Shown here: positions 1-57,466 of the stretch, piece after piece | Layout: each line of letters opens with the position of its first letter | Numbering within the stretch: the stretch's first letter is position 1 | Source: Candidatus Dormiibacterota bacterium | GTDB lineage: Bacteria > Chloroflexota > Dormibacteria > CF-121 | Direction: 5' to 3' | Assembly (NCBI GenBank): GCA_035716185.1 | Contig: DASTJZ010000075.1 | Span: forward strand, 1-57,466 | Length of the DNA: 57,466 bases | Translations under genes and position numbers: made by a program | Notes under the pieces: model-generated | What the model saw: the letters and a program-made list of their open reading frames with translations, nothing else | Databases searched by the model: none | What the model was told of the DNA's origin: nothing

Positions 1-71
1 GTCTTGTCGGGGAGCTCGAGCAGAAAGATGACGGTAAAGACGGTGACTCCCAGGCCAAGCGCATGAGGCAC
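1..71 (-). CDS. TMEM165/GDT1 (UPF0016) family putative Mn2+/Ca2+ transporter, 5' part only (runs off the left edge)
   Basis: Manual translation from GTG at 71: MPHALGLGVTVFTVIFLLELPDKT..., matching the family E-x-G/P-D-K-T motif after a hydrophobic helix; TAGACT -10-like hexamer (82-87) lies 10 nt upstream. Not in the ORF track. Confidence 0.7.
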   Translation of the reverse strand, partial: MPHALGLGVTVFTVIFLLELPDK

Positions 72-84
72 GTCGCGAGTGAGT

Positions 85-342
85 CTATCGAGAACGCGGT
101 GCTGGTTTGGCCGTGGGATCGACGCCGTCCCAATCTTCCAGGGGCGCGATCCATCGAGGCCAATCGGGCTCAAGGCGAGGCCGGTCAGCGAGTGCCGTCC
201 GATGTCCCAGGCATGGATGAAGAGCTCGTCGCAGGCCAGCGCCGCCAAACCGGCCGTCCCAGTCGCGTCCGCTCCACGGTTCCAACGATTGGCAAACGAG
301 GTCGCAGGCCGCCGCCACATCAGCTGCACCGATCGCGGGCAT
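85..342 (-). pseudogene. Degraded DinB/mycothiol maleylpyruvate isomerase N-terminal (MDMPI)-like gene with two internal deletions
   Basis: Frame A gives MPAIGAADVAAACDLVCQSLEPWSGRDWDG and later RTALADRPRLEPDWPRWIAPLEDWDG; the intervening DNA in another frame reads GLAALACDELFIHAWDIG (E..H.WD metal-binding motif). Only 85 codons remain. Confidence 0.55.
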
Positions 343-492
343 CCCGAGATGATGATGCACCAACCCGGCGCGCTTAACGTCAGGGTTGGCTAGTCCTGCG
401 CTCGCCCGCTCCTTGTGGCCGGCCGAATCAGTGGAGCCAGAGCGGGAAGGAAAGGACGAAGACGAGAAGGCCGAGCCCGAGCGTCCGCATGC

Positions 493-1257
493 TCATCCGG
501 CGAGCGCCATCGGCTCCTGGCCGGCGGGGTAGGTGACCTTGGCGGTGAACCGGTAGCCGACGCCGCGCTTGGTCTGGATGTAGACCGGCTTGCCGGGATT
601 GGGTTCGATCTTGCTGCGGAGCCGAGAGATGTGGACCCGCAGCCCCTCCTCATAGGCTTCCTCGTCGCCGGCCCAGGCCTTGGCCAGCAGGGTCTCGTTG
701 GTGACGACCCTGCCGGCATTGCGGACCAGGAGAAAGAGCAGCTTGGACTCCGTCGGCGTCAGGGTGACCTGATGGCCCTTCACGCGGGCCCAGTGCTGCA
801 CGAAATTGATCTGCAAATCCTGGTCGATGACGACCTCGGGCTGTTCGACGCCAGCCGATTCGCCGTAGCGGCGGAGCACCCGCTGCACGCGGGCGACCAG
901 TTCTTCCTTCTCGAAGGGCTTGACGATGTAATCCTCGGCGTACATCTGCAGCCCCTCGACCTTGCTCTCGACCGCGGCGACCGCGCTGAGGATCACAATG
1001 GGAACGTCGAGGTGGCTCTTGATGCGCCGACAGAGCTCAAAGCCGTCCATCTCAGGCATCATCAGGTCAACGACGACAAGGTGGGGAATGCCCTCATGCA
1101 GCTTGCGTAGCGCTTCCGGTCCGCTTCCCGCGGTCATGACTTCATAGCCGGCGTGCTCGAGAATCCGCTTGAGGATCTCGCGGGCCATCGCGTCGTCGTC
1201 GACGATGAGGATCCGATACCGGTTGACGATGTTGAACCCCTCTCTTCCGGCGGCCAT
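493..1257 (-). CDS. OmpR/PhoB-family two-component response regulator (no kinase in window)
   Basis: Receiver ILIVDDD...VVVDLMMPEMDG...IVKPF plus winged helix LTPTESKLL...LRVHISRLRSKIE...IQTKRGVGYRF. Start uncertain: ATG 1257, or ATC 1230 after SD-like AGAGGGG. Confidence 0.95.
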   Translation of the reverse strand: MAAGREGFNIVNRYRILIVDDDAMAREILKRILEHAGYEVMTAGSGPEALRKLHEGIPHLVVVDLMMPEMDGFELCRRIKSHLDVPIVILSAVAAVESKVEGLQMYAEDYIVKPFEKEELVARVQRVLRRYGESAGVEQPEVVIDQDLQINFVQHWARVKGHQVTLTPTESKLLFLLVRNAGRVVTNETLLAKAWAGDEEAYEEGLRVHISRLRSKIEPNPGKPVYIQTKRGVGYRFTAKVTYPAGQEPMALAG

Positions 1258-1363
1258 CGCACGTCGCGCTGCCGATCGGCCTCCATGGATTTGGACCTGC
1301 AGGTGCTGGCTCAGGTCCGATTGGACAGCCGGTGAAGATATATGGCTGTCGTCCTGCATTTCC

Positions 1364-1382
1364 TTACGATTCCTCTTTACGA
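1364..1382. promoter_or_regulatory. TTACGAT direct repeat upstream of the response regulator, possible operator
   Basis: TTACGA at 1364-1369 and 1377-1382 (13-bp period); third TTACGA near 1462. Confidence 0.25.
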
Positions 1383-1499
1383 TGTGATGACTCTTGTCGC
1401 GTCAGGGTCACGTGCGGCCAGTGCGCGGCGCGCCAACGTGCATCACCTTAGAGATCCAGGCTTACGACCCCTGTTACAGGCTCGTCAATCGGGGAGGCG

Positions 1500-1530
1500 A
1501 AGGGCGCGAGCGGTGCCTCTCGCGCCCTTT
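1500..1530. terminator. GC-rich hairpin, terminator-like
   Basis: AAGGGCGCGAG-cggtgcct-CTCGCGCCCTT(T): 11-bp perfect stem with a short T-run. Confidence 0.45.
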
Positions 1531-1617
1531 GATGCAAGCCTATGGCGATCACCACGCCGATGAATCGGTCGCTCGGCCCATGGCCGCCGGCCAGACGGTA
1601 CAATCTCTGTCGCCCTC

Positions 1618-1701
1618 GCCCGGGTGGTGGAATTGGTAGACACGCAGCTTTGAGGGGGCTGTGAGCGCAAGCTTGTAAGGGTTCAAATCCCTTCCCGGGC
1701 A
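1618..1701 (+). tRNA. tRNA-Leu(GAG)
   Basis: Acceptor GCCCGGG/CCCGGGC-A, D-arm GTGGAATTGGTAGACAC, anticodon arm CAGCT-TTGAGGG-GGCTG, long variable arm, T-arm AAGGG-TTCAAAT-CCCTT; CCA not encoded; TACAAT -10 at about 1599-1604. Confidence 0.97.
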
Positions 1702-1715
1702 GAGCCCCTTCCACG

Positions 1716-2231
1716 GTGAGCCTCAGCACGCTGTACCTCCGCCTCCGCTATCCACGGGTGAGCTTCGGCCCGGGATTTTCCGCCCCGTGGCGGTTGCGGA
1801 TCCGGGGCCGCGGACGGGTCAGCTTCGGGAGCGACGTGCGGATCAGCAATCGCTCCGGCAAGACGGCGCTGCTGACCTACGGAACGGAGTCGCGGATCGA
1901 CATCGGCGATCGGGTCGAGATCGACGGCGCCGGCTTGATGTCGGCCAGCACGATCACTGTCGAAGCGGACGCCATCCTCGGTCCCTGCCTGATCGTCGAT
2001 ACCGACTTCCATGCCGTAGCGCGGGAGCGCCGCCGGCCGGGAGAACCGGTGGATCGCCGTCCGATCCAGATCCGCAGAAATACCTGGATCCAGGGAAAGG
2101 CGACCATCCTCAAGGGAGTCACGATCGGCGAGGGGGCGGTGGTCCGCTGGGGCGCACTCGTCACCGGCGATGTGGCGGCCGGCAGCGTCGTCATGGGGAA
2201 CCCGGCGGTCCAGGTTGGAGAAAAGGGTTAG
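1716..2231 (+). CDS. Hexapeptide-repeat (left-handed beta-helix) acyltransferase, maltose/galactoside O-acetyltransferase-like
   Basis: IVDTDFH...PIQIRRNTWIQGKATILKGVTIGEGAVVRWGALVTGDVAAGSVVMGNPA. Confidence 0.85.
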   Translation: MSLSTLYLRLRYPRVSFGPGFSAPWRLRIRGRGRVSFGSDVRISNRSGKTALLTYGTESRIDIGDRVEIDGAGLMSASTITVEADAILGPCLIVDTDFHAVARERRRPGEPVDRRPIQIRRNTWIQGKATILKGVTIGEGAVVRWGALVTGDVAAGSVVMGNPAVQVGEKG

Positions 2232-2419
2232 GCGCTGATCACGGCGCCTTCGATGTTGCAGTAGGTGTTCTTGACCTGATTGCCGAGGACGATCAGCGTG
2301 ATCAAGACCACGATGACGACCAGGCACATGATGAGGGAATACTCGATGAGAGCCTGGCCCTTCTCGCTATCCCGCCAGCCGATCATCATTCGAATTCGCG
2401 CCGCGATCAGTGTCACCAT
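2228..2419 (-). CDS. flp: Flp family type IVb pilin
   Basis: Prepilin G|QALIEY motif (DSEKG|QALIEYSLIMCLVVIVVLITLIVLGNQV) followed by one hydrophobic helix; 63 aa. Confidence 0.9.
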   Translation of the reverse strand: MVTLIAARIRMMIGWRDSEKGQALIEYSLIMCLVVIVVLITLIVLGNQVKNTYCNIEGAVISA

Positions 2420-2494
2420 TGTTCAAGTGCTCGGCGAGTCTACGCCGTACCCCGAGTATGAGGCGTATAACGGGGAACCTCGCCACTTTCAGAC

Positions 2495-2527
2495 GGGTCG
2501 TGGCGGGATCGTGGCGGCTTCGTGACT
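2495..2527. promoter_or_regulatory. Three tandem 11-bp-period repeats upstream of flp, candidate activator site
   Basis: GGGTCGTGGCG / GGATCGTGGCG / GCTTCGTGACT, with core TCGTG every 11 bp. Confidence 0.4.
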
Positions 2528-2667
2528 TAGCGAGCGTTCGAGCGCTGGACCAGGTAGGTCACGACAGCCAGGTATTCCTCGGAATCGGCTGAACCGACCC
2601 ATCGGGTGTCATCGGTAGTGCGCCCGAAGAGGGCAAACAGCTCGCTGAGGGTGAGTTTCTCTGACAT
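2527..2667 (-). CDS. Uncharacterised 46-aa microprotein, copy 1
   Basis: MSEKLTLSELFALFGRTTDDTRWVGSADSEEYLAVVTYLVQRSNAR*; paralogous to 2740..2889 with many synonymous differences; below the ORF-track cutoff. Confidence 0.8.
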   Translation of the reverse strand: MSEKLTLSELFALFGRTTDDTRWVGSADSEEYLAVVTYLVQRSNAR

Positions 2668-2739
2668 CGTTTTAGCTACAGCAATCTAGGCAGGTAATAT
2701 AACAGGCATACTATCACAGTTGCCTGGCGCTCGGCGGAA

Positions 2740-2889
2740 CTAACGACCGTTGTTCCGCTGAACGAGATAAAGCACGACGGCCAGGTATTCTTGCGAATCT
2801 GCCGAGGCTACCCAGCGGGTGTCCTCAGCGTGACGGCCGAAAAGGGTAAAGACGTCGGACATGGTAAGTCGCTGCGGCTCTTCCAGCAT
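2740..2889 (-). CDS. Uncharacterised 49-aa microprotein, copy 2
   Basis: MLEEPQRLTMSDVFTLFGRHAEDTRWVASADSQEYLAVVLYLVQRNNGR*; AAGGA just upstream; 30/42 identical to copy 1 by manual alignment. Confidence 0.8.
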   Translation of the reverse strand: MLEEPQRLTMSDVFTLFGRHAEDTRWVASADSQEYLAVVLYLVQRNNGR

Positions 2890-3033
2890 GTTTCCTTCGC
2901 CCCGATGCAGGTGAAACGACCCCTTGTCCGAGAACCTTTCACGCTGAGTGACGAAGAAGCCACGGCTGGGCGGAGAGACGCCGACGATTGGTCTCGGATT
3001 CGCCGCGCGAGTGCCGGTAGAATTCGGGCCAAC

Positions 3034-4131
3034 CTGGACCTTCCTACCGCAATTCCCGACCTGCCGGCTTTCGCGACGGCCTCCCTCGAGGATGTCGCCA
3101 CCGTTCTCACCAGGGGTGCTGAGTCAGGCTATCGGGCTCAGCAGGCTCAACAGTGGTTCTGGCAGCGTCTCGCCCCGTCCTACGATGCGATGCGCACCCT
3201 CCCAGCTTCGGCACGTCGCCTGCTCGGGTCGTCGTTTGCCCACAGCACCGTCACCTCGAAGGTCAAGCGCTCCGCCGACGGGGGTCAAACGGTGAAGTAC
3301 CTGTTCGTGCTTCGCGATGGTCGGACCGTCGAGACGGTCGTGATGCATTACGAAGGCACTCAGCGGTCCCGGGCTCGGACCACGATCTGCGTCAGCTCGC
3401 AGGTCGGCTGCCCGATCGGCTGCACCTTCTGCGCCACGGGACGATCGGGCTTCGACCGGAACCTGACCGAAGCGGAGATCGTCGACCAGTTCCTGCAGGC
3501 GAGCCGGGATCTTCAGCAGGAGCAACGGTCGCTCACCAACGTCGTGTTCATGGGAATGGGCGAGCCGATGAATAACTACCAGGCGGTGGTGGGCGCGGTG
3601 CGTCGCTGGGCCGCGGCCGATACGCTCAACTTCAGTCCGCGACGCGTCACCATCTCGACGATCGGACTGGTGCCGTTCATCGAGCGCCTCAGCGTCGAAG
3701 GTTTGCCGGTCAATCTCGCCATCTCACTGCACGCGCCGGATGACGAACTGCGCAGCCGCCTGATTCCTGTGAACCGGAAATATCCGATCGCCGCCGTGAT
3801 CGCGGCCGCCCGCGCCCACTCGGACCGCACCGGCCGGCGGACCAGCTATGAGTACGTGTTGCTCGAGGGGGTGAACGATAGTCGCGAGCAAGCCGCCCGG
3901 CTGGCCAGACTGGTCAATCATCGGTTGAGCCACGTCAACCTGATCCCGATGAACCCGATCGACGGCAGCCCGCTGGCTCCGCCGTCGAAGTCGCGGGCTC
4001 AAGCGTTCCAGTCGGTCTTACTGGCTGCCGGCATCTCGACCACCATCCGCGCCACCCGCGGACTCGACATCGATGCCGCCTGCGGCCAGCTTCGTGCCCG
4101 CCAACTGCACCCGGCGCCCACCCCCGTCTGA
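3034..4131 (+). CDS. rlmN: 23S rRNA (adenine2503-C2)-methyltransferase RlmN (radical SAM)
   Basis: SSQVGCPIGCTFCATG, VVFMGMGEP, NLAISLH, IDAACGQL. Start placed at CTG 3034 (10 nt after TAGAAT); ATG 2905 is the alternative; the track start 2791 overlaps microprotein copy 2. Confidence 0.95.
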   Translation: MDLPTAIPDLPAFATASLEDVATVLTRGAESGYRAQQAQQWFWQRLAPSYDAMRTLPASARRLLGSSFAHSTVTSKVKRSADGGQTVKYLFVLRDGRTVETVVMHYEGTQRSRARTTICVSSQVGCPIGCTFCATGRSGFDRNLTEAEIVDQFLQASRDLQQEQRSLTNVVFMGMGEPMNNYQAVVGAVRRWAAADTLNFSPRRVTISTIGLVPFIERLSVEGLPVNLAISLHAPDDELRSRLIPVNRKYPIAAVIAAARAHSDRTGRRTSYEYVLLEGVNDSREQAARLARLVNHRLSHVNLIPMNPIDGSPLAPPSKSRAQAFQSVLLAAGISTTIRATRGLDIDAACGQLRARQLHPAPTPV

Positions 4132-4641
4132 ATGCCGTCCGGGTTTTTGGGCCTCTTCTTCGACGCCGGAAACACGTTGGTGGTCGAGGAACCAGGCAAG
4201 CATCTCTGGGAGATGGACATCGCCCCCATCGCCGGGGCGGCTGAAGTGCTCGCGGCGTTGAAGCCGCGCTACCGCCTGGGGGTGATCTCGAATACCGTCG
4301 GGTCGGGCGATGCCGAGGTCTCCCAGGCGCTGGAGCGAGCCGGGATCCGTCGTTTCATCGACGCGCTGGTCACCTCCCGCGACTTCGGCCGCGCCAAACC
4401 GGATCCGGCGATCTTCGCCGAGGGGGCTCGCCGGCTAGGGGTGCCGCTGGCGTCGACCTGCATGATCGGTGATCGACTCGACACCGACATCGCCGGCGCG
4501 CTCAATGCCGGCATTGCCGCGGTGTGGCTCCAGCATCCGGGCGCTGAGCCGGTTGTCGGAATTTCGCCGACCCACGTCATCTCTCGGCTTTCCGAGTTAC
4601 CCGCCTGGCTCGACGCTCCCTATACTCGAACTGATTCATGA
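4132..4641 (+). CDS. HAD-superfamily hydrolase (IA-like, minimal cap)
   Basis: FFDAGNTL motif I, VISN motif II, KPDPAIF motif III, MIGDRLDTDI motif IV. Confidence 0.85.
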   Translation: MPSGFLGLFFDAGNTLVVEEPGKHLWEMDIAPIAGAAEVLAALKPRYRLGVISNTVGSGDAEVSQALERAGIRRFIDALVTSRDFGRAKPDPAIFAEGARRLGVPLASTCMIGDRLDTDIAGALNAGIAAVWLQHPGAEPVVGISPTHVISRLSELPAWLDAPYTRTDS

Positions 4642-5468
4642 AGCGCCCGCTCGCCGCGCTGGTCGCGACGGTTGTTCTCAGCGGGTGCGGCGCGCTGGGC
4701 CAGACGCCCGAGACCCCGCAGCAGGTGGTCAACACCGCCAGCCAGAAGATGAGCGCGCTTCAGTCCGCGAAGTTCGATATGACGGCGAACATCCTGGAGC
4801 AGTTCCCAGCCTCCTTCACCCAGAGCCTCGGTCCACAGGGTTCGGCGCTCTCTAACCTGAGCCTCGACATGAGTGGCAAGGGAGAGGCAAAGTTTCCGGA
4901 TCAGGCTTCGATGTCGATGCAGGTCAAGACCGGATCGGTGACGATCAGCACCGATATGGTCATCAGCGGCAGCAAGATCTACGTGAAGGATCCGCAGAGC
5001 GGAACCTTTAGTGAGACGGCAAACGGGGCTCTGGGCCAGTTCACCAGCCAGACCGATCCGCTTTCGGGCGCAGCCATCTTGAAGACCGCGCAGTCGATCA
5101 AGGACCTGGGCGACACGACGCTGAACAACGCCGCCGTGCATCACTACCAGATCATCCCGGACAAGAACAAGCTGGCTGAACAGGCCAGCACCCAGCAGGC
5201 CAGGGACCTGGTGCGATCAATGCTCGAAAAGGGCAGCGTCCAGCTCGAGGTCTGGATTGGGAAGGACGACCACCTGCTGCACCGCATCAAGGACAACACC
5301 GACGCGGGCATCGACCTCAACCAGGTGCTGGAGGCGTCCGGCCAGCAGATGCCGCCGGGCCTCAGCATTCCGGCTGGAACGACGGTGCATGCCGTCGTGC
5401 ATGCCACCATCGATTACCACGATTTCAACACTCCGGTGACGGTCACCGTCCCGCCGGTCGCGTCGTAA
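4638..5468 (+). CDS. LppX/LprAFG-like lipoprotein, paralog 1
   Basis: Lipobox LSG-C; SAKFD, DPLS, IKDLGDT, VHHYQ, EVWIGKDDHL, IDYHDFNTPVTVTVP motifs shared with the next gene. Confidence 0.75.
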   Translation: MKRPLAALVATVVLSGCGALGQTPETPQQVVNTASQKMSALQSAKFDMTANILEQFPASFTQSLGPQGSALSNLSLDMSGKGEAKFPDQASMSMQVKTGSVTISTDMVISGSKIYVKDPQSGTFSETANGALGQFTSQTDPLSGAAILKTAQSIKDLGDTTLNNAAVHHYQIIPDKNKLAEQASTQQARDLVRSMLEKGSVQLEVWIGKDDHLLHRIKDNTDAGIDLNQVLEASGQQMPPGLSIPAGTTVHAVVHATIDYHDFNTPVTVTVPPVAS

Positions 5469-5529
5469 CGTGCTCCGCGCCGGGGCGCGAAGGAACCGCA
5501 ACGCGCGGCCGATATACTCAGGAAATCCA

Positions 5530-6372
5530 GTGAAACGACTGCTGGCGTGCCTGCTGACGATGGTGGCGCTCGCCGCCTGTGCCTCTCCGCTCGCGAAGGC
5601 CGAAACGCCACAACAGGCCCTGTCGAACGCAGCGCAGCGCGCCAGCCAGCTCAAGTCGGCAAAGTTCGACTTCTCCGGTCACGTGACCATGACGATGCCG
5701 AGTCAACTCGGACAGGCCTTCGGCCAGGGCTCGGCCGGCGGATCATTTGCACTCGATCTGAGCGGCAGCGGCGAAGCCCAGTTCCCCGATCGCTATCACG
5801 CCACCATCAACGCGAAGATGTCCGGCTTCTCGATCGCCAGCGAGGTCGTCGTGGCAAACGGCAAAGCATATGTGAAGAATCCAATGACCAACAAATGGCA
5901 GGTGTCGAGCCAATCGTCGAGCTTCACAGACCAGCTGGGGCAGATCGATCCACTTTCCTACAACCAGCTGCTCAAGAACATCAAAGCCATCAAAGATCTC
6001 GGCGACACCAGCCTGAACGGCACCGCCGTCCACCATTACCAACTGACGCCCGATAAAGACAAACTGCTGGCCAGCCTGGACGGGTCGACGGTCAAGAACC
6101 CGCAGACCCTGGCGGCCCTCAAACAAGTCCTTGACAGCGGCACGATGGCAATCGAGGTGTGGTTCGGAAAGGACGATCATCTCGTGCGACGCATACTCAC
6201 GGCCGCCGACTACACGATCGACCTCAACCAGTTCATGAGCACGATGGGTGGACCCCTGGCTTCGGGGAATCCACTCCCGTCCGGGTCGGTCATCCACGCC
6301 GCCGCGCAGATCGTGATCAACTACCACGACTTCGATGCGCCGGTGACCATCACCGTTCCGACCGTCGGCTAG
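5530..6372 (+). CDS. LppX/LprAFG-like lipoprotein, paralog 2
   Basis: Start at GTG 5530 (MKRLLACLLTMVALAA-C lipobox); colinear with the upstream paralog. Confidence 0.75.
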   Translation: MKRLLACLLTMVALAACASPLAKAETPQQALSNAAQRASQLKSAKFDFSGHVTMTMPSQLGQAFGQGSAGGSFALDLSGSGEAQFPDRYHATINAKMSGFSIASEVVVANGKAYVKNPMTNKWQVSSQSSSFTDQLGQIDPLSYNQLLKNIKAIKDLGDTSLNGTAVHHYQLTPDKDKLLASLDGSTVKNPQTLAALKQVLDSGTMAIEVWFGKDDHLVRRILTAADYTIDLNQFMSTMGGPLASGNPLPSGSVIHAAAQIVINYHDFDAPVTITVPTVG

Positions 6373-7013
6373 TGCTGGTCGCCCCGTCCCTGCTATCGGC
6401 TGACTTCAGCCGCCTGGGCGAGGAAGTTGCTGCCCTCGAGCAAGCCGGCGCCGATTGGGTGCACTTCGACGTGATGGACGGTCACTTCGTACCGCCCATC
6501 ACCATCGGTCCTCGAACGGTGGAGCATTGCCGGCGTTACGCGAAGCTGCCGTTCGACGTCCACCTCATGATCGAGCACCCGGAGCGCACGATCGAGGCCT
6601 TTCGCGATGCCGGCGCCAATACGCTGTCAGTACACGTCGAGGCCACCCGGCATATCCATCGGGTACTCGAGGACATCCGTAAGGCCGGGCTCAAGCCGGG
6701 CGTCTGCCTGAACCCGGGAAGCCCGTTGGGCTTGCTCGAGCCGGTACTGAAGAACGCGGACCTGGTTGTGATGATGTGCGTGAACCCGGGGTGGGGTGGC
6801 CAGAAGTTCATCGATGGGAGCCTGGACCGGATCAAAGCCCTGCGCGCATTGCGGGACCGGGTCAACCCGAACCTGGACATCGAGATCGACGGTGGGGTTA
6901 CGGCCGAGACCGGCCAGCAGTCCGCCACCTCGGGTGCCACCGTCCTGGTAGCCGGCAACTTCGTCTACACCCATCCACAGGGTAAGAAGGCCGCCATCGA
7001 CCAGCTGCGCTGA
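6372..7013 (+). CDS. rpe: Ribulose-phosphate 3-epimerase
   Basis: VAPSLLSADF, HFDVMDGHFVP, DVHLMI, MCVNPGWGGQKF, EIDGG; GTG overlaps the upstream TAG. Confidence 0.95.
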   Translation: MLVAPSLLSADFSRLGEEVAALEQAGADWVHFDVMDGHFVPPITIGPRTVEHCRRYAKLPFDVHLMIEHPERTIEAFRDAGANTLSVHVEATRHIHRVLEDIRKAGLKPGVCLNPGSPLGLLEPVLKNADLVVMMCVNPGWGGQKFIDGSLDRIKALRALRDRVNPNLDIEIDGGVTAETGQQSATSGATVLVAGNFVYTHPQGKKAAIDQLR

Positions 7014-7056
7014 CGGCTGGTGACGTAATTCGGCGGCTGGTCTAGTTACAGAGTTT

Positions 7057-7626
7057 GTGACCGTTTCGGCACTTCGCTCACTCCGGCGAGGCGGACGATC
7101 CCTGCCGGCGGAGATTCGGCTCGGCCGGGTGTTCGTGACCCTGGCGGCCAGCCTCGTTCTGCTGCTGCTGGCGCTGCACGTGCCACCGTTCATGGCCGCC
7201 GGCGCCGACCTGACGGACAGCGGCCAGCGGGACTATGCCCGCAACATCTGGCAGGAGACCCAGACCAGTCTGGCGCTGGTGGTGGTCGCGCTGCCCTGGC
7301 TGGTGTACGGCTTGATCTGGCAGGGGGCACCCTGGGGCCGCCGCATTCTTCTCGGCCTCGCCACCACCGGCGTCGTTATGACCACCTGGCTCGCGCTGAT
7401 CAGCGCCCAGAGCTACACGGCGCTCCCACGGCAGGTCACCGGTGTGGTCGACCGCCTCCAGGGCCGCAGCCTCTGGCTCCGCAGCGGAGGCGGCTACTAC
7501 CTCGTCGTGTCTGACGCGGAACTCCAGGCGGCCCAGCCCTGGCTACGGCCCGGGGCGAACGTTCTCCTCTGGGTCTCACCCCGGGGGCACGCCGGCTACG
7601 TGAGTCCGAATGCCTTTGGTGACTAA
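7057..7626 (+). CDS. Hypothetical membrane protein (about 3 TM plus a small C-terminal beta domain)
   Basis: Three hydrophobic segments; fills the gap between rpe and rpmB; stop overlaps the rpmB stop by 4 nt. Confidence 0.6.
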
Positions 7627-7808
7627 GCGGACTTTGCCTGGGTGCGCAGACAACGCGTGCAGATCAGGGCGGTCTGCGAGCGCCCGTTAATGGTCACCCG
7701 AGCCTTGTGGAGATTGGGCATGAAGCGGCGCTTCGTGCGCACCTTCGAGTGACTCACGTTATGGCCGTATTGGGGTCCTTTTCCGCAGATCGCGCAGCGT
7801 TGTGCCAT
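7623..7808 (-). CDS. rpmB: 50S ribosomal protein L28 (Zn-binding form)
   Basis: [33 protein letters not shown]...ICTRCLR. Confidence 0.97.
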
Positions 7809-7912
7809 GGGTTTTTGGATGACTTGGGCGCCTCCAGATGCATCGCGTATGATGGAGGCGAAATCAGCGTCACATAGTAGCACAGGTGGGAAATCCCGCC
7901 ACCCTGATTGAG

Positions 7913-8326
7913 ATGGACTCAAAGACGAAGGCCAACCCGCCGCGCACCGGGAAGCCGCCCAGGACGCTGATCCAGGACAGAGATCTCGGGCGGATCGAAG
8001 TGTCGCGCCATGTGGTGGCCACCATCGCCGGCCACGCCGCGGCGGGCTGCTATGGGATCGTGGCCATGGCGGCGAGAGGCCTGCGCGACGGCCTGGCCGA
8101 GCGATTGCACCGGGATAAGTTGCATCGGGGCGTCGACGTCGAGGTCCGCGAAGACGGGATCGCCGTCTCGCTCTACGTCATCGTCGAGTACGGGACCCGG
8201 GTCTCGGAGGTCGCGCACAACCTATCTAATGCGGTCCGCTATTCGATCGAGCGGACGCTGGGGCTGCCGGTGGTCGAGGTCAACGTCAATGTCCAGGGAA
8301 TCCACATCAGCGGCATTGAAGGCTGA
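7913..8326 (+). CDS. Asp23/Gls24 family protein (YloU-like)
   Basis: [24 protein letters not shown]...[16 protein letters not shown]...VNVNVQGI; canonical position before a DAK2 gene. Confidence 0.9.
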
Positions 8327-8353
8327 ACGAGAATCCTGACCGACGCGTCGACC

Positions 8354-9961
8354 ATGCCGATCACCGAGTGCGATGGCCGCCTGTTCAGGGAAGCCTTGCT
8401 CGGGTCGCTCGCCTGGCTGACGCTGAACCGCGACGAGGTGGATGCCCTAAATGTCTTCCCGGTTCCAGACGGGGACACGGGGACGAACATGCTCCTGACT
8501 CTTCAGTCGGCCGTCGACGAGATCCGCGACCGCGACGATCCAGATCTTTCCGTAACGGCCAGGCTCGCATCGCACGGCGCCCTGATGGGCGCGCGCGGCA
8601 ACTCCGGCGTCATCCTGTCGCAGGTCGTTCGCGGATTCTGTCAGGGCGTCGGCTCCAGCCAGGCCGTCAATGCCCAGGGCCTGGCCCGAGCCTTTCGCCA
8701 GGGTGCAGAGGTGGCCTACCGAGCCGTAGTCAGGCCGACCGAAGGGACCATGCTCACGGTAGCGCGGGAAGCGGCCCGGGGAGCCGAGGCCGCCGCGGAG
8801 AAGAGCAGCGATCTGGCGCTAGTCGTCCGGGCCGCCTGTGATGCGGCAGCGGCGGCGGTCGAGCGCACCCCAGAGCAGCTGCCCATCCTCAAGAAAGCCG
8901 GCGTCATCGACGCGGGTGGCTTCGGCCTCCAGCTGATTCTGGAAGGCTTCCTCAAACGGATGACAGGGGAGCGGCTGGAAGCCTTCGTGCGCCCGGCCAG
9001 CACGCACGCGCGACCGAAAGAGGTGGAGGCCCCGACCGCCGGCTGGGGCTACTGCACCGAGTTCATCATCAACGGCGAGAACCTGCCGGTGGACGATGTC
9101 CGCACCCAGATCCAGCGGCACGGCGAGTCGGCGCTCGTCGTCGGGGACGATTCCGCCATCAAGGTTCACGTTCATACCCACGAGCCGGCGGTCGTGATCG
9201 GCTATGCCAGCGGAGTGGGGCGCCTCAGCCGGCTAAAGGTCGACGATATGTCGGCCCAGCATCACCGGCTCCAGGGGGAGGCCGTTCGGCGACCGACTTT
9301 CACCAAGCACCTGGCCGTCGTCGCGGTGGCGAACGGGGACGGGTTTCGGCGGGTGCTGGAGGGCCTGGGGGTCGACTCCGTGGTGAGCGGTGGCCAGACC
9401 ATGAATCCGTCCATCCAGGATGTGCTCTCCGCGGTGGAGTCCGTCCCATCGAATGATGTGCTGCTGTTGCCGAACAACGGCAACGTCATCATGACGGCTC
9501 AGCAGGTCGCCGAAGTTAGCAAGAAACGGGTTCGGGTCGTGCCATCCAGGACGCTGCCCCAGGGCATCGCAGCCTTGTTTGCCTTCGACTTCAGCGCGGA
9601 TCTCGAGGCGAACGCCACGGCCATGTCTGGCGCCCTCAATCAGGTCCAAACCATCGAGGTAACGCGGGCCGTTCGGGACAGTGAGGTCGACGGCCTGAAG
9701 GTCGCTGAAAACGACATCATCGGCCTGCTGAACGAGCGCATTGTCGAGGCCGGCGATTCGGCCCCGAAGGTCGTGCAGGCCGTTTTGAAGCGTCTCGAAC
9801 CGGCAAAGGTGGGTACGGTCACGATTTACGCCGGCGCGGATGCCGGCGACGACGAGCGCGAAAGCCTGCGAGCGGCGGTGGCGGAACAATTCCCCCAAGC
9901 CTCGGTAGAGCTGCAAGCCGGCGAGCAAGCGCTGTATCCGTACGTGATCGCCGTCGAGTAG
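8354..9961 (+). CDS. DAK2-domain fatty acid kinase catalytic subunit (FakA/YloV-like)
   Basis: LNVFPVPDGDTGTNM, GARGNSGVILSQ, PTEGTMLTV, YCTEF, KVHVHT, GGQTMNPS. Confidence 0.93.
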   Translation: MPITECDGRLFREALLGSLAWLTLNRDEVDALNVFPVPDGDTGTNMLLTLQSAVDEIRDRDDPDLSVTARLASHGALMGARGNSGVILSQVVRGFCQGVGSSQAVNAQGLARAFRQGAEVAYRAVVRPTEGTMLTVAREAARGAEAAAEKSSDLALVVRAACDAAAAAVERTPEQLPILKKAGVIDAGGFGLQLILEGFLKRMTGERLEAFVRPASTHARPKEVEAPTAGWGYCTEFIINGENLPVDDVRTQIQRHGESALVVGDDSAIKVHVHTHEPAVVIGYASGVGRLSRLKVDDMSAQHHRLQGEAVRRPTFTKHLAVVAVANGDGFRRVLEGLGVDSVVSGGQTMNPSIQDVLSAVESVPSNDVLLLPNNGNVIMTAQQVAEVSKKRVRVVPSRTLPQGIAALFAFDFSADLEANATAMSGALNQVQTIEVTRAVRDSEVDGLKVAENDIIGLLNERIVEAGDSAPKVVQAVLKRLEPAKVGTVTIYAGADAGDDERESLRAAVAEQFPQASVELQAGEQALYPYVIAVE

Positions 9962-9965
9962 CGGC

Positions 9966-10289
9966 TTAGAGCAGCTGCAGGAGGTTGGCGATGACCGCGA
10001 GCGCCGTCAACCAGGCGGCCACCTGGTATGCCCGCCACACCCGCGGCATCCGCCTCGAGAAAAGCATCAACAGGCCAAGCAGCACGGCCAGGGCCGAGCC
10101 CTTCACGGCGTAGGCGGCAAGCTCGCCATCGGCCGCGATGATGGGCGCCATGATCCGATTCAGCTCGGGGTGCTGCAGGGCCAGCCCCAGGTGGGTGGTC
10201 AGCGTATCGAGCACCTGGAACCCGACAAAGGTGATGAGAATCAGCGCCTGGGTAAGCCGCGAGCTCAGATCGGTCGCCGAGAGCGCCAC
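9966..10289 (-). CDS. Small integral membrane protein (DUF5658-like)
   Basis: FQVLDTLTT..GL.....ELNRIM pattern followed by three hydrophobic helices. Confidence 0.65.
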   Translation of the reverse strand: MALSATDLSSRLTQALILITFVGFQVLDTLTTHLGLALQHPELNRIMAPIIAADGELAAYAVKGSALAVLLGLLMLFSRRMPRVWRAYQVAAWLTALAVIANLLQLL

Positions 10290-10386
10290 AGCACCATAGC
10301 GTGATCGCCGTTCGCTGCGTCCTACCTAACGAGTCGATCGCCGCGACATGGCTGTGTTCGCGGGAACTGCTCGATATACTCCAGGC

Positions 10387-11217
10387 GTGGTCCGGATCGT
10401 TACGGATTCCACTGCGGACCTCAGTGAAGCCCAACAGCGAAGCGCCGGCATCACGGTTGTACCGCTCAACGTCCGCTTCGGGGATGAGGTCTTCAAGGAC
10501 CACGTTGAACTCTCGGGCGACGAGTTCTTCACCCGACTGAAGGCCTCGGCCCAACTACCCAAGACGTCCCAGCCACCCGTGGGGGCATTCGAAGATGTCT
10601 TCCGACAGCTTCGTGAGGCTGGCGACGAGATCGTCGCCGTGCTCATCTCGAGCAAAGTCTCGGGAACCTTCGGCGCTGCTCAGATGGCGTCCCAGTCCGT
10701 CGATCCGGAGCACATCGCCGTGATCGACTCGCTGACCGTCTCCATGGCGCTGGGCTTCCTGGCACTCGAGGGTGCCCGGCTGGCAAAAACCGGGGCGAAC
10801 CGGAGCCAGGTGGCCGAGCGGATCCAATCGCTCTTGACCAAGGCGCACGTCCTGGCTGCTGTCGATACGCTGACCTACCTCGAGAAGGGTGGACGGATCG
10901 GGCGAGCCCGCGCGCTGCTGGGCTCGTTGCTCAATGTGAAGCCGCTCATCACCCTGCAGGACGGTGAGGTGGCCCCTCTGGGGAGGGCCCGCGGTCGCGC
11001 ACAAGCAATCGACAAGCTGGTCGATCAACTCGGCCGCGCCGGTAAGCTGACCCACCTCGCGGTGCTTCACGGCGCGGCCCTCGCCGATGCTGAGCGGGTC
11101 CGCCAGCGGGTTGCCCAGAACTATCCGGGTCTCGACATCCCTCTTGCAGAGATTGGGGCCGTCATCGGGACGTACACCGGCCCTGGAGTCATCGGCTTCA
11201 CCTATCTCGTCGCCTGA
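10387..11217 (+). CDS. DegV family fatty-acid-binding protein (FakB-like)
   Basis: IVTDSTADL, PKTSQP, ISSKVSGT, TLTYLEKGGRIG, IGTYTGPG; start GTG 10387, 6 nt after TATACT. Confidence 0.93.
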   Translation: MVRIVTDSTADLSEAQQRSAGITVVPLNVRFGDEVFKDHVELSGDEFFTRLKASAQLPKTSQPPVGAFEDVFRQLREAGDEIVAVLISSKVSGTFGAAQMASQSVDPEHIAVIDSLTVSMALGFLALEGARLAKTGANRSQVAERIQSLLTKAHVLAAVDTLTYLEKGGRIGRARALLGSLLNVKPLITLQDGEVAPLGRARGRAQAIDKLVDQLGRAGKLTHLAVLHGAALADAERVRQRVAQNYPGLDIPLAEIGAVIGTYTGPGVIGFTYLVA

Positions 11218-11219
11218 CC

Positions 11220-13265
11220 ATGCCACGCCTCTCGCTTGATGACCCGGTGACCGCAATCACCGGAATCAGCACGGTCTACAGCCAGCGGCTGGGGCATGTC
11301 GGGGTGAAGACGGTCGGCGATCTCCTTCTCTACCTTCCCCGCCGGCACGAAGACTTTGCGAATGTCACGCCGATCGCGTGGATTCGGCCAGGGATGCGCA
11401 CGACGGTGCGGGCGCGGGTTTACCAGATCGAAAAAGTGCAGACCAGGTACAAACGCGTCCAACTCGCTCGGGCCAAGTTATCCGACGACTCTGGACAGCT
11501 CGAGGTGGTGTGGTTCAACCAGCCATACATTGCCAGCCAGCTACATCCTGGTGACCACCTGCTGCTTGCCGGCACCGTTGACCGCAACGGGGGCCTCGTG
11601 ATGAAGAACCCTTTGTACGAGCGGGTATCACGCGATCCGATCCATTCCGCCCGAATCGTGCCCATTTATCCCGAGACTCGAGGCCTGACGTCTCGCTGGC
11701 TTCGGGAAAAGATCCTCCCTCTGCTGTGGCTGGCTGACCAGCTGGAGGAAGACCTTCCGCGGGAGTTGGCCGAGCGACGCAAGCTGATGCCGCGCTCCGC
11801 CGCGATCAAGCAGGTGCATTTCCCTGACTCGTTCGAGGATCTGGAACGAGCCCGCAACCGCCTGGAGTTCGAGGAGATCTTCGTCAACCAGGTTGCCAAC
11901 CAGCTCGCGAAACGGGCCCGCAAGGCTCACCCCGCGCATGCCATACCCTTCGATGAGGCGGCTGCCCGAGCCTTCGTCGCGGCGCTCCCTTTCAAGCTGA
12001 CCAACGCGCAACGGCGGGCGGCCTGGCAGATTCTCACGGATATGCGCAAAGGCGAACCCATGAATCGCCTTCTGGAGGGAGATGTGGGCTCGGGCAAGAC
12101 GGTGGTCGCGGCGATGGCCATCCATCACGCCGCCAAAGCCGGCTTCCAGTCGATGCTGCTTGCGCCGACCGAGATCCTCGCCCGTCAACACGCCGAGGTG
12201 ATCGACTCGCTGCTCAAACCGTTCGGCGTCAATGTGGGCCTGTTGCTGGGAAGTACGCCTCCCGCGGGACGTCGCAGCCTGTTAGCGGCAGTGGCAGGGA
12301 GGGGGATCGACGTCCTGATCGGGACCCATGCCCTCATCGAAGAGGACGTCCGTTTCAAGACGCTCGGCTTTGCCGTGGTGGACGAACAACATCGCTTCGG
12401 CGTGGCACAACGGCTCTCCGTCCGTCAGGGCGAGCTGTGGCCTCACTTTCTGTCCATGACGGCGACGCCTATCCCGCGGACGCTTGGGCTGACGCTGTTT
12501 GGCGATCTGGACATATCCGTCCTTGATGAGATGCCGCCTGGACGGCGACCCGTCACCACCCGACTCGTGCCCCCGGATGAGCGCCAGCAGGCATACGACT
12601 TCATCCGGCAGCAGGTGGCGACCGGTCGCCAGGTCTTCGTCATCTGCCCGCTGATCCAGGAATCGGACAAGCTCGGGGTCCGCTCGGCGACGCAAGAGGT
12701 GGAGAAGCTACGTACCGATGTTTTCCCCGATCTGCAGGAGCGGATCGCGCTCTTACATGGCCGGATGAAGACGGCGGAGAAAGAGGAGGTGATGACGAAA
12801 TTTCAGCGCGGCGAGACCGCCATCCTGGTGTCGACGTCGGTCGTCGAGGTCGGCATCGACATTCCAAATGCCACCGTGATGATGATCGAAGGGGCTGGTC
12901 GTTTCGGACTGGCCCAGCTTCATCAGTTCCGCGGGCGGGTGGGGCGCGGCTTGCATGAGTCGGTCTGCTTGCTGTTCACCGACGTCGATGATCCGGAAAC
13001 GATGGAACGATTGCATGCCGTCGTCAGTCACCAGAGCGGCTTCGAGCTGGCCGAGATCGACCTCCGGCTCCGGGGAATGGGCGACCTCCTGGGGATGAGG
13101 CAGCACGGTCACGAGTTCAGCATGGCCAACTTGCTCGACGCTGTGCTGATCAGCGACGCCCGCGACGAGGCCGTCCGCCTCTTGGAGCGCGACCCGGCGC
13201 TGGCCGGCGAGCCGGGCCTCCGCCACCAGCTTTCGGCGTATCGTCCGGTGTTCGCCCTGGATTGA
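11220..13265 (+). CDS. recG: ATP-dependent DNA helicase RecG
   Basis: GDVGSGKT, VVDEQHRFG, MTATPIPRT, STSVVEVGID, LHQFRGRVGR, LRLRGMGD. Confidence 0.97.
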   Translation: MPRLSLDDPVTAITGISTVYSQRLGHVGVKTVGDLLLYLPRRHEDFANVTPIAWIRPGMRTTVRARVYQIEKVQTRYKRVQLARAKLSDDSGQLEVVWFNQPYIASQLHPGDHLLLAGTVDRNGGLVMKNPLYERVSRDPIHSARIVPIYPETRGLTSRWLREKILPLLWLADQLEEDLPRELAERRKLMPRSAAIKQVHFPDSFEDLERARNRLEFEEIFVNQVANQLAKRARKAHPAHAIPFDEAAARAFVAALPFKLTNAQRRAAWQILTDMRKGEPMNRLLEGDVGSGKTVVAAMAIHHAAKAGFQSMLLAPTEILARQHAEVIDSLLKPFGVNVGLLLGSTPPAGRRSLLAAVAGRGIDVLIGTHALIEEDVRFKTLGFAVVDEQHRFGVAQRLSVRQGELWPHFLSMTATPIPRTLGLTLFGDLDISVLDEMPPGRRPVTTRLVPPDERQQAYDFIRQQVATGRQVFVICPLIQESDKLGVRSATQEVEKLRTDVFPDLQERIALLHGRMKTAEKEEVMTKFQRGETAILVSTSVVEVGIDIPNATVMMIEGAGRFGLAQLHQFRGRVGRGLHESVCLLFTDVDDPETMERLHAVVSHQSGFELAEIDLRLRGMGDLLGMRQHGHEFSMANLLDAVLISDARDEAVRLLERDPALAGEPGLRHQLSAYRPVFALD

Positions 13266-13401
13266 GCTGCGGCTTGGACGGCGGCGCCTGCGGCGGACGG
13301 ACTGGACGAATCAGTGTTAGGAGACGGCCCACCAGTAGCCCCGTCGCCGCCGGGAGAACGAGGACCAGCAGAATCCCCAGGATCGCATCGACGACGACTA
13401 T
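13150..13401 (-). CDS. Putative small membrane protein with ATA start, convergent on and overlapping the recG 3' end
   Basis: AAGGAG (13409-13414) + 7 nt + ATA GTC GTC GTC GAT..., giving (M)VVVDAILGILLVLVLPAATGLLVGRLLTLIRP..., a clear TM helix in the otherwise empty recG-rsmD gap. Confidence 0.45.
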   Translation of the reverse strand: MVVVDAILGILLVLVLPAATGLLVGRLLTLIRPVRPPQAPPSKPQLNPGRTPDDTPKAGGGGPARRPAPGRAPRGGRPRRGRR

Positions 13402-13460
13402 GCTGGTGCTCCTTCCGCAGGGCAGCCCGGCCAGCCGAGCATGCCTGCTTTACTCATCCC

Positions 13461-14024
13461 ATGTCAGGGCCCGCGACCCGCGTTACCGCCGGCTCTAGTC
13501 GCGGACGAGTGCTGAAAACGCCACCGGGCCAGGCGACTCGGCCAACGACGTCGCTGGTACGCGAGGCGTTGTTCAACATCATCGGCGACAGCATACGCGG
13601 TGCCAGGGTCCTCGATCTGTTTGCCGGGGCCGGAACGCTGGGCATTGAAGCCCTCTCGCGTGGCGCTGCGTGGACGACCTTTGTGGAATGCGACCGATCC
13701 TGTGCTAACATCGTCGCCGAGAATTTGGCCGCAACCGGCTTCGCCCAGCAGGGCGACGTTGCAGGGACTGATGCCATCGAGTGGATCAGGACCCACTCCA
13801 GTGACCTCGCCAGTTACAACCTTCTTCTCCTGGATCCCCCTTACCGCGACAGCGGAGCGTTGAGCGGAGCGCTCCAGGCGCTTGACCACGCGCCGCTCCG
13901 GGAGCAGGCGGTGGTCGTCGTCGAGCATCATCGCAGTCAGCCGCTGCCGTCGCTGCAACATCTGGCCTACGTGCGCGACCGCGATTACGGCACCACCCGG
14001 CTCACGTTCTTCAGGTACGTGTGA
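13461..14024 (+). CDS. rsmD: 16S rRNA (guanine966-N2)-methyltransferase RsmD
   Basis: TRPTTSLVREALFN, LDLFAGAGTLGIEALSRGA, LDPPY, YGTT. Confidence 0.93.
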   Translation: MSGPATRVTAGSSRGRVLKTPPGQATRPTTSLVREALFNIIGDSIRGARVLDLFAGAGTLGIEALSRGAAWTTFVECDRSCANIVAENLAATGFAQQGDVAGTDAIEWIRTHSSDLASYNLLLLDPPYRDSGALSGALQALDHAPLREQAVVVVEHHRSQPLPSLQHLAYVRDRDYGTTRLTFFRYV

Positions 14025-14515
14025 TCACGGCCCTCTATCCGGGAAGCTTCGACCCACTGACCCACGGGCATCTCGATATCGTCGACCGAGCCGCTCGGAT
14101 CTTCGACCACGTCGTGATCGCCGTCCTCGAGAATCCGAGCAAGCAACCGCTGTTCAGCACGAGCGAGCGGGTGCGGATGATCCGGGAAAGCCTGGGGGAG
14201 AGGCCGGGCGTCGAGGTCAGCACCTTCGACGGCCTCACGATCGAGTTCGCTCGCCAGGTGGGGGCCCGCGTCATCGTGCGGGGGCTCCGCGCCGTGTCGG
14301 ATTTCGAGAGTGAGTTCCAGATGGCGCTGATGAACCGCCGGCTGGAACCGGAGGTCACCACCGTTTTCATCCCGACTAGCCTGCGTCACCTGTTCCTCAG
14401 CTCCAGCCTGATCAAGGAGCTCGCCGAATTCGGTGGCGACATCGCAGAATTCGTCCCACCCAGCGTCGTCGGACCACTCAAGCAACGTCTTGGCACAAGG
14501 GAGCAGAAGTCATGA
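14021..14515 (+). CDS. coaD: Phosphopantetheine adenylyltransferase
   Basis: YPGSFDPLTHGHLDIV, RGLRAVSDFESE, SSSLIKE. Confidence 0.97.
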   Translation: MITALYPGSFDPLTHGHLDIVDRAARIFDHVVIAVLENPSKQPLFSTSERVRMIRESLGERPGVEVSTFDGLTIEFARQVGARVIVRGLRAVSDFESEFQMALMNRRLEPEVTTVFIPTSLRHLFLSSSLIKELAEFGGDIAEFVPPSVVGPLKQRLGTREQKS

Positions 14516-14997
14516 ACATCCACGAAGCCATCGACCGGATCGAATACTTGATTGCGCACAGCCGCCAGATCCCACTGACCCGAACGGTCGTTGTCGACCA
14601 GGAGGAGGCGCTGGCGTGCATCGACGATCTGCGACTCAGCCTCCCGGACGAGATCAAACAGGCGCGCTGGACGCTGCAGGAGCAGCAACGCCTGCTCTCT
14701 GAAGCGCAGGCGGAGGCGGCGCGGATCGTCAACAAGGCGAGTGAGCGTGCCCAGACGATGATGGGGCAGCAGGAATTATTGAAGCGGGCCGAGAAGCAGG
14801 CCGAGGCGATGCTCAAGGAAGCCGCCGTCAAGGCGGATGAGACCCGACGGGCCGCCGATCGCTATGCCTGGGAGGTCATGCAGTCACTGGAGGGCCAGCT
14901 GATGCGAACCATCGCCACGGTGAAGAAGGGCGTCGAGGCACTGCGAGTCCCGGCAGCCAAAGCGGCTCGAGAGGTGGAGGTCATCAGCGGCCGCTAG
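14512..14997 (+). CDS. Conserved coiled-coil protein after coaD (DivIVA/SepIVA-like, ATP synthase b-like)
   Basis: SRQIPLT..VVVD.EE..A.IDDLR..LPDEIKQA followed by Ala/Glu/Lys heptads; conserved position between coaD and rpmF. Confidence 0.75.
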   Translation: MNIHEAIDRIEYLIAHSRQIPLTRTVVVDQEEALACIDDLRLSLPDEIKQARWTLQEQQRLLSEAQAEAARIVNKASERAQTMMGQQELLKRAEKQAEAMLKEAAVKADETRRAADRYAWEVMQSLEGQLMRTIATVKKGVEALRVPAAKAAREVEVISGR

Positions 14998-15088
14998 CGC
15001 AGTCCTGGCCGGGTCACCTCGTCAATAACGGATGGTCGCGGACAGACCTGCCGACCTACGGGAGGATCAGCCCTATAATGGGTCGCTC

Positions 15089-15265
15089 ATGGCTCTTCCT
15101 AAGACTCGATATGCCCATGCCCGCCAGGGTGAGCGGCGCGCGCACCTGGCGATGAAGCGTCCGCAGCTCGTCGAATGCTCGCAGTGCCACCAGCCGAAGC
15201 TGCCGCACGCAATCTGCCGTAACTGCGGCTACTACGACGGGCGCGAAGTCATCAAGACCGACTAG
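15089..15265 (+). CDS. rpmF: 50S ribosomal protein L32 (Zn-binding form)
   Basis: MALPKTRYAHARQGERRAH...CSQC..PKLPHAICRNCGYYDGREV; TATAAT 9 nt upstream. Confidence 0.96.
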   Translation: MALPKTRYAHARQGERRAHLAMKRPQLVECSQCHQPKLPHAICRNCGYYDGREVIKTD

Positions 15266-15279
15266 GTCCGGCGGGTCCG

Positions 15280-16197
15280 ACGCTCGCCTTCCTGTTTCCA
15301 GGTCAGGGCGCCCAATTCGTGGGGATGGCCCGCGACCTGATCGAGAAGGACGATGGAACCGGAGAATTCCTGAAAAAGGCTGAGGATCTTCTCAACCTGC
15401 CGCTCGGCCGCTTGATGGTCGAGGGACCCGGCGACGAGCTGCAAAAGACCGAAAACGCGCAGCCCGCGATCACCTTCCATAGCCTGGCGCTACTTCGCAA
15501 ACTGGTTGACGCCGGCATCACGCCGGACGCGGTGGCCGGTCACAGTCTCGGAGAGTTTGCCGGCCTGGTGGCCGCCGGCGGCCTTGAGCCGATCGATGCG
15601 CTGCTGGCGGTCCGCGCCCGTGGGCGGGCGATGGCGGCCGCAGCTCCGGGAGGCACCGGCATGGTCGCGGTGCTCGGTCTCGATGATGCCGCGGTCGACC
15701 GCGTTTGCGCCGAGGTCCAGGGCGTTGTACCGGCGAATTACAACGCTCCGGGTCAAGTTGTGATCTCAGGGTCCAACGACGCGCTCGAGGCGGTGACCCC
15801 ACGGCTCCAAGAGGCCGGCGCGCGGCGCTTGGTCAGGCTACCGGTCAGCGCCGCCTTCCATTCGCCGCTCATGAAAGACGCAGCCGCAGCCTTTGCTGAG
15901 ACCTGGGACGCCATTACGCTGCGCCGGCTCGAGCGACCGCAGGTCTTCAACGCCGACGCCGCCGCCCATGCCGAGCCTGGCGAGATCCGGCCGCTGATGG
16001 TCGGTCAGCTGACAGGGCCGGTTCGCTGGACGCAGAGCGTTCGGCGACTGCGAGAACTCGGTGCGAGCACCTTCGTCGAGATCGGTCCGGGCAGGACGCT
16101 GACCGGGCTGGTCAAGAAGATCGTCCCGGAGGCGGTGCTCCACAATATCGAGGATATGGCTTCTCTGACCGCGTTCTTGCAGGCGGAGCATGCCTGA
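15280..16197 (+). CDS. fabD: Malonyl-CoA:ACP transacylase FabD (start codon unresolved)
   Basis: TLAFLFPGQGAQFVG lies upstream of the track start 15319; GHSLGE, ANYNAPGQ, SAAFHS. No in-frame ATG/GTG/TTG back to the stop at 15220; ACG 15280 is given as a placeholder. Confidence 0.93.
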   Translation, partial: TLAFLFPGQGAQFVGMARDLIEKDDGTGEFLKKAEDLLNLPLGRLMVEGPGDELQKTENAQPAITFHSLALLRKLVDAGITPDAVAGHSLGEFAGLVAAGGLEPIDALLAVRARGRAMAAAAPGGTGMVAVLGLDDAAVDRVCAEVQGVVPANYNAPGQVVISGSNDALEAVTPRLQEAGARRLVRLPVSAAFHSPLMKDAAAAFAETWDAITLRRLERPQVFNADAAAHAEPGEIRPLMVGQLTGPVRWTQSVRRLRELGASTFVEIGPGRTLTGLVKKIVPEAVLHNIEDMASLTAFLQAEHA

Positions 16198-16939
16198 CGG
16201 GTTTCGCCAGCAAGTCGCGTTGGTAACCGGTGGCAGCCGTGGCATCGGCCGGGCCACGGCCGACCTGCTGGCTGCCGCTGGGGTCAAGGTCGCCATCACC
16301 TACAGGAGCCGGAAACCGGAGGCCGACCACTTCGTCGAGGAAGTGTCACGGGCGGGGGGAAACGCGTTGGCGATTCAGGCTGACTTCGCCGAATCGGCCG
16401 CCCCCGGGCTCGCCGTCGAGGCCACGGTCAAGGAGTTTGGCCGCCTCGACATTCTGGTGAACAACGCCGGCCTGACCAGGGACACGCTGGTGATGCGGAT
16501 GAGCGAGGCGGACTGGGACGTGGTGCTGCAAACCAACTTGAAAGCCGCTTTCCTGGCGATCAAGGCGGCCCTGCGGCCGATGCTCAAACAGAAGTACGGC
16601 CGGATCGTGAACGTCTCCTCGCTGGCCGGCGTGGCCGGGAACGCTGGCCAGGCGAACTACAGTGCGTCGAAGGCGGGCTTGATTGGCCTGACCAGGGCGC
16701 TGGCCAAGGAGGTCGGGTCGCGCAATATCACGGTCAACGCCGTGGCCCCCGGCTTCATCGAGACTGAACTCATCGGCGGCGTGCCCGCCGAGCTCCTGGA
16801 GCGAGCCCGCCAGGCGGCCGCGATTCCCCGGATCGGGACGCCATCAGACGTCGCCCCGGCGATCGTCTTTTTGGCATCGCCGGAGGCGGGCTATATCACC
16901 GGCCAGGTTCTGGGCATTGACGGAGGTCTGCCGATCTAG
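16190..16939 (+). CDS. fabG: 3-oxoacyl-ACP reductase
   Basis: VTGGSRGIG, NNAGLTRD, GQANYSASK, VAPGFIET, YITGQVLGIDGG. Confidence 0.95.
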   Translation: MPDGFRQQVALVTGGSRGIGRATADLLAAAGVKVAITYRSRKPEADHFVEEVSRAGGNALAIQADFAESAAPGLAVEATVKEFGRLDILVNNAGLTRDTLVMRMSEADWDVVLQTNLKAAFLAIKAALRPMLKQKYGRIVNVSSLAGVAGNAGQANYSASKAGLIGLTRALAKEVGSRNITVNAVAPGFIETELIGGVPAELLERARQAAAIPRIGTPSDVAPAIVFLASPEAGYITGQVLGIDGGLPI

Positions 16940-17000
16940 GACGATTGCGGAAGCTTCGTCTAGAATTTGACGGACTCGGAATAGCGAAAAGGGGAGTCGG

Positions 17001-17249
17001 ATGGACGGGAGTAACTACGAGAAGTTCAAGGGCATCATCGCCGAGCAGCTCGGTGTCGAGCCGGAGCAAGTGACCCCAGACGCCTCGTTCGTCGACGACC
17101 TGAATGCGGATTCCCTCGACCTGGTCGAGTTGATCATGGCGTTCGAGGAAGAATACGGGATGGAGATACCTGACGAGGACGCCGAAAGGATTCAGACCGT
17201 CGGAGCCGCCTGGGACTACGTCCAGGAGAAGCTCGGCATCACCACCTGA
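17001..17249 (+). CDS. acpP: Acyl carrier protein
   Basis: [21 protein letters not shown]; SD GGGGAG; TAGAAT upstream. Confidence 0.97.
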
Positions 17250-17277
17250 GCCAAAGGTCGCTCAGGCGGACGAGCCG

Positions 17278-18030
17278 CTACAGAAACTCCAGCGGACGCT
17301 CCGCGTTCGTTTTCATGACGTGTCCCTGCTGCGGCAGGCGCTGACCCACCGCTCCTACAACAACGAGCACCCGGAGAGTGGGTCGGCCGACAACGAGCGG
17401 CTCGAGTACCTGGGCGACGCCGTGCTCGAGCTGATCGCGGCCGAACACCTCTTCCACACCTACCAGACGTCCGACGAAGGGGAGCTGACCCGGCTGCGCG
17501 CCTCGGTCGTCAACACCAAGAGCCTGGCTCGGCTGGCCTCTCGGCTCAGCCTCGGCGATTACCTCTTGTTGGGGAAGGGCGCCCACAAGACCGGCGCCAG
17601 GTCGCTGCAGTCAATCCTGGCCAATACCTTTGAGGCCGTGATCGGCGCCATCTTCCTGGACCAGGGTTATCGGGCGGCCTATCGGCTGTTCAGCCGGAGC
17701 CTGATCGATGTCCAAGCCTGGCCGGACGACAACTACAAGGGTCGTCTCCAGGAAGTCACCCAGGAACGATTCCTGACCACGCCGCAGTACGACATCATCG
17801 GCGCCTCGGGTCCCGGCCATCGTCGGGAGTACACCGCCGAAGTCACCTTCGGCGACGGCATCCGAGGCGTTGGCAGCGGCCGGACCAAGCGGGCAGCCGA
17901 GCAGATGGCGGCGCGCGAGGCGCTCAGCGCGCTGGGAGCGCTCGATCAACCACCTGCGCCCGAAAACGAAGTCCTTGAAGCGGTTGCGGCCGAGGCGCGG
18001 CGCGCACCCGCCAACCAGCCAGCAAACTGA
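17278..18030 (+). CDS. rnc: Ribonuclease III (start codon unresolved)
   Basis: LQKLQRTLRVRFHDVSLLRQALTHRSY, NERLEYLGDAVL, FEAVIGAI, dsRBD YKGRLQE...KRAAEQMAA. The first canonical start (GTG 17320) lies inside the conserved first helix. Confidence 0.95.
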   Translation, partial: LQKLQRTLRVRFHDVSLLRQALTHRSYNNEHPESGSADNERLEYLGDAVLELIAAEHLFHTYQTSDEGELTRLRASVVNTKSLARLASRLSLGDYLLLGKGAHKTGARSLQSILANTFEAVIGAIFLDQGYRAAYRLFSRSLIDVQAWPDDNYKGRLQEVTQERFLTTPQYDIIGASGPGHRREYTAEVTFGDGIRGVGSGRTKRAAEQMAAREALSALGALDQPPAPENEVLEAVAAEARRAPANQPAN

Positions 18031-18161
18031 AACCATGGAAGCCATGTCGATTGCTTTGACGCGCGGTGACATGCTCTAATACGCGTGTGACCCGCGCCGT
18101 GGTCCATGCTTACGTCTCTGCAGGGCGCGATAGCGCTGCCATGGTTATTACGCGCTAGCCC

Positions 18162-21100
18162 GTGTACCTGAAGTCGCTGCGACTGCAGGGGTTCAAGACC
18201 TTTGCGCGCCGCACGGAGCTGCCCTTCAGCCAGGGCATCACCGCCATCGTCGGTCCGAACGGCAGCGGGAAGTCCAATCTCGTCGACGCCATCCGCTGGG
18301 CCCTCGGCGAACGCAACGCCCGCGGACTGCGCGGCCAGCGGATGGAGGACGTCATTTACGCCGGCGGCCCAGGGAAGTCGGCCGTGGGGATGGCTGAGGT
18401 CACGCTGGTCGTCGATAACGCCGACCAACGGCTCAATGTTGAGTTCAGCGAACTCGAGGTTGCTCGTCGCCTCTTCCGCTCCGGGGAAAGCGAGTACCTT
18501 GTCAACGGCAGCCGCGCCCGCCTCAAGGACATCGATGCGCTGCTGGCGAGCACGGGCTTACGGCAGGATGGTTATGCAGTGGTGGCACAGAACGACATCG
18601 ACTTCGTGATCCAGGCGGCGCCGCAGCTGCGACGCGAGCTGATCGAGGAAGCGGCCGGGGTTCGACGGTTGCGCGATCAACGGCAGGAAGCACTGAACCG
18701 ATTGGCCGAGGCGGATCGCGACATGCGACGGGCGCGCGACATCCTCAACGAGCTCAGTCCGCGCGCCGAGGAGCTCCGCGTCCAGGCCGCCGCGGCGGAG
18801 GAGTACCAGAAGGTGGCGCAAGCCCTCAAGGCCCTCCAGGGCAGTCTGGCCCGCGATGCGTGGCGGAAGGCGATGGTCCAGTTGCGCCGCTCGGAAAGCC
18901 GGGTCCAGTCATCGGAGCAGAAGTGCGCGGCGGCGATCCAGGCGGTCGCCGACTTCGAACCGCGCTATGCCGAGCATCGATCCGCGCTGCTCTCGGCGCG
19001 CGAGGCCCGGTGGCGTCATCAGGAGGCGGTCGCGGACCTGCGACTACGCCTCGCGGAGAGCCAGCACCAGGCTCGCATCGCCCAGGAGCGGAATGCCGCT
19101 GCGGTGCAGGCGCTCGAGGCCCTCCAAGGAGAATTGCGGCGGCTCAGTGCATCCGAACGCGCCGGTGGCCGCGTAGTCAAAGAGCTCTCCGACGCGCTCG
19201 AGGCCGCGCGAATGGAGCACGAGGCGGCGGCGGCCGAGCTCCAGGCCGCGGTCGAGGCCGAGCGAACCGCCCGCGAATCACAGGCGGGGCTCGAGGATGA
19301 ACACGTTGCCGGACAGCAGCGCCGGCAGGCGCTTCAGCGCGAGCGCGTCGCGGTGGAGGCGGAGCTGCGCCAGCTCGAAGGCCGTTTGCAGTTCCTCAAC
19401 GAGCAGCAGCACCAGCTACGGGTGCAGCTGGAGGCGTGGTCGCTCAACCATGGCACCTTGACCGAGGAGCTGGAGCGGCGACGTGCTACCGCCGAGACCA
19501 CGCGGCACGAGGTCGAGGAGATCACGGCGGCGACGACGGCCATCGACGACCGGCTCGCCGAGGCAGAGGGCGCGCTCGAGCTTGGGCGCAAGACGGTCGT
19601 TGAGCATGAGGGGCGATTGCGCAGCCTGGAGGCCGAGCTGGGCGCTCTTCGCACCCTTCTCGACCACGCCCAGCGGCATGGCCCGATCCGGAGCAGCGAC
19701 GAATGGGATCGCTTGGTGGCGCTCATCGAGGTCCATCCCAAGGATCGCGTGGCGGTCGAGGCTGCCCTGGAAGGCTGGCTACAGGGTTGGGTTGCCCGCG
19801 ACGACCAGACGTTTGACGACGCAAAGGCGCGCCTGGTCGATGGGACGGATGTCCGGGAGACGTTGCTTCGTCCCGGGCGGCGGCCGCCGGCAGACAGAAT
19901 CGCTGACGATCTGGCGTTCGTCATCGATCTGGTCGGCGCTCCTGAGCATGTCCAGCCGCTTCTTGCACACCTGCTTGGCGACGTTGTCCTCGTGGATGAT
20001 CACGCCGAGGCGCGGGAGGTGATCGACGGCCATCCCGAGCTCCGCGCAGTGACCCGATCCGGCGAGCTCATCAGCGCCGTCTCCTATCGCGGCGGCAAAG
20101 CGGCGGATGCGCTCCTCGACGTGCAGGCCAGAATCCGTGACGCTGAGAATGGCCTCGACGCCGAACGCCAAGCGGCGCTTGTTGCCGCGGAGGAGGTCGA
20201 ACAGCGCGCCGTGCACCGTGCGGCTCTTTTCGAGGAGCGTCGAAAGATCCGGGGTCGATACGACGAATTGCGAACGGCCGCCGCGGAAGCGGCCGGCGCA
20301 TCGGCTGCCGCCGCTGAAGCGCTAGCCCGAGAGACCCAGCAGGAAGCGCAGCTACGCCAGCAGGTGCGCCGGATCGCCGGGTTACTCGAGCAGGCCGAAC
20401 AGTTACACGTAGCTGCTGGCAATCGCCAGCAGGCCACGGCTGAGTCGGAGGCCAGCGCAATCCAGAAGCTGGCCGAGATCGAACAGCGCATTGGCGAGGC
20501 CGGCGCCACGCTGGCGTCCTTGATCGAGCGGCGGCAGGAGACCGAGCTGCGCGCAGCATTGAGGAAGCAACGCCGGGACGACCTTGGGCGCCAGCTCGAG
20601 CGAGCTCAGCAGGTGTTGGAATCGCACGGCAATGAGCTGGCGCAACGTCGCGCCGCCGAGGAAGATCTCGCCGTGCAGCCGGCCCTGATCGCCGAGGAGC
20701 GGCGGCAATGGCTGGAACGAGTCAACGTGCTCGAGCACGAATTGGCCGCTGTCGAGTCGGCCGAACTGCCCGACTCGGAGGCGCTCACCGGCCTCGAGAC
20801 CCAGCTGCATGAGGACGAGCAACGCAATGTCAGCCTCCAGGTGGCGCTGGCCCATGCCGACGACGCCCGCGTCTCGGCGATTTCGGAGCGGGACGCGGCT
20901 CGGGCAGAGGTCGACCGCTGTGCTGCGGCGCTCCACGACAGCGAGCAGCTCGTCGATGAGGCCGAGGAGAGCACGGGAGATGTTGACTGGCAAAAAACCG
21001 AGCGCGACGTCTCTCGCCTGCAGCGCCGCCTCGAGGCTATGGGTGCGGTCAACCTCCTGGCGCCCGATGAGTACGCCCAGGTCAGCGAACGCTGTGACTC

Positions 21101-21674
21101 GCTCGCCTCTCAGCTCGCCGACCTGGAGCAGGCATCGAGCCAGCTGACCGACCTGCGAGTCCGTCTGGAGGCGGAAATCGACGGCCGGTTCCGCACCGTC
21201 TTCCAGGCGGTGGCGGTCAACTTCCAGGAATTCTTCGGTGAGCTCTTTCCTGGCGGGCGCGCTACCCTGCGGTTGGAAGGCCAGCCCGCGGGCAATCCGC
21301 TTGATGACGGCGTCGAGATCCTGGCGCAGACTCCTGGAAAGCGCTTGCAGACGCTCACCCTGCTTTCGGGCGGCGAGCGGGCGCTGACCGCGCTCGCCTT
21401 CCTGTTCGGGCTGCAGGCCGTAAATCCGAGCCCCTTTTATGTGCTCGATGAGGTCGATGCGGCCCTGGATGACGCCAACGTGGTGCGCTTCAACCGCGTG
21501 CTGAAGCGGCTCGCAGCCGGTCAGCAGTTTCTGATCGTCACGCACAACCATTCGACGATGGCGCAGGCCGAGGCGCTCTACGGCGTGACGCTTGCGGAGC
21601 ACGGCATCTCACGGATCGTCTCGGTTCGCTTGCAGCACGACACCCTGGTCCCGGTTGGTGAACGCACCGCCTAA
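18162..21674 (+). CDS. smc: Chromosome segregation ATPase SMC
   Basis: GPNGSGKSN, long coiled coils with hinge, [16 protein letters not shown]. Confidence 0.96.
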
Positions 21675-21686
21675 GACCGGGTTGTA

Positions 21687-22637
21687 ATGCCGGCCGACCC
21701 GGCGGCGCCGGAGCGGGAGGGTTTCTGGAGGCGATTCTCCAGGACGCTGGAAGCGGGGCGACAGGCATACGTCGCCGACATGAAGGAAGTATTCGGACGC
21801 CCGGCCCTCGATGCGGGCTTCTTCGAGGACCTGGAGACGACGCTGATCGCCGCCGATGCCGGCGTCCCCACCACCGAGCGTGTGGTACGCGACCTGCGGC
21901 AACAGGCGGCGGTCGCGCACTTGCGCTCGCCGGTGCAGGCGCTGGGCTATCTGAAAGCCGATCTGCTCAAGACCATGGCGTCCCAGTCGCGAAGCCTCAA
22001 TCTCGAAGGATCGCCCGCGATCATTCTGGTCGTCGGCGTGAACGGGTCGGGCAAGACGACGACCATCGCCAAACTGGCCCACCTGTTGCGGAGCGAGGGT
22101 CGCCGGCCGTTGCTGGCGGCTGCCGACACCTATCGTGCCGCTGCCATCGACCAGCTCAAGCTGTGGGCCCAGCGGGCACAGGTCGATGTCGTCGCCCACC
22201 AACCCGGCTCCGATCCCGGCGCGGTAGCTTTCGATGCGGTCCAGGCGGCACGGGCGCGCGGCGCCAGCCCGGTGATCATCGATACGGCCGGCCGGCTCCA
22301 CACGCGCACTGACTTGATGGAAGAGGTGCGCAAAGTCCGGCGCGTCTTGCAGCGGCTGGACGAGCACGCACCACAGGAGGTGCTGGCCGTCCTGGACGCG
22401 CATATCGGGCAAAACTCGGCCCAGCAGGTTAAGGTGTTTCAGGAAGCGACCGGCCTGACCGGCCTCGCGGTGACGAAGATGGACGGCAGCGCCCGGGCCG
22501 GTGTCATCCTTAGTATCGAAGCGGAGCTCTCAGTCCCGGTGAAACTCGTCGGCATCGGCGAGGGCCTCGACGATCTGAATCGATTCGACCCGGAGCGATA
22601 CCTCGACGCATTGCTGCGCATGGAGGAGGGCGTATGA
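21687..22637 (+). CDS. ftsY: SRP receptor FtsY (NG only, no acidic domain)
   Basis: GVNGSGKTT, DTYRAAA, DTAGR, TKMDG. Confidence 0.96.
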   Translation: MPADPAAPEREGFWRRFSRTLEAGRQAYVADMKEVFGRPALDAGFFEDLETTLIAADAGVPTTERVVRDLRQQAAVAHLRSPVQALGYLKADLLKTMASQSRSLNLEGSPAIILVVGVNGSGKTTTIAKLAHLLRSEGRRPLLAAADTYRAAAIDQLKLWAQRAQVDVVAHQPGSDPGAVAFDAVQAARARGASPVIIDTAGRLHTRTDLMEEVRKVRRVLQRLDEHAPQEVLAVLDAHIGQNSAQQVKVFQEATGLTGLAVTKMDGSARAGVILSIEAELSVPVKLVGIGEGLDDLNRFDPERYLDALLRMEEGV

Positions 22638-22897
22638 ATTCGGATCAGAAGACCGATGCGTTCGTGAAGCTCGTGACGGCCAGCGGGCTATCCGAGGCGG
22701 ATACCTGGAAGGCGGTCCTCGAGGCCTCCGGCATTCCGGTTTTTCTTCGGCATGAGGCGCTCATGACCGTGGTGCCCGAGACCGCGGGGGACATTGCCGC
22801 GGTCGACCTCTGGGTGCCGCGCGAGCAGGCCGTGCAAGCGATGGAGATTCTGCAGGACGAGCGCGTCGAGCCAACCGACGAGGACCAGCTACCCTGA
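22634..22897 (+). CDS. DUF2007-like putative signal-transducing protein
   Basis: EA..WKAVLEASGIP....E...VDLWVP.E....A.EIL pattern; SD GGAGG; ATGA overlap. Confidence 0.7.
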   Translation: MNSDQKTDAFVKLVTASGLSEADTWKAVLEASGIPVFLRHEALMTVVPETAGDIAAVDLWVPREQAVQAMEILQDERVEPTDEDQLP

Positions 22898-23025
22898 CCG
22901 TCCTCCTGACTGTCCTCGCCGGCATCGTCGCGACCGTCGCATTGCTGGCCGCCGTCGTCGGCACGCTCTGGCTGGTGCAATTCGTCCTCAACAACGAGGA
23001 GAAGAGGGGCCGGGAAGGCCGCTAG
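22894..23025 (+). CDS. 43-aa single-TM microprotein with CTG start (CTGA overlap)
   Basis: (M)TVLLTVLAGIVATVALLAAVVGTLWLVQFVLNNEEKRGREGR*; GAGGA 9 nt upstream; fills the gap before ylxM. Confidence 0.6.
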   Translation: MTVLLTVLAGIVATVALLAAVVGTLWLVQFVLNNEEKRGREGR

Positions 23026-23053
23026 CCCGAAGCGGCTATACTGTCAAGGCTAA

Positions 23054-23296
23054 ATGCTTGACAGAACTCGACGCCGTCAGCGCCAGCTGCGCCTGCTCGA
23101 CCTCTACGGCTCGCTGTTGACCGAACACCAGCGCCATATCCTGCACCTGGCCTGGGAGCTGGACTGGTCCTATGGCGAGATCGCGGCGAAAGAGCGGGTG
23201 TCGCGCACCGCCATCTATGACGTGGTGCGGCGGACCACCGTGAACCTCGACGACTACGAGCGCAAGCTCGGCCTGGAGCGTGCCCAGCGTGTTTGA
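23054..23296 (+). CDS. ylxM: YlxM/UPF0122 HTH protein
   Basis: LLDLYGSLLTEHQR...DWSYGEIA....VSRTAIYD; canonical position before ffh. Confidence 0.9.
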   Translation: MLDRTRRRQRQLRLLDLYGSLLTEHQRHILHLAWELDWSYGEIAAKERVSRTAIYDVVRRTTVNLDDYERKLGLERAQRV

Positions 23297-24626
23297 CACC
23301 CTGACCGAACGCCTCGACCAGGCGCTCAAGAAGTTGACCGGACGCGGCAAGTTGAGCGAAGCCGATGTCGATGCCGGCCTGCGCGAGGTCCGGCTGGCGT
23401 TGCTCGAGGCCGACGTCAACTACAAGGTCGTCAAGGACTTCGTCGCCGGAATTCGGCTCCGGGCCATCGGCGCCGAAGTGATGGACAGCCTCAACCCGGG
23501 CCAGCAGATCGTAAAGATCGTTGACGAAGAACTGGTCAGGCTGCTGGGCGAGCGGGTCCCCATGAGCTACGCGCCCTCACCGCCAACCGTGATCGTGCTC
23601 GCTGGGCTGCAGGGTTCGGGAAAGACGACTACGGCGGGCAAGCTTGCCCTCTATGTTCGTCGTGAAGGCCACCGGCCGTTGCTGGTCTCGACCGACGTCC
23701 GGCGGCCGGCAGCGATGGAACAGCTCGAGGTCCTCGCCAAGAGCATCAACGCCCCGTCGTTCGCGCCGCGCGGCACGGACCCGGTGACCATTGCCCGCGA
23801 ATCGCTGCCGGAGGCACGGCGAGTCAACGCGGACGTCGTGCTGATCGATACCGCCGGCCGCCTGCAGGTCGACCAGGACTTGCTCGATGAGCTGAAACGG
23901 ATCGTCCAGGCCGTGCCGGCACAGCATCGCCTGCTGGTGCTGGACGCGATGACCGGCCAGCAGGCGGTGAGCGTCACCACCGCCTTTCAGCAGACCATTT
24001 CGCTGAGCGGCGCCATCCTGACCAAGCTGGATGGCGATGCTCGTGGTGGCGCCGCGCTCTCCCTGCGGGCTGTCACGGAAACTCCGATCCAGTTTGTTGG
24101 CGTGGGTGAGAAGCTGACGGACTTCGAGGTCTTCCACCCCGACCGGATGGCATCACGCATCCTGGGAATGGGTGACGTGCTCACGCTGATCGAGAAGGCA
24201 CAGGAGCAGGTCGACGAAACCCAGGCCCGGGTCATGGAAAAAAAGCTCCGCACCGGCCAGTTGACCTTGACCGATTTCATGGAGCAGCTCAAACAGGTCA
24301 AGAAGATGGGACCGCTGGAAGGGATTATCGGCATGCTGCCTGGCGCCGGCAAGATCAAAAACCTGGCGGGCGCCATGCCCAGCGACGACCAGCTGAAAGA
24401 GATGGAGGCCATCATCCTGTCGATGACGCCAACGGAGCGTGAGCGTCCGGAGACCATCGATGGCAGCCGCCGCCGGCGTATCGCACGCGGTGCCGGGACC
24501 GATCTGGCCGCCGTCAACCGACTGCTGAAAGGATTCCAGCAAATGCAGACCCTGATGCGACAGATGGGGAAGGGAAGAGGCATCAAGGGGTTGCCCATCG
24601 ACCCCGCGCAACTGTTGAGAGGTTAA
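23289..24626 (+). CDS. ffh: Signal recognition particle protein Ffh
   Basis: MFDTLTERL, GLQGSGKTT, DTAGRL, TKLDGDARGG, RILGMGD, M-domain SRRRRIARG. Confidence 0.97.
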   Translation: MFDTLTERLDQALKKLTGRGKLSEADVDAGLREVRLALLEADVNYKVVKDFVAGIRLRAIGAEVMDSLNPGQQIVKIVDEELVRLLGERVPMSYAPSPPTVIVLAGLQGSGKTTTAGKLALYVRREGHRPLLVSTDVRRPAAMEQLEVLAKSINAPSFAPRGTDPVTIARESLPEARRVNADVVLIDTAGRLQVDQDLLDELKRIVQAVPAQHRLLVLDAMTGQQAVSVTTAFQQTISLSGAILTKLDGDARGGAALSLRAVTETPIQFVGVGEKLTDFEVFHPDRMASRILGMGDVLTLIEKAQEQVDETQARVMEKKLRTGQLTLTDFMEQLKQVKKMGPLEGIIGMLPGAGKIKNLAGAMPSDDQLKEMEAIILSMTPTERERPETIDGSRRRRIARGAGTDLAAVNRLLKGFQQMQTLMRQMGKGRGIKGLPIDPAQLLRG

Positions 24627-24637
24627 AGGAGGTTTAG

Positions 24638-24976
24638 TTGTCCGTAAAAATTCGACTGCGACGTATCGGCGCGAAGAAGCACCCGTTCTATCGGCTCGTG
24701 GTGGCGGATACCCGGTCACCGCGCGACGGCAAGTTCATCGAGATCCTCGGCACCTACGACCCCATGACCGAGCCCGTCAAGCTGAACCTTGACCAGGACA
24801 AGATCAAGGCCTGGCTGCAGAAGGGTGCCCGGCCGTCGGACACGGCACGGGCGTTCCTGATCGGCCAGGGTTTGCTGCCCAAGGAGTCGGCGAAGAAGCG
24901 GCCGACCAAGCCGCCGAAGAGCGCCGCCGAGAAGGCCGCGCCTGAGCCCGCCGCGGCTGCACCGGCGGAGGGCTGA
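24638..24976 (+). CDS. rpsP: 30S ribosomal protein S16 with C-terminal extension
   Basis: VKIRLRRIGAKKHPFYRLVVADTRSPRDGKFIE; SD AAGGAGG. Confidence 0.97.
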   Translation: MSVKIRLRRIGAKKHPFYRLVVADTRSPRDGKFIEILGTYDPMTEPVKLNLDQDKIKAWLQKGARPSDTARAFLIGQGLLPKESAKKRPTKPPKSAAEKAAPEPAAAAPAEG

Positions 24977-24978
24977 TC

Positions 24979-25215
24979 GTGTACGACTACACCGACCTGG
25001 TGGGCTACATCATCAAGGCAATGGTGTCGAAGCCCGAAGACGTGCGGGTGGCTATGGTGGAAGGCGAGCGCACCAACCGCGTGGAGGTTTCGCTCGCGAA
25101 TGAGGACGTCGGCAAAGTGATCGGCCGGGGAGGGCGAAACATCGACGCTATTCGCGCCGTGGTGCGGGCCGCGGCGCTCAAAAACCACGATCGGGTGATG
25201 GTCGAGATCGTGTGA
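24979..25215 (+). CDS. khpA: KH-domain RNA-binding protein (KhpA/YlqC)
   Basis: DVGKVIGRGGRNIDAIR; located between rpsP and rimM. Confidence 0.88.
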   Translation: MYDYTDLVGYIIKAMVSKPEDVRVAMVEGERTNRVEVSLANEDVGKVIGRGGRNIDAIRAVVRAAALKNHDRVMVEIV

Positions 25216-25721
25216 CCGACGGCGGGCAACCCGAGCTGCGCATCGGCCGGGTGCTGCGAGCGCATGGCCTCAATGGCGCCGTCCGAGTCGAGCTTCTCAC
25301 CGATTTCCCCGATCGGTTTCGACGCGGCAGCGAGATTCAGGTGGCCGGCCGGCACCTGGTGGTGGCGAGCTCACAGCCCCAGGACGGCAGCGTCCTTCTC
25401 ACGTTTGAGGGGGTGCACGACCGCAACGCGGCCGAGGCGCTGGTCGGAGCCTATTGCACGCTCCCACTCTCAGCCGCCCGCGAGCTTCCCGCCGACCACT
25501 TTTATTCATTCCAGCTGGTGGGTCTCAGGGTCGTCGATGCGCGGCGGCAACGCCAGCTCGGCACGGTGGCCGAGGTGCTGAGCTATGCGGCCAACGACGT
25601 CTTGCGAGTTGTCGACGGTCGCAGGGAAATCCTGGTTCCTATGGTCAAGAGCGTGGTGCAGACCATCGATCCAGCCGGCGGCACCATCACCATTGATCTT
25701 CCCGAGGAGACCACGGCGTGA
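25212..25721 (+). CDS. rimM: Ribosome maturation factor RimM
   Basis: [36 protein letters not shown]. Confidence 0.93.
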
Positions 25722-26392
25722 TCGTCGAGGTCCTGACCCTGTTCCCCGGTCTCTTCCCCGGCCCGCTGACCTCCGGCGTCACCGGGCGGGGGATGGCCGC
25801 AGGGCTCGTCAGCCTCCGCATCCACAACCTCCGCGATTACACCCATGACCGTCATCGGCAGGTGGACGATGTGCCCTACGGCGGCGGCGCCGGAATGGTG
25901 CTGAAGCCCGAACCGATCTTCGAAGCGGTTCGGGCGCGCGATGGGAAGGGGCCGGTGATCCTGCTGAGTCCGCAAGGCGAGCGACTCAACCAGGGCATCG
26001 TTCGCGAGCTCGCGACGCATGACAACATCTATCTGATCTGCGGGCGTTACGAAGGCGTCGATGAACGTGTGGCGGCCAATCTGGTGGATCGCGAGATCTC
26101 GATCGGTGATTACGTGCTGACAGGTGGCGAGCTGCCGGCGATGGTGGTCATCGACGCCGTCAGCCGCCTGGTCGCCGGGGTGCTGGGATCCGAGGAATCG
26201 CCTAAAGACGAATCCTTCGCCGAGCACTTGCTCGAGTACCCGCACTACACGCGGCCCTCGGTCTTCGAGGGTCACGCCGTACCCGACATCCTGCTCTCCG
26301 GGCATCATGCCGAGATCGAGCGCTGGCGCCGGGAGCAAGCTGCTGAGCGCACCCGCCGCCGCCGTCCTGACCTGCTGCGGGACAACGGATGA
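25718..26392 (+). CDS. trmD: tRNA (guanine37-N1)-methyltransferase
   Basis: [42 protein letters not shown]. Confidence 0.97.
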
Positions 26393-26823
26393 TATCCTTG
26401 GAGGCCGTGTCTAACGTCATCGATCTGCTCCAGGCCGAAGCCAAGCGCGAAAAAGTGCCGACGCTGACGGCGGGAGACACCGTCAAAGTGCATGCCCGTG
26501 TCGTCGAAGGGAACCGCGAGCGCGTGCAGATCTTCGAAGGCACGGTGATCGGCCTGCGAGGCAGCGGCACGAAAGAAACGTTCACGGTTCGGCGTATCGC
26601 CCATGGCGTGGGCGTCGAGCGCAGCTTCTTGCTGCACTCACCGCGGATCGACCGGATCGATGTGGTCCGGCACGGCAAGGTGCGTCGGGCCAAGCTGTAC
26701 TACCTGCGAGGAAAGGTTGGGAAGAGTGCCCGCATCCGAGAAAAGCGTCAAGCTGTCGCCGGCAGCGCGCCCGTCGACCGAGAAACCGCCACCGAAGAAA
26801 CGCCCGAAAGCGCCGAAAGCTGA
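26389..26823 (+). CDS. rplS: 50S ribosomal protein L19
   Basis: [39 protein letters not shown]. Confidence 0.97.
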
Positions 26824-27469
26824 CCGGGACCTCTGGGTCTTCGAGCGTCAGGCGTTCGGGCTCGGCTATGCGACGGTTGCCGGCGTCGACGAGGCCGGCC
26901 GTGGGCCCTGGGCGGGCCCGGTGGTGGCCGGCGCCGCCATCATGCGGCCCTACTTTCACTGCGAGGGCATCGACGATTCCAAGCTCCTCACCGCGGAAGA
27001 ACGAGACCACTATTACGACTGCATCCTTGACGGGGCCGAGGCCTGGGGCGTCGGCATCGTTGGGGTGGATGAGATCGACCGCGTCGGCGTCGGGCGCGCG
27101 GCCAAATGGGCGATGTGCATCGCGCTCCAGCAGCTGCGCCGGCCGATCGACTATCTCCTGGTCGACGGCTTTCTGCTGCCCGAGGCACTATATCCCCAGC
27201 TGCCCATCGTGAAGGGCGATCGCCGTTCGATCTCAATCATGTCCGGCGGGATCCTCGCCAAGGTCACCCGTGACCGCATCATGATCCGGATGGCCGAACG
27301 CTTTCCGGGCTATGGCTTCGAGGCACACAAGGGTTATCCGACTCCCGAACACCTCGTGGCCATGGACCGGCGTGGCCTCTCACCGCTGCATCGCCGGTCG
27401 TTCGTCTCCATCCGGACCCGTGCGGAACTCGAAGCGGCCGCCTATGCCAGTCAGTCCGCTCGGGACTAG
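26726..27469 (+). CDS. rnhB: Ribonuclease HII
   Basis: [44 protein letters not shown]; the nearest canonical start, GTG 26726, lies within rplS. Confidence 0.93.
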
Positions 27470-27797
27470 CGGCGAGGCACTCGCGGAGGACCATCTCCGG
27501 GGTCTGGGCTACGAAATCGTTGGACGCGACGTCCGGACACCGCTGGGCCAGCTCGATCTGGTGGCGGTCGACGGGCCGACCCTCGTCTTCGTCGAGGTAA
27601 AAACCCGGGCGGGACACGGCTTCGGCCTTCCACAGGAGGCCGTCGACTACCGCAAAATTCGAAAGCTGCGGCAGCTGGGGCTGTACTACTTGAAGATGCG
27701 TCCGCATCGAGGGCCGGTTCGCTTCGACGTGGTCGGCTTGACGATGACCAATGGGCGTCTCGCCCGGGTCGACCACATCAAGAACGCCATCGATTGA
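27444..27797 (+). CDS. yraN: YraN family (UPF0102) PD-(D/E)xK protein
   Basis: G..GE..A..L...GY.I, GQLDLV, VFVEVKTR, EAVD.RK, VRFDVV. Confidence 0.9.
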   Translation: MPVSPLGTSGEALAEDHLRGLGYEIVGRDVRTPLGQLDLVAVDGPTLVFVEVKTRAGHGFGLPQEAVDYRKIRKLRQLGLYYLKMRPHRGPVRFDVVGLTMTNGRLARVDHIKNAID

Positions 27798-27809
27798 CGA
27801 GCAGCCGCC

Positions 27810-28427
27810 TCAGACCGCGTCCTCCCAGGCCTTGAGGAACTGATACACAATGCGACCGGTCGCGCCCCAGATCACATCGTCGCCCACCGTGTAATAGTGG
27901 ATGCGATACGCCTGCTCACCGACCATGCGGGTCTCTGTCGAATGCACACTCGGGTCGAGCAGCGTCGTCAGCGGGACGACCAGCAGGCTCTTGACCTCGT
28001 CTGGAGCCAGCCGGAGATCGTCGATCTGCCCATCGACCAGCCCGACAATGGGCGTGATCACGAAGCCACTGACCGACGTGAAGACGTCATCGAGCTCACC
28101 CAGCACTGTCACCCGGGAGGGCTCCAGGCCGATTTCCTCGTAGCTCTCCCGCAACGCGGTCTCTACCGTTTCCGTGTCCGTCTCCTCTTGCTGGCCGCCC
28201 GGGAACGAGATCTGTCCCTTGTGCGTCAGCACGGTGTCGGTTCGCCGGGTGAGGAGCAGTTCGACGCCGTTGCCACGATGCACCAGCGGGATCAGGACAC
28301 CGGCACGCATCAAAGGGGGCGCGACGTCGATGCCCTGGCGAACCCGCTCGCGAAGCACGTGCCGGAGCCGGTCGAGCTGGCCGTCGGCGGCCGAATCGAC
28401 CCGGGCGGCCAACGGTGTCAGGTCCAT
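27810..28427 (-). CDS. CoA pyrophosphatase (NudL/PCD1-like Nudix)
   Basis: LLTRR....HKGQISFPGG, ALRESYEEIG, ITPIVG, IWGATG. Confidence 0.9.
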   Translation of the reverse strand: MDLTPLAARVDSAADGQLDRLRHVLRERVRQGIDVAPPLMRAGVLIPLVHRGNGVELLLTRRTDTVLTHKGQISFPGGQQEETDTETVETALRESYEEIGLEPSRVTVLGELDDVFTSVSGFVITPIVGLVDGQIDDLRLAPDEVKSLLVVPLTTLLDPSVHSTETRMVGEQAYRIHYYTVGDDVIWGATGRIVYQFLKAWEDAV

Positions 28428-28603
28428 GCCTCGAACGACACCGGCACCTGGTGGCCGCAGTGGCTGCAGACCCAGACCTGGCCGCGCCGGACCACCTGCC
28501 GGCCGTCTTCGAGACGAACCGTTTGGTCCGGACCGGTGATGCGCTCCCAGCGTGGCATGTGCTTGCACTGGTCGCAGATGGTTGGTGGCGGGTTGGCCTT
28601 CAT
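28418..28603 (-). CDS. 61-aa zinc-ribbon protein
   Basis: MKANPPPTICDQC...WVCSHCGHQV: two CxxC pairs; 3' end overlaps the Nudix start. Confidence 0.65.
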   Translation of the reverse strand: MKANPPPTICDQCKHMPRWERITGPDQTVRLEDGRQVVRRGQVWVCSHCGHQVPVSFEAWT

Positions 28604-28610
28604 CCGTCGA

Positions 28611-29210
28611 TTATCCCCGCTGAACTCGCGACTCAAGCGGGCGAAGCACCCGAGCCGGATTTCCGCCAACGATGACGCCGGCTGGGACATCATCGAATAC
28701 CACCGCGTGGATGCCGACCACCGAGTCTCTGCCGATGTGGATCCCAGGCATGACCGACACCTGTCCACCGATCCAGACGTTGGCTTCGATGATCACGGGC
28801 CGCGGTGGAGACGGCGCCCGGCGGTGAACGGGCGACTCGGAATAGGGGAGATGATCGCGCACCTCACACGAGCCCAGGACGCAGTCCGCGCCCACGTCAA
28901 CGAGTTGGGCGGCGACGATGGTGCACCCATTCAAACGTGCGTTCGCGCCAATGCGGATCAACGCCTCGGGCCGCGTCGTGATCAAGCGATTGACCTCGGC
29001 GTGCGACCAGGCATTGACATCTGGCTCGATGACGACCCGGCCGGGACCACTAATTCGAAGCCTCCCGTTCCCAAGCAGACGTGGACCGAGCTCCACGCGC
29101 CGTTGGACGCGATAGGGTGCCGTTGTCAGCCAGCCCAGGGCCTGCGCGGCGGCGAGCTTCCAGTTCACTTTAGGCGGTCGCGAACAGCCTACCTTTAACC
29201 GGGTCCACAC
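28611..29210 (-). CDS. Hexapeptide-repeat acyltransferase, paralog of 1716..2231
   Basis: PVIIEANVWIGGQVSVMPGIHIGRDSVVG...DDVPAGVIVGGNPAR. Confidence 0.85.
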   Translation of the reverse strand: MWTRLKVGCSRPPKVNWKLAAAQALGWLTTAPYRVQRRVELGPRLLGNGRLRISGPGRVVIEPDVNAWSHAEVNRLITTRPEALIRIGANARLNGCTIVAAQLVDVGADCVLGSCEVRDHLPYSESPVHRRAPSPPRPVIIEANVWIGGQVSVMPGIHIGRDSVVGIHAVVFDDVPAGVIVGGNPARVLRPLESRVQRG

Positions 29211-29313
29211 ATCACCTTCCCCAAACTTTCGCCGTCTCGCTTCGTGATAGTCATAGGTTCACCTTTGCGGGGTGACTTGCACCGATCAACGCGTTAGGGA
29301 AAAGGAGGAACGC

Positions 29314-31920
29314 ATGCGTACACCTACCAACTTGCCGTTGAAACGCGTCATCACCGGGGTGGCCGCCGCCGGCCTGCTGGGAGCCAGTGGCGTCGCACTT
29401 GCCGAAGAACCGTCTCCGTCCTCGCCGCCCGGGGTGACGTCGTACGGCTGGGCGCTGCACCCGGCCGGAAGGCAAATCGATTTGGCCGACAGCGTCTGGT
29501 GGGCCGACCGGCCGTATGGGCAGGGGCTGAGCCCGAAGGGGCGCTGGCTCATCGTGAGCAGCGCGGGGGCGTCGAATGAATCGGTCAAGCTCGTGGATAC
29601 GACGAGCGGGAAGGTGAAGCAGACGATTGCTTATGTCGCGCCGGAAGCGGTCAACGTGGGGGTGGTCTGGAGTCCGGATGGAACCCGCGCCTTCGTCTCG
29701 GGCGGTGGCGATGACAAGATCCGCACCTACACCTTCAACGGCAGCCACCTGACCGAGGGGCCAAGCATCCCCACTGCAGGCAGCGGCAACAAGGGTGCCT
29801 CGTACCCGATGGGGCTGGCGATCTCGAAGGACGGAACAACCCTGTACGCGGCTGAGAACCGCCTGGATACGCTTGCCGTGGTCGACCTTGCCTCGGCCGC
29901 TGTCACCCACGTTTCCGTCGGGACCTGCAACGAGCAGGGCGGACCCGTCAACTCTGGGGGGGCAGTGCCGCAGTGCCAGCCATACGGGGTCACGCTCTCG
30001 CCCGATGGATCGAAGGCTTACGTCAGCAACTGGGGTGAGGAAAGCATCAGCGTGATCAACACGGCAACCCGTAGTCTGACCGGGCAGATCCGCGCCGGAA
30101 TCGGTACGCATCCGAGCGCCCTCCGCACCAACCCTCAGGCTGCACGGCACCAAGCGGCGGTGACCAACGGCGACAGCGACACCCTCTCCATCATCAACAC
30201 GAACACGGATACCGTCGTGCGGACGATCGATCTCGCTCCCTATCGCAATGCTCCGCAGGGCAGCCAGCCCGATGCGCTGGCTTTTGCGCCGGACGGCAAC
30301 ACGCTGTATGTGGCGAATGCCGGCAACAACGATGTCGATGTGATCGGCCTCACCGGCGAGCGGGAAGAAAATCACGGCTCCATCCTTGGGATGATCCCAA
30401 CGGCGTGGTATCCCAGTGCCGTCGACGTGTCCCCCACGGGCCGCTCGCTCTACATCGCGAACGCCAAAGGCATGGGCGCCGGTCCCAATGAGGGCTACCA
30501 GCAGGGTCAATACAGGCCACCGAATCAGTATGTCGGCAGCATGATGCACGGCACCCTGCAGATTGTCTCGGCGCCGCGTGGCGACGAGCTGAACGGCTAT
30601 ACCCAGCAGGTCGTGCGCACGAATGGCTTCGATGAGCGCGCGAACGCACGAGTTGCCGCCGGCGAGGGCAGCTCGGTGATTCCGCGCCGTGTCGGAGACC
30701 CGTCGCCGATCAAGCACATCATCTACGTCGTCAAGGAGAACCGGACCTACGACCAGGTCTTTGGCAACCTGGAGAAGGGCAACGGTGATCCCGACCTGAC
30801 CCTCTTCGGCAACGACTCGGCGCCCAACATCCGCAACCTGGCTCGGCGGTTTGTGCTGCTCGACAACTACTACGCAGCCTCCGAAGTCTCCGCCGATGGA
30901 TGGAGCTGGTCGACCGAGGCAACCGCCAATACCTACGACCAGAAGACCTGGCCGGCGAACTATTCCGACGTGAACCGGGGCCGCGGCTATGACTGGGAAG
31001 GCGGCAACTATGCCTCAGCGGCGAACAAGAATCCCAAGGATTCCTACCTGTGGGATCGGCTGGCCGACCAGAACATCGGGTTCCAGAATTTCGGCTTCTG
31101 GACCATCTTTGGCAGTACCCCGCCCGGCGTCGCCGCGCAACCAACCGAGCCCCGGCTGGACGCAAAGACTGACCGCAACTACGAGGGCTACAACCTGGCC
31201 TGGGCCGACTCGCCGAAGGCTCCGCCCGTGCTCACGGGTGGCCAGGGTCCAGCTGGCAATTGTGCGGCCGAGGCGGGAACGACCACGAAAGCGCGGATTT
31301 GCGCGTGGATCCAGAACTTCCTCGCCAACGGGTTGCCAGCGGTCGAATTCGTCCGGTTGCCGAACGACCACACCGCCGGTACCCGCGCCGGTGCACCGGT
31401 GCCGAAGACCTACGTGGCCGACAATGACTACGCGGTCGGTTTGCTGGTGCAGACCATCTCGCACTCGAGCTACTGGAAGGACACCGCGATTTTCGTGACC
31501 GAAGACGATGCCCAGGATGGACCGGATCACGTCGACGGGCACCGTTCGGAATCGCTTGTGATCAGCCCCTACACCCAGACTGGCAAAGTCGACTCGACCT
31601 TCTACAGCACAGTGTCGATGCTCCGGACGATCGAGCTGATCGTCGGCGTCCACCCGATGACGCAGTACGATGCCGCGGCGACTCCCATGCTGAAGGCGTT
31701 CTCCGACGACACGAACCTGACGCCCTACGAGGCGGTCGTGCCCGCCATGCTCGCAAGCCCGGCGTTCAATGCACCAACCGCCCCGCTGGCGGCGCAGATG
31801 CAGGGCCTGAGCATGACGCAGGCGGACAACCTGCCCGAAAGTGTGCTGAACGCTGCCATCTGGAAGAGCGTGAGAGGCGCCGACAGCAGCCTCCCCGGAG
31901 GCGACCCGACCGGCGACTAA
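29314..31920 (+). CDS. Secreted YncE/YVTN beta-propeller plus phosphoesterase/alkaline-phosphatase-family protein
   Basis: SD AAGGAGG; signal peptide ending GVALA|EE; repeated SPDG..YV.N blades; IIYVVKENRTYDQVFG, LPNDHT, EDDAQDGPDHVD. Confidence 0.9.
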   Translation: MRTPTNLPLKRVITGVAAAGLLGASGVALAEEPSPSSPPGVTSYGWALHPAGRQIDLADSVWWADRPYGQGLSPKGRWLIVSSAGASNESVKLVDTTSGKVKQTIAYVAPEAVNVGVVWSPDGTRAFVSGGGDDKIRTYTFNGSHLTEGPSIPTAGSGNKGASYPMGLAISKDGTTLYAAENRLDTLAVVDLASAAVTHVSVGTCNEQGGPVNSGGAVPQCQPYGVTLSPDGSKAYVSNWGEESISVINTATRSLTGQIRAGIGTHPSALRTNPQAARHQAAVTNGDSDTLSIINTNTDTVVRTIDLAPYRNAPQGSQPDALAFAPDGNTLYVANAGNNDVDVIGLTGEREENHGSILGMIPTAWYPSAVDVSPTGRSLYIANAKGMGAGPNEGYQQGQYRPPNQYVGSMMHGTLQIVSAPRGDELNGYTQQVVRTNGFDERANARVAAGEGSSVIPRRVGDPSPIKHIIYVVKENRTYDQVFGNLEKGNGDPDLTLFGNDSAPNIRNLARRFVLLDNYYAASEVSADGWSWSTEATANTYDQKTWPANYSDVNRGRGYDWEGGNYASAANKNPKDSYLWDRLADQNIGFQNFGFWTIFGSTPPGVAAQPTEPRLDAKTDRNYEGYNLAWADSPKAPPVLTGGQGPAGNCAAEAGTTTKARICAWIQNFLANGLPAVEFVRLPNDHTAGTRAGAPVPKTYVADNDYAVGLLVQTISHSSYWKDTAIFVTEDDAQDGPDHVDGHRSESLVISPYTQTGKVDSTFYSTVSMLRTIELIVGVHPMTQYDAAATPMLKAFSDDTNLTPYEAVVPAMLASPAFNAPTAPLAAQMQGLSMTQADNLPESVLNAAIWKSVRGADSSLPGGDPTGD

Positions 31921-31932
31921 ATTCGACAGACA

Positions 31933-31966
31933 GCGAAAGGGCGGTGCTTCCGCGCCGCCCTTTCGC
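31933..31966 (+). terminator. Intrinsic terminator-like hairpin after the phosphoesterase
   Basis: GCGAAAGGGCGG-tgcttccgcg-CCGCCCTTTCGC: 12-bp perfect stem followed by a pyrimidine-rich tail. Confidence 0.7.
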
Positions 31967-32031
31967 TTCGCCTTCGTTCCGGAGGATATTTCCCAGGGCA
32001 TATACACAAATTAGTGTAATATCGAGCGTCA

Positions 32032-33540
32032 GTGCTGGCCCGAGCGCTGTCCGGGACGTTATTCGGACTCGAGGGCGTCAAGGTCGAAGTCGAGGCGGAC
32101 ATCGCCGATGGCTTGCCCGGCTTTCACATCGTTGGCCTGGGTGACCGCGCGCTCCAGGAGGCCAGGGAGCGGGTCAAGATCGCGATCAACAACAGCGGCT
32201 TCCAGTTTCCTGGCCGGCGCGTGACCGTCAACCTGGCGCCGGCGCAGCTACCCAAGGAGGGGAGTGGCTTCGACCTGGCGATCGCGGCGGCCATCGTCAA
32301 CGCGGCCGAGGAGCGCTCGCTCTCGGCCGAAGAGGCGTGGCTGGGCGAGCTGGCCCTCGACGGCAGCGTTCGGCCGATCCGCGGCACCCTGGCGATCACC
32401 GCGCACCTCGACCGGCTTGGGGTCCAGCGCTTCTATGTGCCGGCCGCCAATCTCGCCGAGGCCAGGATCGCGACCTCGGGGCTGGTCGTCGGCGTCAGCC
32501 ACTTCCGCGATCTCATTTCGCACTGGGAGGATGGCGCGCCGCTCCAGCCGCCGCCGGCAACTACGACCGGCGTGGCGCCATCCCCACCGCTTTCGCTGGA
32601 CCTGGCCGACATCCGGGGACAGGCACACGCTAAGCGGGCCCTGGAGATCGCCGCCGCCGGTGCGCATCATCTTTTATTGGTTGGTCCGCCGGGCGCGGGC
32701 AAGACCCTGCTGGCCCGCGCCCTGCCAGGCATCCTGCCGGCGCTGAGTCACGCCGAGGCCGTCGAGGTGACGTCGATCGCCTCATGTGTTGGCACCCTTC
32801 CGGCTGGCGCCGGACTGCTGGAGGTAGCTCCGTTTCGGGCGCCGCATCACACCATCTCGCCCGCAGCGCTGGTGGGAGGCGGCGGTGCCTCGCCACGACC
32901 GGGAGACGTGACCCGGGCTCACCGGGGGGTGCTGTTCATGGATGAAATCACGGAATTCCGACGCGACGCCCTCGAATCACTCCGGCAGCCGCTGGAAGAA
33001 GGACGGATCGCCGTGACGCGGACTCGAGGTCACGCCGTGCTTCCGAGCCGCTTTATCCTGGTCGCCGCCGCGAACCCCTGTCCATGCGGGTTCGCCGGCG
33101 ATCCGAAGCGGCTGTGTGAATGCACACCAATGGCGCGGCAACGCTATCGAGCGCGCCTGTCGGGTCCCATTCGCGATCGCATCGACTTGCAGGTCACCGT
33201 CCCGCGCCAGCCCGCGGCCGAGCTGATTCGCGGGGACCTGGTGATCGAGCCGAGTGGGGCGGTCCGCGACCGAGTGATCGAGGCGCGTGACCGGCAACGG
33301 ACGCGGCGGCCGCGCGGGCCGTTGAACGGCGCGCTCACCGGCCCACAGCTGCGCCAGGATGCGGCGCTCGACCGGGCCAGCCGAGGATTACTGGAGGCGG
33401 CAGCGGAGCGGCTGCATCTGAGCGGTCGCGCGGTGCATCGTGTGCTCCGGGTCGCGCGCACCATCGCCGACCTCGACCTGTGCGATGACGTGACCCAGGC
33501 GCACGTCGCCGAAGCGCTGCAGTATCGCGAAAGCGGATGA
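32032..33540 (+). CDS. YifB/ComM Mg-chelatase-like AAA+ ATPase
   Basis: GLPGFHIVGL, RVTVNLAPA..KEGSGFDL, GPPGAGKT, RAPHH, FMDE, NPCPCG, DRID. Confidence 0.93.
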   Translation: MLARALSGTLFGLEGVKVEVEADIADGLPGFHIVGLGDRALQEARERVKIAINNSGFQFPGRRVTVNLAPAQLPKEGSGFDLAIAAAIVNAAEERSLSAEEAWLGELALDGSVRPIRGTLAITAHLDRLGVQRFYVPAANLAEARIATSGLVVGVSHFRDLISHWEDGAPLQPPPATTTGVAPSPPLSLDLADIRGQAHAKRALEIAAAGAHHLLLVGPPGAGKTLLARALPGILPALSHAEAVEVTSIASCVGTLPAGAGLLEVAPFRAPHHTISPAALVGGGGASPRPGDVTRAHRGVLFMDEITEFRRDALESLRQPLEEGRIAVTRTRGHAVLPSRFILVAAANPCPCGFAGDPKRLCECTPMARQRYRARLSGPIRDRIDLQVTVPRQPAAELIRGDLVIEPSGAVRDRVIEARDRQRTRRPRGPLNGALTGPQLRQDAALDRASRGLLEAAAERLHLSGRAVHRVLRVARTIADLDLCDDVTQAHVAEALQYRESG

Positions 33541-34427
33541 GCATCGTCTGGCGCACCGATCCGGCCTATCCGGGGCTACTTCAGCAGATCCACGACCCGC
33601 CACGCCGCCTCTACCTGCGGGGCAAGATTCCCGACGGGCCTTCGATCGCAATCGTCGGCTCGCGACGGGCCACGCCCTACGGATGCCGCATTGCGCACCA
33701 GCTGGCGCACGAGCTGTCCGACGCCGGCATCGTGGTGGTCAGCGGGCTCGCTCGCGGCATCGACGCCGCGGCTCACCGCGGTGCGCTCGAGGGAGCGACC
33801 CCGACGGTGGCGGTGATGGCGACCGGCCTGGATCGGATCTATCCGCCCGAGCATGCCGAGCTGGCAGCGTCGATTGCGAAGACCGGAGCACTGGTCACGG
33901 AGGCGGCCGAAGGCACGTTGCCGCTCCCCGGTTACTTTCCGGTGCGCAACCGGATCATCAGCGGGCTCAGCCTGGGCGTGGTGGTCGTCGAGGCCGCTGA
34001 TCGAAGCGGGGCGCTGATCACGGCGCGCATGGCGCTGGAGCAGGGACGCGAGGTCTTCTGCGTTCCGGGCAGTATCGAAAACCCACTCGCCGTCGGCGTC
34101 CATCGCCTGATCAAAGATGGGGCTGTCCTGGTGCAGACCGTTGAGGATGTGCTGGATGAGTTTCCCGACCTCGCGCGCGCACGGGCGCGCGTACATGCGC
34201 GCGTACACGCGCGTGCGCGTGTGCGCACGCGCGCGCGTTCAGAACCGCAAGATCCCGAGCTATTTGCCGTTTGGGAATTGCTTGATTGGGTAGAACCGCG
34301 CCATCATGATGACCTGGCGATCATGATGAATCTGAACATCAAAGAAGTGAATCGGCGCTTGACGTTACTGGAGACGGGGGGCTATATAATCGGCGATCCC
34401 GGTGCGGTGACTCGCCGCGCCAGATAA
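33537..34427 (+). CDS. dprA: DNA-processing protein DprA
   Basis: IAIVGSR.AT.YG, VVSGLARGID..AH, FPVRNRIISG, VVEA..RSGALITA; low-complexity ARARARVH linker before a C-terminal winged helix. Confidence 0.95.
   Translation: MSIVWRTDPAYPGLLQQIHDPPRRLYLRGKIPDGPSIAIVGSRRATPYGCRIAHQLAHELSDAGIVVVSGLARGIDAAAHRGALEGATPTVAVMATGLDRIYPPEHAELAASIAKTGALVTEAAEGTLPLPGYFPVRNRIISGLSLGVVVVEAADRSGALITARMALEQGREVFCVPGSIENPLAVGVHRLIKDGAVLVQTVEDVLDEFPDLARARARVHARVHARARVRTRARSEPQDPELFAVWELLDWVEPRHHDDLAIMMNLNIKEVNRRLTLLETGGYIIGDPGAVTRRAR
34172..34238. repeat. Purine/pyrimidine-alternating tract (Z-DNA-prone) within dprA
   Basis: 34185-34238 is 54 nt of uninterrupted RY alternation, mostly CG, preceded by another 12 alternating nt; contains a tandem GCGCGCGTACA(T/C) repeat. 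Confidence 0.9.
34359..34390 (+). promoter_or_regulatory. Putative sigma70-type promoter for topA inside the dprA 3' end
   Basis: TTGACG 34359-34364, then TATATA 34383-34388 (18-bp spacer) or TATAAT 34385-34390 (20-bp spacer). Confidence 0.6.
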
Positions 34428-34437
34428 GAGAACCCTT

Positions 34438-36762
34438 ATGGCAAATCCCCTGATCATTGTTGAATCACCTGCGAAGGCGAAGACGCTTGGTCGCTTTCTT
34501 GGCGGCAAGTACGAGATTCGCGCGTCCATGGGTCACGTGCGCGACCTGCCCAAGAGCACCCTCGGCATCGATATCGAGCACGCGTTCAAGCCGGAGTACG
34601 TCACGATCCCGGGCAAGGAATCGACCATCAAGGAGCTGAAGGCCGCCGCCAAGGGAGCCTCGGACATCCTGCTCGCCTCCGATCCCGACCGCGAAGGCGA
34701 GGCCATTGCCTGGCATCTCGCGCACGTGCTCCACCTGAAAGATCCACGCCGGATCGAGTTGCACGAGATTACGCCCAGCGCCGTGCAGCGCGCGCTGGAG
34801 GCCCTGCGTCCCATGAACCAGGACCTTGTCGATGCGCAGCAGGCCCGCCGCGTCATCGACCGGCTGGTTGGTTACAAGCTGAGCCCGCTGCTCTGGAAAA
34901 AGATCCGCAAGGGCCTGAGCGCCGGACGCGTCCAGTCCGTCGCCGTTCGACTCGTCGTTGAGCGCGAAGAGGAGATCGAGAAATTCGTTCCGGTCGAGTC
35001 CTGGACGCTCGACGCCATGCTTTCCAAGGTGGATCTGCCGCAGCGCGTGTTCGCGGCCCGACTGGTGAGCAAGAAAGGCAGTGAGGAAAAACTCGAGCTG
35101 AAGAACGAGCCACAGATTCGGGAAATCATCGGCCAGCTCGACGGGGCGACCTACACCGTGCTCTCGATTGAAACCAAAGACAGCACGCGCAATGCACCGC
35201 CGCCCTACAAGACCAGCACCCTGCAGCAGGACGCCTCGTCCCGCCTGCGGCTCAAGCCCAATCGCACTATGAGCCTGGCGCAACAGCTCTATGAGGGCAT
35301 CGACCTCGGCACCGAGGGCCCGGTCGGTCTGATCACCTACATGCGCACCGACTCCTTCCGGATTTCCGACGAGGCCTCGATGGCGGCCCGGCGTTTCATC
35401 ACCGAGCAGTTCGGGCCGACCTACGCGCGGCGCGACAAAGTCGAGTTCAAGTCAAAGGGGCCGGTGCAGGATGCACACGAGGCGATCCGGCCCACCGATG
35501 TGACCCGGACGCCCGACTCGGTTCGTAACTTCCTGACCCCTGACCAGCTCAAGGTCTATCGCCTGATCTGGCAGCGGTTCACGGCGAGCCAGATGACCCC
35601 AGCGCGCTTCGCCCAGACCCGGGTCGATATCGGCGCGGGTGATTACCTGTTCCGCGCCAACGGCTCGGTGCTCGTCTTCGATGGCTTCTATCGTGTCTGG
35701 GAACGCGACACGGACGGCGACGAGGAGAAGGAGCTGCCGACGCTTTCCGTCAGCGAAGTTCTCAACCTCCAGGAGCTCAAGCCGGAGCAGCATTTCACCC
35801 AGCCGCCGCCACGCTACAGCGAGGCGACACTCATCAAGGCCCTCGAGGAGCTTGGGGTCGGGCGGCCCAGCACCTTTGCCCCGACGGTCGAGGTCATCCA
35901 GACCCGGCATTACGTGAAGCAGGAAGACCGGCGTCTGTATCCCACCGCGCTGGGCAAGACGGTCAATGGCTGGCTGATCGAGCAGTTCCCGGAGATCGTC
36001 GACGTGAAGTTCACCGCCGGCATGGAGGAGGAGCTCGACGACATCGAGGAGGGCCGGCGCAAGTGGGTGCCAATCGTCCGCGAGTTCTACAAGCCTTTTT
36101 CCCAGACCCTGCTCAAGGCTGAGAAAGGACCACGCGTCAAAGTCGAGATGCAGGAAACCGGTGAAGACTGCCCCAAGTGCAAGGAGGAAGGGCGCAACGG
36201 GCGACTCGTTTACCGGATGAGCAAGCTGGGCGAATTCATTGGCTGTTCGCTCTATCCCGAGTGTGACTACATCAAGGGACGCGAGGGGCAGGAAAAAGCG
36301 CCACCGCCCGAGCCAACCGGCGAGATGTGCCCGAAATGCGGCAAGCCGCTCGTCAAGCGGACGGGGAAACGCGGTCCCTTTGTCGCCTGCTCGGGCTATC
36401 CGAAGTGCCGCTATGTCAAGCGCGAGATCGACCCGGCCGACCTCATTGCGGACCGAGTCTGTCCAAAGTGTGGCAAGCAACTTCTCAACCGCAAGGGCCG
36501 CTTCGGCAGCTTTATCGGCTGCACCGGCTATCCGGACTGCCGCTACATCGAGGGTGGCCAGCGCACGGTGAAGCCGCCTGAACCGCACGAGCTGCTCATG
36601 GACGATCCCTGCCCCCGTTGCGGGAAACCGCAGGTGATGCGCCAGGGGCGCTATGGGGAGTTCAAGAGCTGTTCCGACTATCCGAACTGCAAACCGGAAC
36701 GGGCGGCGCGCCCCGCAGCGCGATCGCGCGGAGCCAAGAAGCCCACCGTCCCGGCTGCCTAG
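34438..36762 (+). CDS. topA: DNA topoisomerase I with four C4 zinc ribbons
   Basis: IIVESPAKAKT, DPDREGE, SAGRVQS, ITYMRTDS, AHEAIRPT; four CPxC...CxxYPxC repeats. Confidence 0.98.
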   Translation: MANPLIIVESPAKAKTLGRFLGGKYEIRASMGHVRDLPKSTLGIDIEHAFKPEYVTIPGKESTIKELKAAAKGASDILLASDPDREGEAIAWHLAHVLHLKDPRRIELHEITPSAVQRALEALRPMNQDLVDAQQARRVIDRLVGYKLSPLLWKKIRKGLSAGRVQSVAVRLVVEREEEIEKFVPVESWTLDAMLSKVDLPQRVFAARLVSKKGSEEKLELKNEPQIREIIGQLDGATYTVLSIETKDSTRNAPPPYKTSTLQQDASSRLRLKPNRTMSLAQQLYEGIDLGTEGPVGLITYMRTDSFRISDEASMAARRFITEQFGPTYARRDKVEFKSKGPVQDAHEAIRPTDVTRTPDSVRNFLTPDQLKVYRLIWQRFTASQMTPARFAQTRVDIGAGDYLFRANGSVLVFDGFYRVWERDTDGDEEKELPTLSVSEVLNLQELKPEQHFTQPPPRYSEATLIKALEELGVGRPSTFAPTVEVIQTRHYVKQEDRRLYPTALGKTVNGWLIEQFPEIVDVKFTAGMEEELDDIEEGRRKWVPIVREFYKPFSQTLLKAEKGPRVKVEMQETGEDCPKCKEEGRNGRLVYRMSKLGEFIGCSLYPECDYIKGREGQEKAPPPEPTGEMCPKCGKPLVKRTGKRGPFVACSGYPKCRYVKREIDPADLIADRVCPKCGKQLLNRKGRFGSFIGCTGYPDCRYIEGGQRTVKPPEPHELLMDDPCPRCGKPQVMRQGRYGEFKSCSDYPNCKPERAARPAARSRGAKKPTVPAA

Positions 36763-36824
36763 CGAGCCCGACAGGGGCGGCGCCGGCGCCTCGTGCGTCG
36801 AGTTTCAATTCACCGTTAAACGGC

Positions 36825-36937
36825 TATACTTGGCCACGCGCAAATAAGCACGTCTCCTGACGGCAACGGGTTGCCTCGTACGAGGTCCGCACGCCGGAGG
36901 ACGGAGGCGGAAGTAGAAACAGGAGGTCTTTCGTTCA
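36825..36937 (+). promoter_or_regulatory. rpsB promoter (TATACT) and probable S2 autoregulatory leader
   Basis: TATACT 36825-36830; the leader has CACG...GGGTTGCC...GGAGGAC-GGAGGC, resembling known rpsB leader motifs; SD AGGAGG. Confidence 0.45.
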
Positions 36938-37780
36938 ATGCCACTCGTTACGCTCAAGCAACTTCTCGAGGCCGGTGTCCATTTCGGCCACCAGACCAGC
37001 CGGTGGAATCCCAAGATGAAGCGGTACATCTTCACCGCGCGAAACGGGATCCACATCATCGACCTGCAACAAACCGTCAGGCTGCTGGATGACGCCGCCG
37101 GTTGGGTCAAGGACGTCGTCGGCGGAGGCCGCATGGTGCTCTTCGTCGGCACCAAGAAGCAGGCCCAGGAATCGATCGAGCTGGAGGCCCGGCGCTCCGG
37201 CATGCCGTTCGTCAACCATCGCTGGATGGGCGGGATGCTCACGAACTTCACAGTCATGCGGCGCCAGATCGAGCGATTGAACAGTCTGCGCGCCATCCGC
37301 AACAACGGCGGGTTCACGGGCAGCAAGAAGGCCATCACCGAGCTGGAGGAGGAGTACCAGCGACTGGAGCGCTTCTTCGGCGGCATGGCCGAGATGAAAC
37401 GCCTCCCTGGTGCGGTCTACATCGTCGACCCACGCAAGGAGCACATCGCCGTCACCGAGGCCCGCAAGCTCAGTATCCCGATCGTCGCCATCACGGATTC
37501 CAACTGTGATCCCGACGAGATCGACCACGTGATTCCCGGAAACGACGATGCCATCCGAGCGGTGAAGCTGATCACCTCGAAGATTGCCGATGCCGCCCTC
37601 GAGGCGCGCCAGCTGATCAGCCCCGAGGAGCTGGCGGCTGCGCCCGAGGTTCCGGTGCCTGCCGAGTTCGAGTACGGCGCAGAGGAAGAGGAAGAAGAGG
37701 ACGAAAAGCGATTCGCCGGGATGCCCACCGTCGATGAGGCCGAGTTCTACGAGGACGAAGCCCTGGACGACGAGAAATGA
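36938..37780 (+). CDS. rpsB: 30S ribosomal protein S2
   Basis: [28 protein letters not shown]; acidic tail. Confidence 0.98.
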
Positions 37781-38403
37781 CGGCGGCCACGATCAGCGCG
37801 CAGCAGGTCAAGGCGCTGCGCGATGCGACCGGGACCGGCATGATGGACTCGAAGCGGGCGCTCGAGGCGACGGAAGGGGACGTCGAAAAGGCGAAAGACT
37901 GGCTGCGACAGAAGGGGATTGCCCGAGCCGGGGTGAAAGCCGCCCGGCTGGCGGCCGAGGGCCTGGTGGAGATCTACCTCCACCACAACCACCATCTCGG
38001 CGTGCTGGTCGAGCTCAACAGCGAGACTGACTTTGTCGCCAGGAGTGACGCCTTCCGCGAGCTGGCGCACGAGTTGGCGGTCCACATCGCGGCGGCCGAC
38101 CCGCGTTACCTTCGCGTCGAGGACATTCCCTCCGCGGTGCTGGAGCGCAAACGCGAGGAAATCCGGGCCGAGGCGATCCGCCAGAAGAAACCGGCCGCGG
38201 TGATCGAGAAAATCATCGATGGCAAGCTGGGCGCGTTTTACGAGCGAGAGGTGCTGGCCGATCAGCGCTGGGCCAAGGACGACACGCGTACCGTGCAACA
38301 GGTTCTCGCGGACGCGGTCGCGCGCTTCGGTGAAAACCTGACGGTGTCGCGCTTCGCCCGCTTCAAGGTCAAGGACAACGGCGAAACGGAGGAGCAGCAA
38401 TAG
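37777..38403 (+). CDS. tsf: Elongation factor Ts, short form, copy 1
   Basis: [41 protein letters not shown]; 208 aa. Confidence 0.93.
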
Positions 38404-38405
38404 CC

Positions 38406-40310
<1,905 letters not shown>

Positions 40311-40326
40311 TCGGCACCATCAACCA

Positions 40327-41049
40327 GTGAGTCAGGAGGCCCCGCCGCAGCACGTCGCAATCATCATGGATGGCAACAGCCGCTGGGCGCGCGATCGCCT
40401 GCTCCCTCGGGTGATGGGTCACAAGGCGGGGATCGAATCGATTCGCCGCGTTGCCGAAGCCGCCGACCAGCGCGGCGTCCGCGTGCTGACCCTCTATGCG
40501 TTTTCGACCGAGAACTGGTCGCGGCCGCGCGATGAGGTCGACGCCTTGATGACGCTGTTCTCTGAAACCATCCGGCGCGAGGTCGACGAGCTGGCGAGGC
40601 GTGGCATCGAGCTCCGATTCTCCGGCCGAATTCATGAACTTTCCCCGGCGCTGCAAGAACAGATGCGCCAGGCGACCGAGCGGACCCGAGTGAGCTCACG
40701 CGCCATCCTGAATATCGCCATCAACTACGGCGGACGGATCGAGATCCTGGACGCCATCCGGGAACTGGCCAGGGAGGGCGCCGACCTGAGCGCCATCGAT
40801 GAGGCTATGCTGGCCGCGCATCTCTATACCCGCGGGCTGCCCGATCCGGACCTGGTCATCCGGACGGCGGGGGAGATGCGGCTCAGCAATTTCCTGCTCT
40901 GGCAGAGCGCCTACTCGGAGTTCTACAGCACGCCGACGCTCTGGCCCGACTTTGGTGGCGCGGATTTCGACGAGGCGCTTGCCTCCTACCAGCGCCGGAT
41001 CCGCCGCTTCGGCGCCAGACCGGAGGAGGTATCGAATCGAGGCCGCTGA
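40327..41049 (+). CDS. uppS: Undecaprenyl/isoprenyl diphosphate synthase
   Basis: HVAIIMDGNSRWA, YAFSTENWSRP, NYGGR, RTAGEMRLSNFLLWQ. Confidence 0.96.
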   Translation: MSQEAPPQHVAIIMDGNSRWARDRLLPRVMGHKAGIESIRRVAEAADQRGVRVLTLYAFSTENWSRPRDEVDALMTLFSETIRREVDELARRGIELRFSGRIHELSPALQEQMRQATERTRVSSRAILNIAINYGGRIEILDAIRELAREGADLSAIDEAMLAAHLYTRGLPDPDLVIRTAGEMRLSNFLLWQSAYSEFYSTPTLWPDFGGADFDEALASYQRRIRRFGARPEEVSNRGR

Positions 41050-41902
41050 CCCCGGGGTCGATGCAGGCGCGCTAGCCGCCGCCCGACGCTCGAACCTGGT
41101 GGTCCGGGTTCTGACCGCGGCCGTCCTGATTGCCGCGGTCCTCCTCGTGCTTTTGGCCGGCTCGTTCTGGGTGTACGCCGCCCTGGCCGTGGTGCTGGCG
41201 GCCGCCCTGATCGAGTACTGGCAGCTGACCCGTGCCATGGGAACGCCGGCGCCAATATGGCTGCTGTTCCCGCTCGCCTACCTGTTCCTGTTTCGCGACC
41301 ACCTGCCGGCGTGGGCCAGCGTCACCACGCTGCTCGCGGGAGCGACGGTGGTGGGGCTGGGCGGCATGGTGTTCCTTCGCGATTGGAAGGCGAGCGTCAC
41401 TCGCTGGGCGCTTGCCCTTGGCGGCAGCCTCTACCTGGGCTTGCTGCTGAGCTTTTATGCCTCGCTCTTTTTCTTGCATCAGCCGGATCCCAGCCGGTTC
41501 GGGCTGCGGATCGTGATCGCAGTGTTCGGGGCGATCTGGATCGGCGACACCACCGCCATGCTGATCGGCATGCGATTCGGTCGCCACCCGTTTTTCCCGC
41601 GGATCAGTCCGAAGAAGACGGTCGAAGGCGCCGTGGGCGAGCTGGTGGCCACCACGATCTTCTTCGTTCTCGCCGGTCCGTTCATCGGCATTGGCCTACC
41701 CCATAGCGTGATCGTGGGCGCCCTGATCGGCGTGGTGGCCGAAATTGGCGACCTGGTTGAGTCGCAGCTCAAGCGGACCGCCGGCGTCAAGGATGCCAGC
41801 CATTTGATCCCCGGTCACGGTGGTGCGCTGGACCGCATCGACTCGCTGCTGCCGGTTGGAGTCGTTGTGTACTATTACGTCACGTTCTTGCACCTGGCAT
41901 GA
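41036..41902 (+). CDS. cdsA: Phosphatidate cytidylyltransferase
   Basis: Multi-TM; DTTAMLIG, ISPKKTVEG, GDLVESQLKR, IPGHGGALDRIDS. Start ATC 41036 after GGAGGAGG, or GTG 41099. Confidence 0.95.
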   Translation: MEAADPGVDAGALAAARRSNLVVRVLTAAVLIAAVLLVLLAGSFWVYAALAVVLAAALIEYWQLTRAMGTPAPIWLLFPLAYLFLFRDHLPAWASVTTLLAGATVVGLGGMVFLRDWKASVTRWALALGGSLYLGLLLSFYASLFFLHQPDPSRFGLRIVIAVFGAIWIGDTTAMLIGMRFGRHPFFPRISPKKTVEGAVGELVATTIFFVLAGPFIGIGLPHSVIVGALIGVVAEIGDLVESQLKRTAGVKDASHLIPGHGGALDRIDSLLPVGVVVYYYVTFLHLA

Positions 41903-41977
41903 GGCGGCCGGTGCAATGACCCATACCAGCGCCACGTTTCAGCTCATGCGGGAACCCCCGCGATCCTGTCAAGAGAG

Positions 41978-43144
41978 ATGAGAGCCCACCGTTCTTCCTT
42001 CCGGCGCCTGGCGCTGCTCGGCGCGACGGGCTCGATCGGACGCCAGGTCTGCGACGTGGTGGAGCGCCACCCGGATCGCTTCGCCCTCCATGCCGTGGTC
42101 GGTGGAAGTGATGCGGCCGCCCTCGACGCGGTGGCTGGCCGGCATCCCGAGGCGCATGCGCTCCTGGCGAAGCCTGGTGACGCACAGCGGGGAGACGTCG
42201 CGGCTGCCATCGATGCGATCGTTCGCGATCCCGAGGTCGATCTGGTGGTGGTGGCGGTCTCCGGCGGCGCGGCGCTGGCGCCGACCCTGGCCGCCCTCGA
42301 CGCCGGAAAGGATCTGGCACTCGCCACCAAAGAGGTGCTGGTGATGGCGGGTGAGCTGGTCCGCGAAAGGATGCGCGCTAGCGGCTCGCAGATCTTCCCT
42401 ATCGACAGCGAGCACAGCGCGATCTGGCAGTGCCTCTGGGGCGAACAGCGAGGCGCCGTCCGCCGCTTGATCCTGACCGGCTCCGGAGGGCCATTTCTTC
42501 GACGTCCGCGGGAGACGCTGGAGACCGTAACCATCGCCGAGGCACTGGCGCACCCCCGCTGGAAGATGGGACCGAAGATCACCGTCGACTCGGCGACCAT
42601 GATGAACAAGGGCCTGGAGATCATCGAGGCGCATTTCCTGTTCGATCTTCCGTACCGGGCGATCGACGTCGTGGTGCATCCGGAGAGCGTGGTCCATTCG
42701 ATGGTCGAATTCGTCGACGGCAGCATGAAGGCGCAGCTGGCTGTGCCGGACATGCACCTGCCGATCGCCATCGCCTTGAGCTTTCCCGAACGGCTCGACG
42801 GCATCAGCCCGGCGCCCGACCTTGCCGCCCTGGGGCAGCTTTCGTTCGAAGCGCTCGACAGCAGCCGCTATCCGGCGGTGGAACTGGCCCGTGCGGCCGG
42901 CGAGCGCGGCGGCACATCTCCCACAGTTTTGAATGCGGCGAATGAGGAGGCCGTTGCGCTGTTCCTCGCCGGCCAATGTCGCTTCGTCGATATCGTGCCG
43001 ACCGTTGAACAGGTTCTTGACATGGCGCCAACGAATGGCGCCGTGACCCTCGAGAGCGTTATGGAGGCGGATCGCTGGGCCCGGGCCAGGGTGCGCACCA
43101 CGGTGGAGCGACGCCACGGCGTTCGGAGCAAGTTGCCGGCTTGA
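41978..43144 (+). CDS. dxr: 1-deoxy-D-xylulose-5-phosphate reductoisomerase
   Basis: [45 protein letters not shown]. Confidence 0.96.
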
Positions 43145-44184
43145 ACATGCTGGTCGTCGTCCCGGTTGTCATCGTCATCTTCAGCGGCCTCGTGATCGCG
43201 CACGAGGGAGGCCACTTCATCACGGCCAAGCTCTCCGGGATCAAGGTCGAACAGTTCAGCGTTGGGTTTGGGCCGATGCTGTTCGGGTTTCATCGCGGGG
43301 AGACGCTCTATGCGGTGCGCGTGATTCCGCTTGGAGGCTTCGTCAAGCTTGCCGGGATGGATGGCAGCATGGACGCCGGACCGCGCAGCTTCAATGCCCA
43401 TCCGTTATGGCAGCGCTTCATCGTGATCGTTGCCGGTTCGGCGGTCAATCTCATCGTGCCGGTCTTCATCTTTTTCGGTGTGTACATGACCGCGGGTGCC
43501 GCCGAGCTCAGGACGCCGCTGCAAGTCGGTTCGGTCGATAGCGGGACGCCGGCCGCCGCTGCCGGAATGCGTGCCGGTGATGTCATTCGTTCGGTAAACC
43601 AGCACCCGATCAACCAGTTCGAAGATCTGCCGAACGCGCTGGACGCCTCGAAAGGCGCTCCGGTGAACGTCGTGATCGACCGTCAGGGAGAGCCGCTAAG
43701 CCTGACGATCAAGCCACAGTTGGACAAGAGCAGCGGCGGGTACATCCTTGGCTTTCATCCGGCGGTGCGGACCTGGAAACCGGGTCCGTTTGAGGCTGCC
43801 GGACGCGCGGTGCACGATACTGGCGCGTCGATTGCTGGCATCGTCGGCGGCATCTACCAGCTGATCACCGACAAAACCATGGGCGGACTGCTTGGGCCCC
43901 GAGGCCTGGAGGGCCCGGTTGGCATCGTGAAGACCACCGCCCGGGCGGCGCAGGCGGGCGTCCTGCCGGTGCTCGACGTGGCGGCGCTGTTGAGTCTCAG
44001 CCTCGGGCTCGCCAATATCCTGCCGTTCCCGGCGCTGGACGGCGGTCGGGCGGCGTTTCTCGTCCTCGAGCTGATTCGGGGACGCCCGGTCGATCCTGCT
44101 CGGGAACAGGTGGTGCACTACGTCGGCCTCGCTCTGTTGTTTGGGCTGATCGGACTTGTGACATATAACGATGTGTTGAGATGA
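43141..44184 (+). CDS. RseP/RasP-like M50 zinc metalloprotease with PDZ
   Basis: [23 protein letters not shown]; TTGA overlap with dxr. Confidence 0.93.
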
Positions 44185-45278
44185 GACCACGGCGAAAGTC
44201 GGTTCCCGTTCGGGTTGGCGACGTCGTGATCGGCGGTGCGGCCGAGATCGTCGTGCAGTCGATGACCAAGGCCGACACCCGCGACGTCAAAGCAACGCTG
44301 AACGAGATTTCGCGTCTCAAAGACGCGAACTGCCGCATCGTCCGGGTCGCGGTACCGACCCGTGAGGCGGCGCAGGCCATGATCGACATCAAGAAGGCGT
44401 CGCCGATCCCGATCATCGCCGACATCCACTACGATGCACCGCTGGCCTTGCTGGCGCTCGAAGCCGGCGTCGACGGCCTCCGCCTCAATCCGGGGAACAT
44501 CAAGGATCCCGAGAAGGTCAAGGAAATTACCCGCCGCGCCAAGGAGCGGGAGGTGCCGATCCGCATCGGCGTCAACGCCGGTTCGTTGCCGGGACGTCCC
44601 AAAGAGGGCGCCGGCATTCGCCCACCAACGGAAGAGGTGGTCGCCGCGATGGTCAACGCCGCACTGGGCCACATTCACATCCTGGAGTCGCTCGACTTCA
44701 ATCTCATCAAGGTGTCGATGAAGGCCTCGGATCCGCCGACGATGATCGCGGCGAACCGGGCGCTGGCGGACAAGATCTCCTATCCGTTGCACCTGGGGGT
44801 CACCGAATCGGGACCGCCCCGGACCGGCGCTGTCAAAAGCGCTGTTGGCATCGGCGTGCTGCTCGAGGAAGGTATCGGCGACACGATCCGGGTGTCACTC
44901 GCTGGCGACTCGGTCGAAGAGGTCGAGGTGGCTTACGGCATCGTCAACGCGCTCGCCGAGAAGCAGACCGGGCCCAACCTGATCGCCTGTCCGATGTGCG
45001 GCCGGCTCGAAATCGACATGCTGCCCATGGTGGCCGAGGTCGAAAAGGCGCTGAAGAAGATCAAGCGGCCGATCAACGTATCGGTCATGGGCTGTGTTGT
45101 GAATGGGCCAGGCGAAGGTCAGCATGCTGATATCGGGATCGCCGGCGGTAAGGGCAAGGGCATCCTCTTCAAGCACGGCAAGATCGTGGGAACCTTCCCC
45201 GAGAAAGAACTGGTCCCGGCGCTGCTGCGCGAGCTCGATGCGATCGCTCTGGAAGACCAGCAGAAGCTCGCCAGCTAA
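44181..45278 (+). CDS. ispG: HMBPP synthase IspG
   Basis: [50 protein letters not shown]. Confidence 0.97.
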
Positions 45279-45331
45279 ACCCTTTCCGCAAGACCGTGGG
45301 ATAAGAGCCGCAACTTATACTCACAAGCCAC

Positions 45332-46786
45332 ATGGCTGTAGATCAGCGCGAAGCGGGTTTTGTCAAGGAGATCCGCAAGCAGTCAGTGGATTTCCCCGGC
45401 TGGTACAACGACGTGGTCCGCAAGGCGCAACTCGCCGACTACTCGCCGGTGCGCGGCTGTATGGTCGTCCGGCCCTACGGGTACGCGCTCTGGGAGAACA
45501 TTCGTGACGCGCTCGACGGGCTGATCAAAGAAACCGGGCACGAGAACTGGTACTTTCCCGCGCTGATCCCCTTGAGCTTTCTGCTCAAGGAGCAGGAGCA
45601 CGTCGAGGGCTTCCAGCCCGAGTTCGCGATGGTCACCCGCGGCGGCGGCAAGGAGCTCGAAGAGCCGCTCGTATTGCGGCCGACGTCCGAGACGATGCTT
45701 GCCAGCGTGCTTCGCGATTACATCCAGTCGTATCGGGACCTGCCGGTTCTGACCAACCAGTGGAACAATGTCTTTCGCTGGGAGCTCCGCACCCGGCTCT
45801 TCTTGCGGACCTTCGAGTTCCTCTGGCAGGAAGGCCATACGTTCCACGAAACGGCGGCCGAGGCCGAGGAAGAGGTGGCGCGAATGCTCGAGCAGTACCG
45901 GCGCATCGCCGAAGAATGGTGCGCGGTACCGGTGCTGCTCGGCCGCAAGTCAGAGACCGAGAAGTTCGCCGGGGCGCAATATTCGATGTCGATCGAGGGC
46001 ATGATGGGGGATGGGAAGGCCCTGCAGGCTGGCACCTCGCACTATTTCGGCCAGAACTTCACGCGTGCCTACGACCTGAGCTTCACCGGGCGCACCAACG
46101 ATCGCGAGTTCCCATACTCGACCAGCTGGGGGGTTTCCTGGCGAATCGTCGGTGCCGTGATCATGGCCCACGGTGACGACTTCGGCCTGCAGCTGCCGCC
46201 CCGGGTGGCTCCGGTGCAGGCGGTCGTCATTCCGATCTTCCGAGGCGACGCTGAGCGCGCCCAGGTGGAATCGGGTGTCGAGGCGGTGAAATCGGCCCTC
46301 GACGATGTCCGTGTCAAGGTCGACTGGCGTGACGAGCGGCCGGGGTTCAAATTCAATGAGTGGGAGCTCAAGGGCGTGCCACTGCGGATCGAGATCGGAC
46401 CTCGCGATCTGGCGGCGGGACAGGTCACCGTGGTCCGTCGCCTCGACCGGATGAAGAAAGCCGTTCCGCTCGGCGAGCTGGAGATGACCGTTCCGGCAAT
46501 GCTCGACCACATTCAGAGTGCGTTGTTCCAGCGCGCCCTGGATTTCCGGGAGCGGCACACCGCACGCGTCGACTCGCTCCCGGCCATCGCCCGCTTCTTC
46601 CAGGATCAGGTGGGGTTCGTCATCACGCCCTGGTGCGGACGCGCCGAAGACGAAGAAACGGTCAAAAGGGACACGGGCGGCGCGACCACTCGGGTCGTGC
46701 TGTCAGAGCGGCCGCCCGCGACCGCGGCCTGTGCTGTGTGCGGCCGTCCGGCCACCGTAGAGGTCGTCTGGGGGAAGGCCTACTAG
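45332..46786 (+). CDS. proS: Proline-tRNA ligase, archaeal/eukaryote-like type
   Basis: VRGCMV.RPYG, LRPTSET, NQWNNVFRWE, EFLWQEGHT, LQAGTSH, TSWGVSWR; C-terminal CAVC; no INS editing domain. Confidence 0.96.
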   Translation: MAVDQREAGFVKEIRKQSVDFPGWYNDVVRKAQLADYSPVRGCMVVRPYGYALWENIRDALDGLIKETGHENWYFPALIPLSFLLKEQEHVEGFQPEFAMVTRGGGKELEEPLVLRPTSETMLASVLRDYIQSYRDLPVLTNQWNNVFRWELRTRLFLRTFEFLWQEGHTFHETAAEAEEEVARMLEQYRRIAEEWCAVPVLLGRKSETEKFAGAQYSMSIEGMMGDGKALQAGTSHYFGQNFTRAYDLSFTGRTNDREFPYSTSWGVSWRIVGAVIMAHGDDFGLQLPPRVAPVQAVVIPIFRGDAERAQVESGVEAVKSALDDVRVKVDWRDERPGFKFNEWELKGVPLRIEIGPRDLAAGQVTVVRRLDRMKKAVPLGELEMTVPAMLDHIQSALFQRALDFRERHTARVDSLPAIARFFQDQVGFVITPWCGRAEDEETVKRDTGGATTRVVLSERPPATAACAVCGRPATVEVVWGKAY

Positions 46787-46851
46787 CTCGACTGATTCGG
46801 CAAACGGAAGTTCGGGGATAATTCCCGCATACACGAGGTAGGGACCCGGAC

Positions 46852-48999
46852 ATGCAATTCGCCGACCTCCTGACCAAAGTCGCGTATCTGCCGCCGCAGG
46901 ATGTCGACGTGCTGTCGCGGGCCTACGACGCCGCTGCCAGCGCTCACTACGACCAGAACCGGCTCTCCGGCGAGAAGTTCATCGAGCATCCTCTGAGCGT
47001 GGCCGCCATCCTGGCGGACCTCCAGCTCGACCGCGACACGCTCGCGGCGGCGATCCTGCACGACACCGTCGAGGACACTCACCTGACGGTCTCCGACCTC
47101 GAGCAGAGCTTCGGCCCAACCGTCGGCAAGCTGGTCGCCGGGGTGACCAAGCTGGAGAAGATCTCGTTTCACAGTCAAGAGCAGGCCCAGGCGGAAAACG
47201 TCCGCAAGATGCTGGTGGCGATGGCCGAAGACGTCAGGGTGGTCCTGATGAAGCTGGCCGACCGGCTTCACAACATGCGCACGGTCGACTTCCTCCCGGA
47301 GAACCGGCGGCGGGCGATGGCCCAGGAGACGCTCGACATCTACGCCCCTCTGGCACATCGCCTGGGCATGTGGAACATCAAGTGGGAGCTGGAAGACCTT
47401 TCTTTCGCCCAGCTGCATCCCGACGAATACCACGAGATCGTCAAGAAGATCGCGCGCAAGCGCAAGGAGCGCGAGACCTACGTCAACGACATCAAGGAGA
47501 TCCTGGAACGCGAGCTGTCGGCCGTCGGCATCAAGGCCGAGACGACCGGGCGTCCCAAGCATGTCTACAGCATTGCCAACAAGCTCGCCCTGGGAAAGGA
47601 CTTCGATGAGATTTACGATCTCTCCGCCATCCGGGTGCTGACCGACTCGATCAAGGACTGCTACGGCGCGCTCGGCGTAATCCACTCACTCTGGAAACCG
47701 ATCCCGGGGCGCTTCAAGGATTACATCGCCATGCCAAAGTCCAACGGCTACCAGTCGCTCCACACGACGGTGGTCAGCCATACCGGTGAGCCGATGGAGA
47801 TCCAGATCCGCACCCAGGAGATGCATCGCACCGCCGAGTGGGGCGTCGCCGCCCACTGGACGTACAAAGAGGGTGGCAGCAAGGACGACCGGAAGATGGA
47901 TCAGCGCTTTGCCTGGCTGCGCCAATTGATGGATTGGCAGAAGGAAGTGCTGGACGCGGAGAAATTCGTCGACGCCGTCAAGGTCGACGTCTTTCGCGAT
48001 GAGGTCTTCGTCTTCACGCCAAAGGGCGATGTGCTGGCCCTGCCGACGGGGGCCACGACGGTCGACTTCGCCTATCGCATTCATACCGAGGTCGGACACC
48101 GCTGCATCGGCGCGAAGGCGAATGGCCGGATGGTGCCGCTCGACTACCCGCTCCAGAACGGGGACATCGTCGAAGTCCTGACCTCGAAAGGGCCGCATGG
48201 TCCCAGCCGGGATTGGCTGAGCTTCGTCAAGACCGCAGGGGCTGCGCAGAAGATCCGCGCCTGGTTCAAGAAGGAGCGGCGGGAGGAAAACGTCAGCAAA
48301 GGCAAGGAGCTGCTCGACAAAGAGTTTCGGCGGATGCAGCAGCGTGCCCTGGCTTCGATCGGCGAGGAGCGCGTGCTCGAGCTGGCTCGAGAATTTCGCT
48401 TCACCGACCTGAATGACTTCTACGCCGCCATCGGCTACGGCGATGTCAGTCCCCACTCGGTGTTGCTGAAGTACATGGCGGTCAGCCAGCCGGACGGTGA
48501 CGGCGAGTTCCCGCTGATTCCACTGGTCCCGCAGTTCAAGCCAACGGGAGAGATTCGCGTCAAAGGTGAGCGCGGGGTCCTGACCCAGATCGCGCAATGC
48601 TGCAAACCGGTGCCAGGCGATCCCATCATGGGCTACATCACGCGCGGCAAGGGCATCACCGTGCACCGCACCAGCTGCAAGAACGTGATCAATGTCAACA
48701 ACCAGGACCGACTGGTAGAAGTCGACTGGGACACCGGCGGGCGGCAGCTCTATCCAGTGGCAATCAAGATCGAAGCCTGGGACCGAACCGGCCTGCTGCG
48801 TGACATCGCCACCGTCATCGCCGAGAGCAAGATCAACCTCACCGGGGCCGAGGTGCAGGTCTACGACGACAAGACGGCGGTGATCTCGACCACCGTCGAG
48901 ATCAGCAGCCTGACCCAGTTGAGCCGTCTGATGGAGCGGCTGGAAACGGTCAAAGACGTTCATACGGTCGCCCGCGAGGGCAACCTCGCCGCAAGCTGA
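46852..48999 (+). CDS. relA: Bifunctional long RSH (p)ppGpp synthetase/hydrolase
   Basis: HD motif LHDTVEDT, RFKDY (RxKD), YQSLHT, TGS, CCKPVPGD, ACT. Confidence 0.96.
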   Translation: MQFADLLTKVAYLPPQDVDVLSRAYDAAASAHYDQNRLSGEKFIEHPLSVAAILADLQLDRDTLAAAILHDTVEDTHLTVSDLEQSFGPTVGKLVAGVTKLEKISFHSQEQAQAENVRKMLVAMAEDVRVVLMKLADRLHNMRTVDFLPENRRRAMAQETLDIYAPLAHRLGMWNIKWELEDLSFAQLHPDEYHEIVKKIARKRKERETYVNDIKEILERELSAVGIKAETTGRPKHVYSIANKLALGKDFDEIYDLSAIRVLTDSIKDCYGALGVIHSLWKPIPGRFKDYIAMPKSNGYQSLHTTVVSHTGEPMEIQIRTQEMHRTAEWGVAAHWTYKEGGSKDDRKMDQRFAWLRQLMDWQKEVLDAEKFVDAVKVDVFRDEVFVFTPKGDVLALPTGATTVDFAYRIHTEVGHRCIGAKANGRMVPLDYPLQNGDIVEVLTSKGPHGPSRDWLSFVKTAGAAQKIRAWFKKERREENVSKGKELLDKEFRRMQQRALASIGEERVLELAREFRFTDLNDFYAAIGYGDVSPHSVLLKYMAVSQPDGDGEFPLIPLVPQFKPTGEIRVKGERGVLTQIAQCCKPVPGDPIMGYITRGKGITVHRTSCKNVINVNNQDRLVEVDWDTGGRQLYPVAIKIEAWDRTGLLRDIATVIAESKINLTGAEVQVYDDKTAVISTTVEISSLTQLSRLMERLETVKDVHTVAREGNLAAS

Positions 49000-49090
49000 C
49001 GGAAATCGTTACAGGGTCGTCACCTCACCAGCCGGCGTGGGGATTGGGGAAAGGGTTGCCGTAACTTCGCATCCATAGCATCGGTGTGCG

Positions 49091-49969
49091 ATGGGTGCCC
49101 ATTCCGATGGTCGGCGCGCGCTTGCCGGCTTTTTCGCCCTGGCGTTCGGGGTCGCGCTGCTCTTCGGGCTCGTCGCCCTGGTAGCGCTACAGCCAAGCGA
49201 TGGCTATGCCTGGGTGCAGACTCCCGATCTCGCAGCGGACCTCCGCCTCGATGCCGCCCTGCACACCAAGCCACTGAAAAGCACGGTGATTTCGGAGGCG
49301 CTCAGCGACCAGCCGCTGGAGGGGAGCAGCCCGGCGTCCCTTGCGCTCACACCGGCTCTGGCGGTTCCTCCCGCGGCGACGACGGTGGCAGTCAGTCTGC
49401 CGCCCGCGACCCGACCGGTAACAACGCCGCAACCTGTCCTGGGCCCTACTGGGCCGCAACCCAGCCCAGCGCCATCTCCAATGTCAACGCCCTCACCAAC
49501 CCCGACTCCAACCGCACAGCCGACGGCACCGCCGAGTCCGACAGCGACACCCACGCCGGCCCCGACGCCAACGCCCACGCCGGGCCCGACTCCAACCCCC
49601 ACGCCGCGGCCCACTCCGACGCCGACGCCCGCTGCGCGATTCGCGATCACTTCCGCCTTCGAAAGCGTGAGCAAGTCGGTCAAAAACGGAAACGGCAGCC
49701 GTTGCTCACAGGACACGGTGACGGCGACGGGGAGCTTTACGACCAACGGCGTCGGTGGCACCGTGTACTACGGATGGGCCCACTACGACACCAGCGGCCA
49801 GCTCACGGGCTGGACGTCCGAAGCGCCAATCCAGATCGCACCAGGCGATACGCGCTCGCATAGCGTGGTCGCAGACCTCTTCACGCCGCAACATAGCGGT
49901 TCGGACCGGCTCGTCTTCCTGAGCCCGGCGTACTCCGCAGCGGCACAAAGCTGGAGTTGCGTTGGCTAG
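49091..49969 (+). CDS. Membrane-anchored surface protein: N-terminal TM, Pro/Thr stalk, C-terminal beta-rich domain with two Cys
   Basis: [20 protein letters not shown]; TPTP repeats; [16 protein letters not shown]; TAGCAT 9 nt upstream. Confidence 0.7.
49460..49630 (+). repeat. Pro/Thr (TP)n low-complexity coding repeat
   Basis: [57 protein letters not shown]; codons vary between units. Confidence 0.8.
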
Positions 49970-52634
49970 GCGATTCACGCTGCCGACGCTCAGGATCCGG
50001 ACCCAGATCATCCTGCCTTTTTTGCTGCTGATGGTGATCCTGGGGGTAATCGGAACCTACCTCACCACCAGCCTCGTCGCCACATCACTCGACAACCGCA
50101 TTGCCGACCAGCTCGTTCATGCCAACGACGCGGCGCTCGACGCGGCCGTTAAGCTGCAAGGCCAGCAGGTTGCCGCCATCCGTCTGATTGCCAATACCGA
50201 GGGCGTTGACCAGGCTGTGGCAGCCGGCGACGCCGGGGCGCTCCGGCAGCTGATCGTGCCGCTCGAGGTCAATAACCGGCTTGGCACGGTGATGATCTTC
50301 GACGCCCGGGGGCGAACCATCCTCGAAGTCAGTCAGCCCGACGCCAGCAACCCGAACGGCCTGGTCTTCAAGAGCGGCACCGATCTGTCGGCCGAACCCG
50401 TGGTGCAGCCGGTCCTGAAGGGCGAGTACGACGCCCTCGGAGACAAGTACATCGGCTATCGCGGCTCACCGCCGACTTCGCTTGCCGCCGCCGGACCGGT
50501 GACATTTGGAGACCGGGTCGTTGGTGGCATCCTCCTGGAGACACCGCTCAACGAAGTGCTCGCCGACATGCAGAGCAAGTCTCAGGCGCAGGTCGTCCTC
50601 CTCGATGGGAACGGCCACTTGCTTGGCAGCACGATCCAGGGGCTCCACAGCGGCCTGATTGACGAGCACCTGCGTTCGTACCTGGCCCTGGCATCACCGG
50701 GTCGGGCCGCGACCCGAAGCATCACCGTCGGAGGCCAGGACTTCGAATTCCAGTTCACCAACTTCTATCTTCGCCAGGACGCGGCCGGCTACCTGGCGGT
50801 CGCCCTATCGCGCAAGAGCGTCGTCGATACCGGCCTCCACTCGGCCTTCCAGATGACCGTCCTCTTCGCGGGAGTCGTTCTCGTACTGCTGTTGATTGGC
50901 TATCTGCTGGCGCTGCGTCTGACCCGACCGATCGAGGACCTCGTCGCCGGAACGCAGGCGGTGGCCCGGGGCGATCTCACCAAGCGGCTCAATGTCCGGC
51001 GGCGCGACGAACTCGGCGAGCTGGCCGTTGCCTTCAACACCATGACCCAGGACCTCCAGGAGCGGACCCGTTCTCTGAATGAACAGATGCGACGGCTGGC
51101 TGCGCTCTCGCAGTCCAGCCAGGGTCTGGGCAAGCAGGCGGAGCCGGGTGCCATGGCGGAAGCGATCCTGGGGGTCAGCCTGAAGGCACTCGGGTTGGAG
51201 AAGGCCCTGCTGCTGGCCCGCAACGACCTCAACGGATTGGAAATCCGCGCGGCCGTGGGTCTTCCGGAACATGGTGCGGCGCAACTCGGCCGCCTCAGCC
51301 CGGCCAAGCTTGCCGAAGGCTTTGCGACGGAATCCTCGGTCTCCGTTGAAACCGTCGCCAAGCTGGCCAGTGATCAACGCCGCCCACTGCGGACGTTTGC
51401 CGAGCTTGCTGAGGTCGATCAGGCTCTCGTGGTTCCGCTGGTCCGCGCCGAGCGGAACGCCGGGTACCTGATCGCGGGCGTCGCTGCCGGGTACAGCTTG
51501 CCGCAGCAGGACATAGAGCTGCTGCAAACGATTGCCACCGAGATCGCACTGATGATCGAAAACGCCGAGCTGCGCAAGAAGACCGAGCTTCAGGCCCACC
51601 GACTGGATCAGGCGATCATCGCCCTGGAGAAGATTTCTGAGGCCTTGACCGCGGTAACGGTGGGTACCGATAACCTGTTGCGCGCGGTCGCGCACGCAAC
51701 GGCCGAGATCCTGGACGTCCCCTTTGCATCATTGCATTTGCGCAAGCCGGTCTGGCGCCAGCAATTCAATGACGTCATCGTTGGATCGACCAACCGGCGC
51801 GAGCTGGCAGCGATACGTCGCAGCGGCGAGTTGGCGGCGGAACGCGTGGAGCGACCCGAACAGGTCGTGGAGTTCGACCTGGTCGACGAGCGTGGCGAGT
51901 CGCTACCGGCAGCCCGCCGTTCCGGACTCAAGCGAGCGGTAGCCGTTCCCATGTGCCTGGCGGGCGAAATCGTTGGCGTCCTCGTCATTCACATGCGGAC
52001 GCCGCGCGCCCTCGAACGCAGCGAGGTCAGGGTTCTCCAGACGCTGGCCAACCAGGCCGTCATCGCGATCGAGAATGCCGCGGCCTACGAGCGCACCAAA
52101 CAGCTGGCAACCACCGACTCGCTCACCGGGGTGGCCAACCATCGCGAGCTGGACGCCTACCTCGACCGAGAGTTCCAGCGGGCAAAGAAGGCGGAGGAGC
52201 CGTTCGCGCTGCTGATCTGCGACCTGGACCATTTCAAAGACATCAACGACAGCGTCGGCCATCCCGCGGGTGACGCGGTGCTGCGCCATCTGACGCGCCG
52301 GATTCTGGTGCCGGCGGTCCGGCCCAAGGACCTGGTGGCACGCTACGGCGGCGACGAGTTTGTCCTGGTCCTTCGCGGCGCCGACAGCCGCTCGGCATCG
52401 ATGGTTGCGGAACGGATCCGCCGGATGGTTGCCGGGCAGGCGGTGATGCTCGACGGCAAAGTGGTCTCCAATCTGTCGATCAGTGTCGGCATCGCTGTCT
52501 TTCCGAAGGACGGCGATACGCGTGAAGGGCTGGTCCAGGCCGCCGACCAGGCGCTCTACGTCGCCAAGCGGTCCGGCCGCAACCGCGTCGTGCGCAGCGA
52601 TGCCGGCATGTCTGACGTGCAGCTGGCCAGCTAG
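49962..52634 (+). CDS. Membrane diguanylate cyclase (TM-sensor-TM-HAMP-GAF-GAF-GGDEF)
   Basis: Two TM flanking an extracellular domain; HAMP RPIEDL...[12 protein letters not shown]; TDSLTG; DLDHFK..ND..GH..GD; RPKD I-site 5 aa before GGDEF. Confidence 0.93.
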
Positions 52635-52680
52635 CCGCAGCGCCGATCGCGCGCCGGCCATTGGTTAATCTGTCGAAACC

Positions 52681-53952
52681 ATGGCCCCCATCGCGCAGCG
52701 TCCACGCGGCACACAGGACTTGCTGCCCGCTGATCAACCCTACTGGGAGGCTGCGCGTGCGGCCGCCACCGACCTTGCCGGGCGGTTCGGATACCAGCGA
52801 ATCGAAACTCCCGTTTTCGAAGCAACCGAGCTCTTCGTTCGCGCCGTTGGCGAGGCAACCGACATCGTGAGCAAAGAGATGTTCAGCTTCAAGGACCGCG
52901 GCGGCCGATCGCTGACCCTCCGGCCGGAGGGAACAGCACCGATCATGCGAGCGTATTTCGACGCCGCGATGCAGATGGAACCGCAGCCGGTGCGACTGTA
53001 TTACCTGGGACCATACTTTCGATCCGAACGACCGCAGCGTGGCCGCTTTCATGAGTTCCGGCAGTTCGGTATCGAGGCCATCGGTGACCCGAGTCCGCTG
53101 CTCGACGTCGAGGCCATCCTGTTGGGATGGCGCTGGTTTGCCGCGCTCGAGCTTGGCGGGATCACGATTCAGCTGAACAGCATTGGCGACGAAGTCTGTC
53201 GCCCCGCGTATCGTGGGCAGCTCCGCGACTACTATCGTCCGCATCTCGGCGAACTGAGCGCGGAGAGTCGAGTCCGCTTCGAGAAAAACCCGCTCCGTCT
53301 CTTCGACTCCAAAGAACCAGCGGAAGAGGCGTTGAAGCGCAATGCCCCGCGGATCGTGGATCACCTGTGCGAGCCGTGTGCCACGGCGTTCAAGACGGTC
53401 AGGGAGGCGCTGGCCGCAGAGCAAATTCCCTTCACTCTGAACTCGGAGTTGGTCCGCGGACTCGATTACTACACCCGCACGGTCTTTGAGTATCAGCACG
53501 AGAGTCTTGGCGGAGCTCAGAACGCGCTGGGTGGCGGCGGCCGTTACGACGGCCTCGCCGCGGTGCTCGGCTACCGCCCGACGCCCGGCATCGGTTTTGC
53601 CCTGGGCATGGACCGCACTCTGATGGTGCTCAAGGACCACCGGCAGCTGGAGCCGCCCACCCCGGACGTTTACGCGCTGGCCGTCGAGCCCGATGATGAG
53701 CGCTACGTCTTTCACCTGGCCGACAGCTTGCGCGAGCAGGGCCTCAACGTCGTCTTCGACCCAACGATTGCTCGGCTCGATGCCAAGCTGCGCAAGGCGG
53801 CCAAGCGTGGGGCGCGCGTCGCGCTGCTCGTCGGGCCCGAGGAGCGCGAAAAGGGCGAAGCGGTGGTTCGCGACATGCGCTCAAAGACCCAGGTGAGCGT
53901 GGCCGAGCGCGAGGTCGTCTCCATGGTGACCCAGGCGCTCGGCGCCAGGTGA
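52681..53952 (+). CDS. hisS: Histidine-tRNA ligase
   Basis: RGTQD, LRPEGTA, RPQRGRFHEFRQ, LVRGLDYY, GGGRYDGL. Confidence 0.97.
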   Translation: MAPIAQRPRGTQDLLPADQPYWEAARAAATDLAGRFGYQRIETPVFEATELFVRAVGEATDIVSKEMFSFKDRGGRSLTLRPEGTAPIMRAYFDAAMQMEPQPVRLYYLGPYFRSERPQRGRFHEFRQFGIEAIGDPSPLLDVEAILLGWRWFAALELGGITIQLNSIGDEVCRPAYRGQLRDYYRPHLGELSAESRVRFEKNPLRLFDSKEPAEEALKRNAPRIVDHLCEPCATAFKTVREALAAEQIPFTLNSELVRGLDYYTRTVFEYQHESLGGAQNALGGGGRYDGLAAVLGYRPTPGIGFALGMDRTLMVLKDHRQLEPPTPDVYALAVEPDDERYVFHLADSLREQGLNVVFDPTIARLDAKLRKAAKRGARVALLVGPEEREKGEAVVRDMRSKTQVSVAEREVVSMVTQALGAR

Positions 53953-55718
53953 GCCTGACTCCGCGCACCCCCTGCGGCGCGCTTCGACCCGAGCATGTGG
54001 GACAGCGCGCCGAGCTCTACGGGTGGGTGCATCGACGGCGGGACCTGGGCGGCTTGATCTTCATCGATCTCCGGGATCGGAGTGGCATTGTCCAGGTCAA
54101 GTTCGATCCTGTGCACGCCGAGGCCCACGCCACCGGCGGCGAGCTCCGACTGGAGTCGGTGATCCACGTCCGAGGGCCGGTTCAGCGCCGGCCGCCGGGC
54201 ACCGAAAACAGAGAGCTGGCCACCGGGGCCGTCGAGGTGGAAGCCGATGGTGTCGCCATCCTGAATCGCGCCCAGCCCCCACCCTTCGCTGTCAACGAGG
54301 ACGCCGCGGTCGACGAACAGCTGCGGCTGCGGTATCGCTACCTCGATCTGCGGCGCCAGCGGCTGGCCCGGAATCTACAGCTGCGCCACCGGATCGCCAA
54401 GGCGATCCGCGATTTCCTCGATGACGAAGGCTTTGTGGAGATCGAGACCCCGGTTCTGATTCGCAGCACGCCTGAGGGCGCACGCGATTATCTGGTGCCG
54501 AGCCGGCTGAAGCCGGGCTACGTCTACGCTCTGGCGCAATCGCCGCAGCTCTACAAACAGCTGCTCATGGTGGCGGGGATGGACCGCTATTTCCAGATCG
54601 TTCGCTGTTACCGGGATGAGGACCAGCGTGCCGATCGCCAGCCGGAGTTCACGCAGCTCGACCTCGAAATGTCGTTCGTCAGCGAGGACGACGTCCTCGA
54701 TGTCATCGAGCGCTGCTTCGCCCACGTCTGGAAGCAGGTGCTGGGCGTCGAGATCAAGACGCCGATCCGCCGCATTCCCCACGCCGAAGCTCTCAGCCGC
54801 TATGGCGTCGACAAGCCCGATCTGCGCTACGGACTAGAGATTCAGGACCTTTCATCGATCTTTAGCCGGACCGAATTCAAGATCTTCCGTCAGGCCCTGG
54901 ATGCCGGGGGTGTGGTGCGTGGTATCCGGATCCCCAGAGCGATCAGTGGAAACGAGATCGGGTCGCTGACCGAGGTCGCCAGGGCCGAGGGCGCAAAGGG
55001 CCTGGCGTTCTGGCACCGGGAGGCAGACGGCTGGCGGTCGCCGATCACAAAGTTCTTCAGCGCGGCCGAACTCGCCGAGCTGCAGCGGGTGAGCCAGGCG
55101 GAAGTCGGTGACGTCGTCGTCGCGGTGGCCGACGGGCCCGACGTTGCCGCGTCGGCGCTGGGATCGGTGCGAAAGTCGGCTGCGCGGATGCTTGACCGGA
55201 TCAAAAAGGATGATGCCTTCGAGTTCGTCTGGGTGACCGATTTTCCCTTGTTCGAGCGAAGCAAGGAGACGGGTGAGATTACCGCCGCCCACCATCCCTT
55301 CACGTCACCTCGACCCGAGGATCTCCCGCTTCTCGAGACGGAACCGCTTCGCGTTCGAGCTCGTTCGTACGACCTGGTCCTCAATGGCACGGAGCTGGGA
55401 TCCGGCAGTATCCGGATCCACGACCCGGAGCTCCAACAGCGGGTCTTCGCCGGGCTGGGCATCTCGCGCGAGGACGCGGAGCGCCGTTTCGGATTTCTCC
55501 TCACCGCGTTTCGTTACGGCGCCCCACCGCATGGCGGCTTCGCCTACGGCCTGGACCGGGTCGTGATGCTGGCCGCCGGGGAGGACACCATCCGCGAAGT
55601 CATCGCGTTCCCGAAGAACCAGCAAGCCGAAGAGCCGATGACCGATGCTCCGGCGCCGGCTGATCCCAAACAACTGCGCGAATTGGGCCTCGAATTGCGT
55701 CGTCCGCCGGTGAAATAG
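53949..55718 (+). CDS. aspS: Aspartate-tRNA ligase (probably non-discriminating)
   Basis: GWVHRRRDLGG, PEGARDY, QSPQLYKQ, CYRDED.RADRQPEF, HHPFT, PPHGG.A.GLDR. Confidence 0.97.
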   Translation: MSLTPRTPCGALRPEHVGQRAELYGWVHRRRDLGGLIFIDLRDRSGIVQVKFDPVHAEAHATGGELRLESVIHVRGPVQRRPPGTENRELATGAVEVEADGVAILNRAQPPPFAVNEDAAVDEQLRLRYRYLDLRRQRLARNLQLRHRIAKAIRDFLDDEGFVEIETPVLIRSTPEGARDYLVPSRLKPGYVYALAQSPQLYKQLLMVAGMDRYFQIVRCYRDEDQRADRQPEFTQLDLEMSFVSEDDVLDVIERCFAHVWKQVLGVEIKTPIRRIPHAEALSRYGVDKPDLRYGLEIQDLSSIFSRTEFKIFRQALDAGGVVRGIRIPRAISGNEIGSLTEVARAEGAKGLAFWHREADGWRSPITKFFSAAELAELQRVSQAEVGDVVVAVADGPDVAASALGSVRKSAARMLDRIKKDDAFEFVWVTDFPLFERSKETGEITAAHHPFTSPRPEDLPLLETEPLRVRARSYDLVLNGTELGSGSIRIHDPELQQRVFAGLGISREDAERRFGFLLTAFRYGAPPHGGFAYGLDRVVMLAAGEDTIREVIAFPKNQQAEEPMTDAPAPADPKQLRELGLELRRPPVK

Positions 55719-55827
55719 CGCTCCATTAGATTCGGGCGTAAACCGTCATCGCCCTCTTGCCCGCGCGTTACCGATTGCCAAACAGATGCGACCGGCCACG
55801 CAAGGTACGCAATTTAACGTAGGTCCC

Positions 55828-56613
55828 GTGAACGCTGCGGGGATCGTTACGAAACCAGCTCGGGCGCTCGTCCTCGCCTCCGGCTTGATTGCCGCGACGA
55901 GCAGCGTCGCCTTCGCCCAGGATGTCACGGTGGCCCTGGGCACGATGGCAGGCGTTCCGGTGACCAACGCCTATCTCAACCCTCCCTTCGGACATGTTGT
56001 GCTCGGCACGCATCAGTTTGATCTGAGTAGCGGGAACATGATCCAGGTCCAGCCCGGACAGACCGCGTCGATCAGCGGCAGCTACCCCAACACCAGCCAG
56101 GTCTATGTCCTGCTCAACAGCTACAACTCCTACGGCGCCTACAAGATCGGCCAGATCGTCATGACGTTCAGCGACGGCACGACGCTGGCCACGGACCTGG
56201 TCACGGGCGGCAATATTCGCGAGTGGCGGCCAGGCGATGGGACGTCCGGTACGATCAACACCGCGACGGATACGCACCTGGTCAATGTCTGGACGGGCCA
56301 GGCCCAGCCAGCCGCGGGCGGCGGCACCGCCATCATCGATATGCTGACGATCAATCTGCCCGCCGGTCAATACAAGACGCTCACGAACATCACCATGAGC
56401 GTTACGAGCCTGAACAATCCGTACGCGACCGGCATGATCGTCCCGGGGATCACCATCAACGATGGGGTCAAGCACTGCATCCGCCCGGGTAAGTCGTGCC
56501 ACACATCGGCGGAGGACCAGAGCAAGGCATGGAAGTGGCAACCTGAGCTTCCGGGAGCGACCAACACGAACCCGCACCAGCCGAGCGACGAGAACGCCCG
56601 CGGCAATGACTAA
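55828..56613 (+). CDS. Uncharacterised secreted beta-rich protein, paralog 1
   Basis: GTG 55828 aligns with the paralog 2 ATG; signal peptide ending SVAFA|QD; YVLLNS, TFSDGT, GNIREW, IIDMLTI, CIRPG. Confidence 0.8.
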   Translation: MNAAGIVTKPARALVLASGLIAATSSVAFAQDVTVALGTMAGVPVTNAYLNPPFGHVVLGTHQFDLSSGNMIQVQPGQTASISGSYPNTSQVYVLLNSYNSYGAYKIGQIVMTFSDGTTLATDLVTGGNIREWRPGDGTSGTINTATDTHLVNVWTGQAQPAAGGGTAIIDMLTINLPAGQYKTLTNITMSVTSLNNPYATGMIVPGITINDGVKHCIRPGKSCHTSAEDQSKAWKWQPELPGATNTNPHQPSDENARGND

Positions 56614-56629
56614 ACGGACTTGAACCAGA

Positions 56630-56661
56630 GGTCCGGGCGATGCCCGGACCACTTTCTTTTT
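56630..56661 (+). terminator. Intrinsic terminator
   Basis: GGTCCGGGC-gat-GCCCGGACC followed by ACTTTCTTTTT. Confidence 0.85.
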
Positions 56662-56768
56662 GCCGCTTTGGGCCTCTGGAAAACCGTTAATCGACCGTTT
56701 CGGCCCTGTGACCAGCAGCCTGAGCCACGCCACTATGCGCGTAAGGTGCGGAATCTACAGTAGGCACC

Positions 56769-57466
56769 ATGAACGGCGCAGAAATCATTACCAAGCCTAC
56801 CCGCGCTCTTGCTATCGCATCCGGTCTCATTGCCGCGACCAGCATCGTGGGCTTCGCCCAGGATGTCACCGTGTCCCTCGGGACCACTGCGAGCGTTCCA
56901 GTGGCAAACGCCTACCTCAATGCACCGACCGGGCAGGCCTTGCTCGGCGGCCATCAGTTTGATCTGACCAGCGGGAATATGATCGTGCTGACGCCCGGGC
57001 AGAGCGCGACCATCAACGGCAGCTATTCGAATGCCTCCAGCGTCTATCTGCTCATCAACAGTTTCGACACGTGGGCCTTCTCCCCCTACTCCTACTCCGG
57101 TGCGGCCATCGGGAGGGTGGTGCTGACCTTCAGCGACGGGACGACCGAGACCACCACCTTGACCGCCGGCAGTAACGTCCGCGAATGGCGTCCGGGCATC
57201 AACACCGTGAACACGGCGACCGACCCGAATCTCGCCAATGTCTGGTCGGGCCAGGCGCAGCCAGGTGCGGGCGGCGGCACGGCCATCATCGATATGCTGA
57301 CCATTCAGACAACCCCGCTGACCACCTCCCCGAGGACGACGTACCGCACGATCACGAGCATCAGCATCATCGATGACCGCGGCATGGACGGGCCAAACGG
57401 AGCCGGGCTGCTCGTGCCGGCTATCACGATCGACCCGGCGGCGACGCAAGTCTGCATCCGGCCAGG
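56769..57466 (+). CDS. Uncharacterised secreted beta-rich protein, paralog 2 (3'-partial)
   Basis: Manual translation MNGAEIITKPTRALAIASGLIAATSIVGFA|QDVT...YLLINS...TFSDGT...NVREWRPG...IIDMLTI...VCIRPG, open to the window edge; not in the ORF track. Confidence 0.8.
   Translation, partial: MNGAEIITKPTRALAIASGLIAATSIVGFAQDVTVSLGTTASVPVANAYLNAPTGQALLGGHQFDLTSGNMIVLTPGQSATINGSYSNASSVYLLINSFDTWAFSPYSYSGAAIGRVVLTFSDGTTETTTLTAGSNVREWRPGINTVNTATDPNLANVWSGQAQPGAGGGTAIIDMLTIQTTPLTTSPRTTYRTITSISIIDDRGMDGPNGAGLLVPAITIDPAATQVCIRP

Follow-up and report, generated by a model that had tools for sequence, protein, structure and literature searches.

SIDD sites such as ilvPG/IHF are upstream elements of bacterial promoters which compete for superhelical stress. 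To our knowledge, none of the described control regions of E. coli topA or gyr holds a Z-prone tract. Engineered (CG)n and (CA)n inserts forming Z-DNA were reportedly used as in vivo probes of supercoiling in E. coli, on plasmids as well as in the chromosome, by Rahmouni and Wells in 1989 and by Lukomski and Wells in 1994. The topA and gyrA/gyrB promoters of E. coli are involved in homeostatic supercoiling control, and in the discriminator model the class with a G/C-rich region after the -10 box is reported to be favoured by negative supercoiling (PMC8422995). Competing superhelical transitions have been noted near promoters (PMC8422995, PMC2211533), competing structural transitions including Z-DNA are regarded as modifying the supercoiling response of promoters (PMC8422995), and a torsional-buffer role has been proposed for bacterial Z-DNA (PMC13463272). 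In eukaryotes, promoter-proximal Z-DNA 'flipons' have been proposed to capture the torsion of transcription and to reset or modulate initiation (Herbert; PMC10474125, PMC11293857). It has long been asked whether Z-DNA serves any function in bacteria that selection maintains.

Here we describe an alternating purine/pyrimidine (R/Y) tract inside dprA of Candidatus Dormiibacterota, which brings evolutionary evidence to that question. We regard it as a candidate functional element of left-handed DNA (Z-DNA), natural candidates of which are rare in bacteria. Similar to the engineered inserts, it places tens of bp of alternating sequence upstream of a putative promoter; the inserts flip at physiological or transcription-generated negative supercoiling, the same is predicted for the dprA tract, and its predicted onset (superhelical density, sigma, of about -0.03) falls within the range explored with the inserts. 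Unlike them, the dprA tract is natural, coding, interrupted by transitions and conserved in a clade, and it is known here from sequence and a model. With SIDD sites it would share an upstream stress-induced transition that competes with -10 opening and tunes the supercoiling response, as we propose, but the known SIDD cases are A/T-rich, melting and intergenic while this is a G/C-rich B-Z candidate within a gene. Like the eukaryotic flipons it is a candidate sequence-encoded conformational switch near a promoter, but it is bacterial, with neither nucleosomes nor a validated Z-alpha reader, and its position within codons means that it imposes an (A/T/V)(R/H) peptide as well. As in the E. coli topA and gyr systems, the control would concern a topoisomerase gene, topA lying downstream, and the putative promoter here likewise has a G/C-rich post -10 region.

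The dprA locus and its alternating tract

The window, that is, the whole stretch of DNA analysed (57,466 nt), is a long co-directional cluster of smc, ffh, rnhB, comM, dprA, topA, rpsB, tsf, pyrH, uppS, dxr, proS and relA. The dprA CDS (33537..34427, plus strand, 296 aa) is preceded by a gene for a comM/yifB-like Mg-chelatase-family ATPase (32032..33540, plus strand; Pfam PF01078, PF13541, PF13335), the stop of which overlaps the dprA start (ATGA), and is followed by topA (34438..36762, plus strand), which encodes a DNA topoisomerase I of 774 aa with the Pfam domains Toprim and Topoisom_bac as well as four Zn ribbons and which starts 10 nt past the dprA stop. Our search of the literature on Dormibacterota topoisomerase found nothing useful. 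The host gene fits the DprA family, with both the PF02481 Rossmann-like domain (2.5e-73) and the PF17782 C-terminal winged helix (23.0 bits, cutoff 22.9) present and with matches to PDB 3MAJ (4e-47) and 3UQZ. The Rossmann-type DprA domain covers aa 2-200, the linker aa ~211-234 and the winged helix aa 233-289.

The linker ARARARVHARVHARARVRTRAR is encoded by an alternating R/Y tract of 67 bp (34172..34238) in which alternation breaks only once, at the out-of-register base G34184 in the third position of CGG (R216). On its 5' side stands a 12-bp alternating run (34172-34183) and on its 3' side, in the same register, a perfect run of 54 bp (34185..34238), comprising dprA codons 217-234 (GCG CGC GTA CAT GCG CGC GTA CAC GCG CGT GCG CGT GTG CGC ACG CGC GCG CGT). 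The earlier note had claimed 54 bp of perfect alternation over eighteen dprA codons, which our analysis bore out, its span of 34172-34238 being the 67 bp with one break. According to Tandem Repeats Finder and a second repeat search, the tract is built as a (CG)n array which is degenerate and has a sub-period of 12 bp. We assessed its rarity within the 57-kb window and in the flanks of the orthologous loci. That the window holds no comparable tract, as had also been claimed, was found to be correct, the next longest R/Y runs being 14, 13 and 12 bp; since the counts of R/Y runs drop about two-fold for each extra base, 54 bp lies far beyond chance. Given the amino-acid sequence, all 16 free third positions would alternate with a chance of ~6e-6, calculated as the product of codon frequencies from 12 other genes of the window. 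As for the codons said to be uncommon here, this holds for GTA, which makes up 3% of the Val codons, and for CGT, with 9% of those for Arg, while the case for CAT is weaker (37% of His).

Conservation of the tract among relatives

The orthologous loci came from Candidatus Dormiibacterota soil MAGs and metagenomes, the organisms being uncultured. The tract was present in ~105 of 116 loci, with a longest R/Y run of 19-82 bp, and any other R/Y run in those loci measured at most 17 bp. It was missing solely from the most distant relatives among the sampled loci, and no comparable linker was seen among 148 representatives of other DprA clades at 45-60% identity. A private slippage expansion, which the earlier note had set against its own reading, is contradicted by the orthologous tract in ~105 loci. 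In every locus which reaches that far, topA lies immediately 3' of dprA.

Linkers of 13, 17, 19, 21, 23, 25 and 27 aa occur among the orthologs, and every one of the 79 distinct linkers preserves the frame, their lengths lying apart by multiples of 6 bp; the indels thus keep both the reading frame and the R/Y register. The one frameshifted allele (L110) was due to a 19-nt deletion beside the tract and not to repeat slippage. All departures from (GC)n in the tract are GC-to-AT transitions, and in most orthologs the T and A interruptions in the 3' half of the tract are arranged alike. In being a short-unit coding repeat with lengths that differ between strains the tract resembles simple-sequence contingency loci, but it is imperfect and its length changes in frame by multiples of 6 bp, and a phase-variable contingency locus was therefore ruled out.

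Selection on purine/pyrimidine class

At four-fold sites the pairwise transversion difference was 0.356 in the Rossmann part (114 columns) as against 0.003 in the tract core and 0.049 in the whole tract (Mann-Whitney p = 2e-9 for the contrast of Rossmann and tract), while the transition difference was alike (0.132 in the Rossmann part, 0.117-0.139 in the tract). At tract third positions, transversions are thus suppressed ~100-fold and transitions proceed at the neutral rate. Taken over all codon positions, the tract core had a ts/tv ratio of 10.5 and the Rossmann part one of 0.73. Furthermore, 98% of the GCN, ACN and GTN codons (Ala, Thr, Val) in the tract had a purine at the third position as compared to 51% outside, and 95% of the Arg CGN codons a pyrimidine as compared to 62%. 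Codon-context bias was ruled out as the source of this alternation, since in identical dipeptide contexts outside the tract only 54% and 51% of the third positions matched it. At the same time the peptide changes at roughly twice the rate of the enzyme core, with an amino-acid divergence of 0.233 in the tract core and 0.127 in the Rossmann part. The proposal that the constraint is exerted at the level of DNA rather than of protein was strongly confirmed by these results, and the comparison of orthologs argues that selection is directed to the R/Y class in the tract and not to the encoded peptide. With transversions suppressed and the register kept through indels, it is the predicted structure-forming potential that is conserved rather than the sequence. 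Alternation which is kept at synonymous sites and through indels across ~100 diverged genomes, while bases and peptide drift, is the signature expected if the capacity of the duplex for conformational change is under selection. Two antisense ORFs (33576-34208 and 33932-34228, minus strand) were judged to be GC-rich artefacts; an overlapping gene would not yield a transversion-only constraint.

Predicted B-Z transition

The tract is alternating, rich in CG and CA/TG and above the nucleation length of ~12-20 bp, as a Z-DNA-forming sequence is. We calculated its energetics with a SIBZ-type model, a single-run approximation based on Table 1 of PMC3024258 with a 10-kb domain, in which the B-Z transition costs 0.7 kcal per CG and 1.3 kcal per CA/TG dinucleotide (PMC3024258). 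The B-Z energy of the 54-bp run came to 26.7 kcal/mol in the model, i.e., 0.49 kcal/mol per bp, and in the 10-kb domain the tract had a P(Z) of 0.65 at sigma -0.03 and of ~1 at -0.035. At sigma -0.04 it was alone in the 57 kb in having a modelled dG below zero (-11.6 as against +0.7 for the runner-up). The model thus predicts a B-to-Z flip at physiological superhelical density in which the tract outcompetes other sites of the window. Predicted Z onset lay between -0.031 and -0.035 in all orthologs bearing the tract and between -0.051 and -0.055 in those without it.

Promoter-like sites between the tract and topA

The earlier note had given topA a promoter with a -35 box 120 bp past the tract, a position which still falls within the 3' part of dprA. 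A -35-like hexamer, TTGACG (34359..34364, plus strand), which would belong to a putative internal topA promoter, reads TTGACA or TTGACT in many orthologs; the codon TTG (L275) within it is invariant and position 6 of the hexamer is G, A or T. The -10-like TATATAAT (34383..34390, plus strand) follows at a spacer of 18 nt to TATATA or 20 nt to TATAAT, with the G/C-rich CGGCGA next to it. At this site TAT ATA ATC GGC was invariant in 93/93 unique CDS, and ATA was absent from the Ile codons of 12 other genes of the window (0 of 266). A nucleotide-invariant A/T-rich block (34266..34311, plus strand; GCC GTT TGG GAA TTG CTT GAT TGG GTA GAA CCG CGC CAT CAT GAT GA) lies inside the winged-helix coding region, and its codons GTT, TTG, GTA, CAT and CAT were likewise invariant in 93/93 unique CDS, tract-less relatives included. 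Among invariant amino-acid columns with degenerate codons, the codon too was invariant in 11 of 27 in the winged helix, TTG(AC) and TAT ATA ATC GGC among them, and in 0 of 84 in the Rossmann part.

The invariant synonymous sites at TTGAC and TATATAATCGGC thus speak for the claimed promoter; against it, a consensus scan for sigma-70 promoters at 33400-34700 reported no site, although consensus rules may not be those of this phylum, and the scan missed the putative promoter because of its spacer of 18 or 20 nt and its imperfect -10 box. The distances that had been given from the end of the tract, 120 bp to TTGACG (34359-34364) and 200 bp to the topA ATG (34438), are correct, and the former is fixed, with no indels between tract and promoter-like box in 89 sequences. 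Tract-less relatives have both promoter-like elements as well as the dprA-topA adjacency. These are therefore older than the tract. The latter is an addition which topA control does not require, and since the relatives manage without it, any role at topA would be modulatory and lineage-specific.

Proposed role of the tract and alternative explanations

We tentatively favour the view that the tract serves as a structural element of the DNA, a natural 'flipon' prone to form Z-DNA in the part of dprA which codes for the flexible linker, with a proposed torsional role at topA. Most probably, slippage expanded GCG-CGC (Ala-Arg) codons in a linker that was rich in Ala and Arg beforehand, after which purifying selection would have kept the strict alternation while bases, and hence amino acids, drifted by transitions. 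We infer that the tract forms Z-DNA in vivo. Once local negative superhelicity passes a sigma of about -0.03, the tract of 57-82 bp would flip from B to Z and take up roughly 10-15 negative turns, the stress being either global or generated behind RNA polymerases on topA and the rpsB-tsf cluster. The flip would then compete with opening of the topA promoter-like element 120 bp downstream, with its G/C-rich post -10 region, and with read-through from comM-dprA, so that the tract could act as a torsional buffer or threshold and reshape the response of topA expression to supercoiling. A link of the tract to topA is plausible; its effect on topA, and the direction of that effect, are speculative. 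A flip upstream of a supercoil-activated promoter would dampen, not boost, the induction of topA, and the homeostatic logic is thus not self-evident. We are more doubtful of the fuller proposition, i.e., that purifying selection maintains the tract as a natural Z-DNA switch in bacteria, a coding flipon which at sigma of about -0.03 sets the supercoiling threshold of topoisomerase I expression through competition for superhelical energy or through a block to read-through, with the sequence of the DprA linker as a passenger.

Selection on R/Y class might instead act through the transcript, where a stable G-U-tolerant hairpin or long dsRNA could cause pausing of polymerase or ribosome, or offer an RNase III-type site which uncouples comM-dprA from topA. 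In a self-complementary alternating tract any transversion costs a pair, whereas C-to-U opposite G can be accommodated. The tract also has an excess of CGT, the fold computed for its RNA reaches -43 to -58 kcal/mol, and the alifold consensus consists of small local hairpins with 98% canonical pairs. But the tract RNA was no more stable than shuffles in which neither composition nor alternation was altered (mean z = -0.2, n = 76) and, with z = -1.2 against dinucleotide shuffles, gave no support for a specific structure; alifold covariation in the tract was no better than in a slid control, and tract-less relatives showed no special hairpin at the equivalent position. Moreover, alternation persists through the predicted loops, synonymous G-to-A use is at the neutral level, and on the sense strand A outnumbers U by 543 to 309, which leaves many A residues without a pairing partner. 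The Rfam search returned no family at the gathering threshold, the sub-threshold matches to mir-297 and mir-466 at permissive E-values being dismissed as composition artefacts of repeat-derived miRNA families, and an intrinsic terminator or conserved regulatory RNA hairpin was rejected for lack of a U-tract, covariation and excess stability, no terminator having been found by the scan of 33400-34700. We consider an RNA-level element unlikely. The evidence for R/Y selection also applies to a Z-DNA or other alternating-duplex element with a target other than topA, be it a general torsional sink for the highly expressed, co-directional housekeeping cluster, a block to dprA read-through, a site for recombination or a nucleoid protein, or one bound by a winged helix resembling Z-alpha, for instance the C-terminus of DprA itself, and the length of the cluster would suit such a role. 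What points instead to the adjacent promoter is the fixed 120-bp spacing to the conserved promoter-like boxes. The likeness of DprA to Z-alpha, mentioned in the earlier note, has indeed been proposed, the C-terminal domain being described as Z-DNA-binding-like (PMC3950713, PMC6533540), but the proposal has been called unvalidated, with key residues missing (PMC11298590). In a PDB sequence search this DprA winged helix had no Z-alpha match, and in a by-eye alignment the position taken to match the Asn of the Z-alpha recognition helix varies between Ser and Asn, and the putative Tyr-equivalent reads as Thr; the AF2 model has a pLDDT below 50 at the C-terminus. A target elsewhere than at topA seems to us rather improbable.

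The repeat periods of 2, 6 and 12 bp, the 6-bp steps in length and the GC-to-AT nature of every departure from (GC)n are what neutral microsatellite dynamics or local mutation bias might leave, with a functionless degenerate (CG)n purified by slippage or marked by excess transitions through deamination of methylated CpG. Transitions in the tract, however, equal those of the flank and are not accelerated, while transversions are missing ~100-fold; the interruptions shared in the 3' half tell against slippage turnover at the rate needed to purge transversions, short pure CG runs make slippage rare, and the tract persists where flanking four-fold sites are near saturation (transversion difference of 0.36), all of which makes a neutral origin of the pattern very unlikely. 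A constraint at the level of protein only, in which DprA needs an alternating small/basic (A/T/V-R/H) linker and the alternation of DNA is a by-product, could draw on the basic, Ala/Arg-rich character which the linker has in tract-less relatives too and on the weak helix predicted for residues 210-222 in the AF2 model. It is largely refuted, as judged from the third positions held to R/Y class while the same dipeptides elsewhere are unbiased, and the faster evolution of the peptide than of the enzyme core, the low AF2 confidence in linker and C-terminus (residues 222 to 255 are low-confidence or disordered) and the want of such a linker among the representatives of other DprA clades render it scarcely credible.

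In the flipon reading that we favour, a tract which adjoins the gene relaxing negative supercoils, at a fixed distance from promoter-like boxes, makes a concrete and testable circuit that is transferable to model organisms, and if the switch reading is true it would be a DNA-structure-based component of supercoiling homeostasis. The linker would also show clearly how a constraint on DNA structure can dictate the sequence of a protein segment, which bears on low-complexity linkers and on codon models.

Within the purine class, GCA in place of GCG was used equally inside and outside the tract (12% and 11%), which fits a near-symmetric transition cost as in the Z-DNA energy table (PMC3024258). 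Within their own R/Y class, CGT made up 41% inside as compared to 15% outside and GTA 94% as compared to 12.5%, an enrichment which is not predicted by Z-propensity alone and may reflect selection against pure, slippage-prone (CG)n.

A purine/pyrimidine alternating tract in dprA

The dprA gene (33537-34427, + strand, 296 aa, assigned by Pfam) encodes a Rossmann-type domain (PF02481, residues 2-200) and a marginally matching winged helix (PF17782, residues 233-289). Its start overlaps the stop codon of the comM/yifB-like gene for a Mg-chelatase-family ATPase directly 5' of it (32032-33540; ATGA, 33537-33540), and topA (34438-36762; Toprim, Topoisom_bac and four Zn ribbons) starts 10 nt past its stop, an arrangement which hints that comM, dprA and topA may also be expressed together with coupled translation. 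These genes belong to a co-directional housekeeping cluster (smc, ffh, rnhB, comM, dprA, topA, rpsB, tsf, pyrH, uppS, dxr, proS, relA/spoT); from 18162 to 48996 nearly all confident genes lie on the + strand, and within this long block transcription-generated supercoiling would be substantial.

As the earlier note had claimed for 18 dprA codons, purine/pyrimidine (R/Y) alternation is unbroken from 34185 to 34238, exactly codons 217-234. A 12-bp run in the same register (34172-34183) precedes it, separated solely by G34184 at the third position of a CGG codon, so the element is 67 bp long with one base out of alternation. Repeat finders classed it as a degenerate (CG)n array that has a sub-period of 12 bp and contains many quasi-palindromes. 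The window indeed holds no comparable tract: the next R/Y runs by length in its 57,466 bp measure 14, 13 and 12 bp, and runs become half as frequent for every base of extra length. Multiplying codon frequencies from 12 other window genes gives a chance of ~6e-6 that this peptide would be encoded with the alternation preserved at every free third position. In these genes GTA (3% of Val) and CGT (9% of Arg) are as uncommon as had been stated, but CAT, named along with them, makes up 37% of His codons.

A protein search gave 120 DprA clusters (71-100% identity), all with an alternating [A/T/V/I]-[R/H/Q/Y] linker, and the nearest relatives were soil MAGs named Candidatus Dormiibacterota or 'Chloroflexi bacterium CF_'. 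The comparison drew on 116 orthologous loci, of which 80 came from JGI/ENA soil metagenomes and the other 36 from GTDB species genomes. In ~105 loci it is the dprA linker that holds the longest R/Y run, of 19-82 bp and typically 39, 58 or 64 bp, and all other runs in these tract-bearing ~6.9-kb loci are at most 17 bp. Seven loci form an intermediate group with 15-34 bp (L073, L102-L104, L107, L108, L115), and only the most distant relatives are without the tract (L071, L072, L077, L105; 68-71% identity; longest linker run 5-6 bp). Every locus reaching that far, tract-less ones included, has topA directly 3' of dprA. None of the best 148 DprA proteins from other clades (~45-60% identity), taken after scoring the protein against 1.84 billion representatives, carries at least four alternating [ATVIM][RHCY] pairs. 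The tract is thus clade-specific but conserved, and not a private slippage expansion.

A large subclade (L024, L026, L032, L045 and others) has the alternation interrupted twice, 6 bp apart, with linker codons CGA GCG CAG GCG; both interruptions (Arg CGA, Gln CAG) are single-base transversions which do not shift the register and divide the tract into runs of 18 and 39 bp.

Selection on the purine/pyrimidine class

Our codon alignment comprised 93 unique CDS, of which the 89 with the tract were used. At four-fold sites the transversion difference was 0.356 in the Rossmann part (114 columns) and only 0.049 in the whole tract and 0.003 in its core (Mann-Whitney p = 2e-9, tract against Rossmann part), while the transition difference was alike, 0.132 against 0.117-0.139 in the tract. 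Over all codon positions ts/tv rose from 0.73 in the Rossmann part to 10.5 in the core, where amino-acid divergence was 0.233 against 0.127. GCN, ACN and GTN codons end in a purine in 51% of cases outside the tract and 98% inside, and CGN codons end in a pyrimidine in 62% and 95%, respectively. The comparative data strongly support the proposal that the constraint acts on DNA rather than protein. In comM, dprA and topA outside the tract, these dipeptide contexts gave 54% and 51%, which rules out codon-pair bias as the cause. Nor can homogenisation by slippage, or a local bias towards transitions, account for the missing transversions: transitions show no acceleration, and most orthologs share one pattern of A/T interruptions in the 3' half. 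Linkers are 13, 17, 19, 21, 23, 25 or 27 residues long, and all indels are multiples of 6 bp, the sole indel size preserving both reading frame and R/Y register. An RYR-YRY codon pair can code only for A/T/V/I/M followed by R/H/C/Y, the residues observed in the linker, and the peptide thus appears to be carried along by the constraint on the DNA; in the AF2 model the linker and the next residues are of low confidence (pLDDT < 50 at 222-255). At the sequence level these comparisons show that the alternating tract is conserved, that its register is preserved and that selection acts on its R/Y class. A literature search for bacterial coding-embedded Z-prone tracts kept by selection on alternation found none, and to our knowledge none has been described.

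Selection might instead act on an RNA hairpin, as the tract RNA is predicted to fold very stably (-43 to -58 kcal/mol). However, the fold is no stabler than shuffles keeping alternation and composition (mean z = -0.2 over 76 unique tracts), nor than dinucleotide shuffles (z = -1.2), and the predicted loops keep the alternation as well. The sense strand of the tract carries 543 A against 309 U, and synonymous G-to-A use is neutral (12% inside, 11% outside). When 55 tracts of equal length were folded to a consensus, just three local hairpins of 5-6 bp emerged, with covariation no better than in a control with 3' partners slid by 2, and tract-less relatives have no special hairpin at the site. 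A terminator scan of the region found none, and an Rfam search gave no family at threshold.

Z-DNA, on its model energies, is the best-fitting physical explanation of the tract. Changing CG to CA/TG costs just 0.6 kcal per dinucleotide and steps out of alternation cost several kcal (PMC3024258, Table 1); the substitution pattern, with transitions near neutral and transversions purged, has the asymmetry of this table. A single-run SIBZ-type model with these parameters and a 10-kb domain gave the tract a Z-form probability of 0.004, 0.65 and 0.999 at superhelical densities (sigma) of -0.025, -0.03 and -0.035, and at -0.04 it is the sole segment of negative free energy in the 57-kb window (-11.6 kcal/mol; next +0.7). 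Predicted B-Z onset is at -0.031 to -0.035 in every tract-bearing ortholog and at -0.051 to -0.055 in tract-less ones; the modelled energetics favour the transition. Z-propensity alone does not account for the enrichment of CGT (41% of CGY in the tract, 15% outside) and GTA (94% of GTR, 12.5% outside); interruptions may be favoured since uninterrupted (CG)n is prone to slippage and deletion.

Promoter-like boxes and a candidate supercoiling switch

Strong nucleotide-level constraint covers the last ~170 bp of dprA, where in 11 of 27 invariant degenerate amino-acid columns the codon does not vary either, compared with 0 of 84 for the Rossmann part; the eleven (GTT, TTG, GTA, CAT, CAT, GAA, TTG, TAT, ATA, ATC, GGC) are described as A/T-rich and genome-rare. 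Codon invariance marks a -35-like box, TTGAC(G/A/T) (34359-34364, + strand), and a -10-like box, TATATAAT (34383-34390, + strand), with a spacer of 18 nt if counted to TATATA and of 20 nt if counted to TATAAT; the -10-like box is followed by G/C-rich CGGCGA. TAT ATA ATC GGC (Y283-G286, 34383-34394) is codon-invariant in all orthologs and ATA occurs in 0 of 266 Ile codons of the 12 other window genes, a sign that codon choice here may be set by the -10-like box. The spacing and -10 rules of a consensus promoter scan kept it from calling this pair, a putative topA promoter on account of its conservation. The interval from tract to boxes has zero indels in 89 sequences, so the 120-bp spacing is fixed, as is the geometry of the tract relative to these codon-invariant promoter-like boxes 5' of topA. 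A third, 46-bp block (34266-34311), 27 bp past the tract in the winged-helix coding region, has synonymous sites (GTT, TTG, GTA, CAT, CAT) invariant in 93/93 unique CDS, tract-less relatives included; it is A/T-rich, uses codons rare in this genome and might act as a second promoter, as an UP-like element or as a regulator site. All three patches are found in tract-less relatives too, and hence the tract was added to a pre-existing arrangement.

A role for the tract as a topA supercoiling switch is plausible. Local negative superhelicity past about -0.03 would flip it to Z-DNA, absorbing about 10-15 turns, and the flip might, more speculatively, compete with promoter opening at topA, hinder comM-dprA read-through, or both, so that the response of topA to supercoiling could gain a threshold or a buffer. 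The direction of any such effect is not predictable from sequence. Competing transitions are described as modifying promoter supercoiling responses (PMC8422995), and a torsional-buffer role has been proposed for bacterial Z-DNA, with the lack of in-vivo evidence noted (PMC13463272).

The DprA C-terminus has, as the earlier note mentioned, been likened to Z-alpha: its DML1-like domain was proposed to bind Z-DNA (PMC3950713) and was called a Z-alpha domain (PMC6533540). A later study contests such claims as made without the required residues or experimental validation (PMC11298590), a sequence search with this winged helix matched no solved Z-alpha domain, and its AF2 model is too poor for fold search; we treat the likeness as a lead only.

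Some further irregularities were noticed. One locus (L110:2505-2530; MAG VBHO01000024, Chloroflexi bacterium CF_106) has a 19-nt deletion immediately 3' of the tract which frameshifts dprA and puts the winged helix out of frame, the sole such case in 116 loci; this may reflect either an assembly error or a true deletion at a Z-prone site. Some orthologous DprA proteins (P0014, P0020, P0057, P0065) carry a 14-residue insertion (e.g. HTRLVGDQPGLMKRA) right before the alternating linker, at about residue 210 of the window's protein, which makes the upstream DNA edge of the tract an indel-prone spot. Elsewhere in the window, a tandem repeat at 49530-49630 (24-bp period, ~3.4 copies, consensus CGCCGGGCCCGACACCAACACCCA) lies within an ORF (49084-49969, + strand) and probably encodes a Pro/Thr/Asp-rich repeat.
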